Below, in pieces: positions 1 through 64,000 of a stretch of DNA of 64,000 bases. The notes beneath the pieces were generated by a model that made no database searches, was not told the DNA's origin, and was given only the letters and a program-made list of their open reading frames with translations. The DNA is from an uncultured bacterium (GTDB lineage Bacteria; Patescibacteriota; Minisyncoccia; Phycocordibacterales; UBA9973). Positions within the stretch are counted from its first letter, which is position 1, and each line of letters opens with the position of its first letter. The stretch is from contig CAITGV010000001.1 of assembly GCA_903892035.1 (NCBI GenBank), positions 18,578-82,577 of the forward strand, given 5' to 3'. The position numbers and the translations under genes are program-made.

Positions 1-1082
1 GCAAAGATTTCAACGAAAGAGTTTGTGGTACACCTTCCACAAGAGCCACGACGTTGAAATTAAAATTTTGTTCGAGCTGTGTGTGTTTGTAAATAAAATT
101 CAAAACTTTTTGTGGATGAACTCCTTGTTTTAAATCAATAACGACACGAATATCTTTTGTAGATTCATCTCGCAAACCTTTCACTCCTTCAAGTTTTTTC
201 TCTTGAACTAAATTCGCAATATTCATTATGAGATCACTTTTGTTTACGCGATAAGGAATCGAAGTGATTATGATTTGAGCAAGACCGTTTTTCATCTCGG
301 AAATTTCTGCTTCACCCCTGCAAACCACTCCACCGCGTCCAGTCGAATAAGCGTGCTTCATATCTGCAGAACCGTAAACAATTCCACCAGTTGGAAAATC
401 TGGACCCTTTATGTATTCAAGTAAATCTTCTGTAGTAGCGTCGTCTTTTTCTATCAAATGCAGTGTCGCATCGATGACTTCACCTAAATTGTGCGGAGGA
501 ATATTTGTCGCCATACCGACAGCAATACCAAGTGTGCCATTCAATAATAAATTTGGCACAGCAGCAGGAAGCACCACAGGTTCCTTTTTTGTACTATCGT
601 AGTTTGCACGAAAATCAACTGTGTCTTTTTCCAAGTCACGCAAAATTTCATTTGAAAGTCGAGACATCTTTGCTTCTGTATAACGCATTGCAGCTGGTGG
701 ATCTCCGTCAATAGAACCAAAGTTACCTTGACCAATAATCAAAGGATATCTATACGAAAATTCTTGTGCCATTCCAACCATCGCATCATATACAGACACG
801 TCACCGTGAGGATGGTATTTTCCAAGCACATCTCCAACTACCGCTGCAGATTTGCGAGTCTTTGCAGATGAAGTCAGACCCATTTCATGCATCGCATATA
901 AAATACGTCTGTGAACTGGTTTCAAACCGTCACGCACATCTGGAAGTGCTCTTGAAGTGATGACACTCATTGCATATGAAATGTATGAGTCTTTCATTTC
1001 TGAAACAATATTTATCGGCAATACAGAAATACGCTCACTAGGAACTGCCGGCTCTATAGGTGTTTGATTTTTCTTTGCCATA
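1..1082 (-). CDS. gyrA: DNA gyrase subunit A, N-terminal ~360 aa (partial, continues beyond window start)
   Basis: Minus-strand translation from ATG (rc of 1080-1082) gives [11 protein letters not shown]...[17 protein letters not shown]...[12 protein letters not shown], the GyrA signature. The frame stays open to position 1, so it is absent from the ORF track. Confidence 0.85.
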
Positions 1083-1084
1083 AA

Positions 1085-1306
1085 TTATTTTGTAGCGTTT
1101 ACGTTGCTTAAATTATCTTTTAACATATTGAAGGGTTTCAAGTCATCGGCTAGTTTTGATTGCGTAACAGGTGTTGAAAAATGATTTCCAAGTGATGCAA
1201 TCCAAAAAACTGTAATGATCGCTGTGAGTAAAATTGTTGTAGCAAAAACAATTTGCTTTCGTACAGCTTCGGGTTTTTGTTTTAATTTATGAATTATTGT
1301 TTTCAT
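1085..1306 (-). CDS. small membrane protein (73 aa, one TM), hypothetical
   Basis: ORF track; hydrophobic core ILLTAIITVFWIASL; lies directly upstream of gyrA on the same strand. Confidence 0.35.
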   Translation of the reverse strand: MKTIIHKLKQKPEAVRKQIVFATTILLTAIITVFWIASLGNHFSTPVTQSKLADDLKPFNMLKDNLSNVNATK

Positions 1307-1938
1307 TAATTTTCCATTAAAACCACAACGTCCCCCTCCTTTCCATCTAAATCTTTTTTCTTTAATACCAATTTCTCAATCGGTGCGACTTTTTCTTCTC
1401 CAGCTTCTTTCAAAAAAGTTTTTAACATTGGCGCCTCATAATCCATTGGAATGATAAGCGATGGCTCAAAAGAAACTGCGAGTTTATATGCAGAAGTAGG
1501 ATCTAAAAGATTTTTATTATCTCCAATTGGTACAAATAAAATATCTGGGCTACCTATTGCCTCTTTTGCTTCAGCTGACAAATTGTTTTTTGAAAGTGAA
1601 CCCAAGAAACACATATGTATTCCTTCGAGTTCTACATTATATATTGTATTGATATAAGCCTTGCCGTCAATTTCAGTATCAGAACGAATTCCTTTTACGA
1701 AAATTCCTTTTACTTCATAGTCCCCGGGGCCTGAAATAACCACGGGTTCAGCATCGCCACGTGAAAGAATTTCTACACCATTGTAGTCTGGATGATTTGT
1801 AGTTGAAAGTACAACCTCTGCACCAAAACGTGAACCTTTGCCTGAAAATTTTGAATCTTTTCCAATAGGATTTACACCGATAACAGTGTCGCCTTGTGTG
1901 ACTTTGAAAAATTGTTTGCCGAAATAAGTAATTATCAT
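1306..1938 (-). CDS. MBL-fold metallo-hydrolase (UlaG-like)
   Basis: 210-aa ORF of MBL-fold type (HPDYNG...ILSRGDAEPVVISGPGDY...MCFLG...PDILFVPIGDN); family recalled from memory. Confidence 0.6.
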   Translation of the reverse strand: MIITYFGKQFFKVTQGDTVIGVNPIGKDSKFSGKGSRFGAEVVLSTTNHPDYNGVEILSRGDAEPVVISGPGDYEVKGIFVKGIRSDTEIDGKAYINTIYNVELEGIHMCFLGSLSKNNLSAEAKEAIGSPDILFVPIGDNKNLLDPTSAYKLAVSFEPSLIIPMDYEAPMLKTFLKEAGEEKVAPIEKLVLKKKDLDGKEGDVVVLMEN

Positions 1939-2144
1939 TGTCGGTATTATAGCAAAGAAAAGCTGGATTACAAAGAATATACCACCCCCTGCCCCCTCCT
2001 AATTTAAGTGGGGGTGAAGAAGGAGGTTCTTGGGTTGCATTTTTAGCATTTATATAGTATAGTCACTCCATTATTAGTCGGATTTTAGATTAACCCTGTT
2101 TGCCCTACTGAGTACGCCTCGGGACAAAAAGGCACTAAAACCTT

Positions 2145-2172
2145 AATCCGCAGTTTTATGCGGATTTTTTTT
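2145..2172 (+). other. hairpin plus T-run (AATCCGCAG-TTTTAT-GCGGATT-TTTTTTT) 5 nt upstream of the rpsA start; intrinsic-terminator-like or leader structure
   Basis: Perfect 8-bp stem followed by T8 on the + strand; no + strand gene upstream. Confidence 0.3.
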
Positions 2173-2176
2173 AATT

Positions 2177-3265
2177 ATGACAACAGAAGTAAAAGAAGTA
2201 GAAAAAGTATTGAGTAGTGCTCACGCAATGCTCGACAAGAGTAAAAACCCTCTTGAAGCTGAAGCACTCGTCGAAGGACCAGTGATTTCAGTCATGAAGT
2301 CTGCTGTATATGTTGACCTCGCTCCATTTGGAACAGGTATTATTTACGGTCGCGAATTTATGAATGCTCGCGATATTATCAAGAAAATAAATCTTGGAGA
2401 TATCATCAAAGCAAAAATCGTCAGTGCAGAAAACGAAGATGGCTATATTGAGCTATCTTTGAAAGAAGCGAAACAAGCTCTCATTTGGAGCGACGCTGAC
2501 AAGGCTATTAAGAATAAAACAATTTTTGAAATTGCTGTTAAAGAAGCAAACAAAGGAGGTCTTATTTTGGAATGGCAAGGAATTGCCGGTTTCCTACCTG
2601 CATCACAACTCAAATCTGAACACTACCCTCGAGTAGAAGATTCTGATAAAGACAAGATTTTAAAAGAATTGAAAAAAATAGTTGGAAAGAAACTTTCAGT
2701 TATTATGATTTCAGCTCTTCCAAAAGAAGCAAAACTTATTTTCTCTGAAAAAGATACAAACCCTGAAGAGAAAATGGAAATCGTCGGCAAATACACAGTC
2801 GGTGACGAACTCGAATGTGAAGTTGCTGGAATGGTTGATTTCGGAGTATTTCTTAAACTTGAAGATGGCCTAGAAGGACTAGTGCACATTTCTGAAATTG
2901 ATTGGGGTCTAGTGGAAGATCCTCGCCATATGTTTAAAGTTGGCGACAAAGTTCGTGCAAAGATCATTGAAGTGAAAGAAGGAAAAATTTCTCTATCAAT
3001 CAAAGCTCTTAAAGAAAATCCTTGGAAAGAATTTGAAGGTAAATTGAAAAAGGGCGACATCATCAAAGGCGTCGTTATCAAATTCAACAAACACGGTGCT
3101 TTGGTTTCAATCAAGGAAGGTGTTGCTGGACTTGTTCACAATTCCCTATTTGGTGGTGAAGCAAAACTTCGCGAAAAGCTAGAACTTGGAAAGACTTACA
3201 ATTTCCAAATCACTCTTTTCGAACCAAAAGACCAACGCATGACTCTCGCATACCTAGAAAAATAA
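2177..3265 (+). CDS. rpsA: 30S ribosomal protein S1 (short form, ~4 S1 domains)
   Basis: 362 aa with repeated S1 RNA-binding domain pattern (GxV..V...G.FV.L..G.EGLVHISE). Confidence 0.8.
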   Translation: MTTEVKEVEKVLSSAHAMLDKSKNPLEAEALVEGPVISVMKSAVYVDLAPFGTGIIYGREFMNARDIIKKINLGDIIKAKIVSAENEDGYIELSLKEAKQALIWSDADKAIKNKTIFEIAVKEANKGGLILEWQGIAGFLPASQLKSEHYPRVEDSDKDKILKELKKIVGKKLSVIMISALPKEAKLIFSEKDTNPEEKMEIVGKYTVGDELECEVAGMVDFGVFLKLEDGLEGLVHISEIDWGLVEDPRHMFKVGDKVRAKIIEVKEGKISLSIKALKENPWKEFEGKLKKGDIIKGVVIKFNKHGALVSIKEGVAGLVHNSLFGGEAKLREKLELGKTYNFQITLFEPKDQRMTLAYLEK

Positions 3266-3282
3266 TTCAAATATTTTCTATT

Positions 3283-3314
3283 AAAAAATCCTCTCAATTT
3301 GAGAGGATTTTTTA
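3283..3314 (+). terminator. rho-independent terminator after rpsA
   Basis: ATCCTCTCAA-TTT-GAGAGGAT followed by TTTTT. Confidence 0.7.
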
Positions 3315-3377
3315 ATTTGCTATTTATGTAAAAATGTTGTAATGTAAATTTTGTATAACAACTAAATACTTATTTAC

Positions 3378-3551
3378 ATGGAAAAAAATGACAATAAACA
3401 TCACATTCGATCACAGAAGCCACCAGAAGATAGAGATGCTGGCTTCAGGAAAAGAAAAGGCTACTCTTTAGGTAGCCACAGAAAAAATGATGACACTCCT
3501 ACTCAAAAAAGTAGCAAAGGTCATTCAGGGAAAAGTCGGGGTGTTAATTAA
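3378..3551 (+). CDS. possible small basic protein (57 aa, MEKNDNKHHIRSQKPPEDRDAGFRKRKGYSLGSHRKNDDTPTQKSSKGHSGKSRGVN); speculative
   Basis: Uninterrupted ATG..TAA frame between two terminators; below the ORF-track size cutoff; no homology recognised. Confidence 0.2.
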   Translation: MEKNDNKHHIRSQKPPEDRDAGFRKRKGYSLGSHRKNDDTPTQKSSKGHSGKSRGVN

Positions 3552-3565
3552 TTTAACACAAAGGA

Positions 3566-3598
3566 TGGGTTCACTGATAATTCAGCGAACCCATTTTT
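3566..3598. terminator. bidirectional hairpin terminator shared by the + strand sORF and the minus-strand pth
   Basis: GGGTTCACTGA-TAAT-TCAGCGAACCC flanked by A/T runs; abuts the pth stop codon. Confidence 0.6.
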
Positions 3599-4184
3599 AA
3601 TTATACAAACTCATCATTTTGTCTTTGCCGGATTCGGAAAAGGTTTCTAGGGCGAGGGTGATTTTTTTGGAAAGTTTTTTGAGGTCGGCAATTTCAGTGT
3701 CTTTGAAATCTTTCAAAAGAAAAGCGAGCACAGCTTTTTCGCCAGATGGCTTTTTTGTTTTACCGCCCGGAGTGTGCGGTGAAATGCCGACACGAATGCG
3801 GACAAATTCTTGCGACTTTACGGCGCGGATGATCGATTCGAGGCCATTGTGTCCACCAGAACTTCGATTGAAAGAAATTTTCACACTACCTATCGGAATA
3901 TCAAGATCGTCATATACGACAACCAAAGTGCTCAAATCTTTTTTGGATTTTATGAGTGGTGCAACGCTTTTACCTGAATTATTCATAAAATTATTTGGTA
4001 AAACAAATTGCATTTTTTCTTTTTCAATTTTTCCAGCAGAAACGAGTGCTTTTATTTTACCTTCCTCTTTCCAATCAGAAAAAACATTTTTCTTTGCAAT
4101 CCATTCCAAAATCATTCGTCCAGCATTGTGACGATTATTTTTATATTCTGCTCCCGGGTTTCCCAAACCTACAATTGTTATCAT
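3597..4184 (-). CDS. pth: peptidyl-tRNA hydrolase
   Basis: MITIVGLGNPG..Y..RHNAG...D..DIP.G...I....SGGHNGL motif set. Confidence 0.9.
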   Translation of the reverse strand: MITIVGLGNPGAEYKNNRHNAGRMILEWIAKKNVFSDWKEEGKIKALVSAGKIEKEKMQFVLPNNFMNNSGKSVAPLIKSKKDLSTLVVVYDDLDIPIGSVKISFNRSSGGHNGLESIIRAVKSQEFVRIRVGISPHTPGGKTKKPSGEKAVLAFLLKDFKDTEIADLKKLSKKITLALETFSESGKDKMMSLYN

Positions 4185-4246
4185 TTTTTTATTCTACCAT
4201 ATTAAACGTTTTGAAAATATAGTGTCGTACAACAACAACCTCCTTT

Positions 4247-4897
4247 GTGTCAAGGCGTATTTTAGACTATAATTGTCGCATGGAAAATCAAAATACAAAT
4301 AATATTGAAGTACAAAATTTAGAAATACTTCCACCAACTAAGCCGACTGCAAGAGAATCAGTCTGGGACCTAGCAAAATTTTTATTAATTGCTCTCGCTA
4401 TCGTTTTACCAATAAGATTTTTTGTCGCACAACCTTTTGTGGTGTCAGGACTTTCAATGTATCCGACATTCAATAATGGCAACTACCTCATCGTCGATGA
4501 AATTTCATATAAAATGCACAACCCAGCTCGAGGTGACGTAATCATTTTCCATTATCCAAAAGACCCAACAAAATATTTTATTAAAAGAGTCATAGGTCTT
4601 CCAGGAGAGACAGTCAAAATTGACGGTAGCACTGTGTCTATAAAAAACTCTGCTCATCCCGACGGTTTTGTACTCGACGAACCATATGTAAAAAACAAAT
4701 CCAGCAATCAATCTCAATACGTTCTTGGTCCCGATGAATATTTTATGATGGGAGACAATCGCTCAGCAAGTTCAGACTCTCGTATTTGGGGAAATTTACC
4801 AAAAAAATTAATCGTCGGTCGAGCATTTTTGCGACTATATCCATTATCAGATCTTAATGTTCTTCCGGGTGAATACAAACCTGAAGGCACAAATTAA
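4247..4897 (+). CDS. lepB: signal peptidase I
   Basis: SMYPTF..GDVIIF.....KRVIGLPGE...MGDNR..S.DSR; N-terminal TM segment. Confidence 0.85.
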   Translation: MSRRILDYNCRMENQNTNNIEVQNLEILPPTKPTARESVWDLAKFLLIALAIVLPIRFFVAQPFVVSGLSMYPTFNNGNYLIVDEISYKMHNPARGDVIIFHYPKDPTKYFIKRVIGLPGETVKIDGSTVSIKNSAHPDGFVLDEPYVKNKSSNQSQYVLGPDEYFMMGDNRSASSDSRIWGNLPKKLIVGRAFLRLYPLSDLNVLPGEYKPEGTN

Positions 4898-4900
4898 TTT

Positions 4901-6202
4901 ATGACTGAAAAAAATAAAAAAGGAAACAAGGAACCCCTCGGAAGTCCTAAAGGAATGCGTGATTTAGTTGGACAGGATTATTACAATTTCCAAGGATTTT
5001 TTGAAAAAGCTCAAGAAGTAGCTGTGTACTACGGTTTCAAACCAATTGAAACTCCAATACTTGAATACGAAGAAACATTTACTACAGCGGTAGGAGTAGG
5101 TACTGATATCGTGGACAAAGAAATGTACACTCTTAAAACAAAAGGTGGTGACCATCTTGCAATGCGCCCAGAGCACACCGCAGGTACAATGCGCGCATAT
5201 ATCGAACACGGCATGCAAAACGAGCCACAGCCAGTAATGCTCTATACAGGTAGCCCAGTATTTCGCCACGACAAACCCCAACGCGGACGATATCGCCAGT
5301 TTTGGCAATTTGATATGGATGCTCTCGGAAGTGAAAAAAGTATTATCGATGCTTTGGTAGTAAAAGCTGTGCTTACAATACTAGAAGAAGCTGGTGCTCA
5401 CAATTTATCTGTAGAAATAAATTCAATTGGTGACAAAGAATGCCGAGGTCAATATTTAAAAGAACTTACTGCATATTACAAAAAACATTTAAGTTCCCTA
5501 CCAGCTGTAGATCGTGAAAGACTTAAAACAAATCCACTTCGAATCCTAGATTCAAAAGAAGAAAAAACAAAAGAAATAAATATTGATGCTCCAGATTCTA
5601 TCGGCTCTCTTTGTGCAAGTTGTAAAAAACATTTCAAAGAAGTTCTTGAATACTTAGAAGAAATGGGAATTGCCTACACTATTAACAAAAACCTTGTTCG
5701 TGGTCTTTCATATTACACACGTACCGTTATAGAAATCATTGAGCAAGATGGTGGCGAAGGTGGCACACCGCTCACTATTGCCGCTGGTGGAAGATATGAC
5801 TATCTTGGTAAACAGCTCGGAAGTAAAAAAGATATTCCTGCAATGGGAATTTCAATTGGTATCGACCGTGTAGTAGGTGCTCCATGGTACAAAAAACTTT
5901 CTCCAAGAATTATGAAGAAAGCAAAGTTTTATTTCATTCAATTGGGCTCTGATGCAAAATTAAAAAGTCTTAATGTTATTGAAATCTTACGCAAAGCACA
6001 TATTCCAATTTCACAGTCACTTTCAAAAGACAGCCTTGGTGCTCAGCTCGCAATTGCAGAAAAACTTGGAATGCCATATGCACTTATTTTCGGTCAAAAA
6101 GAAGCTCTCGAAGATTCTGTAATCGTGCGTGATATGAGCAACCGTTCACAGGAGACAATTAAACTTGCAAAACTTCTCGAATATATTAAAACTCTAAAAT
6201 AA
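4901..6202 (+). CDS. hisS: histidyl-tRNA synthetase
   Basis: Class II aaRS motifs (GMRD, LAMRPE.T, FRHDKPQRGRYRQF.Q.D) plus anticodon-binding C-terminal domain. Confidence 0.9.
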   Translation: MTEKNKKGNKEPLGSPKGMRDLVGQDYYNFQGFFEKAQEVAVYYGFKPIETPILEYEETFTTAVGVGTDIVDKEMYTLKTKGGDHLAMRPEHTAGTMRAYIEHGMQNEPQPVMLYTGSPVFRHDKPQRGRYRQFWQFDMDALGSEKSIIDALVVKAVLTILEEAGAHNLSVEINSIGDKECRGQYLKELTAYYKKHLSSLPAVDRERLKTNPLRILDSKEEKTKEINIDAPDSIGSLCASCKKHFKEVLEYLEEMGIAYTINKNLVRGLSYYTRTVIEIIEQDGGEGGTPLTIAAGGRYDYLGKQLGSKKDIPAMGISIGIDRVVGAPWYKKLSPRIMKKAKFYFIQLGSDAKLKSLNVIEILRKAHIPISQSLSKDSLGAQLAIAEKLGMPYALIFGQKEALEDSVIVRDMSNRSQETIKLAKLLEYIKTLK

Positions 6203-6203
6203 A

Positions 6204-6740
6204 ATGGCAATAGAAATTGTTCAAAAAGAAAATCCGGTACTGCGTCGTATTGCGGAAACTGTTCCTGTAGCTGAAATCACGTCTTCAAAAATTAAAAAAA
6301 TTTTAAAAGATATGAGTACTGCGCTTTCGGGTGAAGGCGACGGAGTAGCTATTGCAGCTCCGCAAATTGCTGTGCCACTTCGAATATTTGTCGTTTCTGG
6401 AAAAATTTTTGATGAAGATTTTACAGAAGAAACAAAAATCACAGATAAGAAAACAAAAAATCATCCTGACGTTGTTTTTATAAATCCTGTAATTAAAAAA
6501 ATGTCGAAAACAAAAAAGTGGTTACCAGAAGGTTGTCTTTCGGTGCGCCCACTTTACGGTGAGGTCAGACGCTCGACGCACGCCACAGTTTCAGCTTATG
6601 ATGAAAATGGAAAGAAATTTACTCGAGGTGGAGCTGGACTTCTTGCACACATTTTTCAACACGAAGTCGATCACCTAGACGGTGTACTTTTTATTGATAA
6701 AGCTAGAAAAGTGGAAGAAGGAATTCCTGAAGAAAACTAA
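6204..6740 (+). CDS. def: peptide deformylase
   Basis: EGCLS, ...QHEVDHLDG motifs. Confidence 0.9.
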   Translation: MAIEIVQKENPVLRRIAETVPVAEITSSKIKKILKDMSTALSGEGDGVAIAAPQIAVPLRIFVVSGKIFDEDFTEETKITDKKTKNHPDVVFINPVIKKMSKTKKWLPEGCLSVRPLYGEVRRSTHATVSAYDENGKKFTRGGAGLLAHIFQHEVDHLDGVLFIDKARKVEEGIPEEN

Positions 6741-6863
6741 AATTTTAGTATTTTTGTTTTTTACAGGTTTCGCAGGGCGACGGCCCGAGACTAAACAAAT
6801 TTTCAGCAGAAAATTATGTGACTGTAAAAAATAACAAATATTAAAATTTTAGCCATATTAAAC

Positions 6864-7700
6864 ATGAGTAAATTAAAAATCGCATTTTTTGGAACACCAG
6901 AACTCACAACATCAATTCTCGATGAGCTTTTTTCTTGTGGTTACACACCAGAAGTTATAATCACTCAACCCGACAGACCACAGGGCAGAAAAATGATTAT
7001 TACTCCTCCACCTGCAAAAGCCTGGGCACTCGCGCACAATATCCCCGTACTTCAACCAGAAAAAATTGATGAAAATTTTATTTCAGAAATTAAAAATTTA
7101 AATTTAGACATTTCCCTCGTAGTTGCTTATGGAAAAATAATGCCGACTGAATTAATCGATGCTCCAAAATTTGGCTCAATAAATCTCCATTATTCTCTTC
7201 TCCCGAAATATCGTGGAGCAACTCCTGTCGAATCTGCCATACTTGCTGGCGACGCGACAACAGGAGTCAGTATTCAACAAATGAAATACGAACTCGATGC
7301 TGGCGCAATCATTGCTCAGTCTGAAACAGAAATAGGTGCCAGTGAAACTGCTCCGGAACTTCGCATTCGTTTAAATGATGTTGGTAAAAAAATGATTGTC
7401 GAAGTTTTGAAACAATTTGAAACTGGTAATATCGTAAAAACTGAGCAAGACGAAAACAAAGCAACTCATTGCGCAAAAATAAAAAAAGAAGACGGCCTCG
7501 TTAACTTGGAAGTTGAACTTCCAAGTGAACTCTGGAACAAATACCGCGCCTACTTCGGCTGGCCAAGTATCTATTTCTTTGATCAAAATGGTAAACGCGT
7601 AAAAATAACCAAAGCAACATTTCAAGATGACAAATTTGTCATCGAAAAAATAATTCCCGAAGGTAAAAAAGAAACTGACTATTCTAGTATTTCGAAGTAA
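6864..7700 (+). CDS. fmt: methionyl-tRNA formyltransferase
   Basis: KIAFFGTPE...SINLHYSLLPKYRGATP. Confidence 0.9.
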   Translation: MSKLKIAFFGTPELTTSILDELFSCGYTPEVIITQPDRPQGRKMIITPPPAKAWALAHNIPVLQPEKIDENFISEIKNLNLDISLVVAYGKIMPTELIDAPKFGSINLHYSLLPKYRGATPVESAILAGDATTGVSIQQMKYELDAGAIIAQSETEIGASETAPELRIRLNDVGKKMIVEVLKQFETGNIVKTEQDENKATHCAKIKKEDGLVNLEVELPSELWNKYRAYFGWPSIYFFDQNGKRVKITKATFQDDKFVIEKIIPEGKKETDYSSISK

Positions 7701-8073
7701 AAGGATTTCTTTTGGAAAGTCCTTTGAGCATTTTTTTGACGCTTGCGGCGCCACGTTTGTAGAGTGTTTGTTTTTTGTCTTTACTTGATGTGAGTTCGCG
7801 CACAAGATCTTCTTTGCAGGCATCTATGGCTTTATATAAATCTTCTTCTTCGGCGATTGAAGTGAAGTTTGAGCCGAGGGTATCTAGGCGAGCTTCAGAT
7901 TTAAATACATCACCATTTTTATGATGATTTGTTGTTTTTCCAACTTCGATGTAAAGTATTGCTTCCTTTCCTTCGTGGCGGACAAATTTGCTAACACTTT
8001 CCATTTTTTTTTCAATATAAGCCTTTATCTCTGCAGTCAATTCCATATTCGTTGCCTTTATTTGTATATTCAT
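7684..8073 (-). CDS. hpf: ribosome hibernation promoting factor / RaiA family
   Basis: 129 aa; pattern M.I.I.A.N.ELT..I..Y...K.....F..E.....YKAID...DL.R.L matches the HPF family. Confidence 0.75.
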   Translation of the reverse strand: MNIQIKATNMELTAEIKAYIEKKMESVSKFVRHEGKEAILYIEVGKTTNHHKNGDVFKSEARLDTLGSNFTSIAEEEDLYKAIDACKEDLVRELTSSKDKKQTLYKRGAASVKKMLKGLSKRNPFTSKY

Positions 8074-8126
8074 ATTTTTTTATGTATTAAGACTAATAAA
8101 TTTATTATACCAAATTTTTGACTATA

Positions 8127-8783
8127 TTAATACAATTTCTTTTTTTGCCCCTTTTTCCACTCTACTAGCTTCCCTGCCTCTATCTCTATCTTATTTGCTT
8201 TGCGATATTTATTAATATTTTTTCTTGGAGCAATATTTTCATGAGGAGAATTGTCGAGGACTTTTGAGATATACCAAAGATTTTTATTTGTTGTAACCCA
8301 ATTTGCAGTTTTTCCATTATTAAATACTGAAAGGTCAAAGGGTTCGGAAAAACTCCGCATTGTTTTTTCTCCATCATCTAAAAAATATTCATGAAAATAC
8401 GACATAGCAAGCTCACGGATAGTTTTGTAAACTGGCTCTCGATACCTAAGCACTGCATGATTTGTTTTGGAAATTGCACCAAAGTATCCATTTATTTTAT
8501 ATATAGCTACGACGTGGTCATAATCGTGGTCCGCAGAACGCAAATCAAGAAGTAAAGGTTTGTATCCGTGGCACGATAATATAAAAGCTGCAAGCATTGC
8601 ACCTTCGATACAGTGAGCAATTTTTGAACGCATTGTCAGAAGTGGCGAACGACAAGTATCACCATTCATTTCAAAGTTAATATTAAAAGTATCTAAATAA
8701 TCCTGAATTTTGGCAGGGGTGTTCAATTTTTTAATTAAATCTTTTTCTTTTTTTGTAAAATCCTCCATATACACATAATACAT
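8127..8783 (-). CDS. hypothetical protein; possible transglutaminase-like or papain-fold Cys-His enzyme
   Basis: 218 aa; candidate catalytic Cys in AHCIEGAMLAAFILSCHGY and downstream DHDYDHVVAIY; family assignment is weak. Confidence 0.4.
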   Translation of the reverse strand: MYYVYMEDFTKKEKDLIKKLNTPAKIQDYLDTFNINFEMNGDTCRSPLLTMRSKIAHCIEGAMLAAFILSCHGYKPLLLDLRSADHDYDHVVAIYKINGYFGAISKTNHAVLRYREPVYKTIRELAMSYFHEYFLDDGEKTMRSFSEPFDLSVFNNGKTANWVTTNKNLWYISKVLDNSPHENIAPRKNINKYRKANKIEIEAGKLVEWKKGQKKKLY

Positions 8784-8804
8784 TATTTTTGGTACACTTG
8801 ACCA

Positions 8805-10097
8805 ATGAATACTTCACCCAAAAAAAGTGGTGCCTGGCAAAAAATTAAAAATGTTTTTAAAATAATTGGTCCGGGTTTCATTACCGGTGCTGCGGATGAC
8901 GATCCTTCGGGAATTGGTACATATTCTCAAACAGGAGCGCAATTTGGCTACAGTCAACTTTGGTTTGCACTTTTCACTTATCCATTTATGACAGTAGTAC
9001 AAGAAATGTGTGGACGCATAGGTTTAGTCACCGGCGACGGACTCGCAGGTGTTGTAAAAAAACATTATGGTAAAAAAATTCTTTACGGTGCTGTATCACT
9101 TTTACTTATCGCAAATATTGTAAATATAGGCGCAGATCTTGGCGCAATGGCTTCTGCTGGTCAATTGATTTTTGGTATTCCATTTATTTGGTGGATAATT
9201 GGCATCGCAGTATTTACGGTAATTGTTGAAATTAAAGTTCCATATCCAACTTATGCAAAAATATTAAAATTTCTAACTCTTTCACTTTTTTCTTATGTTT
9301 TTGTTGCATTTATAGTTCATCAAGATTGGAAACAAATTGCTATTTCTACACTCATTCCAAATATTTCTTTTTCAAAAGAATACATTATGAATATTGTGGC
9401 TCTCCTTGGAACAACTATTTCTCCTTACCTTTTCTTTTGGCAAGCAGATGAAGAAGTCGAAGAAGAAATCGAGGAACATAAAATAAAAGAAATTGGCGAA
9501 ATTACAATGCCTATCGTTTCAGATTCCGATGTACACAGAATGCGTGTAGACACCGCAGCTGGAATGTTTTTCTCAAATATGATTACATTTTTTATTATAG
9601 TTGCGACAGCCTCTACGCTTGGAGCACACGGTGTCACAAATATAAATACTGCTACAGATGCAGCAAAAGCACTTCTTCCTCTTGCTGGTCATTTTGCTTA
9701 TTTCCTTTTTGCTCTTGGAATTATTGGGGTGGGACTAATGGCAATTCCTGTTCTTGCTGGATCTGCTGCATATGCAGTGTCAGAAACATTTAATATGAAA
9801 GCTGGACTCAATAAAACTTTCACTCAAGCAAAAGGTTTTTATTTGATCATTGCAGTTGCAACACTTATGGGATTGCTAATAAATCTATTTAATATTCCTC
9901 CTTTCTTAATGCTCTACTACACTGCAATATTAAATGGAATCATCGCTCCAATTCTTTTATTCCTCATAATGCGTATTTCAAATAATAAAAATATTCTTGG
10001 TGGTCGCACGAATTCCCGCACGTCAAATGTGCTCGGCTGGATAATTACCATCTTTATGTCTCTCGCGGCCATCGCTCTTCTAGTATCAATTATTTAA
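8805..10097 (+). CDS. NRAMP-family divalent metal (Mn/Fe) transporter
   Basis: 430 aa polytopic; GPGFITGAADDDPSGIGTYSQTGAQFGYSQLWF signature. Confidence 0.75.
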   Translation: MNTSPKKSGAWQKIKNVFKIIGPGFITGAADDDPSGIGTYSQTGAQFGYSQLWFALFTYPFMTVVQEMCGRIGLVTGDGLAGVVKKHYGKKILYGAVSLLLIANIVNIGADLGAMASAGQLIFGIPFIWWIIGIAVFTVIVEIKVPYPTYAKILKFLTLSLFSYVFVAFIVHQDWKQIAISTLIPNISFSKEYIMNIVALLGTTISPYLFFWQADEEVEEEIEEHKIKEIGEITMPIVSDSDVHRMRVDTAAGMFFSNMITFFIIVATASTLGAHGVTNINTATDAAKALLPLAGHFAYFLFALGIIGVGLMAIPVLAGSAAYAVSETFNMKAGLNKTFTQAKGFYLIIAVATLMGLLINLFNIPPFLMLYYTAILNGIIAPILLFLIMRISNNKNILGGRTNSRTSNVLGWIITIFMSLAAIALLVSII

Positions 10098-10869
10098 TAT
10101 TGTATTTTTTAATTATAGAGACTAAATCGTCATGGATTATTCCATTTGAGGCGAGCTGACCTTTTATTTTTCCACCATTTGATTCAATGTTGCCATAAAG
10201 GTCGGTCACAGTGCCCCCAGCTTCCTCTACAATGATTTTTATTGCAACTGTGTCGTGTGGCTCTGTTCCACCAAAAAGTATTGCGGAAAACTCTCCTGCC
10301 GCCACAAGCGCTCCCATAAAAGCAATTGAAAGACCAGCAATAAGTCGTACGTCTCTGCCTCTCAATTCTTCACCGACAGGAAAAAGATTTGCAGGACCTC
10401 CCCACTTTCCAATACCTATTACGGTTCGTTTAAATTCTTTTGATTGCGAAACATGAATTTCTTTTTCATTTAATGTTGCGCCCTTACCTTTTTCTGCAAA
10501 AAACATTCGATCTAAAAATGGATCATAAATCAAACCCAAAATTGGAATTCCTTTTTCAGTCAAAGCTAAAACAAAAGTCGATGTAGGCACACCATGAGAA
10601 AAATTGTGCGTCCCATCCACTGGGTCACAAATCCAAATAAAGTCGCTTGCTGTTTTTACACCATCCCCTTCTTCAGAAATAATATTATGTTCTGGAAAAT
10701 TTTTATTTATTTTTTTTATAACAAGTGAATTAATTGCGTGGTCGGTTTCAGTCACCGGTGAATGATCTTCTTTCCACTTTTTATTCATTCCTAATTTAAA
10801 ATTTTCGCGCATTATAGCCCCTGCTTCATAAGCGACTTCTTGTGCTACTTTTTTATATAAATCAGACAT
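10090..10869 (-). CDS. inositol monophosphatase / FBPase family protein (SuhB-like)
   Basis: WICDPVDGT.NF..G metal-binding motif, WD..AG. Confidence 0.75.
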   Translation of the reverse strand: MSDLYKKVAQEVAYEAGAIMRENFKLGMNKKWKEDHSPVTETDHAINSLVIKKINKNFPEHNIISEEGDGVKTASDFIWICDPVDGTHNFSHGVPTSTFVLALTEKGIPILGLIYDPFLDRMFFAEKGKGATLNEKEIHVSQSKEFKRTVIGIGKWGGPANLFPVGEELRGRDVRLIAGLSIAFMGALVAAGEFSAILFGGTEPHDTVAIKIIVEEAGGTVTDLYGNIESNGGKIKGQLASNGIIHDDLVSIIKKYNIK

Positions 10870-10872
10870 AAA

Positions 10873-11472
10873 TTATTTTTTACCAAAAATCCATCTACGC
10901 AATACTTTTGAAATTGCAACAATAATTGTTATACCAAAAATAATTAATACAATATTTTTCACAATCCCCACTCCCGAAGCTATAAGCTCAATACTATCCT
11001 GAAAAGCGTGCCCAGCCCAAATCAAAAGTGGCACATAAATTATCAAAGCAAAAATTTCATATTTTAAAAATTTCTTCAATGGCACACCAAGCTGTCCTGC
11101 AAAAAATGGTCCGAGAAAACGAAGTTGCACCATAAACCTAGAATAAAAAATAACATTCTCTGGATTTTGTTCAATCCAAGGACGACGACTTTCAAACATT
11201 TTTGCAAAAAATTTATTATAGAAAAGTGTAACCAAACGATTGCCTTTATGCGAAAGTGTGTACATTACTACATCACTCAAAAGTAAACCCAAAATAACCA
11301 GAGGAATTACAATGTAGTTGCTTAGCTCTCCTGCACCGACGACGTAGCCCAAAGCTAGCAAAACTACCTCCTCAGGTACAGGTATTACCACGTTTGCAAG
11401 CATAGAAATACCAAAAATACCCAAATACGATAGGCTTCCCAGCTGTTGTATCAATCCTTGCGTTTCTGTCAT
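10873..11472 (-). CDS. DedA/SNARE-associated (VTT domain) membrane protein
   Basis: 199 aa, multi-TM, DedA-like topology and conserved G..R/F..G.PR-type core. Confidence 0.6.
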   Translation of the reverse strand: MTETQGLIQQLGSLSYLGIFGISMLANVVIPVPEEVVLLALGYVVGAGELSNYIVIPLVILGLLLSDVVMYTLSHKGNRLVTLFYNKFFAKMFESRRPWIEQNPENVIFYSRFMVQLRFLGPFFAGQLGVPLKKFLKYEIFALIIYVPLLIWAGHAFQDSIELIASGVGIVKNIVLIIFGITIIVAISKVLRRWIFGKK

Positions 11473-11512
11473 AAAGTCCTCCTAGTATAGCATCCGCAAA
11501 ACAAATAATAAA

Positions 11513-12628
11513 TTACTTGTTTTTAATGAGATTTTCATAAATATCAACAAATTTTTTATTCACTTTTTCCCATGAAAAATCTTTTATGAAATTATTACCA
11601 TTTTTTTGTAACTTTTTATATAGAGCCGAATCATCTAAAAGTATTTCAACCTTCTTTACAAAATCATTTACATCTCCCGGTACTGCAAGCAAACCATTCT
11701 CACCGTCTGAAACTATAGATTTAGATCCCCCTGCATTTGCAACGACAGGCACAATACCAGAAGCTATAGCTTCTACTGTAACATTTCCAAAAGTCTCTGT
11801 GCTTGAAGGGAACAATAAAATATCAGATGAAGAATAAACTTCTGAAAGCATTCGCCCATCCAAATGACCAAGAAAGATTGCTCCAGGCATAAGTAACATC
11901 AAATCATTTTTTGCTGGTCCGTCCCCCACTACAACCATTTTAAAATCACTTCTATTTCTCCTCAAGACATTATAAGCTTCTGTTAAAATTTTTAATTCTT
12001 TTTCCCAGGCAATACGCGAAACGTGTAAAATTATTTTTTCATCATTTTCTGCAATACTTTTTCTCCAATTTTCACTTCTATATTTTTTATCAAAATTTTC
12101 AAAATCAACTCCCCACATTTGTGTTTCAGCATTCAGAATTTTATGTTTATGTAAATCGAGCATTGAAACTTCTGATGGCGTAGTTAGTATATCCATTTTC
12201 AAATACAATCTTCTAAGTAATTTCCAAACCAAAGGCTCCAGAAATGACATATGATAAAATCTCATTCTTCCAGCAAAATCTGTATGATGAGTCGCCACTA
12301 TCGGAATATTGTTTTTTCTTGCATATTTAAGTGCCGCCCAAGACCCCGTCTCTGGGCTATGCACATGTATTATGTCTGGCTTAAATTCATTTAATACTTT
12401 TTCAAAACCTTTCATTCCAGGAAGTGGAATTTTATATTCTTTATAAAATGGTATTGAAATAGAAGGTACTTCAAAAATTGGTGCATTTGTTATTGATCGA
12501 TCTTCAGCGTGTCCAGTAACTATCACACATTCGTGACCGAGAGCATGCATTTCACGCACAAAAGCCAATATGACCCTAGTCACACCGTCTTCCACTTTTA
12601 AAGTTCCATTGAAATATGCTATTTTCAC
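11513..12628 (-). CDS. GT4 (group 1) glycosyltransferase
   Basis: C-terminal E....G.PVVA...GG....V.DG.NGLL motif of the GT-B GT4 family. Confidence 0.8.
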   Translation of the reverse strand: MKIAYFNGTLKVEDGVTRVILAFVREMHALGHECVIVTGHAEDRSITNAPIFEVPSISIPFYKEYKIPLPGMKGFEKVLNEFKPDIIHVHSPETGSWAALKYARKNNIPIVATHHTDFAGRMRFYHMSFLEPLVWKLLRRLYLKMDILTTPSEVSMLDLHKHKILNAETQMWGVDFENFDKKYRSENWRKSIAENDEKIILHVSRIAWEKELKILTEAYNVLRRNRSDFKMVVVGDGPAKNDLMLLMPGAIFLGHLDGRMLSEVYSSSDILLFPSSTETFGNVTVEAIASGIVPVVANAGGSKSIVSDGENGLLAVPGDVNDFVKKVEILLDDSALYKKLQKNGNNFIKDFSWEKVNKKFVDIYENLIKNK

Positions 12629-12633
12629 AAATT

Positions 12634-13227
12634 TTAGGCTAATTCTTTCGTAACCGAAGAAGCAAATTTATTGTACGCGAAATATATCAAAAAGAAAACT
12701 ATCACAATACCAAAAAGAGCATACTCACTATTTTTTATAAGACCACCCAATTGCTGATATGCTTTTGCAAAATAAAAACCAAGCATTGCAAAAAGAATTG
12801 ATTTTGGAAGAGTTATCAGTAGTGATGCCCTTACAAATTTCTTTATTGGTGCTCGCACAGAACCGATAAGTATCAAACCCGGAATTGGAATCAGTGGAGA
12901 AACTTTTACCAATACCATCGTTTTATTTAAATGCCCATGCAAAAGATTTGTCATTTTCTCTACTCTTACGGGTGTAAGTCCCATCTTACTTCCATAGCGA
13001 CTGATCAAATGTGCTCCGCCAAAGTACCCAATTGCATAATAAACACAATCCGCAGCGAGGTCACCTAAAACCGAAACACCAATTATAAAAAAAATATTAA
13101 AATACCCAAGTGCTACCGCAACTCCCGCTGCTGTTGTAACTATTGGACCCTCAATAAAACAAGCGACAAAAAAGAGAAGGTAGCCATGCGCAATAACCCA
13201 ATTTAATATTGTAGGAAATGTACCCAT
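12634..13227 (-). CDS. DedA/SNARE-associated membrane protein (second copy)
   Basis: 197 aa, multi-TM; similar architecture to the 10873..11472 protein. Confidence 0.6.
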   Translation of the reverse strand: MGTFPTILNWVIAHGYLLFFVACFIEGPIVTTAAGVAVALGYFNIFFIIGVSVLGDLAADCVYYAIGYFGGAHLISRYGSKMGLTPVRVEKMTNLLHGHLNKTMVLVKVSPLIPIPGLILIGSVRAPIKKFVRASLLITLPKSILFAMLGFYFAKAYQQLGGLIKNSEYALFGIVIVFFLIYFAYNKFASSVTKELA

Positions 13228-13228
13228 A

Positions 13229-13885
13229 TTAAATTACTTTCATATCTCCAGTAATCTGAAATCTGTGAAAATCCTTTTTGAAAAAATACTTTCCCATTGT
13301 GAAAATAGTGAAGGTTATAAAATACGCTCCAAAAACATCAATCGAATAGTGATAGTGCCCCATCAATACAACACAAGCAAAAAATACTGACGATGCAAGA
13401 CAAATATAACGTATGGTTTTATTGTTCCAAAAAATTAATGCCATCAAAAAAGGAAGACCTGTATGAGCTGAGAAAAAGAAATCATTACCAGTTGCAAATT
13501 TATTAAAAAAACCTTGACTGCTGACAATTATCTGACCAGGCCATGGACCAATATGAGTAAGACTTATAAAAAATGCTCGAATTACCAAAAAAAGACTAAT
13601 CGTCTTAAATGTAAATGGAATTTTTCTTGGAAAATATATTCCAATAGAAAAAATAAATAACCAAAAAATAATTGGTCCATATATAAATAACGCATCTACA
13701 TCATAGACGCGGATATTGCTCAATATTATATCTGTGACAGCATTACTGGCTTTTTCTGTGGCATAAGCTCCAGCAGAAAGATTAATATATGTTGCAATGA
13801 CTAGCATTACAATAGAAAAAACAACAGATAATAAAAAATCCTTGTCATTAAAATGAGAACGATATTTTCGAAAACGTTCCTTCAT
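13229..13885 (-). CDS. PAP2-superfamily membrane protein with sphingomyelin-synthase-like PAP2_C motifs
   Basis: GNDFFFSAHTG (cf. CGDxxxSGHT) and HYHYSIDVFGAYFI (cf. HYTxDVxxxY) in a 6-TM protein. Confidence 0.55.
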   Translation of the reverse strand: MKERFRKYRSHFNDKDFLLSVVFSIVMLVIATYINLSAGAYATEKASNAVTDIILSNIRVYDVDALFIYGPIIFWLFIFSIGIYFPRKIPFTFKTISLFLVIRAFFISLTHIGPWPGQIIVSSQGFFNKFATGNDFFFSAHTGLPFLMALIFWNNKTIRYICLASSVFFACVVLMGHYHYSIDVFGAYFITFTIFTMGKYFFKKDFHRFQITGDMKVI

Positions 13886-13934
13886 AATACCCCCTACTAT
13901 AGCATTTTTTGTGTTTTAAATATAGAATAGAGCG

Positions 13935-14672
13935 ATGAAAGGAATAATACTAGCTGCGGGGAAAGGGACAAGGATGTTGCCGGCGACAAGCGTGGTCAAT
14001 AAAAACCTTATACCAATATTAAATATTCCACTTATTACATATTCTGTGGAAGCACTGGTAGCCCTTGGGGTAGATAAAATAATGATAGTTGCTAGTAAAA
14101 ATGATTTGGGTCCTATCGCCTCTTATCTTGGCGACGGTTCGGATTTCGGAGTAAATTTTAATTATTCAATACAAAAAGAACAAAAAGGAATTTCACATGC
14201 AATTTTGGTTGCGCGAGATTTTATCAGAGAAAATGAAAATTTTGCAGTGTGCCTTGCAGACAATATTTTCGATGCAGATTTTATAAAAAACAATTTTGGA
14301 AATATACTTTCAAAAAATGACGGCAACACTCACATATTTGCAAAAAAAGTTGACGACCCAAAGCGTTTCGGTGTAGCAGTAATTGAAAATGATAAAGTCA
14401 CTGGCGTCGAAGAAAAACCACAAAACCCAAAAAGTGACCTAGCTGTAACGGGCTTATATATTTTTCCACAAAGTGTATTTGGTATCATCGATACTCTAAA
14501 ACCCTCAGCTCGAGGCGAGTACGAGGTCACAGATGCAATACTAGACTACGTAAACAACGGTCTTTGCACTCATCATATTCTAGATGGTTTTTGGTCAGAT
14601 GCTGGCACACCAGAATCCCTGCTTGCTGTAGCAAATCACATGTTTGCCAAAGCAAAAAAATCCAATATATGA
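13935..14672 (+). CDS. sugar-phosphate nucleotidyltransferase (RmlA/GlmU N-terminal-like)
   Basis: MKGIILAAGKGTRM N-terminal nucleotide-binding motif. Confidence 0.75.
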   Translation: MKGIILAAGKGTRMLPATSVVNKNLIPILNIPLITYSVEALVALGVDKIMIVASKNDLGPIASYLGDGSDFGVNFNYSIQKEQKGISHAILVARDFIRENENFAVCLADNIFDADFIKNNFGNILSKNDGNTHIFAKKVDDPKRFGVAVIENDKVTGVEEKPQNPKSDLAVTGLYIFPQSVFGIIDTLKPSARGEYEVTDAILDYVNNGLCTHHILDGFWSDAGTPESLLAVANHMFAKAKKSNI

Positions 14673-14715
14673 TAAAATATTTACGTTTGATATTTATCAT
14701 TAATTAAATATTTAT

Positions 14716-15894
14716 ATGCATATTGCACAGCGAATGTCGCGTTTGGGTACAGAGACAGCATTTGAAGTTTTAGCAAAAGCCAGAGCCCTAGAAGCACAAG
14801 GTAAAAGTATTGTCCATTTAGAAATTGGTGAACCAGATTTTGATACACCAAAAAATATTGTTGAGGCTGGAAAAAAAGCTCTCGATGATGGTTTTACACA
14901 CTATGGACCTTCTGCAGGCCTAGTACCTGCTCGCCAAGCAATTGCAGACTATGTAATGAAAACTCGTCCTGGTTTTTCGTGTAATGTGGACGAAGTAGTT
15001 ATCTGCCCTGGTGCAAAACCAATAATGTTTTATGTAATTATGGCTTCGGTTGACGAAGGTGATGAAGTTATTTATCCTTGTCCGGGCTTCCCTATTTATG
15101 AATCAATGATAAATTTTGTCGGTGGTAAACCAGTACCACTTCAACTCAAAGAAGAAAAAGGTTTTCGTTTCGATATTGAAGATCTAAAATCTCTCATCAC
15201 TCCAAAAACTCGCCTCCTCATAATGAATACTCCGCAAAATCCAACGGGAGGAATTTTAACAAAAGAAGATATCGAAGCAGTAGCAAAACTTGCAATTGAA
15301 AATGACATTATGGTTTTGTCTGATGAAATTTATTCTCAAATTACTTATGGAGATTTCAAACACTATTCATTTCTTCAAGTTCCAGGAATGAAAGAGCGCA
15401 CAATTCTCCTAGATGGTTTTTCAAAAGCTTATGCGATGACAGGTTGGAGACTTGGATACGGAGTAATGCCAGCAGATTTTGCAAAACTTGTTTCAAAACT
15501 TCAAACAAATTCTGCAAGTTGTACGGCAAGCTTTACACAAATGGCAGGTGTTGAAGCTCTCCAAGGTCCGCAAGAATCTGTCACAAAAATGGTAAAAGAA
15601 TTCCAAATTCGTCGTGATGCAATAGTCGATGGACTAAATTCAATTCCTGGTTTTCGATGCCACAAACCAGAAGGTGCATTTTATGTTTTCCCAAATATTG
15701 AAGGCACTGGTATGTCTTCACAAAAAATGGCCGACTTTCTACTAAACGAAGCTGGTGTCGCCTGCCTTTCTGGTACAGCCTTTGGCGCTCACGGTGAAGG
15801 CTTCATCCGCTTCTCTTATGCAAACTCTCTCGCAAATATAAACGAAGCAATTTCTCGAATTAAGGAAGCCGTCAAAAAACTGCCAACAAAATAA
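14716..15894 (+). CDS. PLP-dependent aminotransferase class I (aspartate aminotransferase-like)
   Basis: SKAYAMTGWRLGY lysine-region motif; 392 aa. Confidence 0.85.
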   Translation: MHIAQRMSRLGTETAFEVLAKARALEAQGKSIVHLEIGEPDFDTPKNIVEAGKKALDDGFTHYGPSAGLVPARQAIADYVMKTRPGFSCNVDEVVICPGAKPIMFYVIMASVDEGDEVIYPCPGFPIYESMINFVGGKPVPLQLKEEKGFRFDIEDLKSLITPKTRLLIMNTPQNPTGGILTKEDIEAVAKLAIENDIMVLSDEIYSQITYGDFKHYSFLQVPGMKERTILLDGFSKAYAMTGWRLGYGVMPADFAKLVSKLQTNSASCTASFTQMAGVEALQGPQESVTKMVKEFQIRRDAIVDGLNSIPGFRCHKPEGAFYVFPNIEGTGMSSQKMADFLLNEAGVACLSGTAFGAHGEGFIRFSYANSLANINEAISRIKEAVKKLPTK

Positions 15895-15899
15895 AAATA

Positions 15900-16003
15900 C
15901 AACCCCCCTAGCCCCCTTATCAGGGGGAGTATATACAAATACAAAAAAACTTGTCAGCAGTTCCTTCCTTGATAAGGGAAGGTGCCCAAAGGGCGGATGG
16001 GTT
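15900..16003 (+). repeat. structured intergenic repeat, copy A (hairpins CCCCCT-TATC-AGGGGG, CCTTCC-TTGATAAG-GGAAGG, GCCC-AAA-GGGC)
   Basis: Near-identical to segments at 45526-45600 and (inverted) 50534-50634; sits between convergent stop codons. Confidence 0.6.
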
Positions 16004-16026
16004 TAATAAACAACTATTTATATTTT

Positions 16027-16473
16027 TTACTCACTCTTATTTGCAACCTTTGACTGATATGTGTCTGAAATAGCATTAAGTGCCGCTTGATTTTCTTTTA
16101 CAAAACGTTGCCAGATTAATTTATCCTTATCTGAAAAAACATTTTTAGGACGACGCATGTCAATCAATAAATTAATATTCGATCCACTTTTAGGATTTTT
16201 ATTTTCAAAATCGATAGCTTTGCGTGTTTCTTGATATGCTAGAAATATATTATAAATTAGTGAATCACCCAACTGATTGGCGTTTACTAAATATTTTGAC
16301 AATATATTTTTTATTGCTTCATTTCTTTCTGCTGCTGGAGATTTCATTTCTATATTTTCTGACGTGTTTTCAGTAGGCTGTGAGTTGTTTACTACAACAG
16401 AAAGATTACTCGAATTATTATCTGGAAAAGGAATCTCTGGCCCTAAATTTGGTACACGATTTAAGTTTCTCAT
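16027..16473 (-). CDS. hypothetical protein (148 aa)
   Basis: ORF track only; N/S/Q-rich N-terminus; no recognised domain. Confidence 0.35.
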   Translation of the reverse strand: MRNLNRVPNLGPEIPFPDNNSSNLSVVVNNSQPTENTSENIEMKSPAAERNEAIKNILSKYLVNANQLGDSLIYNIFLAYQETRKAIDFENKNPKSGSNINLLIDMRRPKNVFSDKDKLIWQRFVKENQAALNAISDTYQSKVANKSE

Positions 16474-16546
16474 ACCACAATTCTACGCCTAATATTAGGT
16501 TTTGTCTACAATTAATTTTTATAGAGCATTGTGGTATAGTAACCAT

Positions 16547-17809
16547 ATGAATAAAAATTATGATGTAAAAGATTTGAATCTTGCAAAAGCTGGTAAAGCA
16601 AGAATCGAATGGGCTTTTAAGGATATGCCAGTATTAGGAACTATTGCAAAGGATTTCGACAAAAGAAAGCCACTAAAAGGAGTGAAAATTGCTGCATGTT
16701 TACACGTCACAGCAGAAACCGCAAACCTTGGTATTGTATTAAAAAAAGCTGGGGCGGATGTTTATCTTTGCGCTTCAAACCCCCTCTCGACTCAGGACGA
16801 CGTCGCTGCATCACTTGTAAAAGATTTTGGAATAAAGGTTTTCGCAATCAAAGGTGAAGATTCAAAAACATATTTTTCACATATTAAAGCAGTACTAGAT
16901 TCTCATCCACAAATTGTAATGGACGACGGAGCTGACCTTGTTTCAGAACTACACAAAAACCGCGTTGATCAAATTAAAGAAATCGTCGGAAGTACAGAAG
17001 AAACAACTACTGGAGTTATCAGACTTATTTCTCTTGCAAAAGAAGGAAAACTTAAATTCCCTGTTGTTGGTGTAAATGAATCAAAAACAAAACACATGTT
17101 CGACAATCGTTACGGTACTGGTCAGTCCACTCTCGATGGTATCATCCGTGCGACAAACAAACTTCTTGCTGGACAAGTTTTTGTAGTCGCTGGATATGGC
17201 TGGTGTGGAAAAGGTCTCGCAATGCGAGCACGTGGAATGGGCGCGCACGTTATCGTGACAGAAATTGACCCATTAAAAGCCCTAGAAGCAAATATGGATG
17301 GTTTTCAAGTAATGTCTATGATTGATGCTTGCAAGAAGGCAGATTTCATTTGTACTGTTACTGGAAATAAACACGTCATAGATTCTTCCCACTTCAAAGC
17401 AATGAAGGATGGTTGTATTATTTCAAATTCAGGACACTTCGACATTGAAATAAATCTTGTGGCTTTGAAAAAAATGTCAAAGAAAATTTCAAATGTACGA
17501 CCATTTGTAGAAGAATACGATTTAGGAAATAAAAAGATTTGCGTTTTGGCTGATGGCCGACTTGTAAACCTCGCTAGTGCTGAGGGTCACCCATCTAGCG
17601 TAATGGATATGAGTTTTGCAAATCAATCATACGGCGCAGAATACATTTGGAAAAACGCATCAAAACTTTCCCACACTGTCCACACTCTCCCAGAAGAAAT
17701 TGATGCAAAAATTGCAAAATTGAAACTTTCAGCTTTAGGAATTAAAATTGATACTCTTACACCTGACCAGAAAAAATATTTGGGAAGCTGGGAAGAAGGC
17801 ACAAACTAA
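16547..17809 (+). CDS. ahcY: adenosylhomocysteinase (SAH hydrolase)
   Basis: Classic AhcY motifs ([22 protein letters not shown]-binding glycine loop). Start placed at the internal [10 protein letters not shown], which matches family N-termini. Confidence 0.9.
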
Positions 17810-18768
17810 TGCAAAATAAAAATTCAAAAATAAATAATAAATGCGCTCTCGTTTATGGAGGTGTAGTGCTTGATACTTTATTTGATTTAAATGGAAATAT
17901 TCACGATCAAATACTTATTAAAAATGACAAAATTGGAAAACAAAATTTAATGTTCAATGCTAAAGAGAAACAGGTTTATTATGGTGGTACTGCGGGAAAT
18001 ATTGCCTACGGACTTGGACTCTTAGGTGAAAAAGCATTACTTGCATCAATAGCTGGAAGAGATTTTTCTGATTATGCAAAACATATAAAACACAATGGCA
18101 TTGAAAATAGAATATACATTGATGAAAATGGATACACTGCCACCTTCTATGGGATGACAGATGCAAATAAAGAACAAATTGGAGTATTTCAAGGAAATAG
18201 TTATTATACGCACGCAAACTCAATCCCACTCGCTCGACTACTTAAACAAGATGATTGGGCAAAAATTAAAATTGCAATTTTCTCCCCAGGTACCGCAGAA
18301 AGTATCACTCGCAACATAAAGGAATTTCGTACAAATGTAAAAGACAATGCTGTTGTAATTCTCGATCCCGGACAAATGCTTGCAATAGATTTTACTCCAA
18401 GATTAATTGAGCAAGCGATAAAAAATTCGGATATGCTTATACTAAACGAAAATGAAGATCATTATTTGAAAACGCATTTGAAAATCACAAATGAAAAAAT
18501 GTGGAACTTAGGTTTGAAATATTACATCGTGACTCTTGCCGAAAAAGGAAGTGTGCTCCACACACGTGAAAGTAGTGAAAAAATTCCTGCTCAAAAAGTA
18601 AAAAAAGTTATAGACCCTACTGGCGCAGGTGACGCTTATCGCGCAGGTCTAATTTACGGTCTTATTGCAGAAATGCCACTACTGAAATCTATGGCACTCG
18701 GTGCCAAAATGGGCGCTCGTGCTATCACCCAAAAAGGTGGACAGACATATAGAATACTTTCTAAATAG
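17809..18768 (+). CDS. PfkB-family carbohydrate/nucleoside kinase (adenosine-kinase-like)
   Basis: DPTGAGDAYRAGLIYG C-terminal PfkB motif; translationally coupled to ahcY (overlapping stop/start). Confidence 0.7.
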   Translation: MQNKNSKINNKCALVYGGVVLDTLFDLNGNIHDQILIKNDKIGKQNLMFNAKEKQVYYGGTAGNIAYGLGLLGEKALLASIAGRDFSDYAKHIKHNGIENRIYIDENGYTATFYGMTDANKEQIGVFQGNSYYTHANSIPLARLLKQDDWAKIKIAIFSPGTAESITRNIKEFRTNVKDNAVVILDPGQMLAIDFTPRLIEQAIKNSDMLILNENEDHYLKTHLKITNEKMWNLGLKYYIVTLAEKGSVLHTRESSEKIPAQKVKKVIDPTGAGDAYRAGLIYGLIAEMPLLKSMALGAKMGARAITQKGGQTYRILSK

Positions 18769-18786
18769 AAGTGATATAATATTGAT

Positions 18787-19392
18787 ATGAAAAATGGAGC
18801 AAAAATTTTGTTTCTACTTGTAACCATAGTCTTGGTTGCATATGTTTTTATACATAGTTCTATTATAAAGTCGAGTCAAATTGCACAATATAAAAAAATT
18901 AACCAAGATGTCACAAATTATGCAAATACAACAATCGATAGACTCAAAAAAGGTTTAGTTACACTTCCAAAATGGAATACTCTCGTAGGCTTAGATAATA
19001 CAAATAATTTATTTACTGCTCCAGATGGAACAAAAGGCACCGTTGTTTTAGATAGCAGTAATATGCAGACAAAATTTGTTCCAGGGGTAATGAACCAAAC
19101 ACAACCCAGAATGGACGCTCTAGTACCAATGTCAGTCACAAATGACGTAAACGGTGGATCTACCTATATAGTGCTCTACTGGGACCGTGGTGATGCTACA
19201 ATAGAGAAATCATATGCAAGACTGGGTGGCACAAATGTAACAGTTCAAAAAATTACTACCATGCCTGCGCAAACTCCAAATCAAGAATATATAGCAGATA
19301 TTGTGTTTACTCAAAAGGGTGGGACTCAAAAAGAAACATTAATTCCTATAATTGATGGGAAATTTGACCCCACTGGCACCATAACAAAATAA
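18787..19392 (+). CDS. exported or N-terminally anchored hypothetical protein (201 aa)
   Basis: N-terminal TM/signal segment ILFLLVTIVLVAYVFI; no recognised domain. Confidence 0.4.
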   Translation: MKNGAKILFLLVTIVLVAYVFIHSSIIKSSQIAQYKKINQDVTNYANTTIDRLKKGLVTLPKWNTLVGLDNTNNLFTAPDGTKGTVVLDSSNMQTKFVPGVMNQTQPRMDALVPMSVTNDVNGGSTYIVLYWDRGDATIEKSYARLGGTNVTVQKITTMPAQTPNQEYIADIVFTQKGGTQKETLIPIIDGKFDPTGTITK

Positions 19393-20793
19393 TTGATGGA
19401 TAATAAAATCAAAACTATCACTTTAATTGCTTTTATATGTATTGCAAGTTTTTTTACTGTTTTTACTTTACAAAAAATAAATGCAAATCCCCTACCAGAA
19501 ATAATTAATACACAAAAAAAGATTTCAGAATATTTTGTACCTGTAGCAAATTTATATTCCGTGGAAGACAATTTTTTGCCCGAAAAACAAAAAGTATATA
19601 CCCTTTCAAAATATACTCAAGATGAAATAAATCAATTAAAAAACCTTTATCCAAATATAATTATTACTAATGAAATAGATAATATTCTTGATACTGAGAC
19701 AAAAAGTGTCGCTCTTGTAAAAATTGATGACTTAAGTTACAAATACAAACTTTTATATTTTAACAGTAAGTATTTTTTAGATGATGTTGGTGGTGCAATT
19801 ACAACAAATGTTACATCATTAAATAGTGTGCCGACGTTTGATTTTTCAAAAATTGGTAAGATAAATCAAACAGGAGTGACGGCTATTACTAGAGGATTGG
19901 CGTACAAAACCGATATTAGTGGCGATTTTGGCTACCCTGCAAAAAATATTTCAGACTTATTAAAAAATGCTGACATAGTTCACGTAAGTAATGAAGTTTC
20001 ATTTGTACCAAATTGTAATTATATTCCAAATTCAAATGTATTTTGTGCCAAGCCTGAATATATTAAAACTCTTGTAGATAGTGGTGTAAATGTGGTGGAA
20101 CTTACAGGCAATCACAATAATGATTATGGTTATAAATATAACACGCAAACTCTACAAAAATATGCAGAACTTGGAATAAAATATTTTGGTGGTGGATTAA
20201 ATACAACTGACTCTCAAAAAATTCTTTACGAAAATGTAAAAGGAACTAGGGTAGCATTTCTTGGATACAATTACTACGATACAATGCAAAAAACATCCGA
20301 AATTGCTGGACCAAATACTCCGGGATCAAATAGTTATTCTCCAGAAAAAGTGAAGGGTGATATTTTAGAAGCAAGAAAAAGGGCGGATTTAATAATTGTT
20401 GATTTTCAATTTCAAGAATGTTACGCGTATCCAAAAACTTCTGCTGCCTATATTCCCTGTTATAAACCTCTAGCTGACCCAGATCAAGTAAAAACATTTC
20501 GAGATGCAATAGACGACGGTGCAGATATTGTAGTCGGCACACAAGCGCATCAGCCCCAAACATATGAGATATATAATGGAAAATTAATATTTTATGGTCT
20601 TGGAAATTTATTTTTTGACCAAACACCCTGGGTTGGAACTAGGCAAGGATTAATTTTAACTCACTATATTTACAATGGAAAATTAATTCAAACAAAAATT
20701 ACTACCACATATTACGATAATAATATGCAAACATATATTACAAATGGTGATCAAAGAAAATTTCTACTTAGTCTACTAAAAAATGCTCGTTAA
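19393..20793 (+). CDS. CapA/PgsA-family metallophosphoesterase (capsule/poly-gamma-glutamate synthesis-like)
   Basis: N-terminal anchor; VVELTGNHNNDYG, GGG, IVVGTQAHQPQ, GLGNLFFDQ motifs. Confidence 0.7.
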   Translation: MMDNKIKTITLIAFICIASFFTVFTLQKINANPLPEIINTQKKISEYFVPVANLYSVEDNFLPEKQKVYTLSKYTQDEINQLKNLYPNIIITNEIDNILDTETKSVALVKIDDLSYKYKLLYFNSKYFLDDVGGAITTNVTSLNSVPTFDFSKIGKINQTGVTAITRGLAYKTDISGDFGYPAKNISDLLKNADIVHVSNEVSFVPNCNYIPNSNVFCAKPEYIKTLVDSGVNVVELTGNHNNDYGYKYNTQTLQKYAELGIKYFGGGLNTTDSQKILYENVKGTRVAFLGYNYYDTMQKTSEIAGPNTPGSNSYSPEKVKGDILEARKRADLIIVDFQFQECYAYPKTSAAYIPCYKPLADPDQVKTFRDAIDDGADIVVGTQAHQPQTYEIYNGKLIFYGLGNLFFDQTPWVGTRQGLILTHYIYNGKLIQTKITTTYYDNNMQTYITNGDQRKFLLSLLKNAR

Positions 20794-21358
20794 GATTTTT
20801 CTCTTTTCGGCTAACTATCATAGAGGTCATAATTGTGTTCACAATTATCATTGCAATAGAGTGCAACATTGTAGCTATATTATATGCTTGTAAAGAAAAT
20901 AGAGTCATCACATGACGCACTACATTCATACTATATAAAACTGGCGTTTCAGATTTTGGATGTTTCCATGTTTTTCGCAATGTTGGAATAAATGCAATTA
21001 AGTCAATTGAAACTACAATTATTACTGAAATTGTCGGATCTTTCGTAAGTACCCAAGGAATAAGACCCACTAATGCTACTACTAAAAAAGCAGTATCAGT
21101 TTTTGTAATTTGCTTGAAACCGTATTGGAGAGAAAATAAAAAAATTATAACTGTAAAAATCTCTGCCGCACCAGTAGGAATTGCACCTACCCCAGCACCA
21201 CGTGCCAATGCTCCAAAAAAAGTCACACAAGATACAATAGACCACACTAGCCAAGTATAAGGATGTGGTTGAACTCTTTTTTTAAGTACATCTATTAAAT
21301 ATGGGACATTACCAATGACTGCAATCACAGCGGCCAAAATAGCTATTATTTCTTTCAT
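20768..21358 (-). CDS. polytopic membrane protein, unknown family; paralog of the 26102..26701 protein
   Basis: Shared blocks with 26102..26701 (KRxxPxxxxWLxW, GAGxG, I(A/G)FIPT(L/I)..x..HP.(S/E)ET). Confidence 0.5.
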   Translation of the reverse strand: MKEIIAILAAVIAVIGNVPYLIDVLKKRVQPHPYTWLVWSIVSCVTFFGALARGAGVGAIPTGAAEIFTVIIFLFSLQYGFKQITKTDTAFLVVALVGLIPWVLTKDPTISVIIVVSIDLIAFIPTLRKTWKHPKSETPVLYSMNVVRHVMTLFSLQAYNIATMLHSIAMIIVNTIMTSMIVSRKEKNLNEHFLVD

Positions 21359-21395
21359 GTATACATTTTATCATATTTTAATGTATAATTACCAG

Positions 21396-21914
21396 ATGAA
21401 TATATACAATTTGCATCCTATACTTGTTCACTTCCCTATCGCATTACTTTTTATTTACTCAATAGTTAAAATTCTTCCTTTTGATAAATGGTTTCCAAAA
21501 GTTTCATGGAAACATCTTGAAATTGCATTACTTGCACTGGGTGTAGCTGGGGCAATGGCTGCACTTGGCACTGGCGAGACTGCTCAACATCTTACACATC
21601 CAAATCGCCAATTGGTTCAAAATCACTCTCTCTTTGCTCAAACATCAACATGGTTATATGGAATTTTACTTGCAGGTGAAATACTTACTTTATTCCAACA
21701 ATTTTTTACAAACTTATTTACAAAAATTAAACTTTTTAAATTATATAATTTTATTTATAAAATTATTACTGATAAAATAATTGCAAACTTTTTAGCTTTC
21801 TTTGGCTTAATTGCTATTTCAATTACTGGCCTCTTGGGTGGAGTAATGGTTTACGGAGTAAACGCTGATCCACTAGCAAACATTGTTCTAAAAATTCTAG
21901 GTATAAATATTTAA
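21396..21914 (+). CDS. DUF2231-like membrane protein (HPxLVHFPIA motif)
   Basis: NLHPILVHFPIALLF near the N-terminus; start placed at the internal ATG to avoid a 40-nt overlap with the convergent gene. Confidence 0.45.
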   Translation: MNIYNLHPILVHFPIALLFIYSIVKILPFDKWFPKVSWKHLEIALLALGVAGAMAALGTGETAQHLTHPNRQLVQNHSLFAQTSTWLYGILLAGEILTLFQQFFTNLFTKIKLFKLYNFIYKIITDKIIANFLAFFGLIAISITGLLGGVMVYGVNADPLANIVLKILGINI

Positions 21915-22592
21915 CTATTTATTTACTGTATCAGATACTATATGACCATCTGCCATAGTAATAGTTCTGTGAGCCAAAGATGCATAATCAACCTCGTGAG
22001 TAACCATTATAATAGTTTGCCCCTCTTTATTTAAATCAATAAATACACGCATAACCTGATCAGAAGTTTCTGAATCTAAATTAGCTGTTGGTTCGTCAGC
22101 AAAAATTATCTTTGGTCCATGAGCAATTGCACGAGCTATGGAAACACGTTGTTGTTGTCCTCCAGAAAGTTCACTTGGAAGATTATCCATTCTGTCTATT
22201 AAGCCAACTTTATCTAATGCTTTTTTTGCTTGCACTTTTGCTTCGTCCATAGAATAGCCTTGCATCAAAAGTGGGAGCATTGTGTTTTCCAAAGCAGACA
22301 ATGTGGGTAAAATTGCATAATCCTGAAAAATATATCCAAGTTCATTTAATCGAATTGATGTCCTTTCTTTTTCTGAAAGCTCAATCAGATTTCTTTCATT
22401 CATTATCACACTACCCTCAGAAGGCACATCGAGTAAACCAAGCTGATAAAGGAGTGTAGATTTTCCTGAACCAGACCTACCTGTAATTGTTAAAAACTGT
22501 CCTACTGGAACTGAAAAGGAAATATTGTTTAATGCAATAATTTTGTCTTCTCCACTTCTAAATATTTTTGTTAAATTTTTTATTTCTAGCAT
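21915..22592 (-). CDS. ABC transporter ATP-binding protein (MacB/LolD-like)
   Basis: Walker A GRSGSGKST, signature LSGGQQQRV, Walker B IIFADEPT; start at the internal MLEIKN. Confidence 0.85.
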   Translation of the reverse strand: MLEIKNLTKIFRSGEDKIIALNNISFSVPVGQFLTITGRSGSGKSTLLYQLGLLDVPSEGSVIMNERNLIELSEKERTSIRLNELGYIFQDYAILPTLSALENTMLPLLMQGYSMDEAKVQAKKALDKVGLIDRMDNLPSELSGGQQQRVSIARAIAHGPKIIFADEPTANLDSETSDQVMRVFIDLNKEGQTIIMVTHEVDYASLAHRTITMADGHIVSDTVNK

Positions 22593-22596
22593 AAAA

Positions 22597-23874
22597 TTAT
22601 CTTCCCAAAATTGCACTCAATGTATTTTGCTTAATAACAATACGCGCTGGAATATAACCGGCAATAATTGTTGTCAAAAGTAAAATACCAGCTTTTAATA
22701 ATGCCTCTGGAATAGTAGCAACTAAAATTCCATCAGAAAACGGGAAATTTATAGGATGCATTGCAAAATATGGTTTAATCAAAAAGAAAATTAAAACCAT
22801 TCCTAAGATTATTCCCATACTTGCATAAATAAATGCTTGATACATATATGAATACAAAATTGCTTTTTTATTTATTCCAATACCTTTCAAAATACCTATA
22901 TATCTCCTTCTAGTGATGGCATTGACGAAAATAACAATAAAAATTGTGATTGATGCCACAACCAAACCAATACCAGAAATAGCACTTCCTAAAATTCCAA
23001 AAGTTGCTTTCATATCAGTTAAAAATTTTGGGAAAGCTTCTTGGGCAGTTTGTACACGAGCATAATCCCCCACACCACTTGAAATAAGAAAGTTTTTTGC
23101 AAAAACTGGATCAGTATTTGGCAACAACTGTACTGCAATTGTCCCCGCATTTAAATCCGACTGCCCAGTAAGTTTTCGAACTTCACTCGACAAGGCAACT
23201 ACAGAACCATCAAAAATATCAACCTTACTGGATAATATACCTTTAATAAAATATTCTTTTGAAGTATTACCAGAAGTAATTTTTACTCTTTGACCAATAA
23301 CAATATTTTTTAAAGTTTGAAAACCAGGAGCTTCAATCGGAGTAAATTCATACAATAAATTTTTACCAATTAAAACACTATCCTGATCTGTGCTATTCAA
23401 ATACGAGCCTCGAATAACAAATTTTGATATACCAGAAAACTGTTGCTCCTGGTCTGGATCAATTCCTAAAAGCGATGCTCCAACTCCATCACGTAATTCG
23501 CCTGGTTTTATAGTATCTCTATAATTTGACTCTACTCGGGCTGTACCCGAATACCTTACAGTATGATCTTTATAGCCCGGTATAGTTTTAACTATTTCCT
23601 CAACCTTTGGAGTTTGATCTATTGATGAACGATTTAAAAATGAAGATATAATAACATCGCCAATTGCATATTTTTTTTGAGCATCCTCTGAACCCTGAAT
23701 AAGTCCAATTAAAATTCCCGATACAACAATCAAGTTTAAAAAAGTTAGTGTCATCACAAAAGCAATCAGGGTTGTAGTCCAAATATTTGCATGCTTAATA
23801 TCTCTTTTGGCTAAAAACCACCCTACAATAACATTTTGCGAAAAAGAATTTTCTACTTTTATTCTGTCTTTCAT
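22597..23874 (-). CDS. ABC transporter permease, FtsX/MacB-type
   Basis: 425 aa; N-terminal TM, large periplasmic domain, 3 C-terminal TMs; abuts the ATPase gene. Confidence 0.8.
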   Translation of the reverse strand: MKDRIKVENSFSQNVIVGWFLAKRDIKHANIWTTTLIAFVMTLTFLNLIVVSGILIGLIQGSEDAQKKYAIGDVIISSFLNRSSIDQTPKVEEIVKTIPGYKDHTVRYSGTARVESNYRDTIKPGELRDGVGASLLGIDPDQEQQFSGISKFVIRGSYLNSTDQDSVLIGKNLLYEFTPIEAPGFQTLKNIVIGQRVKITSGNTSKEYFIKGILSSKVDIFDGSVVALSSEVRKLTGQSDLNAGTIAVQLLPNTDPVFAKNFLISSGVGDYARVQTAQEAFPKFLTDMKATFGILGSAISGIGLVVASITIFIVIFVNAITRRRYIGILKGIGINKKAILYSYMYQAFIYASMGIILGMVLIFFLIKPYFAMHPINFPFSDGILVATIPEALLKAGILLLTTIIAGYIPARIVIKQNTLSAILGR

Positions 23875-23875
23875 T

Positions 23876-25420
23876 TTAATTTCCAGATGGAATTACAATT
23901 TTATCTCCAAGTGAAAGCCCACTTACAATTTCAACGAGATTGTTATCACCAAGAAATCCTGTACTTACTGGACTTTCAGTAAATCCATTATTTTTATCAT
24001 CAGTTACAACACTTACATAGGATTTATCATTCTTTTTAACTACTGCAATAAACGGAATAGAAAGAACGTGACTTACACCACCCGCAGATATTGTCACATT
24101 TGCATTCATACCAGGCCTAATAGTCACATCTTTTTCATTGATGGAAACTTTAATTTTGTAATTCACTACACCATTATTGGTCTGTGCTGATGGGTCAATT
24201 TCTGCAACTATGCCAGTAAAATTTTTATCTTTTCCAAAAGCATCAAAAGTTACATTTGCATTTTGACCAACTTTCAAATAAGCAATATTTGCCTCGTTGA
24301 TCAGTGCCTCAATATAAAGATTATCAATGTCTTCAAGTGTAATTACAGATTTACCAATTTGTGACATCTCTCCATATTTTATATCTACACTTGTAATTGT
24401 CCCCGAAGCAGGGGCACGAATTATCGTATCATCATATGCAGACTGAGCTCCCTGTAAATTTCCTTGTGCTTGCAAGACATCAGACTGTGCAATATCTAAA
24501 TCAGTATTTGTTGCTTTTGCTTTTTTTAAGTCTAATTCTGCTTGTCTTTGGTCCACCAAAGAACTAGCAGACCCAACTGCACTAGTTTGTGTTTTAAGTG
24601 CAGAGTTATATGCATTTAAATTTGTAAGGTAATTTGACGCTTTTTGATTTGGAATAGATATACTCCAGTCACCTTGATAAGTAGATGTATTACTTGAAAA
24701 TTGTATATATAAACCACTGTCGCCTATTGGCTGTGGTGTAGTACTACTCACCACACCAGAAGAAGTAACTAAACCAGAAGTACTAAAGTATCCACCATTA
24801 CCTCCTTGATAAACAGAAATTGTTATCACTCCTTCCTGACCCTTTTTATATGTACCTGAAATAGTAGGTGCTGATTGAGTTGATGATGTTGAAGTGGACT
24901 CAGCAGAGAGAGTTGAATTCAACAATGAACCATAAGCATTTGTGACTAAATTTTCTTGATTGTTTTTTACATTTTCTAAATCATTTTGAGCATTTTTGAG
25001 CGCAACTTCTGCCAATTTAATTTCTTCATTTGTTGCCCCATTTAAAATTTTATTGTATTTTGCTTCTGCACCTAAAAGTGCTCCTTTTGCTTGAGTAAGT
25101 GTAGCAAGAGCCTGACCTTGATCTAGGGTAGCTAAAGACTGCCCGGCGGTGACATGATCACCAACACTGACACTTACCGACTTAACAACACTTGCTTTGT
25201 TGAATGATAAAGATAGGTCCGTTTTTGAAACTACTTGACCTGTAGCTTTTACGTCACGACTCAAATCTGCATATTTTACTGTATCAGTATTTACACTATT
25301 TGTTTTTTGGCTAGAAAAAACAAAATATGATGCCAACAAAAGCACCACAACAGCAACTATTAGAATTTTATATTTACTAACGATAAAATTCTTAATTTTT
25401 CCAAAAAATGAAGTATTCAC
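23876..25420 (-). CDS. HlyD/MacA-like periplasmic adaptor (membrane fusion protein)
   Basis: N-terminal anchor, long coiled-coil region (LATLDQGQALATLTQAKGALLGAEAKYNKIL...), beta-barrel C-terminus; 1-nt gap to the permease. Confidence 0.65.
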   Translation of the reverse strand: MNTSFFGKIKNFIVSKYKILIVAVVVLLLASYFVFSSQKTNSVNTDTVKYADLSRDVKATGQVVSKTDLSLSFNKASVVKSVSVSVGDHVTAGQSLATLDQGQALATLTQAKGALLGAEAKYNKILNGATNEEIKLAEVALKNAQNDLENVKNNQENLVTNAYGSLLNSTLSAESTSTSSTQSAPTISGTYKKGQEGVITISVYQGGNGGYFSTSGLVTSSGVVSSTTPQPIGDSGLYIQFSSNTSTYQGDWSISIPNQKASNYLTNLNAYNSALKTQTSAVGSASSLVDQRQAELDLKKAKATNTDLDIAQSDVLQAQGNLQGAQSAYDDTIIRAPASGTITSVDIKYGEMSQIGKSVITLEDIDNLYIEALINEANIAYLKVGQNANVTFDAFGKDKNFTGIVAEIDPSAQTNNGVVNYKIKVSINEKDVTIRPGMNANVTISAGGVSHVLSIPFIAVVKKNDKSYVSVVTDDKNNGFTESPVSTGFLGDNNLVEIVSGLSLGDKIVIPSGN

Positions 25421-25460
25421 CTATATATTATAGACTTTTTTTGCTTAAAAGTAAACGATT

Positions 25461-26105
25461 TTAGTTTTGATCTAAAAACATTAAAACTGAAATAGTTTTA
25501 TAAATAGAATATAAAAATATTGAAAATACAAAAATAAATAAATATGGCGTAAATGTGTGAGTTATGCTCGTAGAAATATTTAAGGAATGCTTCATAAGTC
25601 CCAGTGGATTCAAAAATAGGTCCCAACTATTCCATCTTTCATAACGACCTAGGTAAATTCCGAAGCTTGAAATTAAACATATTATAAAAATAGAAATTTC
25701 TGATTTAATTTTTGAAAAATGCTTTTTTAAATACGAATGAATATGAGACAAAGAAAGCATTGCTAGAAGTAAACCTACCCAACCATAGAAAAAGAAAAGT
25801 AAACTTTCAAACCAAAGTACATTTGGATGACTAGATACAGTATGTATAATATCAGTCACTAAATATGGTGCATTTGGGAAAAAAATCATCCAAACAAGAA
25901 AAATTGGAATGATTTTTCTTAATGAAATTTCTTTTTTTATAAAATTTGAGGAAATAATATATGGAACCCAGGCTAAAAATAAATTCCAAACTAAATATAT
26001 TATTCCACCTCTAAAAGAAAATCCACTATATGCGATATTAAAAAATACAGCAACGATAGATATACCTAAAAGAGTTTTTGTAATTTTTGAAAATTTTACA
26101 TTCAT
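25461..26105 (-). CDS. polytopic membrane protein, unknown function
   Basis: 214 aa, ~6 TM; FPNAPYLVTDIIH conserved-looking motif. Confidence 0.45.
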   Translation of the reverse strand: MNVKFSKITKTLLGISIVAVFFNIAYSGFSFRGGIIYLVWNLFLAWVPYIISSNFIKKEISLRKIIPIFLVWMIFFPNAPYLVTDIIHTVSSHPNVLWFESLLFFFYGWVGLLLAMLSLSHIHSYLKKHFSKIKSEISIFIICLISSFGIYLGRYERWNSWDLFLNPLGLMKHSLNISTSITHTFTPYLFIFVFSIFLYSIYKTISVLMFLDQN

Positions 26106-26701
26106 ATTTTTTTCTCTCTACGAATTAATATAATCATAACTGTAATAATATTCAAAATAACTATTACTAGCGGATACAGCCAAGTGGTAATTGTAAATAC
26201 TCCAAGTGCGAAAATTGAAATCAAAAACTTTAATCCATTTAGACCAAAAGTTGTAGCCGTTTCTTCATTTGGATGCATATATGCATTGTGAATTGTCGGA
26301 ATAAAACCGATAGCATTTGTAATAGAAGCAAAAACTATTGCCATCAATGCATCACTCGTATACCACCAAAACAATAAAGAAATTACTGCTCCTGTAAATG
26401 GTAACCAATCATACATTGTAAAATGCTCATCATATTTAAAATATGACACGCAAGCAATAACCACACACATGATTGCGGCGAAGCCCGTGATCCAAGAGCC
26501 ATACCCTGCTCCTTTTTCATATTGCACACAAAATGCAATTGTATTCAATATTCCCCAAATTAACCAGGAAATAGTTCTAGGTCTTGTTCCTCTTTTAAAG
26601 ATACTAAAAAAATAATCAGAATAGCTAATAAAAGCAATTCCAAGAGTTATTAGACCCAAAATTGCTTTATAATTATGCATTCCCCCATTATACATCGGCA
26701 A
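26102..26701 (-). CDS. polytopic membrane protein, unknown family; paralog of the 20768..21358 protein
   Basis: See 20768..21358; 4-nt overlap with the downstream gene suggests an operon. Confidence 0.5.
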   Translation of the reverse strand: MPMYNGGMHNYKAILGLITLGIAFISYSDYFFSIFKRGTRPRTISWLIWGILNTIAFCVQYEKGAGYGSWITGFAAIMCVVIACVSYFKYDEHFTMYDWLPFTGAVISLLFWWYTSDALMAIVFASITNAIGFIPTIHNAYMHPNEETATTFGLNGLKFLISIFALGVFTITTWLYPLVIVILNIITVMIILIRREKKI

Positions 26702-26713
26702 CTATTATAAACA

Positions 26714-26740
26714 AAAAAGACCCCGAAGGGTCATTTTTGT
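26714..26740 (-). terminator. hairpin terminator (GACCC-CGAA-GGGTC with flanking T/A runs)
   Basis: Sits immediately after the stop of the small basic ORF on the minus strand. Confidence 0.5.
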
Positions 26741-26872
26741 TTATCTTTTTTTTGTTGTTTTTCTGTTAGGCTTTGCGGCTAGCATTGCTTTTTTTGCAGC
26801 TAATCTCTTTTTTGTCTTGTGAGGGTGCTTAAATGTTTTTGTACTACTTGGACCTGTTTGTCTTTTTGCCAT
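26741..26872 (-). CDS. small highly basic protein (43 aa, MAKRQTGPSSTKTFKHPHKTKKRLAAKKAMLAAKPNRKTTKKR), ribosomal-protein-like composition; speculative
   Basis: ATG..TAA frame with its own terminator, between the S8 protease gene and the membrane-protein operon. Confidence 0.25.
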   Translation of the reverse strand: MAKRQTGPSSTKTFKHPHKTKKRLAAKKAMLAAKPNRKTTKKR

Positions 26873-26931
26873 AAAATTTTATATAAATAATAATATTTAA
26901 ACTATAACATTAATAAGAAAATTTAGCTAAA

Positions 26932-29900
26932 TTAATTCAAAATATATTTCTGAGACTTTGGACCAAATACTCCGTCGGCAATAAGGCCAACAGATTTTTG
27001 AAAAGCTTTTACAGCTTTAAGTGTTTTTAATCCAAAATAACTTACTTCTTTTCCACTCGAACCAGCACCAGAAACTGAAACAATAAAACCATGACTATTT
27101 AAATATTTTTGTAAAATTACAACACTTTGGTCATTCATACCAAAACGTAATGTTTTATGAAAGGCATAATTTATTTTTGAGTCAGAGATTGCTTGAGTAG
27201 AATTTTGATTGACTGTATTTACAGCAATCACTGGTATAGTAGGTACTATCACGGGTGTAGGTGTAACTGCGGGAGGCGGAGTATAACTTCCCCCTCCTCC
27301 TCCACCACCGCCCCCACCTCCACCGCTCTGAATAATTTGTGCATTTACTGTGACAGTACGAGTAACTTCAGTAGCTTGATTACCTTCAAGGTCAGAAACA
27401 TTGTAAGTCAAAATATATGTCCCTGCTGTGTGCGTATTTACAGGATTTACAGTAATAATTTTTGAAGTAATATCCCCTTCTAAGTCATCACTTGCAGTTG
27501 CTCCAGCATCAGTATATGTTGATCCATAAGCAACAGATACATTACTTGAACCTACTAAAGTTATTACTGGTGGAACACTATTTACTTTTGAATTTTGAAA
27601 ATTTGCAATTGCTTGATTCAACGTAATCACTTCAGCATCTACCTCGCTTTGAGTATTTACATTTGTCATTGCACTCGCGATATTTATAGCAGTTTGTAAA
27701 ATTATTTTTGATCCTACGATATAAAGTCCTGGTGTACTACCTTCTACCGCAGAATTATAAATTGTATTTGCTGAATTTATGACTCCAGTTAAAGCAGTCA
27801 AATCAGAAGGATCATTTATTGTTACAGTCACAGTATAATCTTGAGTAGTCACACCATCTCCAGCAGTCACTGTAAAAGTTTGTGGTACTCCACTCACAAA
27901 AGCAATATTTCCTGAATCTGGAGAAACTGTTGCTTGAGGTGAAATACTTATAACAATCGGTAGAGCGCTAATATCTGTACCATATCTTTCAGTAAGAGTA
28001 ATATTTGTTCCACTTATAATACCATTTGCAGATGGTGAAGTTGAATTAAAAGATAAAATATTTGCCGCAGTATTTGATAAAACATTTATAGTCGCAGTAT
28101 ATGTCACGGTTGAACCGTCTCCTGCTGTGACTGTGTAAATTACTGGATTTATAAAATCTGTTGAAATACCAGAAGCTGGGCTCACACTTGCACCAACAAT
28201 CGATATTGTAGGAGAAAGAGTTGTTATATTTGTGCCGTAAGGAACATTTAGTGCAATAGTTTTATTATTTTCATCTACAACCCCAACTGCGGAAGGATTT
28301 GTAAAATCAAAAGAATTTATTTTTTTATCAGGGTCGACAGCAAGCAAGGCGCTGCCTGCATTTATTCTTTTCCCTGATGTGGTTTTACCAGAGAGTGTCG
28401 CAAGTGTATCACCAGAATTCAAAATATCATTTTTAACTTGAGTGGCTGTGAGTGTCGGCTGATAGCCCCAAATGAGTCCAGCAAGACCTACTACGTGTGG
28501 TGTGGCCATTGAAGTACCAGAATAATAAGCATAGAGCTCATTACTTCCATCGTTTAATGTATCGATAGTTAAGTTATCAACACTACAACCCAAATGATTA
28601 TTATCTACACCATTTGTCACCCAATCAAAACGAAATTTAAAATTTGAAGTAAGATATTGTGATGGAATTGGAACATCTTGGAAGTTATAAGAAGCACTCC
28701 CAGCAGGATTTGAATCACTGTCTAAATATGCTTCGTCCCACATAAAATCTCCTCCATAAAATGGATCAATTGCTGGTGTAAAGTTTACTCCATCTGAACT
28801 ATAGTAAAGTTCCATATAATCTGTCCAACTTGTTAGGCTGTATTGTGTGTCACAAGTTGCATCAAAACTTATTGTTGCGCCAGTAGTTGTACCACCTAAG
28901 TCTATCGTAGGTGAATCTATTGTTGTATTTGCATTGCTTGTATAAGGCATACGATTTGTATCTCCAAATAAAACTTTATTTCCTGAAGTACTGAGTACAC
29001 CAAAGTGATTTGTCGTACTTCCGCCACGTGTCCAATTTACGGGAATAGCATTTAAAGATGTAGATGTAAAATCTTCAGTATATTTTATGAAATCTGCAAT
29101 CGTACTTAAAATATTTACCCCAGGTGCACCAACATCTACAGAAGTCGTACCGAAATCAGAAAAGCTTGCCAAATGATCATTTTGGTCAGTCGCAGCAACA
29201 GAGATTATGTTGTCCAAACCATAGTCTGAAGGATAAAAATGATTGTTATCATTATTTGTACCACTATTTCCTGCTGCAGCTACAAATATTCCACCGGAAG
29301 CTCTAAATCTAGCTATTGCATCATATTCTGCCTGAGAAAATTGTGACCCACCGTAGCTTGCATTTATAACTTTGGCACCATTTTGGGTTGCAAAATCAAT
29401 TGCTTCAACTTCTGTGGCAACATCAAAAGCAAAACGTATTGCCATTATTTTTACATGTGGAGCTACTCCTACTATACCTGTTGTATTATTTTTTTCTGCA
29501 GCAATTGTACCTGACACATGAGTGCCGTGAGAAGAATCGACAGGTAGTGGTGTAATATCGTTATCAGCAAAATCATAACCGTGATTACACCCTCCAACGA
29601 TTATCGTTCCATTTTCATCTACACAATTTGTTCCATCCCACATTTGATTTATCAAATCTGGATGATTGTATGCAACACCAGTATCAATCACTGCCACGAC
29701 TACATCTGCATTCGTACCTTGATTTATCCCCCATGCATTATTAATTTTTATGTCAGAACCAACTGTTCCGGTTGTTGTACTGAAATCTCCTGCAATAGTC
29801 TGCCCAGTATTGTCGAGCCCCCAAAGTCTATCTCGATACGTATCATCTGTGGAAATATCAGAAAAACTTCTTTTGTAGTTTGGTTCTGCGTATAAAACAT

Positions 29901-30237
29901 TTGGATCACTTTTTAATTCAGCAATTTTATTATCAATTGATTGTGAGCTATCTACAGAAAGTATAGAAATATTACTACTTCTAATATTTTTCTTTATTCC
30001 CAAATTTTTACTTAAAGCAAAATTTGATATTTGAGAACGTCCACTTATTGTTTCAAGATTTATTTTGTCTTTTTTATATTTAACAATTATTTCCCCATCC
30101 ACATATTTTCCGAAAGGTATATGTGTATTTTGATTTTTTGTATTATTACCAAGTGCTAAAACAAAATTTGCATTCAAAAAACCCAAAACTATGATAGTTA
30201 AAAATATTGATTTAAGAATAATTTTGCTTCTTTTCAC
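26932..30237 (-). CDS. S8 subtilisin-like serine protease (1101 aa) with Gly13 linker and C-terminal peptidoglycan-binding (PG_binding_1-like) domain
   Basis: Signal peptide; catalytic triad contexts VIDTGV (Asp), HGTHVSGTIAA (His), GTSMATPHVVGLAGL (Ser); C-terminus LRFGMNDQSVVILQKYLNSHGF...GVFGPKSQKYI. Confidence 0.85.
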   Translation of the reverse strand: MKRSKIILKSIFLTIIVLGFLNANFVLALGNNTKNQNTHIPFGKYVDGEIIVKYKKDKINLETISGRSQISNFALSKNLGIKKNIRSSNISILSVDSSQSIDNKIAELKSDPNVLYAEPNYKRSFSDISTDDTYRDRLWGLDNTGQTIAGDFSTTTGTVGSDIKINNAWGINQGTNADVVVAVIDTGVAYNHPDLINQMWDGTNCVDENGTIIVGGCNHGYDFADNDITPLPVDSSHGTHVSGTIAAEKNNTTGIVGVAPHVKIMAIRFAFDVATEVEAIDFATQNGAKVINASYGGSQFSQAEYDAIARFRASGGIFVAAAGNSGTNNDNNHFYPSDYGLDNIISVAATDQNDHLASFSDFGTTSVDVGAPGVNILSTIADFIKYTEDFTSTSLNAIPVNWTRGGSTTNHFGVLSTSGNKVLFGDTNRMPYTSNANTTIDSPTIDLGGTTTGATISFDATCDTQYSLTSWTDYMELYYSSDGVNFTPAIDPFYGGDFMWDEAYLDSDSNPAGSASYNFQDVPIPSQYLTSNFKFRFDWVTNGVDNNHLGCSVDNLTIDTLNDGSNELYAYYSGTSMATPHVVGLAGLIWGYQPTLTATQVKNDILNSGDTLATLSGKTTSGKRINAGSALLAVDPDKKINSFDFTNPSAVGVVDENNKTIALNVPYGTNITTLSPTISIVGASVSPASGISTDFINPVIYTVTAGDGSTVTYTATINVLSNTAANILSFNSTSPSANGIISGTNITLTERYGTDISALPIVISISPQATVSPDSGNIAFVSGVPQTFTVTAGDGVTTQDYTVTVTINDPSDLTALTGVINSANTIYNSAVEGSTPGLYIVGSKIILQTAINIASAMTNVNTQSEVDAEVITLNQAIANFQNSKVNSVPPVITLVGSSNVSVAYGSTYTDAGATASDDLEGDITSKIITVNPVNTHTAGTYILTYNVSDLEGNQATEVTRTVTVNAQIIQSGGGGGGGGGGGGSYTPPPAVTPTPVIVPTIPVIAVNTVNQNSTQAISDSKINYAFHKTLRFGMNDQSVVILQKYLNSHGFIVSVSGAGSSGKEVSYFGLKTLKAVKAFQKSVGLIADGVFGPKSQKYILN

Positions 30238-30246
30238 TGTTTTACT

Positions 30247-30591
30247 TTATTTTTTAATTTTCATTTTTCCCTCTTTAACTCCTGCTTTAAATCCTTTTGA
30301 AATTGCATTCTTTATCTGTACACCTTTTCTAACAATTTTTTTTGTTTTATTTTCTGCTTTCTTTACAGCTTTATTAATTTGAACATTTATCTTGTCACGT
30401 TTTGGCTTTGTTGACTGCCATTCGCCTTCAGCTTTTTTTACGATCTTTGCTCCTTTTTTCTCAAGCTTATCAAAACCGACAACAGCTTTTACTACTAATT
30501 TTTTTACTGAATCTGCGACTTTTTTATTTGTATTGTTTTTCATAAATTTCGTATAATTAATAATAACAATTATAGCATTATTACTTTCCAT
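30247..30591 (-). CDS. lysine-rich basic protein (histone H1/Hc1-like composition), hypothetical
   Basis: 114 aa with about 30% Lys; real start may be the internal MKNNTNKK. Confidence 0.4.
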   Translation of the reverse strand: MESNNAIIVIINYTKFMKNNTNKKVADSVKKLVVKAVVGFDKLEKKGAKIVKKAEGEWQSTKPKRDKINVQINKAVKKAENKTKKIVRKGVQIKNAISKGFKAGVKEGKMKIKK

Positions 30592-30837
30592 AAGCTAAAA
30601 AAATTCCCCAGGTGGCAGCCCGAGGAATCTCAAAAATATGTTTCCGGAGAAATAGTCATACACCGCCTTAAAATGCTGACGTGACTCGGTCTTCCTAACT
30701 GTTTCGGAATGGAAGATTTAACAGAAATATATATGTCATATATATTGATAATATTCAAAATGAATATTATATTTAAAATCTACAAAGTAAGTAGCTTGGC
30801 TCCGCGGGTAGGGATCGAACCTACGACCAATCGATTA

Positions 30838-31406
30838 CACGAATCCTAATATTACTAAAAGGGGTGGACTATATCATATCCATGTTTTTACTTTCATAAA
30901 AATTTAGGACCAAGGCGCTTCCCGCTCTCTATAACTAGAGAGAAGTACTCCCCGAAGGGATAGTCTCTACACCTGCCCGCCGACCTAGGTCGGAGGGATT
31001 GGCTCGGGATTGTCCTTTTTACTGACTAAGGATTTCCCCGAATTCACCTTGTTTTTCATCCTTGCTTTCGCAAAGGAAGCTGCGTAATGCCCGCTTCGAC
31101 TTCTCTGTGACAGTTTGCACAAAGTAATACACATTTATCAAGTTCTGCTTTTACTCTCTCCCAACTTCGCGTGTATCCCTTCGCGCCAATCCCAAATTTT
31201 TTATTTAAAGGATTAACATGATGAAATTCAAGCGCATCTGTGCAACGAGAATAATGACAAATTTCGCAATTGCCACCGAGATAATTTAAAGACAATTCTT
31301 TAATCTTTTTTCGGCGTTTTACAACTGCTTTGATAAGTGTATCGCGACGCATAGCATAAGTTCGTTTCTCTGGCATAAGTTTATTATACCAAATGAAACT
31401 GGACCA
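30838..31406 (-). mobile_element. group I-like self-splicing intron in the tRNA-Asn anticodon loop (between positions 35 and 36), carrying an HNH endonuclease ORF
   Basis: Follows a U in the 5' exon and ends in G; R-like (AGAGACUA, ~30963-30975) and S-like (AUGAUAUAGUCC, ~30868-30880) elements can pair as P7; ORF lies in the 5' part. Confidence 0.65.
31056..31376 (-). CDS. HNH homing endonuclease (intron-encoded)
   Basis: CEICHYSRC...EFHHVNPLN...LLCANCHREVE, a complete HNH/zinc-finger motif set; 106 aa. Confidence 0.8.
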   Translation of the reverse strand: MPEKRTYAMRRDTLIKAVVKRRKKIKELSLNYLGGNCEICHYSRCTDALEFHHVNPLNKKFGIGAKGYTRSWERVKAELDKCVLLCANCHREVEAGITQLPLRKQG

Positions 31407-31509
31407 CAGTCGATTGCTCTACCGCTGAGCTACCGCGGAGCTAAACCACTTACTTTAAAATACAAAGAACTACCCGACATAATAGCAAAAAGAGTGCTAA
31501 AATGCAAAG

Positions 31510-31737
31510 ATGTACATCAAGGTAAAAGTTACAGCGGGGGCTAAAAAAGAGACCTTTCTTCCAGTGAGTAAAGAGGAGTTTAAAGTTAGCGTAAAAGAAC
31601 CAGCGGAGAGAAATTTGGCAAACAATCGCATTCGTGAGCTTATTGCCATACACTATAAATTACCCATAGGAAAAACAAGGATAATTTCCGGCCATCATAG
31701 CCCTAGTAAAATATTGTCCGTAAACATCGAAGATTGA
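31510..31737 (+). CDS. DUF167/YggU-family protein
   Basis: 75 aa; KVKVTAGAKK...V.V...P..G.AN..L..L....Y.L.I..T.I.SG..S.SK pattern. Confidence 0.55.
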   Translation: MYIKVKVTAGAKKETFLPVSKEEFKVSVKEPAERNLANNRIRELIAIHYKLPIGKTRIISGHHSPSKILSVNIED

Positions 31738-31765
31738 TTTTTTATATTGGCCAATATTTGCTAGT

Positions 31766-34333
31766 ATGATAGATATGAAAAATGATATTCGACTAGTAAG
31801 TCACGTAAAACCAGAACACTACGAAATTACCCTAAAGCCCGATCTTTTGGCTCACACTTTTTGGGGTAATGAAACTATCACAATAAATTTAGATAAAGTA
31901 ATCACAGAGATAACTCTTCATTCAAAAGACCTCGATATAACTTCTGTATTTGTAGATAGTCAAAATATAAAGACAGAAGCAAAAAAAATTGTTTACGATA
32001 AAAAACACGAAACAGCAACTTTTATTTTTCCAAATAAAATTGCAAAAGGTGAAATAAAATTGCACATACAATTTGCCGGAATTTTGTCAGAAAATATGCG
32101 GGGTTTTTATAAGAGTAAATATGTTGTCGAAGGTGAAGAGCGTTTTATGGCAACTACACAATTCGAAGCTACAGATGCGCGTCGATGTATCCCCTGTTTT
32201 GACGAGCCGACACACAAAGCAGTATTTAAAATTCACCTCATTACTCCATCTGACAAAACTGCAATTTCAAATACATTACCAGAAAGTATAAAAGAACATT
32301 CTTTGGGCTACAATATCGTTTCATTTTCTCCAACACCAAAAATGTCGACTTATCTTCTCGCTTTTATAATTGGTGATTTTGAATGGATAGAAAAAAAATC
32401 AAAAAATGGAGTTCTTGTGCGTGTTATGACTGTACCAGGGAAAAAACATCAAGCAGACTTTGCTCTCGATGTGACTGTGCGTTGTCTAGAATTTTATGAA
32501 AAATATTTTGGTATATCATATCCACTAAACATTCTAGATATGATTGCAATTCCAGATTTCTCTTCACTTGCAATGGAAAACTGGGGAGCTATTACATTTC
32601 GTGAAATAGGACTTTTGGTTGATGAAAAAAATACTTCAATATCAACAAAAGAAATGGTAGCAATTGTTATCGCACACGAACTTGCCCACCAATGGTTTGG
32701 AAATTTGGTTACAATGGAGTGGTGGACAGATTTGTGGCTCAATGAAGGTTTTGCTTCATATATTCCTTATCTCGCAATAGATGAGCTTTTCCCAGACTGG
32801 CATATTTGGGACCAATTTGCGACAGATGATTTGGCAATAGCACTCAAGCTCGACGCACTTTCAAATACACACCCAATAGAAGTTAAAGTAAATAATCCAA
32901 ATGAAATTGGAGAAATTTTTGACGCTGTTTCTTATAGTAAAGGTGCTACAGTTATTCGAATGCTTGCAGACTATCTTGGAAAAGAAAAATTTAGACTTGG
33001 TCTTTCTCATTATTTAAAAACTCACAGTTACAAAAATGCCTCGACAGTAGATCTTTGGAGTGCATTGGAAAAAATTTCAGGAAAACCTGTAAAAAAAATG
33101 ATGGCAATTTGGACTGGCAAAATGGGTTACCCTGTGCTTGAAGTTTCACTTGGTAGCAAGGCTACTAAGTTGACTCAAAAAAGATATTTTTCAAATAGTG
33201 CAAATAATAAAAAAAATATTGATAAAACAATTTGGCCAATACCACTTTCAATAGTCACACCAAAAGGTGAGAAAAATTTGCAATTGATGACAAGTAAAAG
33301 TCTTTCAATACCAACTCAAAAAGAAGATTACTTTAAATTCAATGCTCATGAGGGTTCGATGTATCGTGTGAAATATGATGAAAAAATACTTGAAAAATTA
33401 AAAGAGCCAATACTTTATGGAAAACTAAGCTCTTCAGATAGACTTGGTATTATTCGTGATTTATTTTCATTTAGCGAAGCGGGTATTTCCCCTACTACTT
33501 TGGCTTTACAAAATGCACTTCATTATAAAAATGAAAAAGAATACATTGTTTGGATTGAATTAATTACTGGATTACGCCAGATTTCAAATCTACTTGCAGG
33601 AACAAAAATAGAAAAAAGTTTTAAAAATTTCGCAAGAGAAATTATTTCCACTCACGTAAAAAATATTTCATGGAATCCAGAAAAAAACGAAGATCACAAT
33701 ATTTCTCTTTCTAGACCTTTAATATTAGGTGCAGCTTCATATTTTGGCGACCAAGAAAGTATAGAAACAATAAAGAAAATATTTATTGAAAGAAATAAAA
33801 CTCCTATTCATGCAGATTTGCGAGCAATAGTATACGGGACAATTGTTCGTGAAGGTGGACTTCTGGAATATGAAACTATTTTACAAATGTATAAAGATGA
33901 AGTTATGCATGAAGAAAAAAACCGCCTTCTAGGTGCACTTGGTGCTACGCGAGATAAAAAACTTCTAAAGCGAACTCTAGAATTTACAATGACTGATGCT
34001 GTTCGCATGCAGGACCGCAACGGAGCATTTGCAAGTGTTCTTATTAACCCACAAGGCCGAGAACTTGGCTGGAATTTTATAAAGAAAAATTGGAAAAAAA
34101 TTGGTGAGGCATATGGTGACGGCAATCACCTACTTTCACGGTTGATAGGAGTATTGAATCGAAATACAAATAAAAAAGCTTACGACGATATAAAAAAATT
34201 CTTCAAGACTCACACTGCGCCTTCTGCAGACCGCACAATACTTCAAACACTAGAATACATAAATTCAAATAGACTTTGGCTTGCAAGAGATTATAAAAAA
34301 ATTGAAAAATATTTAAAAGAAAATAAATATTAA
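31766..34333 (+). CDS. pepN: aminopeptidase N (M1 family)
   Basis: GAMEN-like AMENWG, HELAHQWFGNLVTMEWW...LWLNEGFA zinc-binding motifs; 855 aa. Confidence 0.9.
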   Translation: MIDMKNDIRLVSHVKPEHYEITLKPDLLAHTFWGNETITINLDKVITEITLHSKDLDITSVFVDSQNIKTEAKKIVYDKKHETATFIFPNKIAKGEIKLHIQFAGILSENMRGFYKSKYVVEGEERFMATTQFEATDARRCIPCFDEPTHKAVFKIHLITPSDKTAISNTLPESIKEHSLGYNIVSFSPTPKMSTYLLAFIIGDFEWIEKKSKNGVLVRVMTVPGKKHQADFALDVTVRCLEFYEKYFGISYPLNILDMIAIPDFSSLAMENWGAITFREIGLLVDEKNTSISTKEMVAIVIAHELAHQWFGNLVTMEWWTDLWLNEGFASYIPYLAIDELFPDWHIWDQFATDDLAIALKLDALSNTHPIEVKVNNPNEIGEIFDAVSYSKGATVIRMLADYLGKEKFRLGLSHYLKTHSYKNASTVDLWSALEKISGKPVKKMMAIWTGKMGYPVLEVSLGSKATKLTQKRYFSNSANNKKNIDKTIWPIPLSIVTPKGEKNLQLMTSKSLSIPTQKEDYFKFNAHEGSMYRVKYDEKILEKLKEPILYGKLSSSDRLGIIRDLFSFSEAGISPTTLALQNALHYKNEKEYIVWIELITGLRQISNLLAGTKIEKSFKNFAREIISTHVKNISWNPEKNEDHNISLSRPLILGAASYFGDQESIETIKKIFIERNKTPIHADLRAIVYGTIVREGGLLEYETILQMYKDEVMHEEKNRLLGALGATRDKKLLKRTLEFTMTDAVRMQDRNGAFASVLINPQGRELGWNFIKKNWKKIGEAYGDGNHLLSRLIGVLNRNTNKKAYDDIKKFFKTHTAPSADRTILQTLEYINSNRLWLARDYKKIEKYLKENKY

Positions 34334-34352
34334 TTTTATGAACAAATAATTT

Positions 34353-35048
34353 ATGAAACTGCACAGATTTATTGGTGATTTTATTTTTGATGATTCTACA
34401 CTGTCTATTATAGATCCTGAAATTGTAAATCAACTTAAAAATGTATTGCGCCTAAAAATTGGTGAGGAACTGATTCTTTGCGATGGAAAAGGCTATGAAA
34501 TTTCTGCGAGTATTCAATCAATTGATAGAAAAGAAATAATTGTTGAGTTGGGAAAAATGATTAAAAATAAAAATGAAATAAAACATCAAGTCAATCTTTT
34601 TTGCGCAATACTGAAAAAAGAAAATTTTGAACTTGTTGCTCAAAAAGCTACTGAAATAGGTATTACAAGAATTGTCCCTGTAATTTCTAAAAGAACTATA
34701 AAAATAAAAGTTGATCCAGTAAGAATTAAAAAAATAATCAAAGAAGCTTCAGAGCAATCTGGGCGTGGAGTTTTACCAGAACTTCACGAACAAATGAATT
34801 TTGCTGAAGCTATAGAATATGCAAAAACTTTAGGTGAAAGTATTATTTTTGATGGAAGTGGTTACCCTATTTCCGATACACGTTCTACGCCTCACGTCTC
34901 ATGTATTTTCATCGGTCCCGAAGGTGGCTGGACAGAAAATGAACTTACTCTCGCAAAAGAAAATAATTTTCATATAAAAAATCTTGGACCCCTCACCCTC
35001 CGCGCCGAAACCGCCGCCATCGTCGCTTGTTTTCTCTCAACTAGGTAA
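34353..35048 (+). CDS. rsmE: 16S rRNA (uracil1498-N3)-methyltransferase RsmE family
   Basis: N-terminal PUA-like region and C-terminal FIGPEGGWTENE SPOUT motif. Confidence 0.8.
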   Translation: MKLHRFIGDFIFDDSTLSIIDPEIVNQLKNVLRLKIGEELILCDGKGYEISASIQSIDRKEIIVELGKMIKNKNEIKHQVNLFCAILKKENFELVAQKATEIGITRIVPVISKRTIKIKVDPVRIKKIIKEASEQSGRGVLPELHEQMNFAEAIEYAKTLGESIIFDGSGYPISDTRSTPHVSCIFIGPEGGWTENELTLAKENNFHIKNLGPLTLRAETAAIVACFLSTR

Positions 35049-35103
35049 ACAAAAAGGCATCCTTGAATCTCAAGAATGCCTATTGTATAAAATTTTGGGT
35101 TAA

Positions 35104-35691
35104 CTAAAACTTAAACCCAGCTGATACTCTTAATGTTTTTACCGCAAATACTAAATTATTTGTCGGAAAGGTTGCTCCAGAAATAACTGAGCCAATTAAA
35201 AATACAGACTTAAAACTTACCCCCACTCCAGTAGAGAGATAACCGAAACTTGCAGGAACAGGTGGCAAATTAAGAATTTGATTATCCTTAATTTTTGCAG
35301 TATATCCAATACTTAAATCCATAAATAAATATTTAGATATACCTTCCAATTTTTGCATAGTTTCAGTTGTGTACCAACCATGAATTCCAGCCTCAACTCC
35401 TACAGCTTTCAAATCAAAATTAAATTGAAGAAATGAAATACTGTAAGGTAATACTCCCAAAGAAACACCCGGACCACCATACATAGAATATGTTATGGCT
35501 GCAGATGCTAATTTAGGATGTTCATTTTGATCAGGAGCATCTGGAATTGTAGGCGTTTCAGCCTGTGCAGCAGGTGCTGGAGTAGATGTTACTGGTGGTA
35601 CTGTCTTTTTCCCACCAAATGTACTTTGCGCTTTTACTTGCCCGGCAAACAGGCAGATTGCTACGGCAATCACGACGAATACTTTTTTCAT
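35104..35691 (-). CDS. exported protein with signal peptide and C-terminal ...AGFKF (beta-barrel-like terminus), hypothetical
   Basis: Signal peptide MKKVFVVIAVAICLFAGQVKAQS; alternating hydrophobic C-terminal half ending in Phe. Confidence 0.4.
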   Translation of the reverse strand: MKKVFVVIAVAICLFAGQVKAQSTFGGKKTVPPVTSTPAPAAQAETPTIPDAPDQNEHPKLASAAITYSMYGGPGVSLGVLPYSISFLQFNFDLKAVGVEAGIHGWYTTETMQKLEGISKYLFMDLSIGYTAKIKDNQILNLPPVPASFGYLSTGVGVSFKSVFLIGSVISGATFPTNNLVFAVKTLRVSAGFKF

Positions 35692-35827
35692 TTTTTCTTT
35701 TGTTTTAATATTTTTTATTTAATTTATTTCAAAGATTACCTAGATATAGTATCATAATACTTGACAAAAGTCAATGATTATGAAAAATATTAGCTTCTAT
35801 GTATATGACGCTTTTGGAGTGTATTTA

Positions 35828-36418
35828 TTACAAATTCTTCAAAAAAGACTTACGATGCAAGGGTGAAATACCATATTTCTTTAATGCAATATAGTGCTTT
35901 TTGGTGCCATAACCCTTGTGAATTTCGAAATAATATTGCGGATATTTCTTTGCAATTTTTTTCATATATCTATCTCGCATAACTTTTGCCACGATTGACG
36001 CAAGTGCTATCACCGGCTCTTTTTCATCACCTTTTATTATTGTCTTTTGATTCTTAAATTCTGCCGGTGCACGTAGTCCACCATCCAAAAGTACTTTTAC
36101 CCGTTTTGCGCTATCGTGAGATTTGGGTAAAACTAAATTTAAAGATTTATTTAATGCTTTTTGGATTGCTTTTGAAAGTCCGATTTTATCGACAATTTTT
36201 GCGGAGACCATCGTTACACAAAAATCGCACTTCCATTCTTTCCGCCACTCACATATTTTTTCATACCAAATTTCTCTTTGCTTTTCAGTAAGTTTTTTTG
36301 AATCCTTTATAGGAAGTTGAATTTTTTTATGAACAATAAATGCTCCCACTGCCACAGGCCCTGCAAGTGGTCCTCGTCCCACTTCATCTATTCCAACAAC
36401 AAGTCTCTTTTTGTCCAT
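35828..36418 (-). CDS. rnhB: ribonuclease HII
   Basis: VVGIDEVGRGPLAGPVAVGAFIV N-terminal motif; 196 aa. Confidence 0.9.
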   Translation of the reverse strand: MDKKRLVVGIDEVGRGPLAGPVAVGAFIVHKKIQLPIKDSKKLTEKQREIWYEKICEWRKEWKCDFCVTMVSAKIVDKIGLSKAIQKALNKSLNLVLPKSHDSAKRVKVLLDGGLRAPAEFKNQKTIIKGDEKEPVIALASIVAKVMRDRYMKKIAKKYPQYYFEIHKGYGTKKHYIALKKYGISPLHRKSFLKNL

Positions 36419-36462
36419 ATTCCATATAATAGCTCATTTGCTATACTAAAGACACAAATTTT

Positions 36463-39400
36463 ATGGCTTCAAAATTCGTCCATTTGCATACTCATTCTCA
36501 CTATTCCCTTTTAGATGGTCTTTCGAAGGTGGACGATATTGTAAGTATTGCAAAGAAAAACAAAATGAAAGCAATTGCTTTAACTGACCACGGAAGTATG
36601 TATGGATCAATTGATTTTTATAAAGCCTGCAAAAAAGCAGACATTAAACCAATTATTGGTGTTGAAGCCTATATTGCCGAAAGATCACGCCTCGACAAAG
36701 AATCCGGCATCGACAATCGTCGCTACCACCTCACATTGCTAGCAAAAAATCTTACTGGTTACAAAAACCTTATTCGTCTTGTTACTCGCGCAAACCTTGA
36801 AGGATATTATTATAAACCAAGAATGGACAAAGAAATACTTCGCGAACATCACGAAGGTATCATTTGTCTTTCGGGTTGTATGGGTAGCCAGCTTTCGCAA
36901 GCAGTTTTATCTGACAATAATGAAAGAGCTGAAGAATTAATAAAGGAACACATTGATATTTTTGGTAAAGAAAATTACTTTATAGAACTTCATTCACATC
37001 CGCACGTCGAAGGTGATAAAAAACTTCGCGACGGTTTGATAGCTCTTGGAAGGAAATTTAATATCACCCTTGTTGCAGCACAGGATTCTCACTACCCTTG
37101 CAAAGATGACCACCATGCACACGAAACATTACTCGCAATACAAACTGGCGCAGAAACAAACGAATCAAATAAATTTACTTTTGGTGAAGATGACTTTTCT
37201 TTGATCGATGAGAAGACCGCCTTAGAATACTTTGCCGACATTCCAGAAGCTGTAACAAATACTCAAATTGTCGCTGATATGTGCGATATTGAACTCACGC
37301 TTGGTACCTGGGTTTTCCCTGATTTGAAAATTGAAGATGGCATGTCTTATGAAGACAAACTTCGAGAGACAGCTTTTGCTGGTTTTGAAAAAAGAGAAAT
37401 GGAAAAAACCAAAGAAGCAGTGGACCGTCTTGAATACGAATTAAAAATTATTCTAGATAAAGGTTATTCTCCATATTTCTTAGTTGTGGCTGACCTCATT
37501 CGTTTTGCTCGAGAAAGTAAAATTTTAACAACAATTAGAGGTTCCGTCGCAGGCTCGCTTACTACTTACCTTATCGGTATTACAAATGTGGACCCAATTG
37601 CATATAAACTTCCATTTGAACGTTTCCTAAATCCTGAACGTCCTTCTGCTCCCGATATCGATATGGACTACGCCGATAACAGACGCGATGAGGTTATTCA
37701 ATATGCAAAAGATAAATATGGTGAAGATAAAGTTGCACAAATTGGAACATTTGGAACGATGATGGCGCGTGGAGCTGTGCGTGATGTGGCTCGAGCACTC
37801 GGCTATCCATACGGTATTGGTGACAGAATATCAAAAATGATACCGATGGGCTCACAAGGCTTTCCAATGACAATTGATCACGCTATTGAAATTGTACCTG
37901 AACTTAAAGACGCATATGAAAAAGAAAAAGATACAAAAGAAATTATTGATTTAGCCAAAAAACTTGAAGGTTGCGTACGACACATCTCAGTTCACGCTGC
38001 TGGAGTTGTGATTGCACCAAAACCTCTTTATGAATATGCTCCAACTCAACTTGATCCAAAAGGTGGAAAAATCATTACTCAGTATGATATGTATTCTATT
38101 GAAGAAGCTGGTTTACTAAAATTCGACTTCCTAGGAATTAGAAACCTAGCAATTTTAGGAGATGCAGTGGACCTTGTAAAAAGAATTCACAATATCGATA
38201 TTGATTTGGAAAAAATTCCTCTTGATGATAAAAAAACTTTTGAAATGCTTGCACGCGGAGAAACAGAAGGACTTTTCCAATTAAACGGAAGTGGTATGAC
38301 GCGATATCTAAAAGAGTTGATGCCATCTACAATTCACGATATAAACGCCATGGTTGCCCTTTATCGCCCAGGACCTATGGAAATGATTCCTGAGTACATT
38401 AAAAGAAAACACAACCCTTCTTTGGTCCGTTATCTCGATCCTAGAATGAAATCAATTCTTGATCAATCTTTTGGAGTTATCACTTACCAAGATGACGTCA
38501 TGCTTATTGCAATCGAACTTGGTGGTTACTCTTGGCTTGAAGCTGACAAACTTCGTAAAGCTATGGGTAAAAAAATTCCAGCTGAAATGGCATTACAAAA
38601 AGAAAAATTACTTTCAGGTTTTATGGAAAATGGTCTTTCTAAAGAAAAAGCAAAGACTCTATGGGAACTTATCGAGCCTTTTGCAGCTTATGGATTCAAT
38701 AAAGCTCACGCAGCAAGTTATGGGCGAGTCGCATACCAGACATCGTACATGAAAGCCAATTTCCCTATTGAATATATGTGCGCGATTCTTTCTGCTGAGT
38801 CTGGAGACGTAGAGAAAATTTCTGAAATCATTACTGAATGCAACAAAATGGGCATTACAGTTCTTCCTCCTGATGTAAATGAAAGCTATGGAGGTTTTAC
38901 AGTCGTAAATGACCCAAAAGAAAATTCGATTGGAACAATTCGCTTTGGTTTATATACAATTAAAAATTTAGGCACAGATATCGCTGATGCAATAATTGCC
39001 GAAAGAATGGACCCGCCAAATGGTGGAGGAAAATATAAATCTATCGGAGACTTTTTAGAGCGTATTAAACACAAAAATCTAAACAAAAAATCTCTAGACG
39101 CTTTAGTAAAATCTGGAAGTCTCGACAACTTTGGCGAAAGAGGCGCACTTCTAGGAAATATGGAGGAAATGCTTGCTTACAATAAAGAAACAAATCAGGG
39201 TAGCCAAGCACAGACTTCCCTATTTGGAGATTTGCCTAGTGAAGTGCTTACACTAAAATTAAAACCTGCCGAGCCTGCAAAAAAAGAAGATAAACTCGCT
39301 TGGGAAAAAGAACTGCTTGGTTTATATATTTCTGGCCATCCTCTCGACAAATACAAAGACAAACTAGAGAAAATGGAATGGAATATTACGAAGATTTTAA

Positions 39401-39660
39401 ATGAAGGCAAAGATGGTGGACTTGTGACAATTGCAGGTATTGTGACTGAATCGAGAATTATCATCACAAAGAAAAATGAAAGAATGGCTTTTATTAAAGC
39501 CACTGACATGAAAGGAACTATTGAAGTGGTAGTTTTCCCAAAATTATTCCAAGATGCAGCTTTAAATATTGAACTTGAGAAATGTATAGCCCTAAAAGGC
39601 AAAATCTCTCTTCGCAATGGCGAAAAAAGTATTATTGCCGAGGCTATTAAGATGATCTAA
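36463..39660 (+). CDS. dnaE: DNA polymerase III alpha subunit
   Basis: PHP domain FVHLHTHSHYSLLDG; polymerase core motifs; 1065 aa. Confidence 0.95.
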   Translation: MASKFVHLHTHSHYSLLDGLSKVDDIVSIAKKNKMKAIALTDHGSMYGSIDFYKACKKADIKPIIGVEAYIAERSRLDKESGIDNRRYHLTLLAKNLTGYKNLIRLVTRANLEGYYYKPRMDKEILREHHEGIICLSGCMGSQLSQAVLSDNNERAEELIKEHIDIFGKENYFIELHSHPHVEGDKKLRDGLIALGRKFNITLVAAQDSHYPCKDDHHAHETLLAIQTGAETNESNKFTFGEDDFSLIDEKTALEYFADIPEAVTNTQIVADMCDIELTLGTWVFPDLKIEDGMSYEDKLRETAFAGFEKREMEKTKEAVDRLEYELKIILDKGYSPYFLVVADLIRFARESKILTTIRGSVAGSLTTYLIGITNVDPIAYKLPFERFLNPERPSAPDIDMDYADNRRDEVIQYAKDKYGEDKVAQIGTFGTMMARGAVRDVARALGYPYGIGDRISKMIPMGSQGFPMTIDHAIEIVPELKDAYEKEKDTKEIIDLAKKLEGCVRHISVHAAGVVIAPKPLYEYAPTQLDPKGGKIITQYDMYSIEEAGLLKFDFLGIRNLAILGDAVDLVKRIHNIDIDLEKIPLDDKKTFEMLARGETEGLFQLNGSGMTRYLKELMPSTIHDINAMVALYRPGPMEMIPEYIKRKHNPSLVRYLDPRMKSILDQSFGVITYQDDVMLIAIELGGYSWLEADKLRKAMGKKIPAEMALQKEKLLSGFMENGLSKEKAKTLWELIEPFAAYGFNKAHAASYGRVAYQTSYMKANFPIEYMCAILSAESGDVEKISEIITECNKMGITVLPPDVNESYGGFTVVNDPKENSIGTIRFGLYTIKNLGTDIADAIIAERMDPPNGGGKYKSIGDFLERIKHKNLNKKSLDALVKSGSLDNFGERGALLGNMEEMLAYNKETNQGSQAQTSLFGDLPSEVLTLKLKPAEPAKKEDKLAWEKELLGLYISGHPLDKYKDKLEKMEWNITKILNEGKDGGLVTIAGIVTESRIIITKKNERMAFIKATDMKGTIEVVVFPKLFQDAALNIELEKCIALKGKISLRNGEKSIIAEAIKMI

Positions 39661-39662
39661 AA

Positions 39663-39712
39663 AACAAAAGACCGTCTTTGGGAAATCCCAAAAGACGGTC
39701 TTTTGTTTTTTT
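39663..39712. terminator. bidirectional terminator between dnaE and the convergent minus-strand gene
   Basis: CAAAAGACCGTCTTTGGGAAATCCCAAAAGACGGTCTTTTG, a ~16-bp stem, followed by T8. Confidence 0.75.
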
Positions 39713-40322
39713 AAACTGATGTTATATCGTCTGTAATCTTCTGATTATCGATTGCTCTCATCGTTGCTTTAATATTTGCATTGTAACGAGGATTCACATG
39801 GTTATAAGACTTCAAAATACCATCAATATCTTTTCCATCATACCAATGGGCTGTTCTTGGTTCATTTCCACCTAGGTTTTTTGAGATAACTTCAATAGCT
39901 TGATCCACAGAGTCAAACTTCGTATGACATGAATCCCATCCGAAATAGTTCTTTCCACAAGCAAACTTACCTGCAGTAGATTCATGAAATCCAATAGATG
40001 CAACCAAGTTGTAAGGGATATCGTTCTTCTCTGCTTCTGTTACGAGTTTGTCACCGTAACCAGTAAGTGGTAGATTCATCGAGGCAAAGTAAGCATCAAT
40101 TTTTTTCGCCTGCTTAATGTGCTCTGGAGATTTTACATCCAAAGGAGCACCTTCTTCGCTAGTATGCAATTGTATTTGAGACACATTTACAATCGGAACT
40201 CCAGCCTGGGTTATAGGACTGAAAGGCATCGCTGTTAACATAAGCGGAACAGCGATAAAAGATTGCAAAAACTTAATGATTTTGTTTTTTTCCATAATTG
40301 ACGGTTGTGCTCCGTCGAACAT
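39711..40322 (-). CDS. exported hypothetical protein; possible glucosaminidase/lysozyme-like peptidoglycan hydrolase
   Basis: Signal peptide; IGFHESTAGKFACGKNYFGW resembles the glucosaminidase domain E..G core; assignment is weak. Confidence 0.35.
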   Translation of the reverse strand: MFDGAQPSIMEKNKIIKFLQSFIAVPLMLTAMPFSPITQAGVPIVNVSQIQLHTSEEGAPLDVKSPEHIKQAKKIDAYFASMNLPLTGYGDKLVTEAEKNDIPYNLVASIGFHESTAGKFACGKNYFGWDSCHTKFDSVDQAIEVISKNLGGNEPRTAHWYDGKDIDGILKSYNHVNPRYNANIKATMRAIDNQKITDDITSV

Positions 40323-40468
40323 CGTATCTGTATTTGTCTGTTTCGGTTAAAAAACAGAAAAGATCCTTATATATCAAGCTATGCCTGATACTTTGGATCT
40401 ACTCATATACTATCATATTCTTAAACAAAAGTCAATAGTTATACAACTATTTTACCCCTTGTCAAACT

Positions 40469-40497
40469 GAAAAAACCCTTACAAAATAAGGGTTTTT
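40469..40497. terminator. hairpin terminator downstream of the lipase-like gene
   Basis: AAAAACCCTTA-CAAAA-TAAGGGTTTTTT. Confidence 0.6.
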
Positions 40498-40570
40498 TCT
40501 CTATTCCTGTTTGACAAAATACTCCAAAAATTGTCCTATTTTGATGTGTGGATATCTTCCTTGACCAGTT

Positions 40571-41248
40571 TTATCTGACTTCTGAGTTTATGGCTTCCCT
40601 AACCTCGGAACTTTCGAGAATTTTGTGGTGACCATAGGCATTTACTTGAATATTTTTCGCTCCTTCAAGGTGGCAACTCTCATTTGGCCAGACGTGATTG
40701 TCAAATTTTCCAAAAATTGAGATGATTTTGCTATTCACTTCGGTCTTTTTGGATAAATCTGTAATTACTTTGCTTTGTGGGGAAAGTTCTTTAAGCACTT
40801 CGCTCGGCAAGAATTTTACGATGTCACTGCCACCAAATGGTGATGCTATAGCTATAACTTTTTCAACCTTGTTGTCGCTGTTGTGATACTGGAGCAGATA
40901 TTTTCCTATCAACCCTCCTTTGCTGTGCGCGATTATGATTACATTCTCAAGTTTCCGCTCATCAATGAGCTCTCTCACAGTCCGCGTGGTACGGTCGACA
41001 CTTTCAGTATTGTAACCAAGGTGTGGAAGTATGTAGACCGGATGGCCGAGACGAGAAAGTGGGTCCGCAATAACTTTCATAAAATGCCACTTTTCAAGTA
41101 CACCCGGAATTATGACTATCGGTTTCTTACCCTCAACCGAATACCCCAAATAATGCGCCGGCGGTTTCCGATACACAAAAACAAGACTATGCTTGTGCAA
41201 AGCATACAGATAGTCAGTCACCCAATGCCCCAAGTTCTTGATTTTCAT
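40571..41248 (-). CDS. alpha/beta-hydrolase lipase/esterase (A-H-S-x-G nucleophile elbow)
   Basis: IIIAHSKGGLIG (AHSxG lipase-type motif); 225 aa. Confidence 0.65.
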   Translation of the reverse strand: MKIKNLGHWVTDYLYALHKHSLVFVYRKPPAHYLGYSVEGKKPIVIIPGVLEKWHFMKVIADPLSRLGHPVYILPHLGYNTESVDRTTRTVRELIDERKLENVIIIAHSKGGLIGKYLLQYHNSDNKVEKVIAIASPFGGSDIVKFLPSEVLKELSPQSKVITDLSKKTEVNSKIISIFGKFDNHVWPNESCHLEGAKNIQVNAYGHHKILESSEVREAINSEVR

Positions 41249-42352
41249 TTAATTTAACTTAAAAGAATCAATTATTCCTTGAAAAGCATCCGAGTAATTT
41301 GAAAAATCTTTATTGGGTGCAAGAGAACTTATATTACATATAATTCCATTACTCCTATCTGCATATATTGACTCCATCTCAACTCCAGTTTCCATAGACT
41401 TGTACGGACCCATTTTTATTGCAGGTATTCCCGACAGAGTTATTGATTCAATCTTTACAGCACTTTCTGAACCGTGACTATTGTCAATAGTTTTTTGAAA
41501 AAATGCTCTTATACCTTCTAAATTTTGTGGCTCAATGCCTGGCGGTAAGGTATTCGAAAATTCACCACAACTTGCGGAAAGCATAACTTCATATGCTTTA
41601 TGATTTGGCGGAAATAGTTGAACAACTTTGTTATTGTGATAACCTTCAAGTGATACCCAGTCATTTGGGTATTTTATCTGAAACTTTCCTCCGACACTTT
41701 CCCATATTTTCCAATTCGAAGTATCAATTCCAGGTTTAGTATAACCCACGAGGCCTTGCTTCGTGGGTTTGTCGTCTGGGATCTGGGATAGTTCTTTATT
41801 CAGTAAATCAATTTCTTCTTGCGTAATCGGCTTTTGGGAAAGCATTTTGTTCAAATTCTCTTTTTGTAAAAGATTACCTTCTGTGGGAATATTTTTAATA
41901 TACATATCTAAAAACTTCGGAGCAAGAATGTCTTTCGGTGTTGTTCCCTTGTCTCCAGGATAGATAGATGTAGAATATTCATAGTTTGTAAGTTTAAAGT
42001 CTGAACCCGTATATGAAAGGCGGACCGGCTCGTTTATATCATTAGCGATAAATAGCGGACCGGCAGTGTCTCGCATTACATACTGACAAACTGCATGTCC
42101 ATAGATATATGTATCATCATTACCATAGATGTCCACACTGCATGCTTTCCTATCTGAAGCTACATTTGCAAGGCTTCCCGGGTTATTTGATGGAAAATGG
42201 AGTATATAATTTTCCACTTTCTCTTTCAATGATTGGCTAACCTCAGAAACAGGAACTTCACTTGATTGAGTTTTATTATTAATAATTTTAGGTACAAAAT
42301 ATAAACCAGCAATCAGGATGACTGCAAGCAACAATAAAAGATATTTTTTCAT
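41249..42352 (-). CDS. exported or anchored hypothetical protein
   Basis: Start placed at the internal MKKYLLLLLAVILIAGLYF signal/anchor to avoid overlap with secA; no recognised domain. Confidence 0.4.
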   Translation of the reverse strand: MKKYLLLLLAVILIAGLYFVPKIINNKTQSSEVPVSEVSQSLKEKVENYILHFPSNNPGSLANVASDRKACSVDIYGNDDTYIYGHAVCQYVMRDTAGPLFIANDINEPVRLSYTGSDFKLTNYEYSTSIYPGDKGTTPKDILAPKFLDMYIKNIPTEGNLLQKENLNKMLSQKPITQEEIDLLNKELSQIPDDKPTKQGLVGYTKPGIDTSNWKIWESVGGKFQIKYPNDWVSLEGYHNNKVVQLFPPNHKAYEVMLSASCGEFSNTLPPGIEPQNLEGIRAFFQKTIDNSHGSESAVKIESITLSGIPAIKMGPYKSMETGVEMESIYADRSNGIICNISSLAPNKDFSNYSDAFQGIIDSFKLN

Positions 42353-42375
42353 TAATTTAGAGATTAGTTGATAAT

Positions 42376-44862
42376 CTATGCCCCGTGGCATTTTTTGAAT
42401 TTCTTGCCGGAACCGCAAGGACAGAGGTCATTTCGGCCAACACCGGCGTATTCGCTATTTTTTGAATTGTCATTAGTAGATGTGACTGTGCTTTCTTCAC
42501 CAGCGGAAAGGATGAGTTTCTGAGGAGTTACATCGGTAGCCATAACATTTTGGCTTCCCTGTGCGCCACTGACATCCATGGTTGTAATGAGCGACATGAC
42601 TTGTTCTTTGAAAGAAGCTTCCATGTCTTTGAACATCTGCAGTCCTTCTTTTTTATATTCAACGAGCGGTTCACGCTGACCATATGCGCGAAGGTTTACT
42701 GACGAACGCATGTATTCCATGGATTCGATATGTTCAGTCCAGAGGATGTCGGTCACGTACAAAATTATCCGTCGGGCGGTCTCGAGAAATGCATCTTCGC
42801 CGGCAGCTTTCTTTTTTTCATCCATCGCTTTTCCAAAATCTTCAAATTCCATCGCAAAACCGGAGAGCAATTCAGAAATTGCAGTCTTATCACCTTCAAG
42901 CATTTTGCGACGACGACTGTAAATTGCTTTACGTTGGTAATTCATCACATCATCGTATTCGAGTGTATACTTACGAGCATCAAAATTGAAACCTTCAATC
43001 TTTGCTTGAGCATTTTCCAAAGATTTTGAAATCATACGATTTTGAATTGGTTGATCTTCTGGAACACCGAGCTTGATCATTAAATTCTTTATTCCTTCTG
43101 AACCGAAAACACGCATCAAATCATCTTCCATTGAAACGTAAAATTGAGTCTCACCCGGGTCACCCTGGCGACCGGCACGTCCGCGAAGCTGATTGTCGAT
43201 ACGGCGTGCTTCATGACGCTCTGTACCAATAACAAAAAGTCCACCGAGGTCTCGAATTTCTTTTGATTCTTCTTCTCTGGCAGTAATACCACCGAGTTTA
43301 ATATCGATTCCACGTCCTGCCATATTTGTCGCAAGGACCACACTTCCTTTTTTACCAGCACCTGCAATAATCTCACCTTCACTTTCATGATTTTTTGCAT
43401 TAAGCATTGTGTGAGGCACACCTTCTTGGTGAAGATAAGATGAAAGCAATTCATTACGCTCGATTGATACAGTACCAATAAGCACTGGTTGACCTTTTGC
43501 ATGAAGCTCTTTAACTTTTTTTGCTACTGCAGTAAATTTTCCTTTTTCATTTTGAAAAATAAAATCATTGTGATCAATACGAGAAATACTTTTATTTGTC
43601 GGAACTTGAATAACACTCAAATTGTAAACCTTTTGAAATTCTTCTTCAGAGGTCTTTGCTGTACCTGTCATACCAGAGAGTTTTGTATAAAATCGAAAAT
43701 AATTTTGAAATGTGATTGAAGCCACTGCTCGACTTTCTTTTTGAATGTTCACACCTTCTTTTGCTTCAATAGCTTGGTGAAGTCCTTCACTCCAACGGCG
43801 CCCTGGTTGCATTCTTCCAGTAAAAGGGTCGACAATAACTACCTCACCCTCCCTAACTACATAATCCTTGTCGCGCAAGAAAAGTGCTTCTGCGCGAACT
43901 GCGGTTTCTAAGTGGTGCACATATTTTATTCCTTTTTCAGTATAAATATTTTCTGTACCTAAAAGTTTCTCGGCTTTTGTAATACCATTGTCAGTAAGAG
44001 TCGTAGCTTTTAATTTTTCATCGACGCCATAGTCTTCATCACGTTTCAGTTGGCGAGCAATATTTGCAAAAGTCTTATATAAATCTTCAGAATCCCCTGT
44101 CTCACTTGAAATGATAAGTGGAGTACGTGCTTCATCGATTAAAATAGAGTCAATTTCGTCGACAATTGCGTAATGATGTTTTCTCTGCATTACCTGATCC
44201 ATTGAACCAGCTAAATTGTCTTTCAAATAATCAAAACCATATTCATTGTTTGTTCCATATGTAATGTCGCAAGCATAAGATTCTTTTCTTGAAGATGGTC
44301 GCAAAAATTCATATGCAACCTTAAATGATTCATTTTCTTTTTCTTCTTCTGGTATTGAATGATTTTTATCATAAACAAAAGAAGTATTTTGAGAATTGAT
44401 AACACCGATAGACAAACCCATAAAAGCATATATTTGTCCCATCCACGCAGCATCGCGACGCGCAAGATAATCATTCACAGTGATAACGTGTACACCTTCT
44501 CCAGCCAAAGCATTTAAATACACTGGCAATGTTGCAACCAATGTTTTTCCTTCACCAGTACGCATCTCAGCGATATTGCCACGATGTAGTGCAATACCTC
44601 CTATCATCTGCACATCATAATGCCTGAAACCAAGTGTGCGTTTTGCAGCCTCTCGAGTAAGAGCAAAAGCCTCTGGCAAAATATCGTCTAATGACTCTCC
44701 CTTTAATAGACGGGCTTTAAATTCAAGTGTTTTTACCGGAAAATCAGCATCAGAAAGTGCCCCGAAATCAGATTCGAGTGAATTTACCTTTGCTACCAAG
44801 GGTGCAACAGAGGAAATAAAACGTGTATTATCATCACCAAATATCTTTTTAATTATGCTCAT
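42376..44862 (-). CDS. secA: preprotein translocase ATPase SecA
   Basis: DEAD-motor motifs and C-terminal zinc finger CPCGSGKKFKKCHG; 828 aa. Confidence 0.95.
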   Translation of the reverse strand: MSIIKKIFGDDNTRFISSVAPLVAKVNSLESDFGALSDADFPVKTLEFKARLLKGESLDDILPEAFALTREAAKRTLGFRHYDVQMIGGIALHRGNIAEMRTGEGKTLVATLPVYLNALAGEGVHVITVNDYLARRDAAWMGQIYAFMGLSIGVINSQNTSFVYDKNHSIPEEEKENESFKVAYEFLRPSSRKESYACDITYGTNNEYGFDYLKDNLAGSMDQVMQRKHHYAIVDEIDSILIDEARTPLIISSETGDSEDLYKTFANIARQLKRDEDYGVDEKLKATTLTDNGITKAEKLLGTENIYTEKGIKYVHHLETAVRAEALFLRDKDYVVREGEVVIVDPFTGRMQPGRRWSEGLHQAIEAKEGVNIQKESRAVASITFQNYFRFYTKLSGMTGTAKTSEEEFQKVYNLSVIQVPTNKSISRIDHNDFIFQNEKGKFTAVAKKVKELHAKGQPVLIGTVSIERNELLSSYLHQEGVPHTMLNAKNHESEGEIIAGAGKKGSVVLATNMAGRGIDIKLGGITAREEESKEIRDLGGLFVIGTERHEARRIDNQLRGRAGRQGDPGETQFYVSMEDDLMRVFGSEGIKNLMIKLGVPEDQPIQNRMISKSLENAQAKIEGFNFDARKYTLEYDDVMNYQRKAIYSRRRKMLEGDKTAISELLSGFAMEFEDFGKAMDEKKKAAGEDAFLETARRIILYVTDILWTEHIESMEYMRSSVNLRAYGQREPLVEYKKEGLQMFKDMEASFKEQVMSLITTMDVSGAQGSQNVMATDVTPQKLILSAGEESTVTSTNDNSKNSEYAGVGRNDLCPCGSGKKFKKCHGA

Positions 44863-44913
44863 ATATGTATATATAAACTAAAATGCGGATTTATTTTAAC
44901 ACAAAAACAAAAA

Positions 44914-44946
44914 ATCCCCTACCGACTTGCGGAGGGGACTTTTTGA
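44914..44946. terminator. strong hairpin with flanking A6/T5 runs between a tiny Lys-rich ORF and the secA start
   Basis: TCCCCT-A-CCG-ACTTG-CGG-AGGGGA then CTTTTT; preceded by AAAAAA. Confidence 0.5.
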
Positions 44947-44951
44947 AAAAG

Positions 44952-45023
44952 TTATATTCTCTTTTTTGCTGTCTTCTTTGCTACTTTCTTTACTACTTTC
45001 TTTGCTTTCTTTTTTGCTGCCAT
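44952..45023 (-). CDS. 23-aa Lys/Ala-rich sORF (MAAKKKAKKVVKKVAKKTAKKRI), possible leader peptide; speculative
   Basis: ATG..TAA frame immediately 5' of the hairpin upstream of secA on the minus strand. Confidence 0.15.
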   Translation of the reverse strand: MAAKKKAKKVVKKVAKKTAKKRI

Positions 45024-45525
45024 AATATTTAAAAAAAAATTATTTATAAAGATGTTACAACAGAGCGACCTTTTCAAAAAAAATTATTTAAAATATTTTT
45101 TAAAAAACAAAACTGTTGTAGCGATAATTTAATTATCGTACATAAAAATATTTCATGCAAGACTTTTTTTTCAAATATGTGGATAACTTTTTTTATTTTA
45201 GAAAATATTTTTTGAAAAAAATATTTTCTAAAATAAAAATACTTTTAAAAAAGTCCTCGGAAAAAATCCCCAGACATTTTTTAAAAGTATTTTTATTTTT
45301 TAATTTACTATTTTATTAGTAGTCTGAAAAATAATATTTTATTTTTTTAAAATGTATAAAACAAAAAATCTTTCACCAAAGTGAAAGATTTTTTGTTTGC
45401 ATTGTCGCCGTGTGAAGCCAACAAGTACGAAACTCCAACATAAGTGCCTATGTGAGTGCAGTTGCTGACTTCACACGAAGACAACAACTTCACTACTTAA
45501 GTGTACGATAGATGAATAATTAACA

Positions 45526-45600
45526 CAACCCCCTAAATCCCCCTTGTCAGGGGGACATTAAATACTTAGCAGTTTCCCTCCCTTGATAAGGGGAGGGTTA
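45526..45600 (+). repeat. structured intergenic repeat, copy B
   Basis: CAACCCCCTAAATCCCCCTTGTCAGGGGGA ... CCCTCCC-TTGATAAG-GGGAGGG; homologous to copy A with compensatory stem changes. Confidence 0.6.
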
Positions 45601-45624
45601 GGGTGGGGTTTTATATAAAACACA

Positions 45625-45646
45625 AAACCCCCTTGCGGGGGTTTTG
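45625..45646. terminator. hairpin terminator (AAACCCCC-TTGC-GGGGGTTTT)
   Basis: 5-bp GC stem plus T4, A-run upstream; downstream of the 589-aa minus-strand gene. Confidence 0.55.
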
Positions 45647-45795
45647 TGAGGCACTTATTTTTCTGAAAAAGAGATCAGAGCTCTTAACTCACCCTTATAG
45701 TATAGCAAATAGAATAGAAAAGTCAAGTATTTTTTTATATTTTATGCAAAAAAAGAACCCCCGAATCTCGGAGGCTCCTTTGCAATAACTAAACG

Positions 45796-47565
45796 CTATT
45801 GCACAAATATTTTTATGGCACTATGCTCCCCTTTGAGAACATAAATACCAGGTGGAAGATTGAGTTTATCTTTTTCAAGAATAACCTCTCCTTCCTGTGC
45901 GTGGCCTGACCAAACTTTTTGGCCGGTGGTGTTAAACAGAAAGAAATCACTTTCTTTCTTTGCATACAACGAGGAACCAATTTCTTGGATACCGGTTGTG
46001 TTAACAACAGTAACAGTTACATATTCATGAACTGTTGTGTTGCCATCAGTAGCAGTTAAAGTAAACATAGTGGTGGAATTTAAAATTCCAGTTGAATGCG
46101 TACCGCTTAAATTTACCTGACCAATACCATGATCAATGGTGACAGTTACATTACTCATGTTCGCAACTGACCAATGAAGCAAACTTGATCCACCAATTGC
46201 TATAACGCTAGGTAAAGCAGTAAATGAATTGATAGTAACAACAGGCGTTTGAAAAACAAAAGTTACAGTTGCACTATATCCATTTTCACTGTTGCTATTG
46301 AAAGCAAAAACTCTTGCAAGATAAGTCACCCCATCTTGAAAAGGATTGTTTGTCGGCAACTGAATACTCATACCATCATTAGTAATCCCCGCTTGAAAGG
46401 CTGCCATTGGAGAAGTAAAAATGGTATGCGCAAAACCATAATCAAATTGAGAAGTTATCTCAAGTTGAAGTGAACCTGCGAATTGTGAGCTAACATTTAC
46501 ATCAAAGTTTTGATTCGTACTACTAAAAGTGTAGGTGGAATCAATTAATGATGTAAGAGTTACAGGAGCTTGCGGTGTAACAAAAGCATGATTGTTACTA
46601 CAAACTTCAGTAAAATTTCCCCATACACAAGCATGCACACTGTAGTGACTGTTCCCTAATAGATTATAAAATCTAGAAGTAACTTGAACACTTGTGAATT
46701 GTGCACTAAATGGTTGCGATACTGAATCAATAACAGTATTACTGCTATCACTTAAATATTCAGTAAAGTGACCACTTGTTCCATTTGGGAAAATTGTACG
46801 AACAACTTTAACAGAGTCCCAGTAAACTGGGCATGCATCAAGGTTGCTTGTAATCTGAGGTGTTGTCGCAACTTGTGATGTCACCATGTCTGATGCTGTT
46901 GTGTCTGATCCAACTACATTATCAATTATAATTACATAACTGATGTTATAATTGTTATTTGGAAAACCTGTCAATGTATAAGTCGTTTGACTCGAATCGA
47001 TAGGAGTTACAAACTGGTCCCACACATAAGCATCTACCCATGAGAATACTGCATATCCTGGGCAAACCCAGACTGTAATTGTTGAAGTCGTATAACCAGT
47101 AAATCGGTTGTACGGAATCAATCCACCACCATCAAGATTTGTAGGTGCACCAGATAATGAAATCTGGGATGATACAAAAATTGGACTCACATAAACACTC
47201 AGTGCTCCTGTGGAATCCAATATTACCACATGAGCTGTGTCAATGAATCTTGCACGATATTTTTCATAATATGTGCCAGATACTGCAAAATGGATACTGT
47301 CATTCGTTACTACAAAAGTATCATTTACAGCTGAAGTGTTTACGAACGTATCAACGTTCGTGTGAAAGTTTTGCATAATTGAGGTGTATCCCCAATCAAG
47401 CGAAACGATAGCGCTGTCCCCTGGAGGAACAATTACTTTTTTTTGCGCACGAGAGAACAGTTGTCCTCCATAGATTGGCGCATTAAAATTTACTGACTGC
47501 GCTTCGGAAATTGCCACCATGGCAAACATCAAAGCGATTGCTACTAATAAAGTTACTTTTTTCAT
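45796..47565 (-). CDS. exported beta-rich protein (589 aa), hypothetical surface protein
   Basis: Signal peptide MKKVTLLVAIALMFAMVAISEAQS; T/S/V-rich, Ig-like composition. Confidence 0.55.
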   Translation of the reverse strand: MKKVTLLVAIALMFAMVAISEAQSVNFNAPIYGGQLFSRAQKKVIVPPGDSAIVSLDWGYTSIMQNFHTNVDTFVNTSAVNDTFVVTNDSIHFAVSGTYYEKYRARFIDTAHVVILDSTGALSVYVSPIFVSSQISLSGAPTNLDGGGLIPYNRFTGYTTSTITVWVCPGYAVFSWVDAYVWDQFVTPIDSSQTTYTLTGFPNNNYNISYVIIIDNVVGSDTTASDMVTSQVATTPQITSNLDACPVYWDSVKVVRTIFPNGTSGHFTEYLSDSSNTVIDSVSQPFSAQFTSVQVTSRFYNLLGNSHYSVHACVWGNFTEVCSNNHAFVTPQAPVTLTSLIDSTYTFSSTNQNFDVNVSSQFAGSLQLEITSQFDYGFAHTIFTSPMAAFQAGITNDGMSIQLPTNNPFQDGVTYLARVFAFNSNSENGYSATVTFVFQTPVVTINSFTALPSVIAIGGSSLLHWSVANMSNVTVTIDHGIGQVNLSGTHSTGILNSTTMFTLTATDGNTTVHEYVTVTVVNTTGIQEIGSSLYAKKESDFFLFNTTGQKVWSGHAQEGEVILEKDKLNLPPGIYVLKGEHSAIKIFVQ

Positions 47566-47845
47566 TTTTTTTAATTTAATTAATTGTTTTAAATATTTTT
47601 TATTATTTTTCTAAGTTATAGGATTATTTCAATGACCAATTTATTTGGTCGCAAAAATAACCCTATAACTCCAATTAATTAAAATGTTTTCAAAGAACTA
47701 ACAACATCACATATATTAGCATAAATAATACTAAAAGTCAAGGTCATATATCTTTCATTCTACATTACAGACGCATTAAATGCCCTTTAATTACAAAGTT
47801 CACATAGAAAAAAGCGCCCTGCTCGGACGCTTTTTTCGTCATAGA

Positions 47846-48198
47846 CAATGCTTTGTGCCTATAAGCCGAATTCTGTTATCGATAGTCATTTATCTAGCCC
47901 CTCGATTACTCTCGGGGTCAAGCGGCACTTCCTTCGACTTCGCTCGGGACTAGTCCTGAACTTGTTGAAGGACACGGCCTTGCATTCACGTAAGGATTTA
48001 GCCGTTTCATTCTGATATTTCTATCAGCCTATCCCTTACGGGACCCTAGCCTTTCGGCATCGGCGTTTCTGCTCGCACCTCTATGATTGCTCACGACGGG
48101 CGTTACCCGCTACGCTTTCCCTCGATTACTCTCGGGATAAATGTTCGGACTTTCCTCCCTACAGCCAAAGCCATAGAGTAACTATCCAGCACAAAGCA
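47846..48198 (-). ncRNA. rnpB: RNase P RNA (bacterial type A-like)
   Basis: Minus-strand GGGAGGAAAGUCCGAACA (P4 5' strand) and ACAGAAUUCGGCUUAUAG (P4 3' strand); P1 GCUUUGUGC/GCACAAAGC closes the molecule; -10 TATAAT lies 7 nt upstream; terminator-like hairpin at 47805-47835. Confidence 0.85.
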
Positions 48199-48203
48199 AA
48201 TAC

Positions 48204-48232
48204 ATTATACCAAAGATTTTTTGTAAGTAAAG
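48204..48232 (-). promoter_or_regulatory. candidate sigma70 promoter for rnpB (-35 TTTACT, -10 TATAAT)
   Basis: -10 TATAAT (rc of 48204-48209) with a 16-nt spacer to TTTACT; transcript would start at P1. Confidence 0.4.
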
Positions 48233-48281
48233 GGGGTTTGGAACGTCATAGTATGTAAGTAAATTAAGCATAATATGGGGC

Positions 48282-48310
48282 TTGACAAAAGCTATTCAAT
48301 TTGCTATAAT
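48282..48310 (+). promoter_or_regulatory. consensus sigma70 promoter (TTGACA-17-TATAAT) for the 726-aa surface protein gene
   Basis: TTGACA at 48282-48287, 17-nt spacer, TATAAT at 48305-48310, ~40 nt before ATG 48353. Confidence 0.55.
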
Positions 48311-48352
48311 ATACCAATATAGAGTTAAATTATAAATTTTCGCAAAAAATAT

Positions 48353-50533
48353 ATGCAAAATAAAATTAACAAAACAATCATAGTTCTCGCTTTTGCCATC
48401 TTTGGCCTCTTTGGTGCAACCAACGCTTTCGCCGCAACACCAACAATAAGCACAGGGGCGTATAGCGCACTTACACAAACTTCAGTAAATATTTCTGGTG
48501 CTTATATTTTAAATGGTGGCTCAACTATTGATGTTTGGTTTGATTATGGCACTACACCATTAATGACTTCACATACTGCACATCAAACATTCATAAATTC
48601 AAACGGAGTTTTCAATGCTCAACTTACACTTCAATCAGGTACACAATATTATTATCGAGCGATGGGTATTGTTCCACTAAATGGTTTGGGTTATGGATCA
48701 CCAAACAATTTCATTTCACCAACTTACCCCCTACCAACAGTCACAACAGGCTCAGGACTTGCAAATTCACAAAGTACAGCAACTTTAAATGGTTACTTTA
48801 ATGATAATGGTTATGCAACTCAAACAAGATTTGAATATGCAAATAACAGTTCGATGATTGGTTCAAGTTTTACTACTTGGACAAATCAAAGTGCTCATTC
48901 AGGAATTTTTTCTGATTCTATTTCTGGATTAAATTCAAATACAACATATTACTTCCGCGCAATTGCGACAAATGCAGGAGGTACTGCGACAGCAACTTCA
49001 ATAGTACATTTCACAACTTCACCTATTCAGCAACAACAAAATGCTTGTACTATAACTTCTTTCACAGCAAGTCCTTCGCAAATTACTACTGGAAATTCAA
49101 CTACACTTTATTATCAAACATCAAATTGTACTACTCTTTCAATTTCTCCAAATGTAAACTCAACAGTTAGTGTAAACAATTCTTCAGTAAATACAGGAAT
49201 ACTTACCACAACTACAACATATACACTTTCAGCAATGGGACTTTACAATAGTCATGATACTGCTCAAGTGACTGTCACAGTAATTCCAAACAATAACAAT
49301 ACTTACTCTTGTGCAATTTCTTACTTCAATGCTTCCCCATCTACAATATACGGAACTTCTGGATATTCTACTCTTTCATGGAATACAACAAACTGTAATA
49401 ATGCTTACATAAACGGAATTGGAAGTGTAGCAACTAGTGGATCAATTTCTACAGGAAATATTTACAACACTACAACCTACACATTGAATGCTTCTGGAAC
49501 TGTTGGTTCAACAAATGCTCAAACAGTAGTGACATTGATAAATAGTAACAACAACAATAACAATAATAACTGGAACTACAATTACCCTGTTTGTACTATT
49601 GATTATTTCAATGCATCTCCAAATAATATAAATGCTGGTTCATCTGCAACAATTTCTTGGAATACTTCAAATTGTTCATCTGTATCAATGTCAAACTTCG
49701 GCTCAGTTGCAACTAGTGGATCAATTTCAACTGGCACACTTTATGCCACAAGAAGTTATGTGCTCTATGCATACGGACAAAACTCATCACCTTCAATACC
49801 GATCACTGTGACTGTAAATAATAATTACAACAATTATTACACTCCACCCGTAACTACAACATATACAAATTATACAAACCCGACACCTATTGTTTACACT
49901 TACCCAACAACGACTTACACACAAACAAATACTCAAACATCAAATACAACTAATACAAATAGTTATATAGATTCAAAATCTCCTTACATGCAACTCTCTG
50001 TAAAAAATGCTCTAGCAAATGTTTGTCCCGCAGATGTTATAGAAAATACAGTTAACTATAAAAATATCTCAGGCCACACACTTACAAATGTCATATTGAA
50101 AATTACTTTATCAAAACAACTAACTTTCAATAGAACAAGCGAAGGTAGCTACAGTTCAAATGATAATTCAGTATTAGTAAATATCGGTACGATGGTAGCA
50201 GGTCAAGGTAATGCAGTCACAATTTCAGGAACAGTAAATGGAAATACAGCAAATGGAGACACTCTTGTGACGACAGCAAATATTTCTTTCACCAACGTAA
50301 GTGCCAATGGAGACAGTGCAGTTGCTTATGCAACAAATAAGGTCGAGAATTGTAGTAATGCAAGTTCACAAACAGCTGCCGCATTTTTCTCAGGAGGAAC
50401 TTTCTTCCCGACAACTATTGGTGGATGGCTCTTGCTTATAATCATCATCCTTATCGTAGTTGTACTTTCAAGAATGCTTTCAAAGAAAGATACTCACCAT
50501 GTTCAACATGGCCCAGTACCAACGCATCATTAA
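48353..50533 (+). CDS. cell-surface protein: signal peptide, three tandem ~95-aa Cys-pair Ig-like repeats, Asn run, DUF11-like repeat, C-terminal TM anchor
   Basis: Repeats CTITSFTASPSQI.../CAISYFNASPSTI.../CTIDYFNASPNNI...; C-terminal GGWLLLIIIILIVVVLSRMLSKK. Confidence 0.65.
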   Translation: MQNKINKTIIVLAFAIFGLFGATNAFAATPTISTGAYSALTQTSVNISGAYILNGGSTIDVWFDYGTTPLMTSHTAHQTFINSNGVFNAQLTLQSGTQYYYRAMGIVPLNGLGYGSPNNFISPTYPLPTVTTGSGLANSQSTATLNGYFNDNGYATQTRFEYANNSSMIGSSFTTWTNQSAHSGIFSDSISGLNSNTTYYFRAIATNAGGTATATSIVHFTTSPIQQQQNACTITSFTASPSQITTGNSTTLYYQTSNCTTLSISPNVNSTVSVNNSSVNTGILTTTTTYTLSAMGLYNSHDTAQVTVTVIPNNNNTYSCAISYFNASPSTIYGTSGYSTLSWNTTNCNNAYINGIGSVATSGSISTGNIYNTTTYTLNASGTVGSTNAQTVVTLINSNNNNNNNNWNYNYPVCTIDYFNASPNNINAGSSATISWNTSNCSSVSMSNFGSVATSGSISTGTLYATRSYVLYAYGQNSSPSIPITVTVNNNYNNYYTPPVTTTYTNYTNPTPIVYTYPTTTYTQTNTQTSNTTNTNSYIDSKSPYMQLSVKNALANVCPADVIENTVNYKNISGHTLTNVILKITLSKQLTFNRTSEGSYSSNDNSVLVNIGTMVAGQGNAVTISGTVNGNTANGDTLVTTANISFTNVSANGDSAVAYATNKVENCSNASSQTAAAFFSGGTFFPTTIGGWLLLIIIILIVVVLSRMLSKKDTHHVQHGPVPTHH

Positions 50534-50634
50534 AATACAACCCATCCGTCCTTCGGACACCTTCCCTTATCAAGGAAGGAATAAATTCAAAATACAAAAA
50601 CTCCCCATTTGGGGAGTTTTTGTATTTTGAAAAA
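50534..50634 (-). repeat. structured intergenic repeat, copy C (inverted relative to A and B), includes a 19-bp perfect palindromic terminator
   Basis: Reverse complement matches copy A over the TTCCTTCCTTGATAAGGGAAGGTG(C/T)CC(A/G)AAGG(G/A)CGGATGGG block; CAAAATACAAAAACTCCCC/GGGGAGTTTTTGTATTTTG. Confidence 0.6.
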
Positions 50635-52278
50635 TTAATTCACTGCGTATGGAATCGTAGCGCACATGCCAGATGAAAATCCGCCAAATGCTAGATTTCC
50701 AATATCAGATACTTGTGTCCAGTTCGCACCGTCTGAAGAACTCCAAACCAAACTTGAATTACCAGTACTCATTTGTCCTCCAATCAAAAATATTTTGTGA
50801 TTAAAAACCAAAACACACGGAGTCTGCAATCCTCCCCATGGTGCACTCGCTGTTACTTGTGTCCAGCTTATTCCATCGCTTGAATTCCAGACATCAGATT
50901 GATTCTGACCCGAAAGATCTGCTCCTCCAAAAATCCAAATTTTTCCGCTATAAGTCAACGCAGAAAAATTATAACGTGCTGTCCAAGGTGCATGTTGCGT
51001 TATTTGAGTCCAAGTAACACCGCTATCGGACGAAGACCAAACATCGTTATAGATATTAGGATAATTTGCCCCGCCCATCATGAATAATTTATTTCCCATG
51101 GCTGCAACTGCTCCAGATATGCGAGTAGGCGATATTTGTGGAGTAGAAATATGCGTCCAATTATTTCCATCTGGGCTTCTCCACAAGCTATTGAAAACAT
51201 TTAAAACTTGCTGACTATCATCTTTTCCACCAAAAAGATAATCATACTTCGGAGTAGTAGAAGTTGGATCACTCTGAACTACCATGTAATTATTTTCTGG
51301 GAAATATGCTGGAACGTTTGTAGTTGTATCTGTCCAAGTAATTCCATCTGGAGATGATTTGCTCGAAAACTCGGTAGGATTTATGTACGTCGGACTATAG
51401 AAAAAACTTGAGCCATAATCTCTAAACAATCCGTTGAAATAGTTACCGCCAGCATACGGAGCAGTAACATCAGCAAAAGGATACCAGTGGGTCAACTCAT
51501 GCCAATTTCCTCCGGCAGTGTCTGACTTTAAAACAAGCGTCTCAGCTGCACAGTGAGAATTATCACAGCTCGCATTTGAGCGAAATCCATAGAGCCAAAT
51601 ATATGGTTGCGGTGTTTGTGTTACGGGTCTAAATATTGTAATTGTTTGCCCTGTTGCACCAAGTGTCTGAGTATATGTTCCATGAGAAAGTTGTCCGACC
51701 GCATTTACAAACAAAACGGTTTGGATAGTTCCCGCTTGAGCTCCGCCAAAATCAGAGTAAATATCTAGTATAATACTTTGATTTTGAGAAAGCATAACAG
51801 TTGTTGGATTTATTAATAATGGATTTGGACTAAAGCCTGTAGAATAATTTTGTGAAATTTGTGTATTACCTAAATTAACTGAAACATTTGTAAAATCAGC
51901 GGTTGTCACAGTGACTACGCCCGCAAAAGGTTTAATGAGAGATAATTGAACGGTTTCATTTGTACTATTCGTAACGACATATGATGCTATTTTAAAATGA
52001 TGAGTATAAGCAGGAATTGTCTGGTCACCATATGCTGTATTTCTTACAATAGTCACATTTCCAGACATTGGTGGAGTGTATAAAGTAGCACCAGTATTAT
52101 CGACTGATGGTGAAATATCTGGAGCTTTTTGTATAGTTCCAGCTGAAAAAAATCTCCCAACTGCACCTTGTTGGCCAGACAAATTTAATGCGCTGTTTGC
52201 GACGACGTAACCGATACCGATTACAAAAATACCGAGAACAATTAATTTAATAATTTTACTAGATTTGTTTTGATTCAT
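50635..52278 (-). CDS. exported Kelch-repeat beta-propeller protein
   Basis: Start at MNQNKSSKIIKLIVLGIFVIG; C-terminal half has repeated ...W..V...P....SA....GKI...GG.. Kelch-like blades. Confidence 0.65.
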   Translation of the reverse strand: MNQNKSSKIIKLIVLGIFVIGIGYVVANSALNLSGQQGAVGRFFSAGTIQKAPDISPSVDNTGATLYTPPMSGNVTIVRNTAYGDQTIPAYTHHFKIASYVVTNSTNETVQLSLIKPFAGVVTVTTADFTNVSVNLGNTQISQNYSTGFSPNPLLINPTTVMLSQNQSIILDIYSDFGGAQAGTIQTVLFVNAVGQLSHGTYTQTLGATGQTITIFRPVTQTPQPYIWLYGFRSNASCDNSHCAAETLVLKSDTAGGNWHELTHWYPFADVTAPYAGGNYFNGLFRDYGSSFFYSPTYINPTEFSSKSSPDGITWTDTTTNVPAYFPENNYMVVQSDPTSTTPKYDYLFGGKDDSQQVLNVFNSLWRSPDGNNWTHISTPQISPTRISGAVAAMGNKLFMMGGANYPNIYNDVWSSSDSGVTWTQITQHAPWTARYNFSALTYSGKIWIFGGADLSGQNQSDVWNSSDGISWTQVTASAPWGGLQTPCVLVFNHKIFLIGGQMSTGNSSLVWSSSDGANWTQVSDIGNLAFGGFSSGMCATIPYAVN

Positions 52279-52324
52279 AATATTGTAAGTGTAACACTCA
52301 CGAATAATAAAACAAGCAAACAAA

Positions 52325-52360
52325 AACCACCCCGACTTTTGGTCGGGGTGGTTTTTGTTC
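52325..52360. terminator. bidirectional hairpin terminator (AAAAACCACCCCGAC-TTTTG-GTCGGGGTGGTTTTT)
   Basis: 14-bp stem; downstream of the 16S gene and upstream of the Kelch gene. Confidence 0.6.
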
Positions 52361-52504
52361 TTTTATACTCTTTATTTTGTTCCGTTCTCTTTTTTCTGTT
52401 CTTTGACAGATGTCATATCGTTTTGAGTTCGATCAAACTTTTCTATGCTCAATTGAGGCATAGAAAATCGACGCCGTAAATCTTAAATCTCGCGAACGAG
52501 ATAG

Positions 52505-54120
<1,616 letters not shown>

Positions 54121-54292
54121 AAATTGTTATAAATAACAATAGTTTGTGAGAACGGAACAAAATAAAAAGTATAATTTTTATGTGCTCACATTTTTAGGAA
54201 ATAGCTCTTAATTATATAGAAACTTGCATCTAATTATGTCTTGTATTCACTATTCCGTTGTAAAAGAAAGCGCCTAAAAAAGACGCTTAACT

Positions 54293-54320
54293 AGTATATA
54301 GATTTGAAAATAAAAGTCAA
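54293..54320 (-). promoter_or_regulatory. candidate 16S promoter (-35 TTGACT, 16-nt spacer, -10 TATACT)
   Basis: rc of 54315-54320 = TTGACT; rc of 54293-54298 = TATACT; ~170 nt upstream of the mature 16S 5' end. Confidence 0.4.
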
Positions 54321-54348
54321 GCGTTTATCACCTTTCCAAACAAGCAAT

Positions 54349-54376
54349 CAAAAACCCCTTAAAATAAGGGGTTTTT
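54349..54376. terminator. hairpin terminator (AAAAACCCCTTA-AAA-TAAGGGGTTTTT)
   Basis: Downstream of the minus-strand gene ending at 54393. Confidence 0.6.
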
Positions 54377-54392
54377 GAGGAATTTTATAATA

Positions 54393-55127
54393 TTATTTAG
54401 TCGAATTATTTGTACCACCTACACTAGCTGTTGAAGTCATAGTACATACAAGTTCCCAACCATTATTGTGAACTGAACCTGTTGCCCCTCCACCACAGTT
54501 ACAAGAATCCCCAACCTTAGCCTGGCCACCAACATTGTAGTTTGGGCAACCTGCTCCATATGGCATTTGTGCTGTGTGAGTACTATTATAAATTATTGAT
54601 GCTTGAACCTGAGCACGAGTTGCATTATCAAATTTTCCTGTGACAGTTAATTTATTTTTTGTTTGATATGCGCTCAATGCTTTTGCTGTATTAGAATCAA
54701 AAGTTCCAGTTTCTTTTCCTGTTAAATATTTTTGACTAATTAACATTGTTTGAAGTTCTGAAACTTGTCTTCCTGTTGAACCTATTGAAAGAGTTGTTTG
54801 ATTTGAATTTCCAACTGTTCCACTTCCATTATATGCAGTAGCTCCACCTGAACAAGTTCGTGGTACACCTGGCTGAACAGTTCCATTGTTTGATCCACAC
54901 GTACAAGCATCTCCTGGCCAAAGTCCACCCGGAGCAGAACAAGAAAAACCTCCATTCATTACTGTTGCTGTTCCTGAACCTAAACGATTACTCAAATTGG
55001 CACTTGCACTGGTTTGAAGAGCGTCGACTTGAGATTGTAAAGTATTAATGCGATTTGTCTGCACGAAAGACAAGCCTACCACTGCGACAAATGCTACGAG
55101 TAACCAAATTGTTGATGTTTTTGACAT
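54393..55127 (-). CDS. exported Cys/Gly-rich protein with peptidoglycan-binding (PG_binding_1-like) domain
   Basis: Signal/anchor; SELQTMLISQKYLTGKETGTFDSNTAKALSAYQTKNKLTVTGKFDNAT resembles the PG-binding domain. Confidence 0.55.
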   Translation of the reverse strand: MSKTSTIWLLVAFVAVVGLSFVQTNRINTLQSQVDALQTSASANLSNRLGSGTATVMNGGFSCSAPGGLWPGDACTCGSNNGTVQPGVPRTCSGGATAYNGSGTVGNSNQTTLSIGSTGRQVSELQTMLISQKYLTGKETGTFDSNTAKALSAYQTKNKLTVTGKFDNATRAQVQASIIYNSTHTAQMPYGAGCPNYNVGGQAKVGDSCNCGGGATGSVHNNGWELVCTMTSTASVGGTNNSTK

Positions 55128-55199
55128 ATTATTTTATTTGTTCGCCATTTTTTTATGTAAAGGCGAATTTATTAAGAACTAATAATAAAACCTTATAAT

Positions 55200-56246
55200 T
55201 TATTTCAAAAGTGAAAATGTTTCGTATTGATGATAAGCAAAACCTGAAAATGTTTTTGTGTATGTATTTAAATTTTCCAATTCAATAATTTTTGTTACCT
55301 CTCCTTTCATATACTCAAGTCCTTTAATTAAAGTTTGGGGTGCGTCAACTGTACCAATTTCGCGACTTCCACAGAAAGTAAAAATTTGTTCATTTGGATT
55401 TGCAAAACATTTTGTTTCAAGACCAATCACAACTTTCTTACCTACTGATGATGCATAGTTCATTTCACCTTTTGTTGCATCATAAACATCATATGCAGTA
55501 TCTCGGAAGCCCATCACTGTCGTAGTGTCAGCAATATCGATAACAAATGCGGCCAAGGACTTTGCTTCTTTACCCCTAGCAATCGAAGAAATACCATTCG
55601 CAGTGTCAAAAGAAGAAGGAATATCAACGTTTAAATCAATATTTGTACCTTTTAGTAATACATCTACAGAGGAGAGCATATTTAGGTATTTATTGGCAAT
55701 TGCTGGTCTATTTGCCCCACCATTTGTATTCCATGACTTATCAGCATAAGGCTCAACATCGAGGTGAATTGCTGTTGGTTTTGGACCAGATAAACTATTT
55801 GTAAAATCAATAGCTTCATTAACAAAATTTATTACTTTAAAAATATTTTTTCTATCTGCCCAATTTGATTCACCAGCAAGCAATTCTGTATTGATGCAAG
55901 ACGAATGAGCCTGAGAAATAAAATCTGCAAGTTTTGCTTTATTATCGTCACTTTTTCCTGTAATTATTCCATAACTACTTACATATACAGTATTGATTCC
56001 TTGGTCAGTAGCAAATTTAAAAAAATCAGCACGCTTTGTAGAGGATGCTGGATCATCGGTAACTATAGTACTATCCCAAAGCCACACTGCATTTATACTC
56101 GGCAAACGTGCAAGATCACAAACAGGAGCAACAACAGCGACTGGAGCTGTGTCTTTTGAAGGTGTGGTCGAAAGTGTATCAGCAAAGGAAGTTAAAGGTA
56201 AAAAGGAAAAAGCAGTAAAAACTAACGCAATAATCTTTCTATTCAT
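55200..56246 (-). CDS. exported hypothetical protein, possibly a TIM-barrel glycoside-hydrolase-like enzyme
   Basis: Signal peptide MNRKIIALVFTAFSFLPLTSFA; motifs GINTVYV and HLDVEPY; weak assignment. Confidence 0.4.
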   Translation of the reverse strand: MNRKIIALVFTAFSFLPLTSFADTLSTTPSKDTAPVAVVAPVCDLARLPSINAVWLWDSTIVTDDPASSTKRADFFKFATDQGINTVYVSSYGIITGKSDDNKAKLADFISQAHSSCINTELLAGESNWADRKNIFKVINFVNEAIDFTNSLSGPKPTAIHLDVEPYADKSWNTNGGANRPAIANKYLNMLSSVDVLLKGTNIDLNVDIPSSFDTANGISSIARGKEAKSLAAFVIDIADTTTVMGFRDTAYDVYDATKGEMNYASSVGKKVVIGLETKCFANPNEQIFTFCGSREIGTVDAPQTLIKGLEYMKGEVTKIIELENLNTYTKTFSGFAYHQYETFSLLK

Positions 56247-56328
56247 AGGTATTATATATGGTAGCGTGGATACAACTAAAGGTCAAGTAAGATGTCCCCA
56301 ACTTGCATTTTATCTACATTTTAGTATA

Positions 56329-56571
56329 ATGACCCCAATGCATATTTTGGCCAAGATTCTACCCTATATACAGATAATTCTCTCAATACTCCTCGTCCTT
56401 GGAGTACTTTTTCAACAATCCGGAGCAGGCCTAGGTGGCGCACTCGGAGGTGGTGACGGAGGTGCTACATACCACACAAAAAGAGGCTTTGAGAAATTTC
56501 TTTTTTACTTCACAATTGTAGTTGGTTTTCTTTTCGCTGTTTCTGCCTTTTTGACCATTATCGTCAAATAG
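56329..56571 (+). CDS. secG: preprotein translocase subunit SecG (80 aa)
   Basis: LVLGVLFQQSGAGLGGALGGG....FLF.FTIVVGFLFAVSAFLTII is the SecG signature. The 192-aa ORF-track frame is trimmed to this internal ATG because its N-terminal part is antisense to the 55200..56246 gene. Confidence 0.8.
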   Translation: MTPMHILAKILPYIQIILSILLVLGVLFQQSGAGLGGALGGGDGGATYHTKRGFEKFLFYFTIVVGFLFAVSAFLTIIVK

Positions 56572-56613
56572 CTTCCTCGCTAAAATAACGGAAGCTTTAT
56601 ATAACTCGTCATC

Positions 56614-58377
56614 ATGCGTAAATTTTATAGTTTCATTCGTGAATTCAAAATTCCAAAAAAAGCTGAACTAAATGAAGTCTTTCATTCTTTTAGTAAAAAA
56701 GAAGTATTTGTATTAATAACATTTACTGTAGTTTTTGCTGTGACAATTTTAATAATGCTACAACGTATAAATAATCACTTTACTATCGAAGTTCCGGCTA
56801 GTGGTGGCTCGCTCACCGAAGGAGTGATCGGCACACCGCGCTTTATAAATCCCCTTTTAGCCATTTCTGAAGCAGATAAAGATATGACTACTTTGGTTTA
56901 CTCTGGACTAATGCGTAAAATGCCAAATGGTGAACTCATCCCAGATTTAGCAAAGTCTTATGAAATTTCATCAAATGGATTGATTTACACTTTTCACCTG
57001 AAAGATAAAATATATTTTCAAGACAATACACCAGTCACTGCAGACGATGTAGTATTTACGATTACAAAAGCTAAAGATACAGGGCTAAAAAGTCCAAGAG
57101 CGGCAAATTGGACTGGAGTAAATGCAGAAAAAATTGATGCAAACACAGTACGACTCACACTCAAACAACCATACGCATCATTTCTCGACTACACAACTAT
57201 AGGAATTTTACCAGAACATCTCTGGCAAAATCTCTCCGACGAAGAATGGAGCTTCAGTAATTTGAATACAAAAAGTATTGGTTCTGGGCCTTATAAAATA
57301 AATTCAATAAGTAATAAATCTACAGGCATACCAGATTACTACAAACTAATTCCTTTCAATAAATTTGCACTTGGTAAACCTTACATAAACAATTTAGAAA
57401 TAAAATTTTATGCTAATGAAAAAGATCTATTAATAGGTCTTGAAAATGGTGAAGTCGAAAGTGTCGGTGGTATCGATGGAGAACAAGCAGAAAAACTTTC
57501 TGGTAGTGGTTACAATGTGGAAAGCGTTCCCCTACCAAGAATTTTTGGGCTATTCTTAAATGCCAACCAAGCACAAATTTTTTCTGATCCTGCAGTAGCG
57601 AAAGCTATGAATCTAGCAATTGATAAAAACAAAATTGTAAAAGAAATTTTGCACAGATATGGAACATCTATCGACAGCCCCATTCCTCCAAATATGCTTA
57701 TCTATACAGATATGTCTGGAAATAATTCCACAATTTCAGATAATACTCAAAGTTCTGATCCTCAAGCAGCAAAAAATATTCTTACAAAAGATGGTTGGAT
57801 ACCAGATGCGAGTGGTATTATGTCAAAAAAAGTTGGTAAAAAACCAGTTATGCAATTAACTTTTTCAATTTCAACTGGTGACACACAAGAGTTGAAACAA
57901 ACTGCACAATACATAAAAGATGATCTTGCAAAAATAGGAATCCAGGTAGATATAAAACCCTATGAAGTAGGAAGTTTGAATCAAAGTGTAATTCGTCCAC
58001 GTAAATATGATGCGCTCCTATTTGGACAAATCATCAGTCATGATTCAGATTTATATGCATTTTGGCACTCATCACAAAGAAATGACCCCGGACTAAATGT
58101 TTCAATGTACACTAGTTCAAAAGCAGACAAAATACTAGAATCCGCAATTACCACACAAGATGAAAATGACAGAAGTGAAAAATATTTAGCATTTGCAGAT
58201 GAAATAAAAAAGGACATGCCGGCAATATTTATTTATTCACCAAAATTTGTTTACGTAGTTCCAAATGATATTTACGGATTAAAGTTGAATCACATAACAA
58301 CAAATGCGGACCGATTCAATACGATTTACAGTTGGTATATACAAACAGATAAGATTTGGAAAATTTTTTCTAAGTAG
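56614..58377 (+). CDS. ABC transporter substrate-binding protein, family 5 (oligopeptide/nickel-type), N-terminally anchored
   Basis: 587 aa; N-terminal TM then SBP_bac_5-like sequence (GGSLTEG..GTPRF.NP, LDY). Confidence 0.75.
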   Translation: MRKFYSFIREFKIPKKAELNEVFHSFSKKEVFVLITFTVVFAVTILIMLQRINNHFTIEVPASGGSLTEGVIGTPRFINPLLAISEADKDMTTLVYSGLMRKMPNGELIPDLAKSYEISSNGLIYTFHLKDKIYFQDNTPVTADDVVFTITKAKDTGLKSPRAANWTGVNAEKIDANTVRLTLKQPYASFLDYTTIGILPEHLWQNLSDEEWSFSNLNTKSIGSGPYKINSISNKSTGIPDYYKLIPFNKFALGKPYINNLEIKFYANEKDLLIGLENGEVESVGGIDGEQAEKLSGSGYNVESVPLPRIFGLFLNANQAQIFSDPAVAKAMNLAIDKNKIVKEILHRYGTSIDSPIPPNMLIYTDMSGNNSTISDNTQSSDPQAAKNILTKDGWIPDASGIMSKKVGKKPVMQLTFSISTGDTQELKQTAQYIKDDLAKIGIQVDIKPYEVGSLNQSVIRPRKYDALLFGQIISHDSDLYAFWHSSQRNDPGLNVSMYTSSKADKILESAITTQDENDRSEKYLAFADEIKKDMPAIFIYSPKFVYVVPNDIYGLKLNHITTNADRFNTIYSWYIQTDKIWKIFSK

Positions 58378-58430
58378 ATTAATAATTAAATCGCCTCAAC
58401 GGCGACCCGCCGAAGAGGCGGAAACAAAAT

Positions 58431-60311
58431 ATGATTAAAAAAACAGAAACATCGCACGCGCCACATACGTCGCATGCATCACATGCAGGTAAAAAATCTG
58501 CAGGAAAGCAACAAACCAGAGGACGCACATACCAATATACAAAGTTTAGTCGCAAACCGCAGACTCGAACTTACCACGCAGAAATTGCACCCAAAAATCC
58601 AGTTGGCGCAAAGTTAAAAATTGCTCCACCTGAAGAAGGTGTTGTGCGTATAATTCCACTTGGAGGAGTTGAAGAAATTGGAAAAAATATGACAGCAATT
58701 GAAATTGGTGACGACATAGTTGTCATCGATGCTGGTATGCAATTTGCGACAGACAGTACTCCAGGAATCGACTACATAATTCCAAATACAACTTACCTCG
58801 AAGAGCGAAAAGAAAAAATTCGCGCGCTTATCGTCACACACGGTCACCTCGACCACATCGGTGGAGTGCCAATAGTGCTTTCACGTATTGGAAACCCTCC
58901 AGTATATTCTAGAAACCTTTCAGTGCTTTTGATGAAAAAGCGTCAAGCTGAATTCCCTCACCTTCCACCACTAAATGCTCAAATAGTTGAACGTGATGAA
59001 ACAATTACTTGTGGAAAATTGAAAGTAAAATTCTTTGGTGTCACACACACGGTTCCTGACTCAATGGGAATTATTATTGAAACTCCTTATGGAAATATTG
59101 TGACTCCCGGAGACTATAAACTCGACCAGATCGACGGTATCGTTTCAAAAGAAGAAGAAAAAGAATATGCAATTTTCGACAAAATGAACGTTCTACTTCT
59201 TTTGACAGACTCAACAAATATTGAAAATGAAGGTTTTGCTATGCCAGAAATTCGCGTGCACCAAGGTCTTGATCGATTGATCAAAGACACTAGTGGCCGA
59301 ATGATCATCGCAGCTTTCGCTTCACACATCACTCGCCTTATTCGTATCGTAGAGACTGCAGAGAGTTTGGGTAAAAAAGTTGCTCTCGATGGTCGCTCAA
59401 TGAAAACAAATCTAGAAGTTGCAATTGAAGCAGGAATTTTTACTCCCAAAAAAGGAACTCTTATTCCAATTGAAGATGTAGAAAAATATCCGCCAAATAA
59501 AGTCATTATCTTGATGACAGGTGCTCAAGGTGAAGAATTTGCCGCACTCAATCGTGCAGCAAATAAAAGTCATAAAAAATTTACACTTCACAAAGGTGAC
59601 ACGATTATTCTTTCAGCATCTATCGTTCCAGGAAATGAACTCTCAGTTCAAAGATTAAAAGACGGTCTAGCTCGCCAGGGTGTAAAGATAGTCACATTCC
59701 GAACGTCTGGTGAAGATACGATTCACGCTACAGGTCACGGAAACCAAGAAGACATCAAATGGCTTCACAGAAAAACTCATCCAAAGTTTTTCATTCCAAT
59801 CCATGGTCACCACTCAATGCTTCAGACTCACAAAAATCTTGCAATCAGTCTTGGAATGCCAGAAGAAAATGTCATTGTGCCTGACAATGGTTCTATAATC
59901 GATATCATTGAAAATGGAACAAAAATAGTTGCTAGAAAAGATAAGGCTCCATCTGGAGCTATGGTTGTCGATGGATTTTCTGTTGGTGACGAACAAGAAG
60001 TTGTAATTCGTGATAGAAAAATGCTTGCACAAGACGGAATGTTCGTCGTCATTGCAACAGTCGACTCTACGGGAAAATTAAAAAAATCACCAGATTTAAT
60101 TTCTCGTGGTTTCGTTTACTTGAAAGAAAATCAGGAGCTTCTTCATCAAACAAGAATTATCATTAAAAAAACAATTGAAGATAGTACCGCAGGAATGAAT
60201 CCAATAAACTTTGATTACATCAAAGGCGTGCTTGGTGACACTATATCAAAATTTCTTTATCAAAAAACAGCAAAACGTCCATTAGTAATACCTGTTATAC
60301 TTAACGTATAA
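58431..60311 (+). CDS. rnj: ribonuclease J with His/Lys-rich N-terminal extension
   Basis: MBL motif IVTHGHLDHIGG, beta-CASP motifs; 626 aa. Confidence 0.9.
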   Translation: MIKKTETSHAPHTSHASHAGKKSAGKQQTRGRTYQYTKFSRKPQTRTYHAEIAPKNPVGAKLKIAPPEEGVVRIIPLGGVEEIGKNMTAIEIGDDIVVIDAGMQFATDSTPGIDYIIPNTTYLEERKEKIRALIVTHGHLDHIGGVPIVLSRIGNPPVYSRNLSVLLMKKRQAEFPHLPPLNAQIVERDETITCGKLKVKFFGVTHTVPDSMGIIIETPYGNIVTPGDYKLDQIDGIVSKEEEKEYAIFDKMNVLLLLTDSTNIENEGFAMPEIRVHQGLDRLIKDTSGRMIIAAFASHITRLIRIVETAESLGKKVALDGRSMKTNLEVAIEAGIFTPKKGTLIPIEDVEKYPPNKVIILMTGAQGEEFAALNRAANKSHKKFTLHKGDTIILSASIVPGNELSVQRLKDGLARQGVKIVTFRTSGEDTIHATGHGNQEDIKWLHRKTHPKFFIPIHGHHSMLQTHKNLAISLGMPEENVIVPDNGSIIDIIENGTKIVARKDKAPSGAMVVDGFSVGDEQEVVIRDRKMLAQDGMFVVIATVDSTGKLKKSPDLISRGFVYLKENQELLHQTRIIIKKTIEDSTAGMNPINFDYIKGVLGDTISKFLYQKTAKRPLVIPVILNV

Positions 60312-60459
60312 AATAAAAGAACAACGAGCAGAATATTAAAATTTTGAGTCGCGTCGGAGTAATCAATTAAGCGAAATACATTAATTTTTCCCGCTTTACC
60401 CTCTCTACGGGGGCTCCGACACGGATAAAAATTTCTGTATTTCGCTTAATTTAAAATTT

Positions 60460-61167
60460 ATGGAATTTCCAATTAGAATAAATAAATATCTCGCAGAAAA
60501 AGGCTACTCCACTCGCACTGGTGCAGATGAATTAATCAGTGCTGGTAAAGTAAAAATCAATGGCAAAAAAGCTGTACTTGGAATGAAAGTAATGGAAAAA
60601 GATATTGTTATTGTCGATGGTACATCAAAAAAAGCATATGTATATTATGCGTATAATAAACCAGCCGGCATTATTACAAATGCTCCACAAAAAGGCGAAG
60701 TAGATATCATTCACTATACACGCTTCCCTCACAAAGTCTTCCCTATTGGTCGCTTAGACAAAGATTCCGATGGACTAATCATAATGACAAACGATGGACG
60801 TATCACTGACCGCTTGCTCAATCCTGAAAAAGTTCACGAAAAAGAATATACAGTAACAGTTGATAAACCCATCACTCCAGAGTTTGAAACAAAAATGAAA
60901 AAGGGTGTAAAAATTATTTCTCAAGGTGAAAAATATACAACCAAACCAGCAAAGGTAAAAATATTAAGTACAAAAAAATTCTCCATCGTTCTAACCGAAG
61001 GAAAAAAACGCCAAATCCGCCGAATGTGTGAAGCACTTGGTCAACAAGTTCAAACTCTCACTCGCGTGCGCATTATGAACATCCTCCTCGGTTCCCTCAA
61101 ACCCGGCGCCTACCTCGAAATCACCGACAGAAACCTTTCAGACTTTTTGAAATTACTTAAACTCTAA
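60460..61167 (+). CDS. pseudouridine synthase, RsuA/RluB family (S4 domain plus catalytic domain)
   Basis: N-terminal S4 (RINKYLAEKGY.TR..A..LI..G.V..NG), catalytic GRLDKDSDGLIIMTNDG. Confidence 0.8.
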   Translation: MEFPIRINKYLAEKGYSTRTGADELISAGKVKINGKKAVLGMKVMEKDIVIVDGTSKKAYVYYAYNKPAGIITNAPQKGEVDIIHYTRFPHKVFPIGRLDKDSDGLIIMTNDGRITDRLLNPEKVHEKEYTVTVDKPITPEFETKMKKGVKIISQGEKYTTKPAKVKILSTKKFSIVLTEGKKRQIRRMCEALGQQVQTLTRVRIMNILLGSLKPGAYLEITDRNLSDFLKLLKL

Positions 61168-61727
61168 AATTCATACACGTACAGCGTACGGGCGAGTTGG
61201 TTTTGATCACGGTGGAGATCTATTTTTTCTGTATATTGTTTTTGAGAAAATTTGAATGTTGCAGAAACTACCCTTGTCCCCTTTTTTAATTCCTTCTCAA
61301 GTTTTGGTAAAAGTTTATCCATCGCTTCGGGATACAAATAAAGAAAAACGTGCGTCGCATTACTCACATTTACTTGGAAAAAATTTTTACACAATATTTT
61401 AATATTTTTATTTTGTCTATTTTTCCAAATACGCAATTTTGCAAGCATATAAGCCCACCAAATAAGTTCGACTCCAACAAAATGCGCCTTTGGGTGTATT
61501 TTTTGCGCTATTGAAAGCACGCGAGCATTACCACAACCCAAATCATATACAATACTTCCTTCATTTAATTTTAGAGTTTTTACTATTTCTTTTATGACTT
61601 CGACTGGAACAGAAACAAACGGTACTTTTGCGAAAAATACCGTTTGCATCATCGATATAAAGAATAAGAAAATTGTTATTGTCGCTAAAACAATAAAAAT
61701 AAACAGAAGTATCAGAACCAAGGTCAT
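61164..61727 (-). CDS. class I SAM-dependent methyltransferase with N-terminal TM segment
   Basis: VYDLGCGNARV motif I; 187 aa. Confidence 0.65.
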   Translation of the reverse strand: MTLVLILLFIFIVLATITIFLFFISMMQTVFFAKVPFVSVPVEVIKEIVKTLKLNEGSIVYDLGCGNARVLSIAQKIHPKAHFVGVELIWWAYMLAKLRIWKNRQNKNIKILCKNFFQVNVSNATHVFLYLYPEAMDKLLPKLEKELKKGTRVVSATFKFSQKQYTEKIDLHRDQNQLARTLYVYEF

Positions 61728-61728
61728 T

Positions 61729-63087
61729 TTATTCTGGTGCCGCTTCTAATTTGAGCGTCACTGTTTTTTCTACACCTTTTGAAAGTACCTTGAGAGTCAC
61801 ACTGTCACCAACTTTATATCCGCGAATAAGAGTTGCAAAATTTGTCGTGTCATCGAGTTTTGTTCCATTCAATTCTAGAATAATATCATTTTCAACAATA
61901 CCAGCTTTGTCTGCAGGTGAACCAGGTATTACAGCGAGGTCGGTATCTGCAGTACCGCGACGAACCAAAACTCCATAATCAACAGACAAATTATTTTTAT
62001 CTTTCAATGCCTGATCGACTTGTGCATAACGAATTCCTACATATGGTCGGACAATTTTTCCTGTATTTTCAACAGAATCAACCACCCCACGCACACTATT
62101 TATCGGAAGTGCAAAACCAATACTTTGAGAACCTTGCGCCACTGCGACATTGACTCCCACGACTTCACCATTGAGATTTAGAAGTGGACCACCAGAGTTT
62201 CCAGGGTTGATTGCAGCATCGGTCTGGATGACGTGATCAAGCGCTTCAGACTGGCCTGTAGCACTGTCACCGGCCGTCACAGAGCGAGAAAGACCAGAAA
62301 TGACTCCAACTGACACAGAATTTTTAAATTGCCCTAAAGCGTTTCCAATAGCAATTACGCTTTGACCCAAATCAAGGTTGTCAGAATTTCCAAGAGAAAG
62401 ATGAGGATAATTATAACCATCAATTTTTATCACCGCTATATCGAGCACACTGTCGCGCGCAACTACTTTTGCTGTATGTTTTTTGCCGTCATTTGTATAC
62501 ACTGTGTATTCTGCAGTTTTATCTTCCACAACGTGGCGGTTTGTAACTATCATTCCATCTGCTGTAACCAGAAATCCTGACCCTCCACCTACTTCTTTTT
62601 TCTCAGTACCATTTTGTTGATATTGAGGAGTATTGAACATAAATCCAGGAAATGGATTTTGTCCACCAAACATATCGCCAAAAGGATTTGTATTTGGATC
62701 TGTTGGATTATTTATAATTTCATATTTTGGAACATTTTTTGAAATAATTATTGAAACAACAGCTGGATTTGCTTTCTTTACAGCATTAACCACAAAAGAA
62801 TCTTCGGACAAAAGTGGCATTGGAATATTTGTAGAAATTTTTCCATCACTTCCAATTTGAGGAATTGGATTGTTTACTTGGTCTTGAACTTGTTTTACAT
62901 ACTTTGTAGCAAAAGAATTATAAATTGATCCACGATAATGCCAAACTACTAAAAATGCTATACCCAAAATAACAACAGAAGAAATAATACCTGCAATAAT
63001 CCCCTGCCCAATATTTTTATTGAATTTTATATTGGTCTTTGTGCCCTCTATTTTCCTATATAGATATTTGAAATAATTGTCTTCCAT
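61729..63087 (-). CDS. htrA: HtrA/DegP-family serine protease with PDZ domain
   Basis: N-terminal anchor; TNRHVV (His), D, GNSGGPLLN (Ser); C-terminal PDZ. Confidence 0.85.
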   Translation of the reverse strand: MEDNYFKYLYRKIEGTKTNIKFNKNIGQGIIAGIISSVVILGIAFLVVWHYRGSIYNSFATKYVKQVQDQVNNPIPQIGSDGKISTNIPMPLLSEDSFVVNAVKKANPAVVSIIISKNVPKYEIINNPTDPNTNPFGDMFGGQNPFPGFMFNTPQYQQNGTEKKEVGGGSGFLVTADGMIVTNRHVVEDKTAEYTVYTNDGKKHTAKVVARDSVLDIAVIKIDGYNYPHLSLGNSDNLDLGQSVIAIGNALGQFKNSVSVGVISGLSRSVTAGDSATGQSEALDHVIQTDAAINPGNSGGPLLNLNGEVVGVNVAVAQGSQSIGFALPINSVRGVVDSVENTGKIVRPYVGIRYAQVDQALKDKNNLSVDYGVLVRRGTADTDLAVIPGSPADKAGIVENDIILELNGTKLDDTTNFATLIRGYKVGDSVTLKVLSKGVEKTVTLKLEAAPE

Positions 63088-63218
63088 AATATATAAAATT
63101 AATAATTAATAATACGCACCCTGTATTCACAATGGTGCATATACAATTGTAGTCAAAATAAAAAACCGGTCAAGCCAAAAAGGTCGATGCTGACCAACCT
63201 GAGCCAGAACCTTTCACT

Positions 63219-63241
63219 GCCTTGCCCCGCAAGGCTTTTTT
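63219..63241 (+). terminator. + strand hairpin terminator (GCCTTG-CCCG-CAAGGC then TTTTTT) with no + strand gene upstream
   Basis: Flanked by 11-13-nt direct repeats (G)ACCAACCTGAGC at 63194-63204 and 63268-63278. Confidence 0.45.
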
Positions 63242-63305
63242 AATTGATTTTTCGTTTGCCCTACGACCCAACCTGAGCGCTATATTTTACAAGGAAATGA
63301 GACAA

Positions 63306-63348
63306 AGTGAGACACGAAAAGGCTACTCTGGGACTGTCTCACTTTTTT
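63306..63348 (+). terminator. + strand hairpin terminator (AGTGAGACA...TGTCTCACT then TTTTTT)
   Basis: 9-bp perfect stem and T6; second + oriented terminator in a row ahead of the GC-rich segment. Confidence 0.5.
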
Positions 63349-63356
63349 GGCTATCC

Positions 63357-63384
63357 TTGACATATACCATATATTATGTATAAT
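63357..63384 (+). promoter_or_regulatory. consensus sigma70 promoter (TTGACA-16-TATAAT) driving the GC-rich ORF
   Basis: TTGACA 63357-63362, TATAAT 63379-63384. Confidence 0.5.
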
Positions 63385-63494
63385 ATACACCGTTCATAGA
63401 ACTATAGCGAGAATGGAGAAATTCGCGGAAAGCCATCAAGGAAACAATTGATCTCGGTCGCACTGACGTACAGGGCACAAACGCACATTTAAAA

Positions 63495-64000
63495 ATGAAA
63501 AGCGTTAAACTAACACTCACAAAGCTTGGCATCGCCGCTTGTGAAAGAATGTTCAAAGCAGGCATCGAAACGATTGACCTGCCTGGAATCGGAGAAATGA
63601 AGGTGGTGACGATCCTCACTCACGAGGACGAATCCATTGACATCATGAAGCTCGAAGAAGAGCTACACCCCACCAGTTCCCACGGCTGGATAAAACAGTG
63701 CATTATGTGGGGAGTGAAGCTCGGGCAAGAGATTCTGCCCGAATCAAACGCGGGAGAGAACATCATGAGCCTCATCGTTCGCACGCTCATTGCGCTCCGC
63801 ACCGAGCATGTGCCGTGCAACTTCATCCTCATGCGTTCGCATGTCCGCGACGAAGGTGCAGTACAGCATCGCAGTGATTGTTACTACAACTATCACATCG
63901 CCCAGCCACAGCAGGAGATGATTGCGACAGCCGTTGCAAACGCCAAACTTGCAGGGCTACACCCCGACCACGCGCTCGCACTGATACCTGGCGCACTAAG
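63495..64000 (+). CDS. hypothetical protein encoded in ~50% GC DNA (partial, runs off window end)
   Basis: Open frame from ATG 63495 (MKSVKLTLTKLGIAACERMFKAGIETIDLPG...) to the window end; base composition unlike the rest of the window; no recognised domain. Confidence 0.4.
   Translation, partial: MKSVKLTLTKLGIAACERMFKAGIETIDLPGIGEMKVVTILTHEDESIDIMKLEEELHPTSSHGWIKQCIMWGVKLGQEILPESNAGENIMSLIVRTLIALRTEHVPCNFILMRSHVRDEGAVQHRSDCYYNYHIAQPQQEMIATAVANAKLAGLHPDHALALIPGAL

Follow-up and report, generated by a model that had tools for sequence, protein, structure and literature searches.

Inverted repeats of BoxC/PIT type in a patescibacterial genome and the association of such repeats with DUF559 nuclease genes

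In the 64-kb window (the whole stretch of 64,000 nucleotides analysed here, from an uncultured bacterium of the Patescibacteriota), a generic scan for a hairpin followed by a mirrored tail counts exactly six units, all of one repeat family, where Markov simulations give 0.07. These repeats are best read as a new, widely distributed variant of the BoxC/PIT class of DNA repeats rather than as structured RNA, and the association of such repeats with genes for DUF559 proteins suggests a partnership like that between REP sequences and RAYT transposases. On balance, we lean towards regarding the window repeats as non-autonomous, REP-like DNA repeats of the BoxC, PIT or TM type, which would be maintained in trans by a DUF559 nuclease. 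A wider proposal, to which we give a little less than even credence, is that, throughout Bacteria, triplex repeats of BoxC/PIT type have their cognate enzymes in DUF559 proteins (YcjD type, with a Vsr fold), and that the triplex, not the plain hairpin, is what these proteins recognise.

BoxC, PIT and TM repeats have been catalogued since the 1990s. The subfamily with a TGAYAA loop described here is common to Patescibacteria, sulfur and iron oxidisers, Geobacter and others, and its diversity yields clean covariation evidence for the interaction of a third strand, a kind of evidence that a single-species family like TM_ECO is unable to provide. The link with DUF559 is new, reaches as far as E. 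coli ycjD, and is the part that could matter beyond the window.

Layout of the repeats in the window

The original prediction had described structured intergenic repeats of about 100 nt with compensatory stem changes, and the observation is that of a real repeat family with genuine covariation. The core CCTYCC-TTGATAAG-GGRAGG recurs at 15961-15982 (plus strand), 45575-45596 (plus) and 50560-50581 (minus), with 0 matches expected in 100 shuffles, and the likeness reported between copies A and C also holds, the arms 15961-16003 and 50539-50581 being 93% complementary over 43 nt. Flank alignment of the at least 117 loci retrieved from other genomes resolved the ~100-nt element into an inverted doublet of a smaller unit. 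This basic unit measures 30-45 nt and reads, on the G-rich strand, as a pyrimidine arm, a TGAYAA loop, the complementary purine arm, a linker (2-5 nt or a small GC mini-hairpin), a G-rich tail mirroring the unit's own purine arm, and TT; arms are 5-8 nt long, and the units end in AACC.../...GGTT in all copies. In doublets both tails point outward (AACCCC...GGGGTT). Single units are common, and tail-to-tail pairs number 7 against 83 left-right (L-R) doublets among the loci listed. In the window, copies A and B are inverted doublets of ~85-100 nt, each made of two different units, and copy C is a single unit adjoining an ordinary terminator; the sequence of one window unit is CCCTCCCTTGATAAGGGGAGGGTTAGGGTGGGGTT. 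The features are the following:

1985-2014, minus strand: fourth copy, a degenerate single unit (plus strand CCCCC-tg-CCCCC-13-nt loop-GGGGG)
15901-15927, minus strand: left unit of copy A, read from the sequence and from the unit scan (plus strand: tail AACCCCCC, linker tag, arm CCCCC, loop TTATCA, arm GGGGG; minus strand: CCCCC-TGATAA-GGGGG-cta-GGGGGG-TT)
15928-15962, no strand: spacer between the units of copy A, read from the sequence
15963-16003, plus strand: right unit of copy A (CCTTCCT-TGATAA-GGGAAGG, linker mini-hairpin, tail GGATGGG, then TT)
15983-15994: linker mini-hairpin of copy A, T-GCCC-AAA-GGGC
45527-45554, minus strand: left unit of copy B (plus strand AACCCCC-taaat-CCCCC-TTGTCA-GGGGG)
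45555-45575, no strand: spacer of copy B, read from the sequence
45576-45610, plus strand: right unit of copy B (CCCTCCCT-TGATAA-GGGGAGGG-TTA-GGGTGGGG-TT)
45621-45648, minus strand: ordinary intrinsic terminator of the minus-strand gene at 45796-47565, beside copy B and outside the repeat
50539-50579, minus strand: copy C, one right-type unit (CCTTCCT-TGATAA-GGGAAGG, linker mini-hairpin, tail GGATGGG, then TT)
50548-50559: linker mini-hairpin of copy C, T-GTCC-GAA-GGAC
50587-50632, no strand: 21-bp bidirectional terminator-like hairpin between convergent genes, unrelated to the repeat

The six units found by the scanner are the five expected ones plus the copy at 1985-2014, which had been suspected as a degenerate fourth and is real at the unit level (0.07 units being expected per 64 kb); its tail still mirrors its arm, and its TGAYAA loop is gone. 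Other details of the early description had to be redrawn. Three hairpins had been assigned to every copy; hairpin 1 (CCCCCTTRTCAGGGGG) is confined to A and B, that of copy C being the unrelated 21-bp terminator-like hairpin, and the third hairpin is the optional mini-hairpin standing in place of the linker, absent from copy B, where a 3-nt linker TTA leads to the tail GGGTGGGG. Near-identical mini-hairpins are found in otherwise unrelated units (loci L126, L139, L155, L156, L174, L184, L189 and L191). Both compensatory changes noticed in the window are real, that of the middle stem between A/C and B (T-A to C-G) as well as that of the third hairpin (GCCC/GGGC in A, GTCC/GGAC in C). Copy B runs to 45610, not to 45600. 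The location between convergent stop codons, claimed for each copy, is right for A (flanking stops at 15894 and 16027) and for C (50533 and 50635) and wrong for B, which is found in a gap of 930 nt with a minus-strand gene on either side, upstream of secA and immediately downstream from where the 45796-47565 gene has its terminator.

A terminator had been among the three candidates put forward, and it is rejected, as the units end in TT only, with no T-run, and separate terminators stand beside copies B (45621-45648) and C (~50587-50632). Chance similarity or ordinary terminators, for which just the look of a GC-rich hairpin speaks, would have to face a motif with 0 matches expected, six units against 0.07, at least 117 loci elsewhere and the missing T-run, and we give that explanation practically no credence.

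The spacers share with a Nomurabacteria copy (L097) the sequence CTT(GTC)AGCA(G)TT, at 15950-15962 in A and at 45565-45575 in B, so that in that lineage the doublet appears to propagate whole and not by unit. The ORF adjoining copy A (16027-16473, minus strand) has no Pfam match and is not a DUF559 gene. Upstream of secA, at 45185-45314, dense nested AT-rich palindromes occur, with arms of 29-38 nt which are 84-93% complementary.

The mirrored tail and the predicted triplex

Covariation within the hairpin is statistically real: in 104 distinct TGAYAA hairpins with an 8-bp stem, 129 cells are changed on both sides, against 54 in shuffles (0/500 reach the observed value), and slid controls gave at most 38 double-sided changes. 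It had been taken as a sign of selection on RNA structure, a conclusion which is not supported in that form, since the same covariation is equally expected for DNA hairpins. Read on the strand with the G-rich tail, the loop-closing pair is C-G in 64 and T.G in 36 of the 104 hairpins; the latter would be a C.A mismatch on the opposite strand, which points to the G-tail strand as the folding strand.

The strongest covariation joins the purine arm to the downstream G-rich tail, and it follows a mirror and not a Watson-Crick rule:

Purine arm G4, G5 or G6: tail G4TT, G5TT or G6TT, respectively
Purine arm GGGG-A-GG: tail GG-A/T-GGGG-TT
Purine arm GGG-AA-GG: tail GG-AT-GGG-TT

The loop-proximal G-run equals the G-run before TT in 100/127 distinct units (permutation mean 34, maximum 52). 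In the mirror register, stem G faces tail G in 594/625 cases and stem A obeys the rule in 114/124, the tail base facing stem A being A in 86, T in 28, G in 10 and C in 0 (n=124), against only 25/124 matching A positions in a direct-register control. Across the loci retrieved with DUF559 proteins, which are considered below, the tail always mirrors its own arm, and many more examples of the rule are thereby provided. Within the window, the right unit of copy A fits in 7/7 triads (G/G, A/A, A/T) and that of copy B in 8/8, with a tail T facing a stem A, while the five-G arm of the left unit of copy B has its counterpart in a five-G tail. Moreover, of the 58 doublets whose stems are unlike, 46 have each tail matched to its own stem, and in only 5 are the two tails equal; the tails track their own stems, and the mirror relation is therefore internal to the unit and not that of a closing stem.

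Judged from the sequences, the mirror rule (G·G-C, A·A-T and T·A-T, with an antiparallel third segment) fits a class II purine-motif intrastrand triplex. All six window units have the order of parts of a triplex repeat (arm, loop, arm, short loop, and a third arm of G, A and T), and the units are multi-copy, mainly intergenic and far above chance. According to the mechanism which we propose, the strand with the G-rich tail, once single-stranded (for instance in an intermediate of replication or repair), would fold into the hairpin, and the tail would then bind the purine arm as an antiparallel third strand through the same triads.

Three other explanations of the tail were tried and rejected. 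A closing stem between the outer tails as the main constraint disagrees with the 46/58 doublets whose tails match their own stems, and with the existence of single units and tail-to-tail pairs; an orthologous pair (L022 and L102) does display a compensatory change of the outer tails, from AACCCC/GGGGTT to AACCCT/AGGGTT, so that such a stem may also matter secondarily. That the tail could pair with the pyrimidine arm in Watson-Crick fashion, as an alternative to the purine arm, is contradicted by the T which faces A-T in 28/124 cases and by a register which is mirrored, not complementary. As for a G-quadruplex, units with G5 or G6 arms contain only two G-runs.

Two kinds of composite structure were observed in individual loci. 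In L003, L046, L093 and L113, which are Geobacter-type copies and one alphaproteobacterial copy, the TTATCA loop of the left hairpin is interrupted by a palindromic insert of ~17 nt (TATGCCCCAGAGGGTAC and variants), which looks like a nested, smaller second repeat. In Desulfobacterales/Geobacter loci (L013, L014, L080 and L084, and also L046, L048, L076 and L089), the doublet lies within a longer conserved palindromic repeat with flanks ...agtaccctgtaacatttaagtcc / ggatgcgaaagaatatgtgttccatggtactag..., which suggests a composite element.

Distribution and the question of an RNA element

A search with an exact 20-mer of the repeat, using one genome per species, returned at least 117 loci, and the family is thus found in other genomes, beyond the window. 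Among the matches listed, the 20-mer occurs within Patescibacteria in Saccharibacteria, Nomura-, Gracili- and Peribacteria, and also in Thiothrix/Thiolinea, Geobacter, Gallionella, Desulfobacterales, Nitrospirota, Chloroflexota, a cyanobacterium and Vibrio maritimus, often in several copies per genome. Thiolinea disciformis DSM 14473 and Thiothrix eikelboomii ATCC 49788 are two isolates with copies of this subfamily. The repeats are the only sequence in which the window matches the fetched loci. Phages as vectors were considered and rejected, the 20-mer being present in just 2 of 2.9 million viral contigs (IMG/VR L118 and L119). No target-site duplication was seen in the flanks of ~100 copies, and no empty or filled orthologous site was found; in two orthologous pairs (L016/L088 and L022/L102) the element has been kept in place, which fits a slow and mostly vertical inheritance.

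An RNA element, that is, a 3'-UTR hairpin module protecting mRNA ends or binding a protein, as for some REP sequences, would agree with several of these facts. Copies A and C lie between convergent genes, in likely 3' UTRs, and copy B beside a terminator; the hairpins are stable as RNA; neither the stem covariation nor the T.G (G.U) pair is at odds with RNA; and convergent contexts are more numerous than divergent ones (16 versus 8). Nevertheless, when orientation was set by the asymmetric right unit (an L-R doublet being its own reverse complement at the label level) and compared with both flanking genes, orientable elements were sense in 22, antisense in 29, convergent in 16 and divergent in 8 cases, as obtained with crude ORF calls, and this lack of orientation bias does not favour the RNA reading. 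In addition, some units lie inside ORFs (~20/127 pattern units fall within long ones, again with crude ORF calling) and in divergent regions, the fourth copy among them. The mirror rule with T opposite A-T fits the purine motif, and purine-motif triplexes are reported not to form in RNA (PMC4666352), the same work having found no terminator or promoter activity for PIT. No Rfam family was found at the repeats by a gathering-score scan of the window or by an E-value scan of copy A, whose best sub-threshold matches are chance miRNA models of at most 19.5 bits. We therefore regard the RNA element as improbable. The absence of strand bias, the tolerance of T opposite A-T and the units within ORFs favour an element acting at the DNA level; RNA hairpins would form too, and may have a side effect on transcripts.

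In one of the loci (L062, 2578-3363, plus strand) a single unit lies in frame in a short-chain dehydrogenase gene, where it encodes ...SSLDKGRAGGV...

Comparison with known repeat families

The early verdict that the repeats match nothing that can be named is correct as regards Rfam and incorrect as regards their architecture, which is that of a published class. BoxC, PIT (potential intrastrand triplex) and TM_ECO are names for the same repeats of E. coli and other Proteobacteria (Holder et al. 2015, PMC4666352; earlier descriptions by Bachellier et al. 1999 and by Maher and co-workers 2000, as cited there). According to the same source (PMC4666352), TM_ECO corresponds to a class II purine-motif intrastrand triplex, is counted 23 times in MG1655 and 3610 times across 262 proteobacterial genomes, and occurs as inverted pairs of a type A and a type B; its single strand forms a stable triplex in vitro (CD, NMR and melting), its duplex form does not, and DMS footprinting detected no triplex in vivo. 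No promoter or terminator activity, no function, and no mobility gene or transposase nearby were found for it (PMC4666352).

The window repeats share with this class the C-rich arm, loop, G-rich arm, 3-nt loop and mirrored second G-rich arm, the A or T opposite A-T, a G/C-rich, multi-copy and intergenic character with no T-run, and the inverted pairing of two unit types, A and B in TM_ECO and the 58 distinct doublets with unlike stems here. In sequence, however, they are unrelated: the window units fail the TM_ECO consensus CCCTCNCCC N3-6 GGGNGAGGG N3 GGGNGAGGG, and their arms (CCTTCCT/GGGAAGG, CCCTCCCT/GGGGAGGG and CCCCC/GGGGG) measure 5-8 nt instead of 9. The TGAYAA first loop, the AACC.../...GGTT ends and the optional linker mini-hairpin (of the T-GCCC-GAAG-GGC type) also set the window subfamily apart from TM_ECO, as do its hosts, which include Patescibacteria and many non-proteobacterial phyla.

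A mobile element of REP or MITE type was the closest to the evidence of the three candidates first offered. Like REP and REPIN sequences with their RAYT transposases (a concept outlined in PMC3116915 and PMC3337134), the repeats are short palindromic units in inverted doublets with a spacer, mostly intergenic and with many copies per genome, and a doublet of two unlike inverted units would be comparable to a REPIN. RAYT transposases are thought to copy or maintain REP and REPIN sequences in trans. The resemblance to that pair, in which here a small nuclease gene is bracketed by units and repeat number in E. coli drops where the gene is absent, is one in working, not of family membership. In fact, the units lack the GTAG or CGTC tag at the end of the palindrome and carry a third-strand tail unlike REP, and the partner has the Vsr/PD-(D/E)XK fold of DUF559 in place of the Y1 HUH tyrosine transposase that is RAYT; no recurrent Y1 (HUH) RAYT neighbour appeared in the ORF clusters of the 117 loci listed, as judged by clustering and with no Y1_Tnp HMM. 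Furthermore, the unit sequence is common across phyla, whereas REPIN/RAYT systems are described as lineage-specific and vertically inherited.

With regard to the second part of that candidate, the repeats have a size of ~100 nt, TIR-like ends (AACCCC...GGGGTT), folding into long hairpins and one in-frame case (L062). MITEs, such as Correia and RPE elements, are likewise ~100 nt long, with terminal inverted similarity and long hairpins, and are occasionally found in frame in genes. Two other MITE traits were not seen, namely a target-site duplication (~100 copies) and, among the neighbours, a related IS with a DDE transposase. Integron attC sites, with their R''/R' core sites (RYYYAAC / GTTRRRY) in cassette arrays, were rejected, since AAC and GTT are present with misfitting adjoining bases (for example atacAAC / GTTtaat) and the copies are solitary.

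Association with DUF559 nuclease genes

All ORFs of the at least 117 loci listed were clustered to find recurrent neighbours, and one small specific family recurs beside the repeats, DUF559 (PF04480, E 1e-28 to 1e-34). Its gene is bracketed by units in 11 of the 117 loci listed, which belong to Patescibacteria, Desulfuromonadota, Nitrospirota and an alphaproteobacterium. The remaining large clusters consist of ubiquitous protein families, read from their sequences as response regulators, ABC transporters and SDRs. A second set consisted of 80 metagenome loci chosen by DUF559 protein similarity alone and seeded from unit-adjacent genes, so that it represents one clade of PF04480 and not the whole family; within it, a triplex unit lies at most 250 nt from the DUF559 gene in 73/80 loci. 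These loci hold 263 units against 4.0 in composition-matched simulations, distributed as 208 in the 43.5 kb near the genes and 55 in the 196 kb farther off. Arms and loops vary widely among them (for example AAGGGGGG/GGGGGGAT, GGAGAGGGG/GGGGTGAGG and GGGGAAAGGG/GGGATAGGGG), and the similarity of the flanking units rises with protein identity, from a 5-mer Jaccard index of 0.19 below 40% identity to 0.69 above 75% (0/2000 permutations).

The partner protein keeps a D...E-x-D-G...H motif, and its closest solved structure is PDB 3HRL, an uncharacterised DUF559 protein from Neisseria (E 1e-14). In the searchable literature, no paper links DUF559 or ycjD with BoxC or other repeats, and no substrate is described for any DUF559 protein. 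Vsr nicks at T:G mismatches (PMC3424549), which may be set beside the T.G loop-closing pair of 36/104 distinct hairpins as a lead only.

In the mechanism favoured here, the folded unit would be the recognition element of a small DUF559 nuclease (Vsr/PD-(D/E)XK fold, YcjD type), which would copy or maintain the repeats in trans, copies persisting chiefly in gene-poor spots such as 3' ends. The 64-kb window contains no DUF559 gene by tblastn and HMM search, and the nuclease would be encoded elsewhere in the genome, itself flanked by units.

The same association could have arisen the other way round, with DUF559 genes as parasites of the repeats, inserting at tail-to-tail junctions in the manner of homing endonucleases, and with the repeats spreading or persisting through slippage, recombination or host benefit. 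The genes do lie between units and not inside doublets, the nearest upstream unit being of R-type in 41/65 loci and the nearest downstream one of L-type in 35/59, in both cases with the tail toward the gene; gene-less tail-to-tail R-L pairs exist (L028, L094, L100, L108 and L116); and the Vsr/DUF559 clade is reported to include a group I intron homing endonuclease (PMC3424549). That the sequence of the flanking units tracks that of the protein is easier to understand with a nuclease that acts on the repeats, an argument which is not decisive, and we consider the parasitic origin unlikely while giving it some weight.

A DNA structure acting at host level with no dedicated enzyme has also to be weighed. 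TM_ECO was proposed to mark pause sites with local variability (Holder et al., PMC4666352), and along this line the repeats would be pause sites of replication or recombination which raise local variability, adjacency to DUF559 being a by-product of unstable intergenic islands. In support of it, a comparison of 56 E. coli genomes showed greater variability at TM_ECO loci than in control intergenic regions, with no transposase nearby (PMC4666352). Nevertheless, it leaves unexplained the 73/80 DUF559 genes with matching flanking units, ~300 times the simulated rate, and the fact that unit type follows protein type, and we judge it quite improbable.

Should the link between nuclease and repeats prove functional, an enzyme would be named for these repeats and a role assigned to DUF559, and there would be a naturally occurring example of a DNA triplex recognised by a protein. 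It would also be a second repeat-nuclease partnership of the REP/RAYT kind, built on a PD-(D/E)XK nuclease.

E. coli ycjD and TM_ECO

In E. coli MG1655, number 9 of Holder's list of TM_ECO copies lies 167 nt downstream of ycjD, the DUF559 gene. Between the two (ycjD-fabI region, L200, ~4290-4420) there is a second, truncated 3' end of ycjD (ggagacggtgctggagaatattc...), and such a duplicated fragment beside the gene is a further point for the parasitic origin of DUF559 genes. A degenerate CCCTC...GAGGG hairpin was also observed over the ycjD stop codon of MG1655.

The gene is present in phylogroups A, B1 and C, eefRABCD being found in its place elsewhere (PMC12817139). TM_ECO counts, as tabulated in PMC4666352, are 19-30 in MG1655, BL21, HS, 55989, IAI1 and W, 6-15 in O157, UMN026, 042 and IAI39, and 1-2 in CFT073, UTI89, IHE3034, S88 and APEC O1. 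Among 5426 complete genomes, 3377 have the full ycjD region, and the rest match only its 46-nt TM_ECO part. We take the strains with 19-30 copies to belong to the phylogroups with ycjD (A/B1/C), and those with 1-2 copies to B2, in which eefRABCD replaces the gene. Far fewer copies in strains presumably of lineages with no ycjD speak against DUF559 genes as mere parasites, and again not decisively. The contrast is the pattern to be expected of repeats whose numbers depend on a nuclease, with one or two evolutionary events behind it.

Other features of the window

Some observations concern structured RNAs elsewhere in the window. The minus-strand region 30797-31376 contains an Rfam group I intron match at 30845-31096, followed by an apparent 3' half of a tRNA (GGTTCGATCCC...GCGGAGCCA, ~30840-30797); before the match comes a 106-aa ORF (31056-31376) that bears HNH-like CxxC...HH...CxxCH motifs. 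The region is probably an intron-split tRNA gene with a homing-endonuclease ORF. ARAGORN reported no tRNA in the whole 64 kb. The 16S rRNA gene (52515-54121, minus strand) stands alone among protein-coding genes; the window has no 23S rRNA, and the RNase P RNA (47846-48197, minus strand) lies 4 kb from the 16S gene.

Follow-up and report, generated by a model that had tools for sequence, protein, structure and literature searches.

A tRNA-Asn(GUU) gene of a Patescibacterium, a bacterium with a tiny genome, is very probably split between tRNA positions 35 and 36 (35/36) by a group I intron that is self-splicing, shows features of subgroup IA and holds an HNH endonuclease gene within the loop of its P1 helix. 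The gene is encoded on the minus strand of the window, by which we mean the whole 64-kb stretch of DNA that was analysed, itself part of a 488-kb contig with about 36% G+C. The structural interpretation of this locus put forward in an earlier sequence-only reading is supported by covariation among homologues, by intron-less alleles and by homology to an intron that self-splices in vitro. The host appears to be a Patescibacterium of Paceibacteria type, with the closest named relatives of its DnaE (~70% identity) coming from Paceibacterota, Nomurabacteria and the 'Patescibacteria group'. The features of the locus are listed in Table 1.

Table 1. Features of the split tRNA-Asn gene and its intron, in window coordinates and in the order of transcription.
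Feature	Position	Strand	Basis or observation
Candidate sigma-70-type promoter of the pre-tRNA	31479..31508	-	Consensus scan only
Exon 1 of tRNA-Asn(GUU), tRNA positions 1-35, 3' end ...GACUGU	31406..31439	-	Splicing in silico and ARAGORN
5' splice site	after U35 (31406)	-	Alignment of intron-less alleles extends to 31406
Group I intron, 568 nt, predicted subgroup IA features, terminal G at 30838	30838..31405	-	Rfam and covariation
Extended -10-like motif TGGTATAAT in P1 loop	31383..31391	-	6 nt separate its end from the HNH start codon
HNH endonuclease gene, 106 aa plus stop, within P1 loop (L1)	31056..31376	-	ORF list
Internal guide (P1 3' strand)	31080..31084	-	GCAGC invariant in 54/54 sequences
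P2 hairpin CCUU(U)GC-GAAA-GCAAGG	31060..31076	-	99.7% of cells paired; both-side changes in 5/6 pairs
P3 5' strand	31051-31045	-	P3 95.8% of cells paired; compensatory changes
P4	31041-31036 with 31009-31004	-	99.1% of cells paired; compensatory changes
P5 and P6	31003-30971	-	P5 85.6%, P6 91-99% of cells paired; compensatory changes
P7 5' strand GACUA, in the R-like element	30961..30965	-	Invariant; pairs with 30871-30867
P7.1 UCCC-UUCG-GGGA	30960-30949	-	4/4 pairs covary
P7.2 CUCUCUA-GUUA-UAGAGAG	30942-30925	-	Single-sequence fold
P3 3' strand CGCCUUG, closing the P3/P7 pseudoknot	30911..30917	-	Covariation
P8	30878..30910	-	4/4 basal pairs covary; 94.4% of cells paired
P7 3' strand UAGUC, in the S-like element	30867..30871	-	Invariant
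P9 hairpin, GUAA loop	30862-30845	-	72.8% paired; two U-U mismatches in the window copy
P9.0 pair A30865:U30839, adjoining the terminal G (30838)	30838..30865	-	Perfect covariation
Exon 2 of tRNA-Asn, positions 36-76, 5' end UAAUCGAU, encoded CCA at 3' end	30797..30837	-	

Splicing of the two exons in silico yielded a 75-nt tRNA-Asn(GUU) with an acceptor stem of 7 bp, a D stem of 4 bp, an anticodon stem of 5 bp and a T stem of 5 bp, along with U1:A72, G73 and the encoded CCA. U1:A72 and G73 are features of tRNA-Asn under the identity rules. The sequence-only reading had described two minus-strand segments that assemble into a textbook tRNA; the length, stems, GUU anticodon, U1:A72, G73 and CCA that it gave were borne out by ARAGORN, which called the spliced product tRNA-Asn(gtt), and its coordinates were off by one. 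The tRNA starts at 31439, 31440 being position -1, and the intron (31405-30838) measures 568 nt instead of 569. The splice product was likewise Asn(gtt) at 71/71 resolved homologous loci, all with U1, A72 and G73. A candidate promoter for the pre-tRNA, consisting of TTTGCA, an 18-nt spacer and TATTAT, with TG preceding the second hexamer, was located ~40 nt upstream of exon 1. In its default mode, ARAGORN reported no tRNA anywhere in the 64-kb window, and neither did the Rfam models, while ARAGORN in intron mode returned the wrong isotype, Thr. Since the public gene call, which records the ORF as a hypothetical 106-aa protein, also contains no tRNA here, annotation misses this tRNA-Asn, as the sequence-only reading had predicted of gene finders.

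The intervening sequence had been described as group I-like, with the Rfam model RF00028 suggested as a check. The model matched 31096-30845 over its full length (1-253) with 65.9 bits (cut-off 50) and E = 1.7e-14. The covariation analysis was based on an alignment of 54 homologous loci and on 52 modelled pairs. Across these sequences, 92.5% of the pair cells held standard pairs, compared with 31-48% when the partners were slid, changes on both sides were found at 38/52 pairs, and the observed pairing values were reached in none of 500 shuffled controls. The core helices P3 to P9, including the P3/P7 pseudoknot, are backed by covariation, with the exception of P7 itself, which is always paired and, being invariant, is uninformative in this respect. 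The R-like (AGAGACUA, 30968-30961) and S-like (AUAUAGUCC, 30874-30866) elements reported earlier as able to form P7 are both present, and their GACUA/UAGUC pairing is invariant in the 54 homologues. The window copy has standard pairs at 48/52 modelled positions, with one irregularity each in P2 and P6, and every invariant core base is present. Subgroup IA is marked by extra hairpins, P7.1 and P7.2, that separate the 5' strand of P7 from the 3' strand of P3, a rule reportedly set out by Michel and Westhof in 1990. With both hairpins in its predicted fold, the intron appears to have subgroup IA features. A DNA similarity search of the window core against phage records gave no match.

The splice sites follow from comparison among homologues. 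At the 5' end of the intron, the guide bases GCAG (31083-31080) pair with exon bases C32-U35, which sets a U35·G wobble at the cleavage site, and the intron opens with G31405, whose pairing with C31084 lengthens P1 by one base. Among 65 loci, this extending pair is G-C in 44, A-U in 14 and a mismatch in 7. At the 3' end, P9.0 is A-U in 32 sequences and G-C in 22, and is thus paired in 54/54. The sequence-only reading had also proposed that an intron-less tRNA-Asn be sought in relatives to define the homing site; the uninterrupted junction was found on >120 metagenome contigs, whose alignments break exactly at 31406/30837. The guide, the P1-extending pair, P9.0 and these alleles place the site at 35/36, in keeping with the earlier claim of an intron that starts after U35 and ends in G. 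One intron-less allele, L192, is identical to the window exons over 75/75 nt. Its flanks show no synteny with those of the window, so the two do not form a before/after pair within one species.

Other pairings near the splice sites were set aside. A hairpin directly 3' of the 5' splice site (GACUG/CAGUU) would make a P1 in which U35 has no partner; it is not conserved, and the GCAG guide was preferred. A second guide candidate, GAAGUCGA at ~31102-31095, has a G-A mismatch beside the wobble and is also unconserved. P10 could form in the window as UAA/UUA, but a search for a conserved P10 pairing in the homologues found none, and P10 is not claimed because the 5' side of the guide varies there without compensation.

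The 106-aa ORF had been credited with a full HNH motif, which is indeed present (CEICH...HHVN...CANCH); its Cys, His and Asn residues (C37, C40, H52, H53, C82, C86, N88, C89 and H90) are invariant in 27 family members. The protein matched HNH families of PHROG with E = 3.6e-27 and scored 19.4 bits with Pfam HNH PF01844, just under the cut-off of 21.4, and a search of solved structures gave no match better than E = 0.08. A total of 1829 homologues were found, the best of them at 70-74% identity, and at least 362 species-representative genomes contain genes for relatives; the intron context is common to 75 of the 80 best homologues. The last nine codons of the gene traverse the guide sequence and P2. 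ORF-less homologous introns have only 5-9 nt where the HNH gene sits, and, apart from what appears to be a ~320-nt insertion of this gene in the P1 loop, the ribozyme is an ordinary ORF-less one. The HNH protein would act as a homing endonuclease, spreading the intron by cutting tRNA-Asn genes that lack it, so that intron and endonuclease are probably a mobile pair, as had been suggested.

An Asn host with an insertion at 35/36 had been considered unusual in the sequence-only reading. That view is out of date, as the exact class, HNH-bearing examples included, has been described (PMC13011429). Nakagawa et al. (mSystems 2026, PMC13011429) reported tRNA-Asn genes of Patescibacteria with IA introns at 35/36, and HNH genes in four of these introns; from the intron lengths and sequences in their Table S3, we identified the four as those of GCA_023898525.1 and GCA_016699425.1 (both Paceibacteria), GCA_001029735.1 and GCA_000503835.1. 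In the same survey, 25/28 introns at 35/36 were classed as IA, and IC, which makes up 81% of all bacterial tRNA introns, accounted for none of the Patescibacteria ones (PMC13011429). Williams 2020 (10.1101/2020.01.27.920355) had raised the number of interrupted-tRNA types to 21 and is cited by Nakagawa et al. (PMC13011429) for the 'Asn.4Ug' type. The tRNA-Asn intron of GCA_016700035.1 (Saccharimonadia) self-splices in vitro precisely at 35/36, as confirmed by sequencing, and mutation of its terminal G to C blocked splicing (PMC13011429). By homology to this validated intron, a pre-tRNA would be made from the window gene, guanosine would attack after U35, and the terminal G (30838) would then direct ligation of the exons into mature tRNA-Asn.

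The window intron shares with the published Patescibacteria HNH introns the phylum, the host tRNA, the insertion site and the order of parts (exon CUGU, short leader, HNH ORF, ...GCAGC(U/C)U, P2, core), as well as the Asn/Thr miscall by ARAGORN and tFind. Its exon sequence matches 0/15 listed tRNA-Asn genes of PMC13011429 and its genome differs, and the guide sequence, the position of the ORF in L1 and the promoter motif are not described there. The window core aligns along its whole length with three published ORF-less introns at 61-67% identity and with the same helices. With the intron of GCA_016700035.1 in particular, it has in common 61% identity over tRNA and core, the GCAGC guide, P2-P9, P9.0 and the terminal G, whereas that intron is 234 nt long, has a 5-nt P1 loop and no ORF, and contains after P7 one different hairpin where the window has P7.1 plus P7.2. 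As far as sequence can tell, the window intron belongs to the Patescibacteria tRNA-Asn/Asp 35/36 class, on which host gene, site, ribozyme homology and phylum agree; because the arrangement was published in 2025-26, it adds a further case to a kind already known. The classic bacterial tRNA introns are also self-splicing group I introns of the anticodon loop in which U precedes the 5' splice site and G is the terminal base, but they are found in cyanobacterial tRNA-Leu(UAA) at 34/35, tRNA-fMet at 33/34 and tRNA-Arg(CCU) at 36/37 and are mostly of subgroup IC. Assignment of the window intron to this IC type (Leu-UAA, fMet, Arg-CCU, Ile) was rejected on account of the different tRNA and site and the presence of P7.1/P7.2.

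Free-standing relatives of the HNH gene occur in the Bacillus phages Goe5 and Bastille and in the Prevotella megaphage Lak-C1, where an intact tRNA-Asn(GTT) gene precedes each by ~70-150 nt; the proteins that they encode show 57-67% identity over 69-88% of the length. No ribozyme was detected at these loci at E <= 0.01. At 147 aa, the proteins of Goe5 and Bastille exceed the window protein in length, and the Goe5 gene has a normal Shine-Dalgarno leader. Phage tRNA clusters also contain the endonucleases F-Tfl of T5 and SegB of T4. Phages also have subgroup IA introns that encode HNH homing endonucleases, such as that of I-HmuI in SPO1, and these interrupt protein-coding genes; likened by description, they have in common with the window intron an IA-type core with P7.1/P7.2 and a gene for an HNH-family homing endonuclease.

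The locus also admits a second register, which the sequence-only reading overlooked, in which the gene would be tRNA-Thr(UGU) with the intron at 33/34 and both splice sites 2 nt further 5'. Its parts would be an exon 1 ending in ...GACU, an intron GUGG...UUCG and an exon 2 UGUAAUCG. ARAGORN in intron mode calls Thr for the window and for 17/80 related loci, tFind does likewise for many such genes, and in the window this register, too, has U as the last base of exon 1 and G as the last base of the intron. However, the terminal G that it demands is A in 33/54 homologues, the perfect covariation of P9.0 involves the base directly before the terminal G of the Asn register, and the guide sets its U·G wobble at U35, while U33 would oppose A. 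The tRNA body has the U1:A72 and G73 of tRNA-Asn, the intron-less genes with a matching body are all Asn(gtt) with alignments that break at 35/36, and the sequenced spliced product of a homologue is joined at 35/36 (PMC13011429). The guide, the P1-extending pair, P9.0 and the intron-less alleles therefore exclude tRNA-Thr(UGU), to which we attach practically no credence. Very improbable, too, is that the split tRNA-Asn gene is a decaying copy, with a dead ribozyme and a tRNA-Asn pseudogene whose function is supplied by a tRNA-Asn from outside the window. Only 64 kb of the 488-kb contig are in view, and a second, intron-less tRNA-Asn could lie beyond; the mismatches in P9, the irregularities in P2 and P6 and a P10 that is not evident would fit decay. 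Against it stand the standard pairs at nearly all modelled positions with all invariant core bases kept, exons that are 100% identical to an intron-less allele elsewhere, and an intact HNH ORF with complete catalytic residues.

The intron might also splice and be inherited only vertically, its HNH protein not being an active homing endonuclease, which we consider unlikely. Under such a scheme, the gene might be a relic kept only through the overlap of its 3' end with the guide and P2, or the protein might have another role, for example in assisting splicing. The small size of the protein (106 aa), in which no separate DNA-binding domain is recognisable, speaks for this scheme, as does the lack of synteny around L192, which leaves no presence/absence pair within one species. 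Yet 34 columns, including all metal/zinc ligands, are invariant in proteins that are otherwise only 59-74% identical, which points to selection on the protein itself. Furthermore, related lineages hold ORF-bearing and ORF-less introns at the same site, ORF-bearing copies are found on contigs assigned to Acidobacteriota with differing tRNA bodies, and the free-standing phage homologues adjoin tRNA-Asn genes, which would follow if such genes are what the enzyme targets.

Regarding expression of the endonuclease, a -10-like hexamer was found 4-10 nt upstream of the start in 32/44 distinct leaders (shuffled, 3.9 +/- 1.8), with a TG extension in 20 of the 44 (shuffled, 0.23 +/- 0.49), and a Shine-Dalgarno core in 0/44. 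The extended -10 site was absent from the output of a promoter tool that works only with a -35 hexamer. An extended -10 promoter of its own within the intron may drive transcription of the HNH gene, giving a leaderless mRNA. We further propose, tentatively and with the balance somewhat against it, that the gene is a cassette with independent expression and that it invaded the P1 loop of a tRNA-Asn intron which was older and had no ORF. The proposal draws together the extended -10 promoter and leaderless mRNA, an endonuclease lineage that would target tRNA-Asn genes whether free-standing (Bacillus and Lak phages) or intron-borne, and the contrast between at least 362 species genomes with HNH relatives and four HNH-bearing introns among 333 tRNA introns of complete genomes. 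Under this proposal, a single RNA could not be both translated and folded into the ribozyme, as the guide and P2 lie within the 3' end of the gene. In the sample examined, the relatives share the intron context, including those on contigs assigned to Acidobacteriota.

The annotation point and the underlying biology were already published in 2025-26, and the window is another instance of both. Missed tRNA-Asn genes affect assessments of genome completeness and codon usage in Patescibacteria, and the guide and P9.0, as obtained from comparison, settle the Asn/Thr ambiguity without BLAST searches against intron-less tRNAs. What is added here is the location of the endonuclease gene in the P1 loop, behind a conserved promoter-like motif and with no Shine-Dalgarno core. 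Draft genomes seem to contain HNH-bearing copies far more often than the complete genomes that were surveyed, and the closest phage relatives, as free-standing genes beside tRNA-Asn, offer a lead on how intron and endonuclease became united. If the gene did enter the intron as an independently expressed cassette, horizontal spread would be weightier than in the published view of limited transfer.

When the two minus-strand exons were joined in silico, ARAGORN called the 75-nt product tRNA-Asn(gtt), which agrees with the sequence-only reading of a tRNA-Asn(GUU) in two segments; the cloverleaf is regular, U1:A72 and G73 are present, and CCA is encoded. The coordinates of that reading stood, except that 31440 corresponds to position -1 of the tRNA and that the insert comprises 568 nt, not 569 nt. 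Its expectation that gene finders would miss the gene was borne out: over the full 64-kb window, no tRNA was returned by ARAGORN in default mode or by Rfam at gathering thresholds, which reported only the 16S rRNA, the RNase P RNA and the group I intron, and in the public gene call the 106-aa ORF appears with no Pfam domain assigned, and no tRNA is annotated. The intron-split tRNA-Asn is the sole tRNA gene of the window. Bases -2/-1 of the tRNA (31440-31441, minus strand; G, C) can pair with G73 and C74 (30799-30800, minus strand), so that the acceptor stem of the precursor could be extended to 9 bp; such a stem, if formed, might influence how RNase P processes the 5' end.

Coordinates of features in the window and of the phage HNH loci
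Feature	Coordinates	Length	Strand	Remark
Candidate sigma-70-like promoter	31508-31479		-	upstream of exon 1
Exon 1, tRNA-Asn	31439-31406	34 nt	-	in-silico splice
Insert between exons		568 nt	-	
-10-like motif	31391-31383		-	
HNH ORF	31376-31056	106 aa	-	
Group I intron match (Rfam)	31096-30845			
Last HNH codons, guide and P2	31056-31089		-	
Guide GCAG	31083-31080			
P7.1	30960-30949		-	covarying
P7.2	30942-30925		-	single-sequence fold
Exon 2, tRNA-Asn	30837-30797	41 nt	-	in-silico splice
S8 subtilase-like surface protein	26932-30237	1101 aa	-	downstream of tRNA
DnaE	36463-39660			
RNase P RNA	47846-48197		-	
16S rRNA gene	52515-54121	1607 nt	-	
Phage HNH locus L201	1155-1779			
Phage HNH locus L202	1095-1719			
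Phage HNH locus L203	1279-1722			
Phage HNH locus L204	1366-2125			

The arrangement had been regarded as unusual, which did not hold, as the same class, HNH-bearing cases included, is already described by Nakagawa et al. 2026 (PMC13011429). Among 95 complete Patescibacteria genomes, that work reports group I introns at 35/36 in 15 tRNA-Asn(GUU) and three tRNA-Asp(GUC) genes, with HNH (PF01844) endonucleases encoded by four tRNA-Asn introns, each longer than 500 bp. One Asn and one Asp intron self-spliced in vitro at exactly 35/36, with a terminal G-to-C exchange as control, and the first listing of the site, as 'Asn.4Ug', is credited there to tFind (Williams 2020, 10.1101/2020.01.27.920355). 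With the class known, the analysis turned to the window's membership and to the construction of its element. The window exons differ in sequence from those of every one of the 15 tRNA-Asn genes published there, so the window represents a further, unlisted member. The observation is confirmed and its interpretation supported, for a kind of element already described and, in a homologue, experimentally validated.

Searches with the HNH protein yielded 1829 homologues (E <= 1e-3), and a relative is encoded by at least 362 species-representative genomes, nearly all of which are labelled Patescibacteria. At 74 of the 80 best loci, ARAGORN in intron mode placed the HNH gene inside a tRNA with an intron; most of the other six lie at contig ends. 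With splice sites at 35/36 (Asn register), all 71 resolved loci spliced to tRNA-Asn(gtt) with U1, A72, G73 and covarying anticodon stems; four loci that the script left unresolved read CTGT/G... and ...G/TAAG on inspection by eye (slashes mark splice sites).

Left unspliced, the window locus was called tRNA-Thr(tgt) by ARAGORN in intron mode, an Asn/Thr miscall by ARAGORN and tFind that is also described in PMC13011429. This Thr register (...GACU/GUGG...UUCG/UGUAAUCG) places both splice sites 2 nt further 5', and because it, too, has U as the last base of exon 1 and G as the last intron base, the window sequence by itself does not distinguish Asn from Thr. The comparison across homologues does. 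The guide GCAGC, directly upstream of the P2 hairpin, is invariant in 54/54 aligned sequences; exon bases C32-U35 pair with its GCAG, and the U35·G wobble falls on the 35/36 junction. For the P1 extension, in which the first intron base faces the nucleotide immediately 5' of the guide G, 65 loci gave 44 G-C pairs, 14 A-U pairs and seven mismatches. P9.0, in which the nucleotide preceding the terminal G pairs with one lying two positions 3' of P7, forms in all 54 sequences, 32 times as A-U and 22 times as G-C. Finally, 33 of 54 homologues have an A where the Thr register requires its terminal G. These four results fix the splice sites at 35/36 and rule out the Thr register, a rejection independently backed by intron-less genes. 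The search for such genes, proposed earlier as a means of defining the homing site, found the uninterrupted junction in more than 120 metagenome contigs, and all 38 distinct sequence variants were called Asn(gtt). The intron-less allele L192 is identical to the spliced tRNA of the window at 75/75 positions, and BLAST alignments of the intron-less contigs with the window stop exactly at 31406/30837, which agrees with the proposed insertion between 35 and 36.

The Rfam check suggested for the group I intron scored 65.9 bits (cut-off 50; E = 1.7e-14). A structure comprising P2, P3, P4, P5, P6, P7, P7.1, P8, P9.0, P9 and the P3/P7 pseudoknot was modelled on the alignment (n=54), in which 92.5% of cells held standard pairs, compared with 74.8% in shuffles and 31-48% with partners slid by 1-3 columns. 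Two-sided changes affected 38 of the 52 pairs (17-24 when slid), the covariation score was 0.506 (0.06-0.13 when slid), and the observed values were reached by none of 500 shuffles. Within the core elements noted as able to form P7, the pairing strands are GACUA/UAGUC, paired in every aligned sequence; as P7 never varies, it is uninformative for covariation. Of the 52 modelled pairs, 48 are standard in the window copy; P9 has two U-U mismatches, P6 has one mismatch, and the fourth exception is an artefact of aligning a bulge in P2. P7.1 and P7.2 follow the P7 5' strand and precede the P3 3' strand, and such hairpins are a mark of subgroup IA. By these hairpins the window intron would belong to IA, in agreement with PMC13011429, where nearly all Patescibacteria tRNA introns are assigned to this subgroup.

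Intron sequences for comparison were taken from Tables S3 and S4 of PMC13011429. The ORF-less, self-splicing intron of the Saccharimonadia genome GCA_016700035.1 and two ORF-less Paceibacteria introns align with the window at 61-67% identity over the whole tRNA and core. The first of these starts CUGU/uaaagGCAGCC..., with the same guide as the window preceded by a 5-nt P1 loop, whereas the window carries ~320 nt extra there, after the 5' splice site and ahead of the guide. On this alignment, the HNH gene has therefore been inserted into the P1 loop of what is otherwise a typical intron of this family. The ORF ends GGC AUU ACG CAG CUU CCU UUG CGA AAG CAA GGA UGA, such that its last nine codons cross the guide and the whole of P2, with the stop just past P2; GCAGC is invariant also at codon third positions. 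A ribosome on the ORF 3' end and P1/P2 folding should be mutually exclusive on the same RNA molecule.

The HNH motif noted in the 106-aa ORF was recovered in full, with C37, C40, H52, H53, C82, C86, N88, C89 and H90 among 34 columns that do not vary across 27 members of the family (59-74% identity to the window protein); such conservation points to selection for an active HNH fold. The Pfam HNH score was 19.4 bits, slightly below the cut-off of 21.4, PHROG HNH families matched with E = 3.6e-27, and no close solved structure was found for the protein, which is probably a homing endonuclease. Upstream of its gene, 6 nt separate the end of TGGTATAAT from the start codon (ATG at 31376). The 80 best loci supplied 44 distinct leaders whose start codon is secure; in these, a -10-like hexamer lies 4-10 nt upstream in 32 (shuffled, 3.9 +/- 1.8) and a TG extension is present in 20 (shuffled, 0.23 +/- 0.49); the extended motif ends 6-9 nt before the start codon, and none of the 44 contains a Shine-Dalgarno core. 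This pattern, which is not discussed in PMC13011429, suggests an intron-internal promoter giving rise to a leaderless HNH mRNA; the motif may instead have a role at the RNA level.

The source contig measures 488 kb, and G+C is ~36%. The neighbours are ordinary chromosomal genes encoding an S8 peptidase, a DUF167 protein, an M1 aminopeptidase and DnaE, whose closest named relatives (~70% identity) are from Paceibacterota, Nomurabacteria and 'Patescibacteria group'. The S8 protein contains 13 consecutive glycines, followed by a Pro/Thr-rich linker and a peptidoglycan-binding domain. The 16S rRNA gene carries an insertion of 39 nt close to its 5' end, with no 23S rRNA or spacer tRNA in the window, and the RNase P RNA, with several helices shortened, scored 110.7, barely over the Rfam cut-off of 100.

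Free-standing genes encode the phage HNH relatives closest to the window protein (57-67% identity). The gene lies directly downstream of an intact tRNA-Asn(GTT) in Prevotella megaphage Lak-C1 and in the two Bacillus phages, Goe5 and Bastille, and within the tRNA cluster in Salmonella phage Meda; no group I ribozyme was found at the three phage loci tested. The Lak-C1 homologue (L203, ~1590-1600) has an in-frame TAG within the conserved HNH region (...AATCCTGAATAGAAAGAT...), in keeping with the reported recoding of stop codons in Lak phages.

Contigs labelled Blastocatellia (Acidobacteriota; loci L050, L060, L075 and L080) carry HNH-bearing tRNA-Asn introns at 35/36, with distinct tRNA-Asn bodies and a different peripheral region after P7. 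One of them measures 2.9 Mb (CAVSDJ010000007.1) and is unlikely to be a mis-binned Patescibacterium. The present analysis makes small additions to the published class, namely the splice-site determinants, the position of the HNH gene in the P1 loop, the promoter-like motif, and the phage and Blastocatellia relatives. Among complete genomes, endonuclease-bearing IA introns at 35/36 were restricted to Patescibacteria, and four of 333 tRNA introns bore an HNH gene (PMC13011429). The Blastocatellia cases would widen the distribution of such introns beyond Patescibacteria, and draft genomes may alter the published view of endonuclease-bearing tRNA introns as rare.

Follow-up and report, generated by a model that had tools for sequence, protein, structure and literature searches.

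What is a long ORF-free gap in compact Patescibacteria DNA doing upstream of secA? In the 64-kb stretch of DNA analysed here (the window), the gap at 44863-45795 is the largest internal one (933 bp, GC 0.29; the runner-up measures 389 bp). A preliminary description, centred on positions 45030-45400, had called it by far the largest non-coding stretch and proposed three roles: a replication origin or DUE-like region, a phage- or plasmid-derived regulatory region, or a heavily operator-controlled secA promoter. It is indeed the largest ORF-free gap, but it is not non-coding, since a micro-ORF and two RNA genes are present in it. The stretch did prove regulatory, as that description supposed, although in none of the three proposed roles. 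We consider it probable that 45030-45400 comprises the 5' leader of a small unannotated minus-strand transcription unit together with the control region upstream of it. The unit is situated between a structured RNA gene (RNA B) and secA, and in it a putative DnaA-controlled promoter would serve a predicted polycationic micro-protein. All units of the gap share the minus-strand orientation of secA, and follow one another in the order RNA gene A, RNA gene B, AT-rich palindromic spacer, DnaA box, promoter, leader, 23-codon ORF, terminator, secA extended -10 promoter. The features are:

45748-45777, minus strand: intrinsic terminator of the upstream gene p589 (hairpin 45777-45755, U-run 45754-45748; coordinates verified)
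45611-45726, minus strand: small RNA gene A, with the RNA at about 45694-45611
45726-45721 and 45707-45699, minus strand: RNA A promoter, TTGACT, 16 nt, then TGcTATACT (scored 10/12, with TG extension)
45692-45688, minus strand: invariant 5' GUGAG of RNA A
45648-45621, minus strand: RNA A terminator, from the terminator scan
45530-45608, minus strand: window-specific insert with two GC-rich hairpins, missing from the relative L082 in pairwise alignment
45590-45608, plus strand: G-quadruplex motif GGGGAGGGTTAGGGTGGGG, inside this insert
45350-45528, minus strand: structured, rod-shaped RNA gene B
45528-45523 and 45505-45500, minus strand: RNA B promoter, TTGTGT, 17 nt, then TACACT
45484-45462 / 45424-45402, minus strand: the two sides of the RNA B rod
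45459-45451, minus strand: invariant GCACUCACA of RNA B; its GGAG follows at 45436-45433, minus strand
45398-45359, minus strand: intrinsic terminator of RNA B, plus a U-rich tail
45188-45358, no strand assigned: AT-rich spacer, about 86% A+T, holding palindromes P1 and P2
45230-45252 / 45277-45299: palindrome P2, perfect 23-nt arms, 24-nt spacer and a GC-containing apex
45190-45213 / 45216-45239: palindrome P1, perfect 24-nt arms, 2-nt centre
45178-45187, minus strand: GTTATCCACA, the perfect DnaA box plus its 5' G, the box lying at about -61 to -53 relative to the predicted start
45132-45177, minus strand: promoter of the micro-ORF unit (coordinates verified; consensus taken over 46 modules)
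45177-45161, minus strand: UP-like T-run and A-run of this promoter
45160-45155 and 45137-45132, minus strand: -35 TTGCAT, 17-nt spacer, -10 GATAAT
45024-45125, minus strand: 5' leader of about 100 nt, with an A/U-rich unstructured stretch reaching the ATG
45120-45113 / 45063-45056, minus strand: arms of the leader hairpin
45070-45066, minus strand: conserved GGUCG, just 5' of the hairpin's 3' arm
44952-45023, minus strand: micro-ORF MAAKKKAKKVVKKVAKKTAKKRI, 23 codons and stop
44909-44946, minus strand: intrinsic terminator of the micro-ORF unit (stem 44938-44933 / 44920-44915, U-run 44914-44909; read from the sequence)
44863-44903, minus strand: secA extended -10 promoter TGTGTTAAAAT (44903-44893) and short leader
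44862-44860, minus strand: secA ATG (SecA domains confirmed)

The argument for a DnaA-box promoter starts from the exact DnaA-box complement reported earlier at 45178-45186, TGTGGATAA, which is present; no other perfect TTATCCACA occurs in the 64 kb. Across Patescibacteria loci totalling 746 kb the same 9-mer was counted 39 times, 23 of them at the box site. Forty-six distinct Patescibacteria loci have such a module, in which box, promoter, leader and K/R-rich ORF, followed by a terminator, precede secA in this order; in L022 another gene lies between the ORF and secA, and in L001 the unit is on the opposite strand. The regular expression that defined the modules fixed six of the nine box positions, and therefore the invariance of these six is uninformative. 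The three positions that it left degenerate are 91-100% conserved over the 46 modules, and the G before the box, which is outside the search pattern, is 91% conserved. The position of the box is conserved as well, as expected of a DnaA-regulated promoter: it lies 49-51 nt from the -10 in 20 of 24 loci, and here GTTATCCACA stands 17 nt upstream of the -35. The consensus of the promoter itself, over the 46 modules, is nTTTTtT..AAAA..aTTGt-N17-gATAAT. A near-palindrome previously noted at 45121-45139, GCGATAATTTAATTATCGT, was found as described; it contains the -10 hexamer and spans the -10 and start-site region.

A single perfect DnaA box centred near -57, at a fixed distance before a sigma-70 promoter, occupies the position of a class-I type activator or repressor site. 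DnaA is the only known protein with this box specificity, and we infer that it would bind here; binding would tie transcription to the availability of DnaA and, through it, to the replication cycle. Another factor could, however, read a single 9-mer. Regulation by DnaA as a transcription factor, via promoter-proximal boxes, is established (PMC11317965, PMC13438810, PMC3193534), and in known cases such as dnaA, nrdAB, sda, and gidAB-parAB of P. aeruginosa the consensus TTATCCACA likewise lies just upstream of a sigma-70 type promoter. The present promoter differs from these in having one box, a putative site at a rigid position of about -57 that is kept class-wide in CPR, and in its target, a poly-Lys ORF of 14-75 codons with a structured leader. 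The box also occurs before an HTH_17 gene in four loci and is missing from five others with such a gene, which is only suggestive of a DnaA “regulon”.

A perfect DnaA box beside very AT-rich, easily melted DNA is equally a trait of bacterial oriC. Could the site be a chromosomal replication origin or a DUE-like element, where DnaA binds the box and melts the adjacent AT-rich palindrome? The setting is suggestive of this: A+T reaches 86% in the 160 nt upstream of the box, versus 64% in the whole window, and 3 nt separate the extended GTTATCCACA box (4 nt in the case of the TTATCCACA 9-mer) from P1, a 50-bp perfect palindrome of 96% A+T. A perfect AT palindrome overlaps the box or stops no more than 4 nt short of it in at least 10 lineages, and the gap is the window's largest intergenic region. 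Against this, the box is single and unclustered, the gap holding one perfect match and one with two mismatches, while the window total at up to two mismatches is at chance level (267 versus 262.7 expected). There is no switch of GC skew at the site: the skew is negative along the entire window and its cumulative curve falls through the site, GC3 skew stays negative to the left and right of it, whichever strand the genes are on, and 14 of 15 related loci have positive skew at both flanks, the flanking genes being mostly co-oriented rather than divergent. A fork leaving the site would meet the 16S gene at 52.5-54.1 kb head-on. No dnaA or dnaN domains were found among the scanned ORFs of the 64-kb window, and tblastn with a DnaA query found no homologue in the window or within 4-6 kb of secA in about 160 loci, which bears out the earlier remark that a location away from dnaA argues against a classical oriC. 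Finally, the box keeps a fixed spacing to a promoter, and long AT palindromes abound in other parts of these genomes, 66 of the 80 counted in 1.6 Mb having no box. With neither a box cluster, nor a skew switch, nor dnaA/dnaN linkage, an origin or DUE role is extremely improbable.

If the AT-rich DNA next to the promoter is not an origin, what are its palindromes? When 45025-45400 was shuffled 300 times with its dinucleotides preserved, the longest perfect inverted repeat had a mean of 9.5 nt and never exceeded 15. The observed arms of 24, 23 and 18 nt are therefore far beyond chance. The perfect 37-bp palindrome reported at 45196-45232 is real, but the string quoted for it was slightly wrong, since seven A follow the central G, and the actual element (P1) is larger. 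The reported 17-bp inverted repeats around a 24-nt spacer are likewise real and longer, forming P2, which extends to 38-nt arms at 84% and shares 10 nt of its left arm with the right arm of P1. The 14-bp hairpin at 45362-45395 also extends, to perfect 18-nt arms (45359-45376 / 45381-45398) with a 4-nt loop, and corresponds to the RNA B terminator. Folded as RNA, the spacer 45188-45358 gave z = -10.9. The closest relative, L082 (SecA 73% identical), keeps RNA A, RNA B, box, promoter, GGUCG and ORF; the sequence of the spacer and its big palindromes are not conserved there, while its length is similar.

The big palindromes resemble hairpins that act as terminators or insulators. The remaining long palindromes of the window are ordinary terminators at gene ends, composed of an A-tract, a GC stem and a T-tract, and P2 would be a second element of this design, which is typical of the genome's terminators. 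The RNA B terminator and P2 have it in common, as in tandem or bidirectional intrinsic terminators. P1 differs: it is a lineage-specific, almost pure A+T palindrome abutting the box, and being nearly free of G and C, with a 2-nt centre and no U-run after it on the transcribed minus strand, it is a poor RNA terminator. Together, the 45359-45398 hairpin, P1 and P2 would most likely serve as insulators between the DnaA-box promoter and the RNA genes A and B with their strong promoters. The AT palindromes abutting the box hint in addition at a DNA-level role, as a cruciform or in unwinding, for which our main model does not account. Specificity of AT palindromes to the box was considered and rejected, with only 14 of the 80 located near a box and the others in the window being ordinary terminators. 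A AAATATTT motif, enriched upstream of the box at variable distance, was also discarded, as a matter of composition and not a site.

Palindromes in a lineage-specific AT-rich sequence might also be the remnant of a mobile element, phage or plasmid, for instance a MITE-like insertion with terminal inverted repeats, to which the 38-nt imperfect inverted arms and 24-nt core of P2 would correspond. The similar spacer length in L082 indicates, however, that the spacer is not an insertion. A search of the gap sequence across the 64 kb found no second copy, so that there are no repeated operators either. Neither an integrase nor a tRNA is adjacent, the surrounding units are syntenic on Patescibacteria chromosomes across the class, and the micro-ORF and the module are absent from all 79 viral-contig hits of the box-promoter pattern. 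We give next to no credence to a mobile origin of the stretch, and the phage- or plasmid-derived role falls with it.

What, then, does the DnaA-box promoter drive? In the leader of the predicted transcript, GGUCG or AGUCG is found in 36 of 41 modules. The best stem closing on GGUCG averages 7.53 nt, compared with 6.03 +/- 0.22 nt when the arms are swapped among loci; 0 of 200 permutations attained the observed mean, and the stem sequences are wholly different between lineages. The leader hairpin, near the 5' end, would present GGUCG and is probably a protein-recognition or stabilising element, with the A/U-rich part of the leader serving as the putative ribosome entry region. Downstream, 46 distinct K/R-rich ORFs of 14-75 aa occupy the equivalent position, with 57% K+R and not a single D or E in 1513 residues. 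Some lineages have arginine-rich variants, and R/(K+R) shows no significant correlation with GC content (rho 0.20, p 0.19). The ORFs of L046 and L141 differ by four synonymous and no nonsynonymous changes with flanks about 72% identical, and close ORF pairs with diverged flanks show six synonymous versus two nonsynonymous differences; one in-frame 3-nt indel was noted as well. Comparison of the sequences supports a coding ORF through this synonymous-biased divergence, the in-frame indel, the R-rich variants and the lack of acidic residues. The 23-codon ORF would encode a Lys/Ala peptide of purely basic character, probably a polycation that binds nucleic acids.

Alternatively, the lysine-rich ORF might be untranslated and the product of the unit a purine-rich regulatory small RNA, conserved in its leader hairpin and terminator. 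In favour of this, the ORF is very short and of low complexity, and a Shine-Dalgarno sequence is not visible. The K-rich peptides had no match above noise in protein families (NCBIfam, Pfam) and PDB chains searched with a profile gave 0 hits. A collection of 15 billion proteins contained none of ten homologous ORFs of 31-75 aa, and gene callers give no support; the callers would miss such ORFs because of their low complexity and short length. On the other hand, every module has an ATG-GCN start and a stop just before the terminator, and ORF lengths vary in whole codons only. The substitutions in close pairs favour synonymous sites while the flanks diverge, third positions show A/G wobble and GCN variation, and the arginine-rich variants hold the charge via different nucleotides. 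An untranslated unit is unlikely in our view. Extreme Lys/Arg/Ala content without acidic residues is known from Histone-H1-like AKKA-repeat proteins (Hc1/Hc2, AlgP, the HupB tail), which are much longer, and from the very small basic ribosomal proteins bS22, bL37, Thx and eL41. The micro-ORF peptide resembles both in composition and has no detectable sequence homology to either, and an association with DNA or the ribosome is purely putative.

In 46 loci the ORF precedes secA in the same orientation, which recalls SecM, the secA leader peptide of Enterobacteria, and other arrest peptides encoded ahead of sec genes, and runs of lysine codons are known to slow ribosomes. The small ORF might accordingly be a SecM-like leader peptide, or the entire stretch an operator-rich promoter, controlling secA. 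What separates the two genes speaks against this. A strong terminator intervenes here, and a hairpin with T4 is found no more than 90 nt past the stop in 43 of 46 modules. Beyond it secA has its own extended -10, in relatives T(G/A)TGnTAnAAT, 10-30 nt before the ATG, and in L022 and L001 the arrangement with secA is itself broken. The peptide, built only of K, R, A, T, V, P and S, has neither a signal sequence nor an arrest motif. The box and palindromes precede a distinct transcription unit that has a promoter and terminator of its own, and do not form part of an operator-laden secA promoter. Control of secA by either route is very improbable; the micro-ORF transcript would end at its terminator, and secA would then be transcribed from its own promoter. 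An exact look-up of the SecA sequence returned no record.

The upstream part of the gap is occupied by the two RNA genes. RNA A folds at -29.8 kcal/mol (z = -4.4), and homologues with matching promoter and terminator were found at 15 loci or more. RNA B has z = -9.0 on the minus strand, with -106 kcal/mol versus -90 on the plus strand, and in an alignment of 49 sequences 25 of its 28 pairs show compensatory changes. Its terminator was matched in the minus-strand scan as an 18-bp stem followed by TATACATTTT, a hairpin with U-run, and L082 has a hairpin of different sequence at the same position. RNA B adjoins murB in several lineages, which, with the covariation, makes it a candidate cis-regulator of cell-wall precursor synthesis. 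Scans of the window and the gap against Rfam (gathering threshold and E <= 10) gave only noise-level matches for RNA A, RNA B and the leader in 44700-45900; at the gathering threshold there was nothing in 10 loci, RNA B being present in at least five, and nothing for the consensus-like L035 copy. SRP, 6S and tmRNA were rejected as identities of RNA B: no model matched, the apical loop is variable and a GNRA tetraloop is lacking. ARAGORN reported 0 tRNAs in the window and missed an intron-split tRNA. Beyond RNA A lies p589 (45796-47565), an orphan gene with no Pfam family; its sole full-length match is an identical sequence and the other five cover 9-16%. There is no usable population variation for p589, since the sole returned contig (L081) is 100% identical. 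No synteny of the flanking genes p589, p389, p225 and p726 was found in relatives.

A bolder reading, less likely than not, is a class-wide unannotated module of Paceibacteria type, in which a single high-affinity DnaA box phased with a strong promoter would couple synthesis of a polycation of 14-75 residues, H1-tail-like or ribosome-associated, to the replication initiator. GGUCG would be a new leader motif, the abutting AT palindrome a cruciform-forming or supercoiling-sensitive element in many lineages, and A and B new RNA families, with B a murB leader in some lineages. Literature searches on DnaA-box promoters in CPR, on small lysine-rich proteins and on ORFs preceding secA returned nothing relevant.

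CPR/Patescibacteria have tiny genomes, and their regulation is almost uncharacterised. For annotation, the case indicates that a lone perfect DnaA box by AT-rich palindromes should not be called an origin. It also suggests that unannotated small genes crowd the largest “non-coding” gaps of such compact genomes; the present one has a micro-ORF, a leader motif and two RNA families lacking in Rfam. The conserved DnaA-box promoter would be among the first concrete, testable regulatory circuits in CPR, linking the replication initiator to a polycationic micro-protein.

The ORF-free gap between secA and the orphan gene p589 (44863-45795, 933 bp) is, as the preliminary description held, larger than any other internal gap of the window (the runner-up has 389 bp), and all the features listed in that description were found in the sequence. 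Its characterization as non-coding did not survive: the gap holds instead a row of small transcription units, including a micro-ORF and two small-RNA genes (RNA A and RNA B). Together they make up a conserved cluster of regulatory elements and small genes that lacks annotation; its organization, with both flanking genes included, is as follows.

45796-47565, minus: p589, orphan 589-aa gene adjoining the gap
45777-45748, minus: p589 terminator
45726-45699, minus: RNA A promoter, TTGACT, 16 nt, TGcTATACT, near-consensus (10/12 matches)
45648-45621, minus: RNA A terminator
45530-45608: lineage-specific 79-bp insert with two GC-rich hairpins, between RNA A and RNA B
45528-45500, minus: RNA B promoter, TTGTGT, 17 nt, TACACT
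45398-45359, minus: RNA B terminator
AT-rich spacer, 171 bp, about 86% A+T, holding the palindromes P2 and P1
45187-45178, minus: extended DnaA box GTTATCCACA
45160-45155 and 45137-45132, minus: micro-ORF promoter, with an UP-like T-run/A-run tract, -35 TTGCAT, 17-nt spacer and -10 GATAAT
45120-45113 / 45063-45056, minus: hairpin in the micro-ORF leader (about 100 nt)
45070-45066, minus: GGUCG in the leader, immediately 5' of the hairpin 3' arm
45023-44952, minus: micro-ORF encoding MAAKKKAKKVVKKVAKKTAKKRI
44938-44909, minus: terminator after the micro-ORF
44903-44893, minus: extended -10 of secA itself, TGTGTTAAAAT
42376-44862, minus: secA, five SecA Pfam domains

The DnaA box (TGTGGATAA at 45178-45186) is the sole perfect copy in the 64 kb, and the near-palindrome recorded beside it (45121-45139) combines the -10 of the micro-ORF promoter with a copy in inverted orientation at the start site. 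In many Patescibacteria loci, a K/R-rich micro-ORF whose product begins MAAKKK or MAKKK closely precedes secA in the same orientation; combined with a DnaA-like box and a promoter, these ORFs make up 46 distinct modules, whose consensus is aaaAAAAG-TTATCCACA-nTTTTtT..AAAA..aTTGt-N17-gATAAT. Six of the nine box positions were set by the search pattern, and their invariance is thus by construction; the three positions left degenerate are 91-100% conserved across the 46 modules, and the G preceding the box, outside the pattern, is 91% conserved. The distance from box start to -10 is 49-51 nt in 20 of 24 loci. With the start site placed about 7 nt past the -10, the box spans roughly -61 to -53, and such a predicted site, centred near -57, would be compatible with a class-I type contact to RNA polymerase. 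In 746 kb of Patescibacteria loci, TTATCCACA occurs 39 times, 23 of them at the micro-ORF promoter site. The closest relative, L082, keeps RNA A, RNA B, box, promoter, GGUCG and ORF start. Since the gene upstream differs between loci (murB, a SET-domain gene, an ABC1 kinase, LeuA and others), the conserved entity is the unit plus secA. As a control, 2.9 million viral contigs were scanned for AAGTTATCCACA-N37-42-GATAAT; none of the 79 matches had the micro-ORF and GGUCG.

A perfect TTATCCACA was also found upstream of a gene located a few kb downstream of secA, encoding an HTH_17-domain protein with the N-terminal motif SGYxxxYIxxLCR (L022:12573, L045:13307, L047:11312, the same as L143, and L015:9755). 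The box lies 46-50 nt before a -10 in L022, L047 and L015; in L045 a -10 could not be assigned at this spacing, and the box is missing before the gene in five other loci that carry it. The presence of the box at both the micro-ORF unit and HTH_17 genes hints at a small regulon.

A box in AT-rich DNA had raised the possibility of a replication origin or DUE-like region. Three defining features of oriC were looked for, and the gap showed neither a cluster of boxes, nor a skew minimum, nor dnaA or dnaN among the window ORFs scanned. The window contains 267 9-mers within two mismatches of the box (262.7 expected), two of them in the gap. GC skew is an accepted origin indicator for CPR genomes (PMC4736985); the cumulative skew across the window declines through the site, with no minimum. 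GC3 skew, expressed for the plus strand, is -0.215 and -0.148 to the left of the site and -0.351 and -0.033 to the right for genes grouped by strand; being negative on both sides and for genes of either strand, it places the whole window on one replichore, with which the minus-strand 16S gene is consistent. Likewise, GC skew is positive on both flanks in 14 of the 15 related loci with enough flank, where genes on both flanks are mostly co-oriented with secA. A tblastn search with a hand-entered B. subtilis DnaA query matched neither the window nor any of about 160 secA loci. The interpretation as an origin is rejected.

The micro-ORF looks translated. L046 and L141, with flanks about 72% identical, differ in the ORF by four synonymous and no nonsynonymous codons, L084 and L085 by one in-frame 3-nt indel, and L106 and L116 by two synonymous changes and one nonsynonymous change. 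Across the modules the ORF is 14-75 codons long (median 27.5), and a hairpin with T-run follows within 90 nt of the stop in 43 of 46 modules. The products are 57% K+R, arginine-rich in some lineages, with no Asp or Glu in 1513 residues; beyond single instances, only K, A, R, T, V, P, S and G are used. For such a polycationic peptide, nucleoid or ribosome binding would be the obvious candidate roles. A SecM-type leader was rejected, given the micro-ORF's own terminator, the separate secA promoter and the lack of an arrest or signal motif. Searches by protein family, PDB and exact sequence gave no match for the peptides, which therefore form an unannotated family; ten K/R products of 31-75 aa (from L038, L054, L090, L146 and others) had no exact match among about 15 billion predicted proteins, and gene callers systematically miss this family. 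Upstream of the ORF, 36 of 41 leaders carry GGUCG or AGUCG. The 14 nt past this motif pair with the upstream leader over a mean best contiguous 7.53 bp, against 6.03 +/- 0.22 with arms exchanged between loci (0/200 permutations reached the observed value), and the covarying stems are unrelated in sequence across lineages (UACAACAG / CUGUUGUA in the window, UGUAGUGAUUA / UAAUCAUUACA in L082).

RNA A (45611-45726, minus) recurs in at least 15 other loci (e.g. L082:471-592), always directly upstream of RNA B. It measures about 80 nt in the window and 80-100 nt across loci, where it has a near-consensus promoter (TTGAC-N17-TGCTATACT), an invariant 5' GUGAG, a variable hairpin, the conserved stretch AAUGnCU, and compensatory changes in its terminator. 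RNA B (45350-45528, minus, and 48 other loci, e.g. L035:5859-5952) is a rod of about 95 nt, in which 23 bp close around an invariant core, GCACUCACA...GGAG(C)UCGCACC. Compensatory changes affect 25 of its 28 pairs (49 sequences), and the region folds far better than shuffles (z = -9.0; -106 kcal/mol on the minus and -90 on the plus strand). Neither RNA matches Rfam. RNA B ends 5-25 nt before the murB ATG, without terminator, in L010, L019, L022, L024, L029 and L045, and in some lineages it may act on murB in cis, as a regulator or riboswitch; in the remaining loci it has its own terminator, followed by the micro-ORF unit or secA. The insert between the two genes, absent from L082, carries a canonical plus-strand G-quadruplex motif (GGGGAGGGTTAGGGTGGGG, 45590-45608), and L001 has a similar CCCTAACCC string upstream of RNA B.

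The inverted repeats reported earlier are real and longer than described. The 37-bp palindrome is part of P1, with perfect 24-nt arms (45190-45213 / 45216-45239) and a 2-nt centre; the 17-bp repeats, correctly given a 24-nt spacer, extend to the perfect 23-nt arms of P2 (45230-45252 / 45277-45299); and the 14-bp hairpin has 18-nt arms (45359-45376 / 45381-45398) and is the RNA B terminator. The longest perfect repeat per dinucleotide shuffle averaged 9.5 nt over 300 shuffles and never exceeded 15. P1 and P2 are lineage-specific, since the L082 spacer, of similar length, is less AT-rich and not palindromic. The other long palindromes of the window, among them the inverted repeats at 3280-3316 and 39659-39711 (perfect arms of 18 and 21 nt), are ordinary A-tract, GC-stem, T-tract terminators at gene ends. 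These appear to be the organism's standard bidirectional terminators, a design that makes long palindromes common in intergenic DNA. P2 fits it, with apex GUCUGGGGAUUUUUUCCGAGGAC between A and U runs; P1 does not. We therefore interpret the RNA B terminator together with P2 and P1 as a terminator/insulator stack, which would separate the strongly promoted RNA genes from the DnaA-box promoter.

Long AT-rich palindromes are a general feature of these genomes: 80 with AT-rich arms of at least 13 nt occur in 1.6 Mb, only 14 of them near a box. Of 44 modules, 26 have a significantly long inverted repeat in the 120 nt preceding the box, and at least 10 lineages have a perfect palindrome, rich in A+T, that overlaps the box or ends within 4 nt of it (L084:3416-3465, L085:3583-3630, L009:2253-2302, L048:4251-4298; also L107, L023, L083 and L033). 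Their arms measure 13-25 nt and their centres 0-22 nt; some have GTTATC or TCCACA in one arm and an inverted half-box in the other, and their sequence changes between lineages while the symmetry is kept. Pure-AT palindromes abutting the box in several lineages could have a DNA-level role.

The source of the window is a CPR/Patescibacteria genome. The best SecA relatives among 185,000 species genomes are Paceibacteria-type MAGs (60-68% identity), and the best metagenome relative is L082 (73%). The 16S rRNA lies at 52515-54121 (minus); about 39 nt are inserted close to its 5' end, and the gene after it encodes a Kelch-repeat protein, in place of a 23S gene. RNase P RNA (47846-48197, minus) scores 110.7 bits, barely above the Rfam gathering score of 100. 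p589 has no Pfam family; among 5.8 billion clustered proteins, the sole match over its full length is to the identical sequence itself, present on five contigs (the longest 488 kb), the remaining matches covering 9-16% of the query, and the single further contig returned for the region is 100% identical. The window also holds a split tRNA, hand-read as tRNA-Thr(UGU), which ARAGORN, reporting zero tRNAs over the whole window, did not call.

30797-31439, minus: split tRNA with a 568-nt group I intron
31439-31408, minus: 5' exon
31407-30840, minus: group I intron
31376-31056, minus: HNH-like ORF inside the intron
31096-30845, minus: Intron_gpI core inside the intron (Rfam)
30839-30797, minus: 3' exon, CCA encoded

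The micro-ORF unit resembles a DnaA-box-regulated promoter. No Rfam, Pfam or NCBIfam family matches it, and a literature search found nothing on the box-promoter/micro-ORF combination. The cluster would represent a new, predicted variation on transcriptional control through a DnaA box, accompanied by several new small genes.

Follow-up and report, generated by a model that had tools for sequence, protein, structure and literature searches.

What produces the abrupt change of base composition at the end of this stretch of DNA? In the window (the whole 64,000 nt analysed here), positions 63400-64000 contain 51.6% G+C as compared to 36.1% in the full window (600-nt windows across it: mean 0.360, sd 0.038), and the only other stretch near 50% G+C is the 16S rRNA gene. 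The initial annotation had described a switch to ~50% G+C near 63400 from a background of ~33%, of which the first figure holds and the second is too low, and had suggested that the switch marks the edge of a horizontally acquired island. Our results support this suggestion. We consider it likely that positions 63188-64000 are the left end and the first cargo gene of a horizontally acquired 16.2-kb element, residing in a Paceibacterota (CPR) genome and inserted by its serine recombinase LSR2; this grading applies to the explanation as a whole, its observed and its inferred parts taken together.

The element beyond the composition switch

The independently assembled Logan contig L001 matches the window at 100% identity along 3,568 nt and reaches past the window end; L233 is the same Logan contig (overlap with L001 100% over 4,981 nt). 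In the extended window coordinates the element spans 63188 to ~79402. The downstream DNA had been proposed as the place to look for an integrase and to follow the G+C profile, and it encodes two serine recombinases, LSR1 and LSR2, with host DNA directly beyond LSR2 back down to 34-39% G+C. The integration point lies between the promoter of an HtrA-like protease gene on one side and the 3' side of a 207-aa membrane-protein gene on the other. Insertion beside a host gene is an ordinary kind of event, and the element family itself seems undescribed: a literature search for described CPR elements of this kind, incomplete in its coverage, returned nothing directly relevant, which is a weak sign of novelty.

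The element is set apart from its host in codon usage and composition. GC3 of the first cargo ORF is 0.62, as compared to 0.20-0.31 in six adjacent host genes; most element genes have values of 0.55-0.63, and a pair coding for a 245-aa membrane protein and a KAP NTPase is intermediate (0.37-0.42). Inside the element G+C dips to 36-42%, and these dips cover mobile cargo common to related elements and contain no core genes, rather than forming the return to ~33% G+C with ordinary core genes that the initial annotation had named as the mark of a native gene.

The gene order starts with orphan cargo ORFs of 169, 182 and 280 aa, followed by Smr and a DnaA-ATPase-like protein; next come ParB_N-HTH, LSR1, the 245-aa membrane protein with the KAP NTPase (matching PifA, QatA and PDC-S20 in PADLOC), a 225-aa ORF and a ParB-methylase, and then the small and large terminase, a 254-aa protein, a 146-aa ORF and, at the far edge, LSR2. 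The first of these ORFs, annotated earlier as a + strand frame open to the window end and lacking a recognisable domain, indeed has no family match in Pfam or PHROG, and no structural match. PHROG and Pfam matches among the element ORFs are limited to terminase, methylase, ParB and recombinase. The large terminase subunit matches phrog_38 at 2e-78 and the small one weakly, and the 251-aa counterpart of the 254-aa protein in a related element (L139) has sub-threshold HNH matches. Scans of all element ORFs with the same two collections found no AlpA or primase and no capsid, portal or tail genes, and the element is therefore not a complete temperate prophage.

Shared end points and a conserved terminal block

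The same family recurs in unrelated flanks elsewhere, with both end points identical. In all relatives, homology starts at TGCTGACC (63188) and finishes within the last LSR2 codons, each end being found in four flank contexts. Relatives are 72-87% identical in nucleotide sequence over the shared segments, and their flanks are unrelated; the flank on the HtrA side of the window element (~30% G+C) likewise has no similarity to those of related elements. L139 aligns collinearly with the window element along 11.3 kb (to L233 position 11296) at 85% nucleotide identity, with flanking helicases only 25% identical in protein sequence. We considered the large helicase beside the right end as a part of the element and rejected it, as its identity from locus to locus is only 25-36% and nucleotide homology ends before reaching it.

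Recombinase genes 87-92% identical to LSR1 were found in one Paceibacterota MAG and one Saccharibacteria MAG. Element G+C is 44-49% across hosts of 36%, 47% and 54% G+C, and the sizes of relatives are 11.7 and 13.5 kb. Shared-segment identities of 72-87%, taken with host core genes that are far more diverged (the nearest relative of the host HtrA is 66-70% identical), imply recent transfer.

The left end itself consists of a terminal block that holds repeats and hairpins (Table 1). This block is ~77% identical to positions 5669-5823 of L008, is also present in L221 (8824-8985) and L220 (26-187), and occurs in a diverged form in L230. It matches no Rfam family; the only hit, tpke11, is at chance level (E = 0.57, below the gathering score) and lies within the first cargo ORF.

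Table 1. Features at the left end of the element and in the adjoining host DNA, in window coordinates
Feature	Position	Strand	Remarks
HtrA-like protease gene	61729-63087	-	housekeeping gene adjoining the element
Host-side flank	63088-63187	-	upstream region of the HtrA-like protease gene
Promoter-like site TTGACC-16-TACAAT	63173-63146	-	in the upstream region of the HtrA-like gene
Left junction TGCT	63188-63191	+	homology to related elements begins exactly here
Conserved terminal block, 157 nt	63188-63345	+	non-coding when integrated; holds terminators and repeats
Direct repeat copy 1, CCAACCTGAGC	63194-63204	+	6 nt inside the element end
Hairpin 1, GCCTTGC-CCC-GCAAGGC + T6	63219-63241	+	intrinsic-terminator-like
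Direct repeat copy 2, CCAACCTGAGC	63268-63278	+	74 nt from copy 1
Direct heptamers TGAGACA (63298-63304) and GTGAGACA (63307-63314)	63298-63314	+	read off the sequence
Hairpin 2 + T6	63304-63348	+	intrinsic-terminator-like; 11-bp stem, 20-nt loop
Promoter TTGACA-16-TATAAT, sigma-70-type consensus	63357-63384	+	in the variable cargo part, just past the conserved block
First cargo ORF, 169 aa, orphan	63495-64000	+	ATG at 63495; stop at 64002-64004 in the extended contig

The direct repeat had been annotated as 13 nt long; it is exact over 11 nt, and the longer form needs a 1-nt indel. These two copies are the sole exact ones in the window, and the spacing between them is identical in L008. Both copies change in concert between elements (A to C in L221, CCTGAG to TTAGAG in L230), making them a candidate recombinase- or ParB-binding site. 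The heptamers are invariant in the window, L008 and L221, and both copies read GTGACA in L230. IMG/VR contains no copy of a 20-mer taken from the block terminus, and the gapped pattern CAACCTGAGC-N50-80-CAACCTGAGC gave more than 120 matches in the viral collection, which are tandem repeats unrelated to the element. Scanning the same collection with GAGACAAAGTGAGACAC retrieved one contig with an array of GTGAGACA repeats, whose relation to the element is unclear.

Both tandem, + oriented hairpin-plus-T structures of the initial annotation are present, and no + strand gene precedes them, the nearest gene being the HtrA-like one on the - strand. In hairpin 1 (63219-63235), 5 of the 7 stem pairs are G-C, and TTTTTT comes next (-11 kcal/mol, z = -4.6). 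The 3' half, GCAAGGCTT, does not vary among 4 elements, with the hairpin kept via two different registers; the T-run follows the hairpin in 2 of the 4 elements and is missing from L008 and L220. Hairpin 2 pairs 63304-63314 with 63335-63345, again followed by six T's (-14.8 kcal/mol, z = -2.75). In L220 one of its A-U pairs is replaced by G-C, a single compensatory change (n = 4, not significant), and L230 has a different hairpin and a run of four T's at this position. A consensus terminator scan, which missed hairpin 2 because of its long loop, found 2 sites in 2 kb, so that the number of terminator-like sites is not above the chance expectation of 1.7; the terminators are credible because they are conserved in relatives. 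By structure, both hairpins are intrinsic-terminator-like.

The promoter reported just beyond the hairpins matches the consensus at 12/12 positions and is one of just two perfect matches in 64 kb; in L221 and L220 a TTGACA likewise stands shortly past the block. On the - strand, a terminator-like hairpin (63200-63181) crosses the junction and resembles B/P' dyad symmetry in the window. The other three left junctions do not have this dyad, and we attribute it to chance.

The GC(T) of 63189-63191 is found again where the element ends on the right in this genome (TTG-GCT-AAA; proposed break point ~79397-79402), and in L008 the two junctions likewise share a GC. As a microhomology, the shared GC(T) is a candidate for the crossover point. 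No one dinucleotide in a constant position can serve as the crossover in the window genome, L008 and L221 alike: GC suits the former two, and L221 requires AG or AGT. In a serine integrase, a palindromic GC core would also be unusual. Dyad symmetry in reconstructed attP, attB, attL and attR did not exceed random, with at most 7-10/14 matches as compared to a random mean of 7.8, and a comparison of the two ends gave no convincing terminal inverted or direct repeats and no flanking direct repeats. Neither attB nor attP was observed; the collections hold no HtrA relative above 70% identity, and no genome near enough to this host to reveal an empty site. A tRNA fragment in GCTCAGGTTGG was considered as the target and rejected, as ARAGORN finds no tRNA anywhere in the window.

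Two serine recombinases and the proposed course of integration

LSR1 is a serine recombinase that lacks a zinc ribbon (Pfam Resolvase and Recombinase; phrog_95 integrase, 9e-52), and its motif Y14-Y15-R16-H17-S18 is invariant in 27 homologues. Its best match in curated phage and plasmid collections covers the N-terminal two thirds and is no more than 41% identical. In LSR2 a Zn_ribbon_recom domain accompanies Resolvase and Recombinase (phrog_95, 9e-60). The two genes are 9 kb apart on the window element and adjacent in L231 and L232.

Within the element, the LSR2 gene reaches neither a stop codon nor a terminator of its own, so that in a circular form its frame would run on into the terminal block (...ISL-A-DQPEPEPF...). 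In-silico circles of the window genome, L008 and L221 enter the block in the same LSR2 frame. This frame stops at a TGA just ahead of hairpin 2 in L220 and L221, and the predicted extension ends at a stop codon in L008 as well; in the window a 1-nt indel shifts it, and reading continues through hairpin 2. The predicted extension is poorly conserved past ~16 residues. Among 16 close LSR2 variants in the databases, nine different C-termini follow the conserved ...ISL(A)(K), and none of the 16 has the extension.

We propose that the element entered the host genome as a circle, by site-specific recombination that LSR2 carried out, possibly with LSR1 taking part, at GC(T) or directly beside it. The circular joint is predicted to read ...ACGATTTCATTGGCTGACCAACCTGAGCCAGAACC..., the empty site ...CCAAAAAGGTCGATGCTAAAAACTCAAGTTAGTC... 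and the circular-form LSR2 C-terminus ...ISLADQPEPEPF. The two "orphan" + oriented terminators probably belong to LSR2; integration would leave them at the opposite end of the element, where they would block read-in from host DNA. Their earlier description as "insulator-like" is thus fair for the integrated state, to which our proposal adds a more specific origin. The co-varying 10-mers, and probably the GAGACA heptamers, may bind an element protein (recombinase or ParB-HTH), and the consensus promoter past the block may drive the orphan cargo ORF.

Several other explanations bear on the same observations. An assembly chimera of two organisms at ~63400 would account for an abrupt G+C change at one contig position, and the initial annotation had raised this concern. 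It is in practice ruled out: the Logan assembly matches the junction base for base, contigs of 57 kb and 488 kb in ENA/NCBI carry both HtrA and the window genome's LSR2 (all these assemblies may share reads), and G+C is back to host values past LSR2 on the same contig. We find it very unlikely that the 157-nt block codes for a small regulatory RNA whose 3' end is set by one of the terminators. The two stable + strand hairpins with T-runs, the compensatory change in hairpin 2 and the conservation of the sequence in four elements would fit such an RNA; however, the block has no conserved promoter within or upstream of it and begins at the junction itself, its overall folding is unremarkable (+ strand z = -1.5, - strand z = -1.7), covariation does not exceed that of shuffles (n = 4) and Rfam gives no match, and RNA pairing would not explain the concerted changes of the direct repeats. 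It is also unlikely, if less so, that the locus is a decayed prophage remnant or a domesticated, immobile island whose end features are relics. The terminase genes unaccompanied by capsid, portal and tail genes point in this direction, as do the frame-shifting indel in the LSR2 extension of the window, the stop codon that L008 has there, and the fact that no empty site or circular form was observed (the collections hold no close host genome). Yet the same gene set devoid of structural genes is found in at least six independent loci and hosts (L139, L008, L221, L220, L230, L231, L133) with all recombinase and terminase ORFs intact, and the recent transfer between hosts also argues against decay.

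A further reading, which we hold possible but tentative, is that the terminal block is mainly a res-like or parS-like site for maintenance or resolution in an episomal, plasmid-like stage, bound by ParB-HTH and LSR1; it would double as the operator of ParB-LSR1, as res serves as the operator of tnpR in Tn3, and its position at the element end would be secondary. In L221, L220 and L230 the block stands directly 5' of the ParB-LSR1 operon with a TTGACA promoter between them, almost every one of ~90 loci, down to 45% identity, retains the ParB-LSR1 pair, and the two pairs of direct repeats vary in concert, like co-evolving protein-binding sites. The DnaA-like gene of the element fits an episomal stage too, although the Walker A motif of its product is degenerate (GDSEATRT). 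Against this reading, L002 and L133 have no block within 10 kb although their LSR1 is 91-92% identical, and in each of four flank contexts homology breaks off at the left edge of the block, as it would not do at a purely internal site. The maintenance function is compatible with insertion by LSR2 and not exclusive of it.

Beyond the insertion itself, the data may suggest a wider picture, which we offer as a single, tentative proposal with all its parts included. The window edge would belong to an undescribed satellite-like integrative family of CPR bacteria, spanning Paceibacterota and Saccharibacteria, with its attachment site in the 3' end of LSR2. Its core would be the ParB-LSR1-LSR2 trio together with a small and a large terminase of its own, virion genes being absent, and its swappable cargo the KAP-NTPase defence-like pair, diversity-generating retroelements or restriction-modification genes. 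Integration would swap the C-terminal tail of LSR2 and part the gene from its terminators, and this tail swap would act as a built-in, integration-dependent switch of recombinase form.

CPR/Patescibacteria have tiny genomes, and their mobile elements and phage parasites are poorly known. In such a genome 16 kb make up a large share of the accessory DNA; the element described here carries defence-like cargo, and its relatives carry diversity-generating retroelements. The precise ends, the conserved block and the two recombinases together provide a concrete system for gene flow between CPR lineages, and the family offers candidate compact serine integrases whose target choice is apparently relaxed. 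If the LSR2 gene does span attP, the family would illustrate, in a simple form, how a serine-recombinase element can make control dependent on integration.

Likeness to known elements

Large serine recombinases integrate the phiC31, Bxb1, TP901-1 and A118 prophages and the Tn4451/TnpX and Tn5397/TndX transposons. The window element has in common with these a zinc-ribbon recombinase at its extreme edge, the lack of long flanking direct repeats and an identity of no more than 2-3 nt between the junctions, and its insertion sites vary as they do with TnpX and TndX. It differs in having an additional, ParB-coupled LSR1 that lacks the zinc ribbon, a recombinase ORF that crosses the joint, and no detectable quasi-palindromic att arms. 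SCCmec, which carries the ccrA/ccrB recombinase pair and inserts at the 3' end of rlmH/orfX with flanking direct repeats, is similar in combining two paralogous large serine recombinases and variable cargo on one small island. The window element, however, has neither the rlmH/orfX target nor flanking direct repeats, its LSR genes are 9 kb apart, and it adds a ParB partner, a terminase module and CPR hosts.

Phage satellites (PICI, capsid-forming PICI, P4-like, PLE) resemble it in size (12-16 kb), in the edge integrase, HTH regulator, replication-initiator-like gene and packaging genes, in the lack of virion structural genes, and in anti-phage-like cargo (the KAP NTPase). The PICI core comprises a tyrosine integrase, AlpA and a primase/Rep. 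The window element uses serine rather than tyrosine recombinases, the AlpA, primase and Rep hallmarks were not found in it, and it has both terminase subunits yet no capsid or portal; we know of no helper phage for it.

Integration alters the product of a gene that contains attP in the case of SSV1-type integrases and of the integration-dependent immunity of cluster G mycobacteriophages. The window element is alike in that the junction falls at the 3' end of an element gene, and its integrated and circular forms would differ in their C-termini; here the gene codes for a serine recombinase, only the tail would differ, and the circular-form product is a predicted one. The terminal block, finally, recalls the res site of the Tn3 family, being in L220, L221 and L230 a repeat array of 120-160 nt directly 5' of a serine recombinase operon, but its repeats are direct rather than paired inverted subsites, the operon codes for a large serine recombinase, and the array is located at the element end.

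G+C switch at the window end

The G+C content of positions 63400-64000 is 51.6%, as against 36.1% for the whole window (600-nt windows: mean 0.360, sd 0.038); elsewhere, only the 16S rRNA gene comes close to 50%. The + strand ORF starting at 63495 has a GC3 of 0.62, compared with 0.20-0.31 in six neighbouring host genes. The promoter ahead of it and one other site are the sole perfect matches in the 64 kb, and both hairpins lie on the + strand and end in T6; no + strand gene precedes them, since the left neighbour, an HtrA-like protease gene, is on the - strand. The initial annotation had proposed an island edge from this abrupt switch at ~63400, the consensus promoter and the tandem terminators without a gene ahead of them, all of which we confirm; the direct repeat said to bracket the first terminator is present in two copies, its exact length being 11 nt and not 13.

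The second perfect promoter match points away from the RNase P RNA gene, ~85 nt distant. Among the other RNA features of the window, the 16S rRNA gene is solitary, a 23S gene being absent from the 64 kb. A group I intron, scoring 65.9 bits in Rfam, adjoins a 106-aa ORF that bears HNH-like Cys/His motifs, overlapping it at the 3' end. The intron lies outside any rRNA gene, and ARAGORN found no tRNA gene there or elsewhere in the 64 kb.

Features of the window and of the element (extended coordinates carry window numbering past 64000 into recovered contig sequence)
Feature	Position	Strand	Details
Group I intron / 106-aa ORF region	30845-31096 and 31056-31376	-	
RNase P RNA	47846-48197		
Promoter TTGACA-N17-TATAAT	48282-48310	+	
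16S rRNA gene	52515-54121		1,607 nt vs 1,533-nt model
HtrA-like protease gene	61729-63087	-	
Promoter-like site of HtrA-like gene	63173-63146		
Terminal block	63188-63345		
Direct repeat CCAACCTGAGC	starts 63194 and 63268		11 nt, exact
Hairpin 1, then T6	63219-63235	+	-11 kcal/mol, z = -4.6
Hairpin 2, then T6	stem 63304-63314 / 63335-63345	+	-14.8 kcal/mol, z = -2.75
Promoter TTGACA-16-TATAAT	63357-63384		12/12 match
Gene 1, 169-aa ORF	63495-64004	+	
Genes 2-3, 182- and 280-aa ORFs			
Gene 4, Smr			
Gene 5, DnaA-ATPase-like protein	L001 6638-7141; extended 65947-66450	-	167 aa; degenerate Walker A; Pfam Bac_DnaA, 2e-22
Gene 6, ParB_N-HTH protein			
Gene 7, LSR1			462-aa serine recombinase; Resolvase and Recombinase domains, no zinc ribbon
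Gene 8, membrane protein			245 aa
Gene 9, KAP NTPase			921 aa; PADLOC matches PifA, QatA, PDC-S20
Genes 8-9, apparent operon	L233 862-4373; extended ~68968-72479		
Gene 10, 225-aa ORF			
Gene 11, ParB-methylase			
Gene 12, small-terminase-like protein			
Gene 13, large terminase			phrog_38, 2e-78
Gene 14, 254-aa protein			251-aa L139 counterpart: HNH matches sub-threshold only
Gene 15, 146-aa ORF			
Gene 16, LSR2	extended 78107-79414		435-aa serine recombinase, zinc ribbon
Helicases near right end	L233 12014-16570; L139 2-3040; L008 20702-21388		

Extent, relatives and cargo of the element

An HtrA protein look-up led to locus L001 of a Logan contig (window position = 73088 - L001 position), whose 3,568 bases of overlap match the window at 100%, and a second locus of the same contig (L233; window position = 68106 + L233 position) was reached via the cluster of the far-end recombinase. 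Combined, the two loci reveal one element, its genes 1-16 being numbered in map order. The downstream sequence, to which the initial annotation had looked for an integrase and for the G+C profile, holds two serine recombinases, the ParB-coupled LSR1 and, at the far edge, LSR2; G+C returns to 34-39% directly past LSR2, where a 207-aa membrane protein and a 1,518-aa helicase follow.

Related loci define both ends, which lie on a single contig in L008 and L221. At the left, homology begins sharply at TGCTGACC (window 63188) across four unrelated flanks, namely the HtrA promoter, a zinc-ribbon gene, an ORF beside bacA and a contig start. At the right, L139 is collinear with L233 (85% nucleotide identity over 11.3 kb, ending at L233 11296), homology among L233, L139 and L008 ceases a few bases past the LSR2 codons ...ISLAK, and the conserved reading terminates at the equivalent point in L221 (...ISLSK). 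These shared end points therefore place the element at 63188 to ~79402 (16,215 bp); related elements measure 11.7 and 13.5 kb, and element G+C is 44-49% versus 36%, 47% and 54% in the hosts. Together, such comparisons strongly support a mobile element whose ends are defined, and the initial call of an integrated-element edge was correct. A chimeric join, which that annotation had raised, is for practical purposes excluded: 57-kb and 488-kb ENA/NCBI contigs with HtrA also carry the window genome's LSR2.

The LSR1 family is large, with a ParB-HTH gene preceding LSR1 in nearly every locus. One Paceibacterota and one Saccharibacteria MAG contain genes with 87-92% identity to LSR1, whereas no relative of the host HtrA exceeds 70%. 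In two more distant relatives (L231 9154-12744 and L232 1682-5527) ParB, LSR1 and LSR2 are contiguous, in varying order, at the edge adjoining host genes, which suggests that these three genes make up the functional core. The right end lies, in three different genomes, 0-1.5 kb from a gene for a very large SF1-type helicase (AAA_11/AAA_12). Identity among these helicases is only 25-36%, and their proximity could reflect a preferred target or a shared island hotspot.

Among the cargo, the 169-aa ORF is an orphan: a search of 1.84 billion representatives gave 8 matches, and its AlphaFold model, although confident (pLDDT 84), has no structural match. The KAP NTPase and 245-aa membrane protein genes, of intermediate G+C (37-41%), are candidate anti-phage cargo; L008 lacks the KAP gene and retains the 245-aa gene. 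In the DnaA-ATPase-like protein (70% identical to its L008 counterpart) GDSEATRT replaces the DnaA Walker A GxxGxGKT, and it is therefore probably not an active ATPase. Two related elements, L221 (16486-17848) and L220 (8138-9494), carry a diversity-generating retroelement (reverse transcriptase and bAvd), with a repeated TGTTGCTAACCACGCA in L220 that resembles a template/variable repeat pair.

Terminal block and a recombinase gene probably split across the junction

The stretch flagged by the initial annotation is a terminal block conserved in L008, L221 and L220, with a diverged version in L230. Within it, the first 28 nt hardly vary. Two 10-mers, CA(A/C)CCTGAGC, lie 74 nt apart and co-vary (A to C in both copies in L221; CCTGAG to TTAGAG in both in L230), and two direct GAGACA heptamers both read GTGACA in L230. 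Because the copies change in concert, the repeats point to predicted protein-binding sites. All four close versions retain hairpin 2, and L220 has a single compensatory change there, A-U to G-C (covariation not significant at n = 4); L230 has a different hairpin at this place, followed by four T's. The block has no Rfam match, and as a whole does not fold with unusual stability. It lies directly upstream of ParB-LSR1 in L220, L221 and L230, and is separated from it by cargo genes in the window and L008; it may also serve as a res- or parS-like site for ParB-LSR1. An octamer of hairpin 2, GTGAGACA, recurs as dense direct and inverted repeats at the start of an unrelated viral contig (L132 1-200; IMG/VR 3300045988_018091), and may be a widespread operator-type motif.

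LSR2 reaches the extreme edge of the element, its last residues and stop codon being supplied by host DNA; nine different C-termini follow ...ISL(A)(K) among sixteen close variants (AKNSS in the window genome). Both junctions of the window genome hold GCT (left GAT-GCT-GACC, right TTG-GCT-AAA), and those of L008 have GC in common. If the ends were joined at GCT, the LSR2 frame of the resulting circular form would run on into the block, with the predicted reading ...ISL-A-D-Q-P-E-P-E-P-F-xxx-P-(C/R)-K-A.... This frame is identical in the window genome, L008 and L221, and in L220 and L221 it stops at a TGA directly ahead of hairpin 2; in L008 a stop codon breaks the predicted tail, and in the window a frameshift affects it. 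Such a frame would explain + oriented terminators with no + strand gene before them: they would be those of LSR2, left at the opposite end of the integrated element, where they would also block host read-in while the promoter directly past the block would drive the cargo ORF. Neither an empty site nor a circular joint was observed. Dyad symmetry of the reconstructed att sites was not above chance, and L221 cannot be fitted to one crossover register with the elements of the window genome and L008.

Comparison with known systems

We found no description of such an element family in the literature. In curated phage and plasmid collections the closest match to LSR1 is 41% identical over two thirds of its length, and the large terminase is 29% identical to its Mu-like phage counterpart. 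The integration itself is an ordinary event; moderate interest attaches to the element family and to the putatively split recombinase gene. The element would act like a large-serine-recombinase integrating element. By their defining features it falls outside three families that it resembles in part: SCC elements, in having two recombinases; phage satellites, in size, in carrying packaging but not structural genes and in its defence-like cargo; and elements with attP inside a gene (SSV1, cluster G mycobacteriophages), in the predicted position of its attP within a gene.
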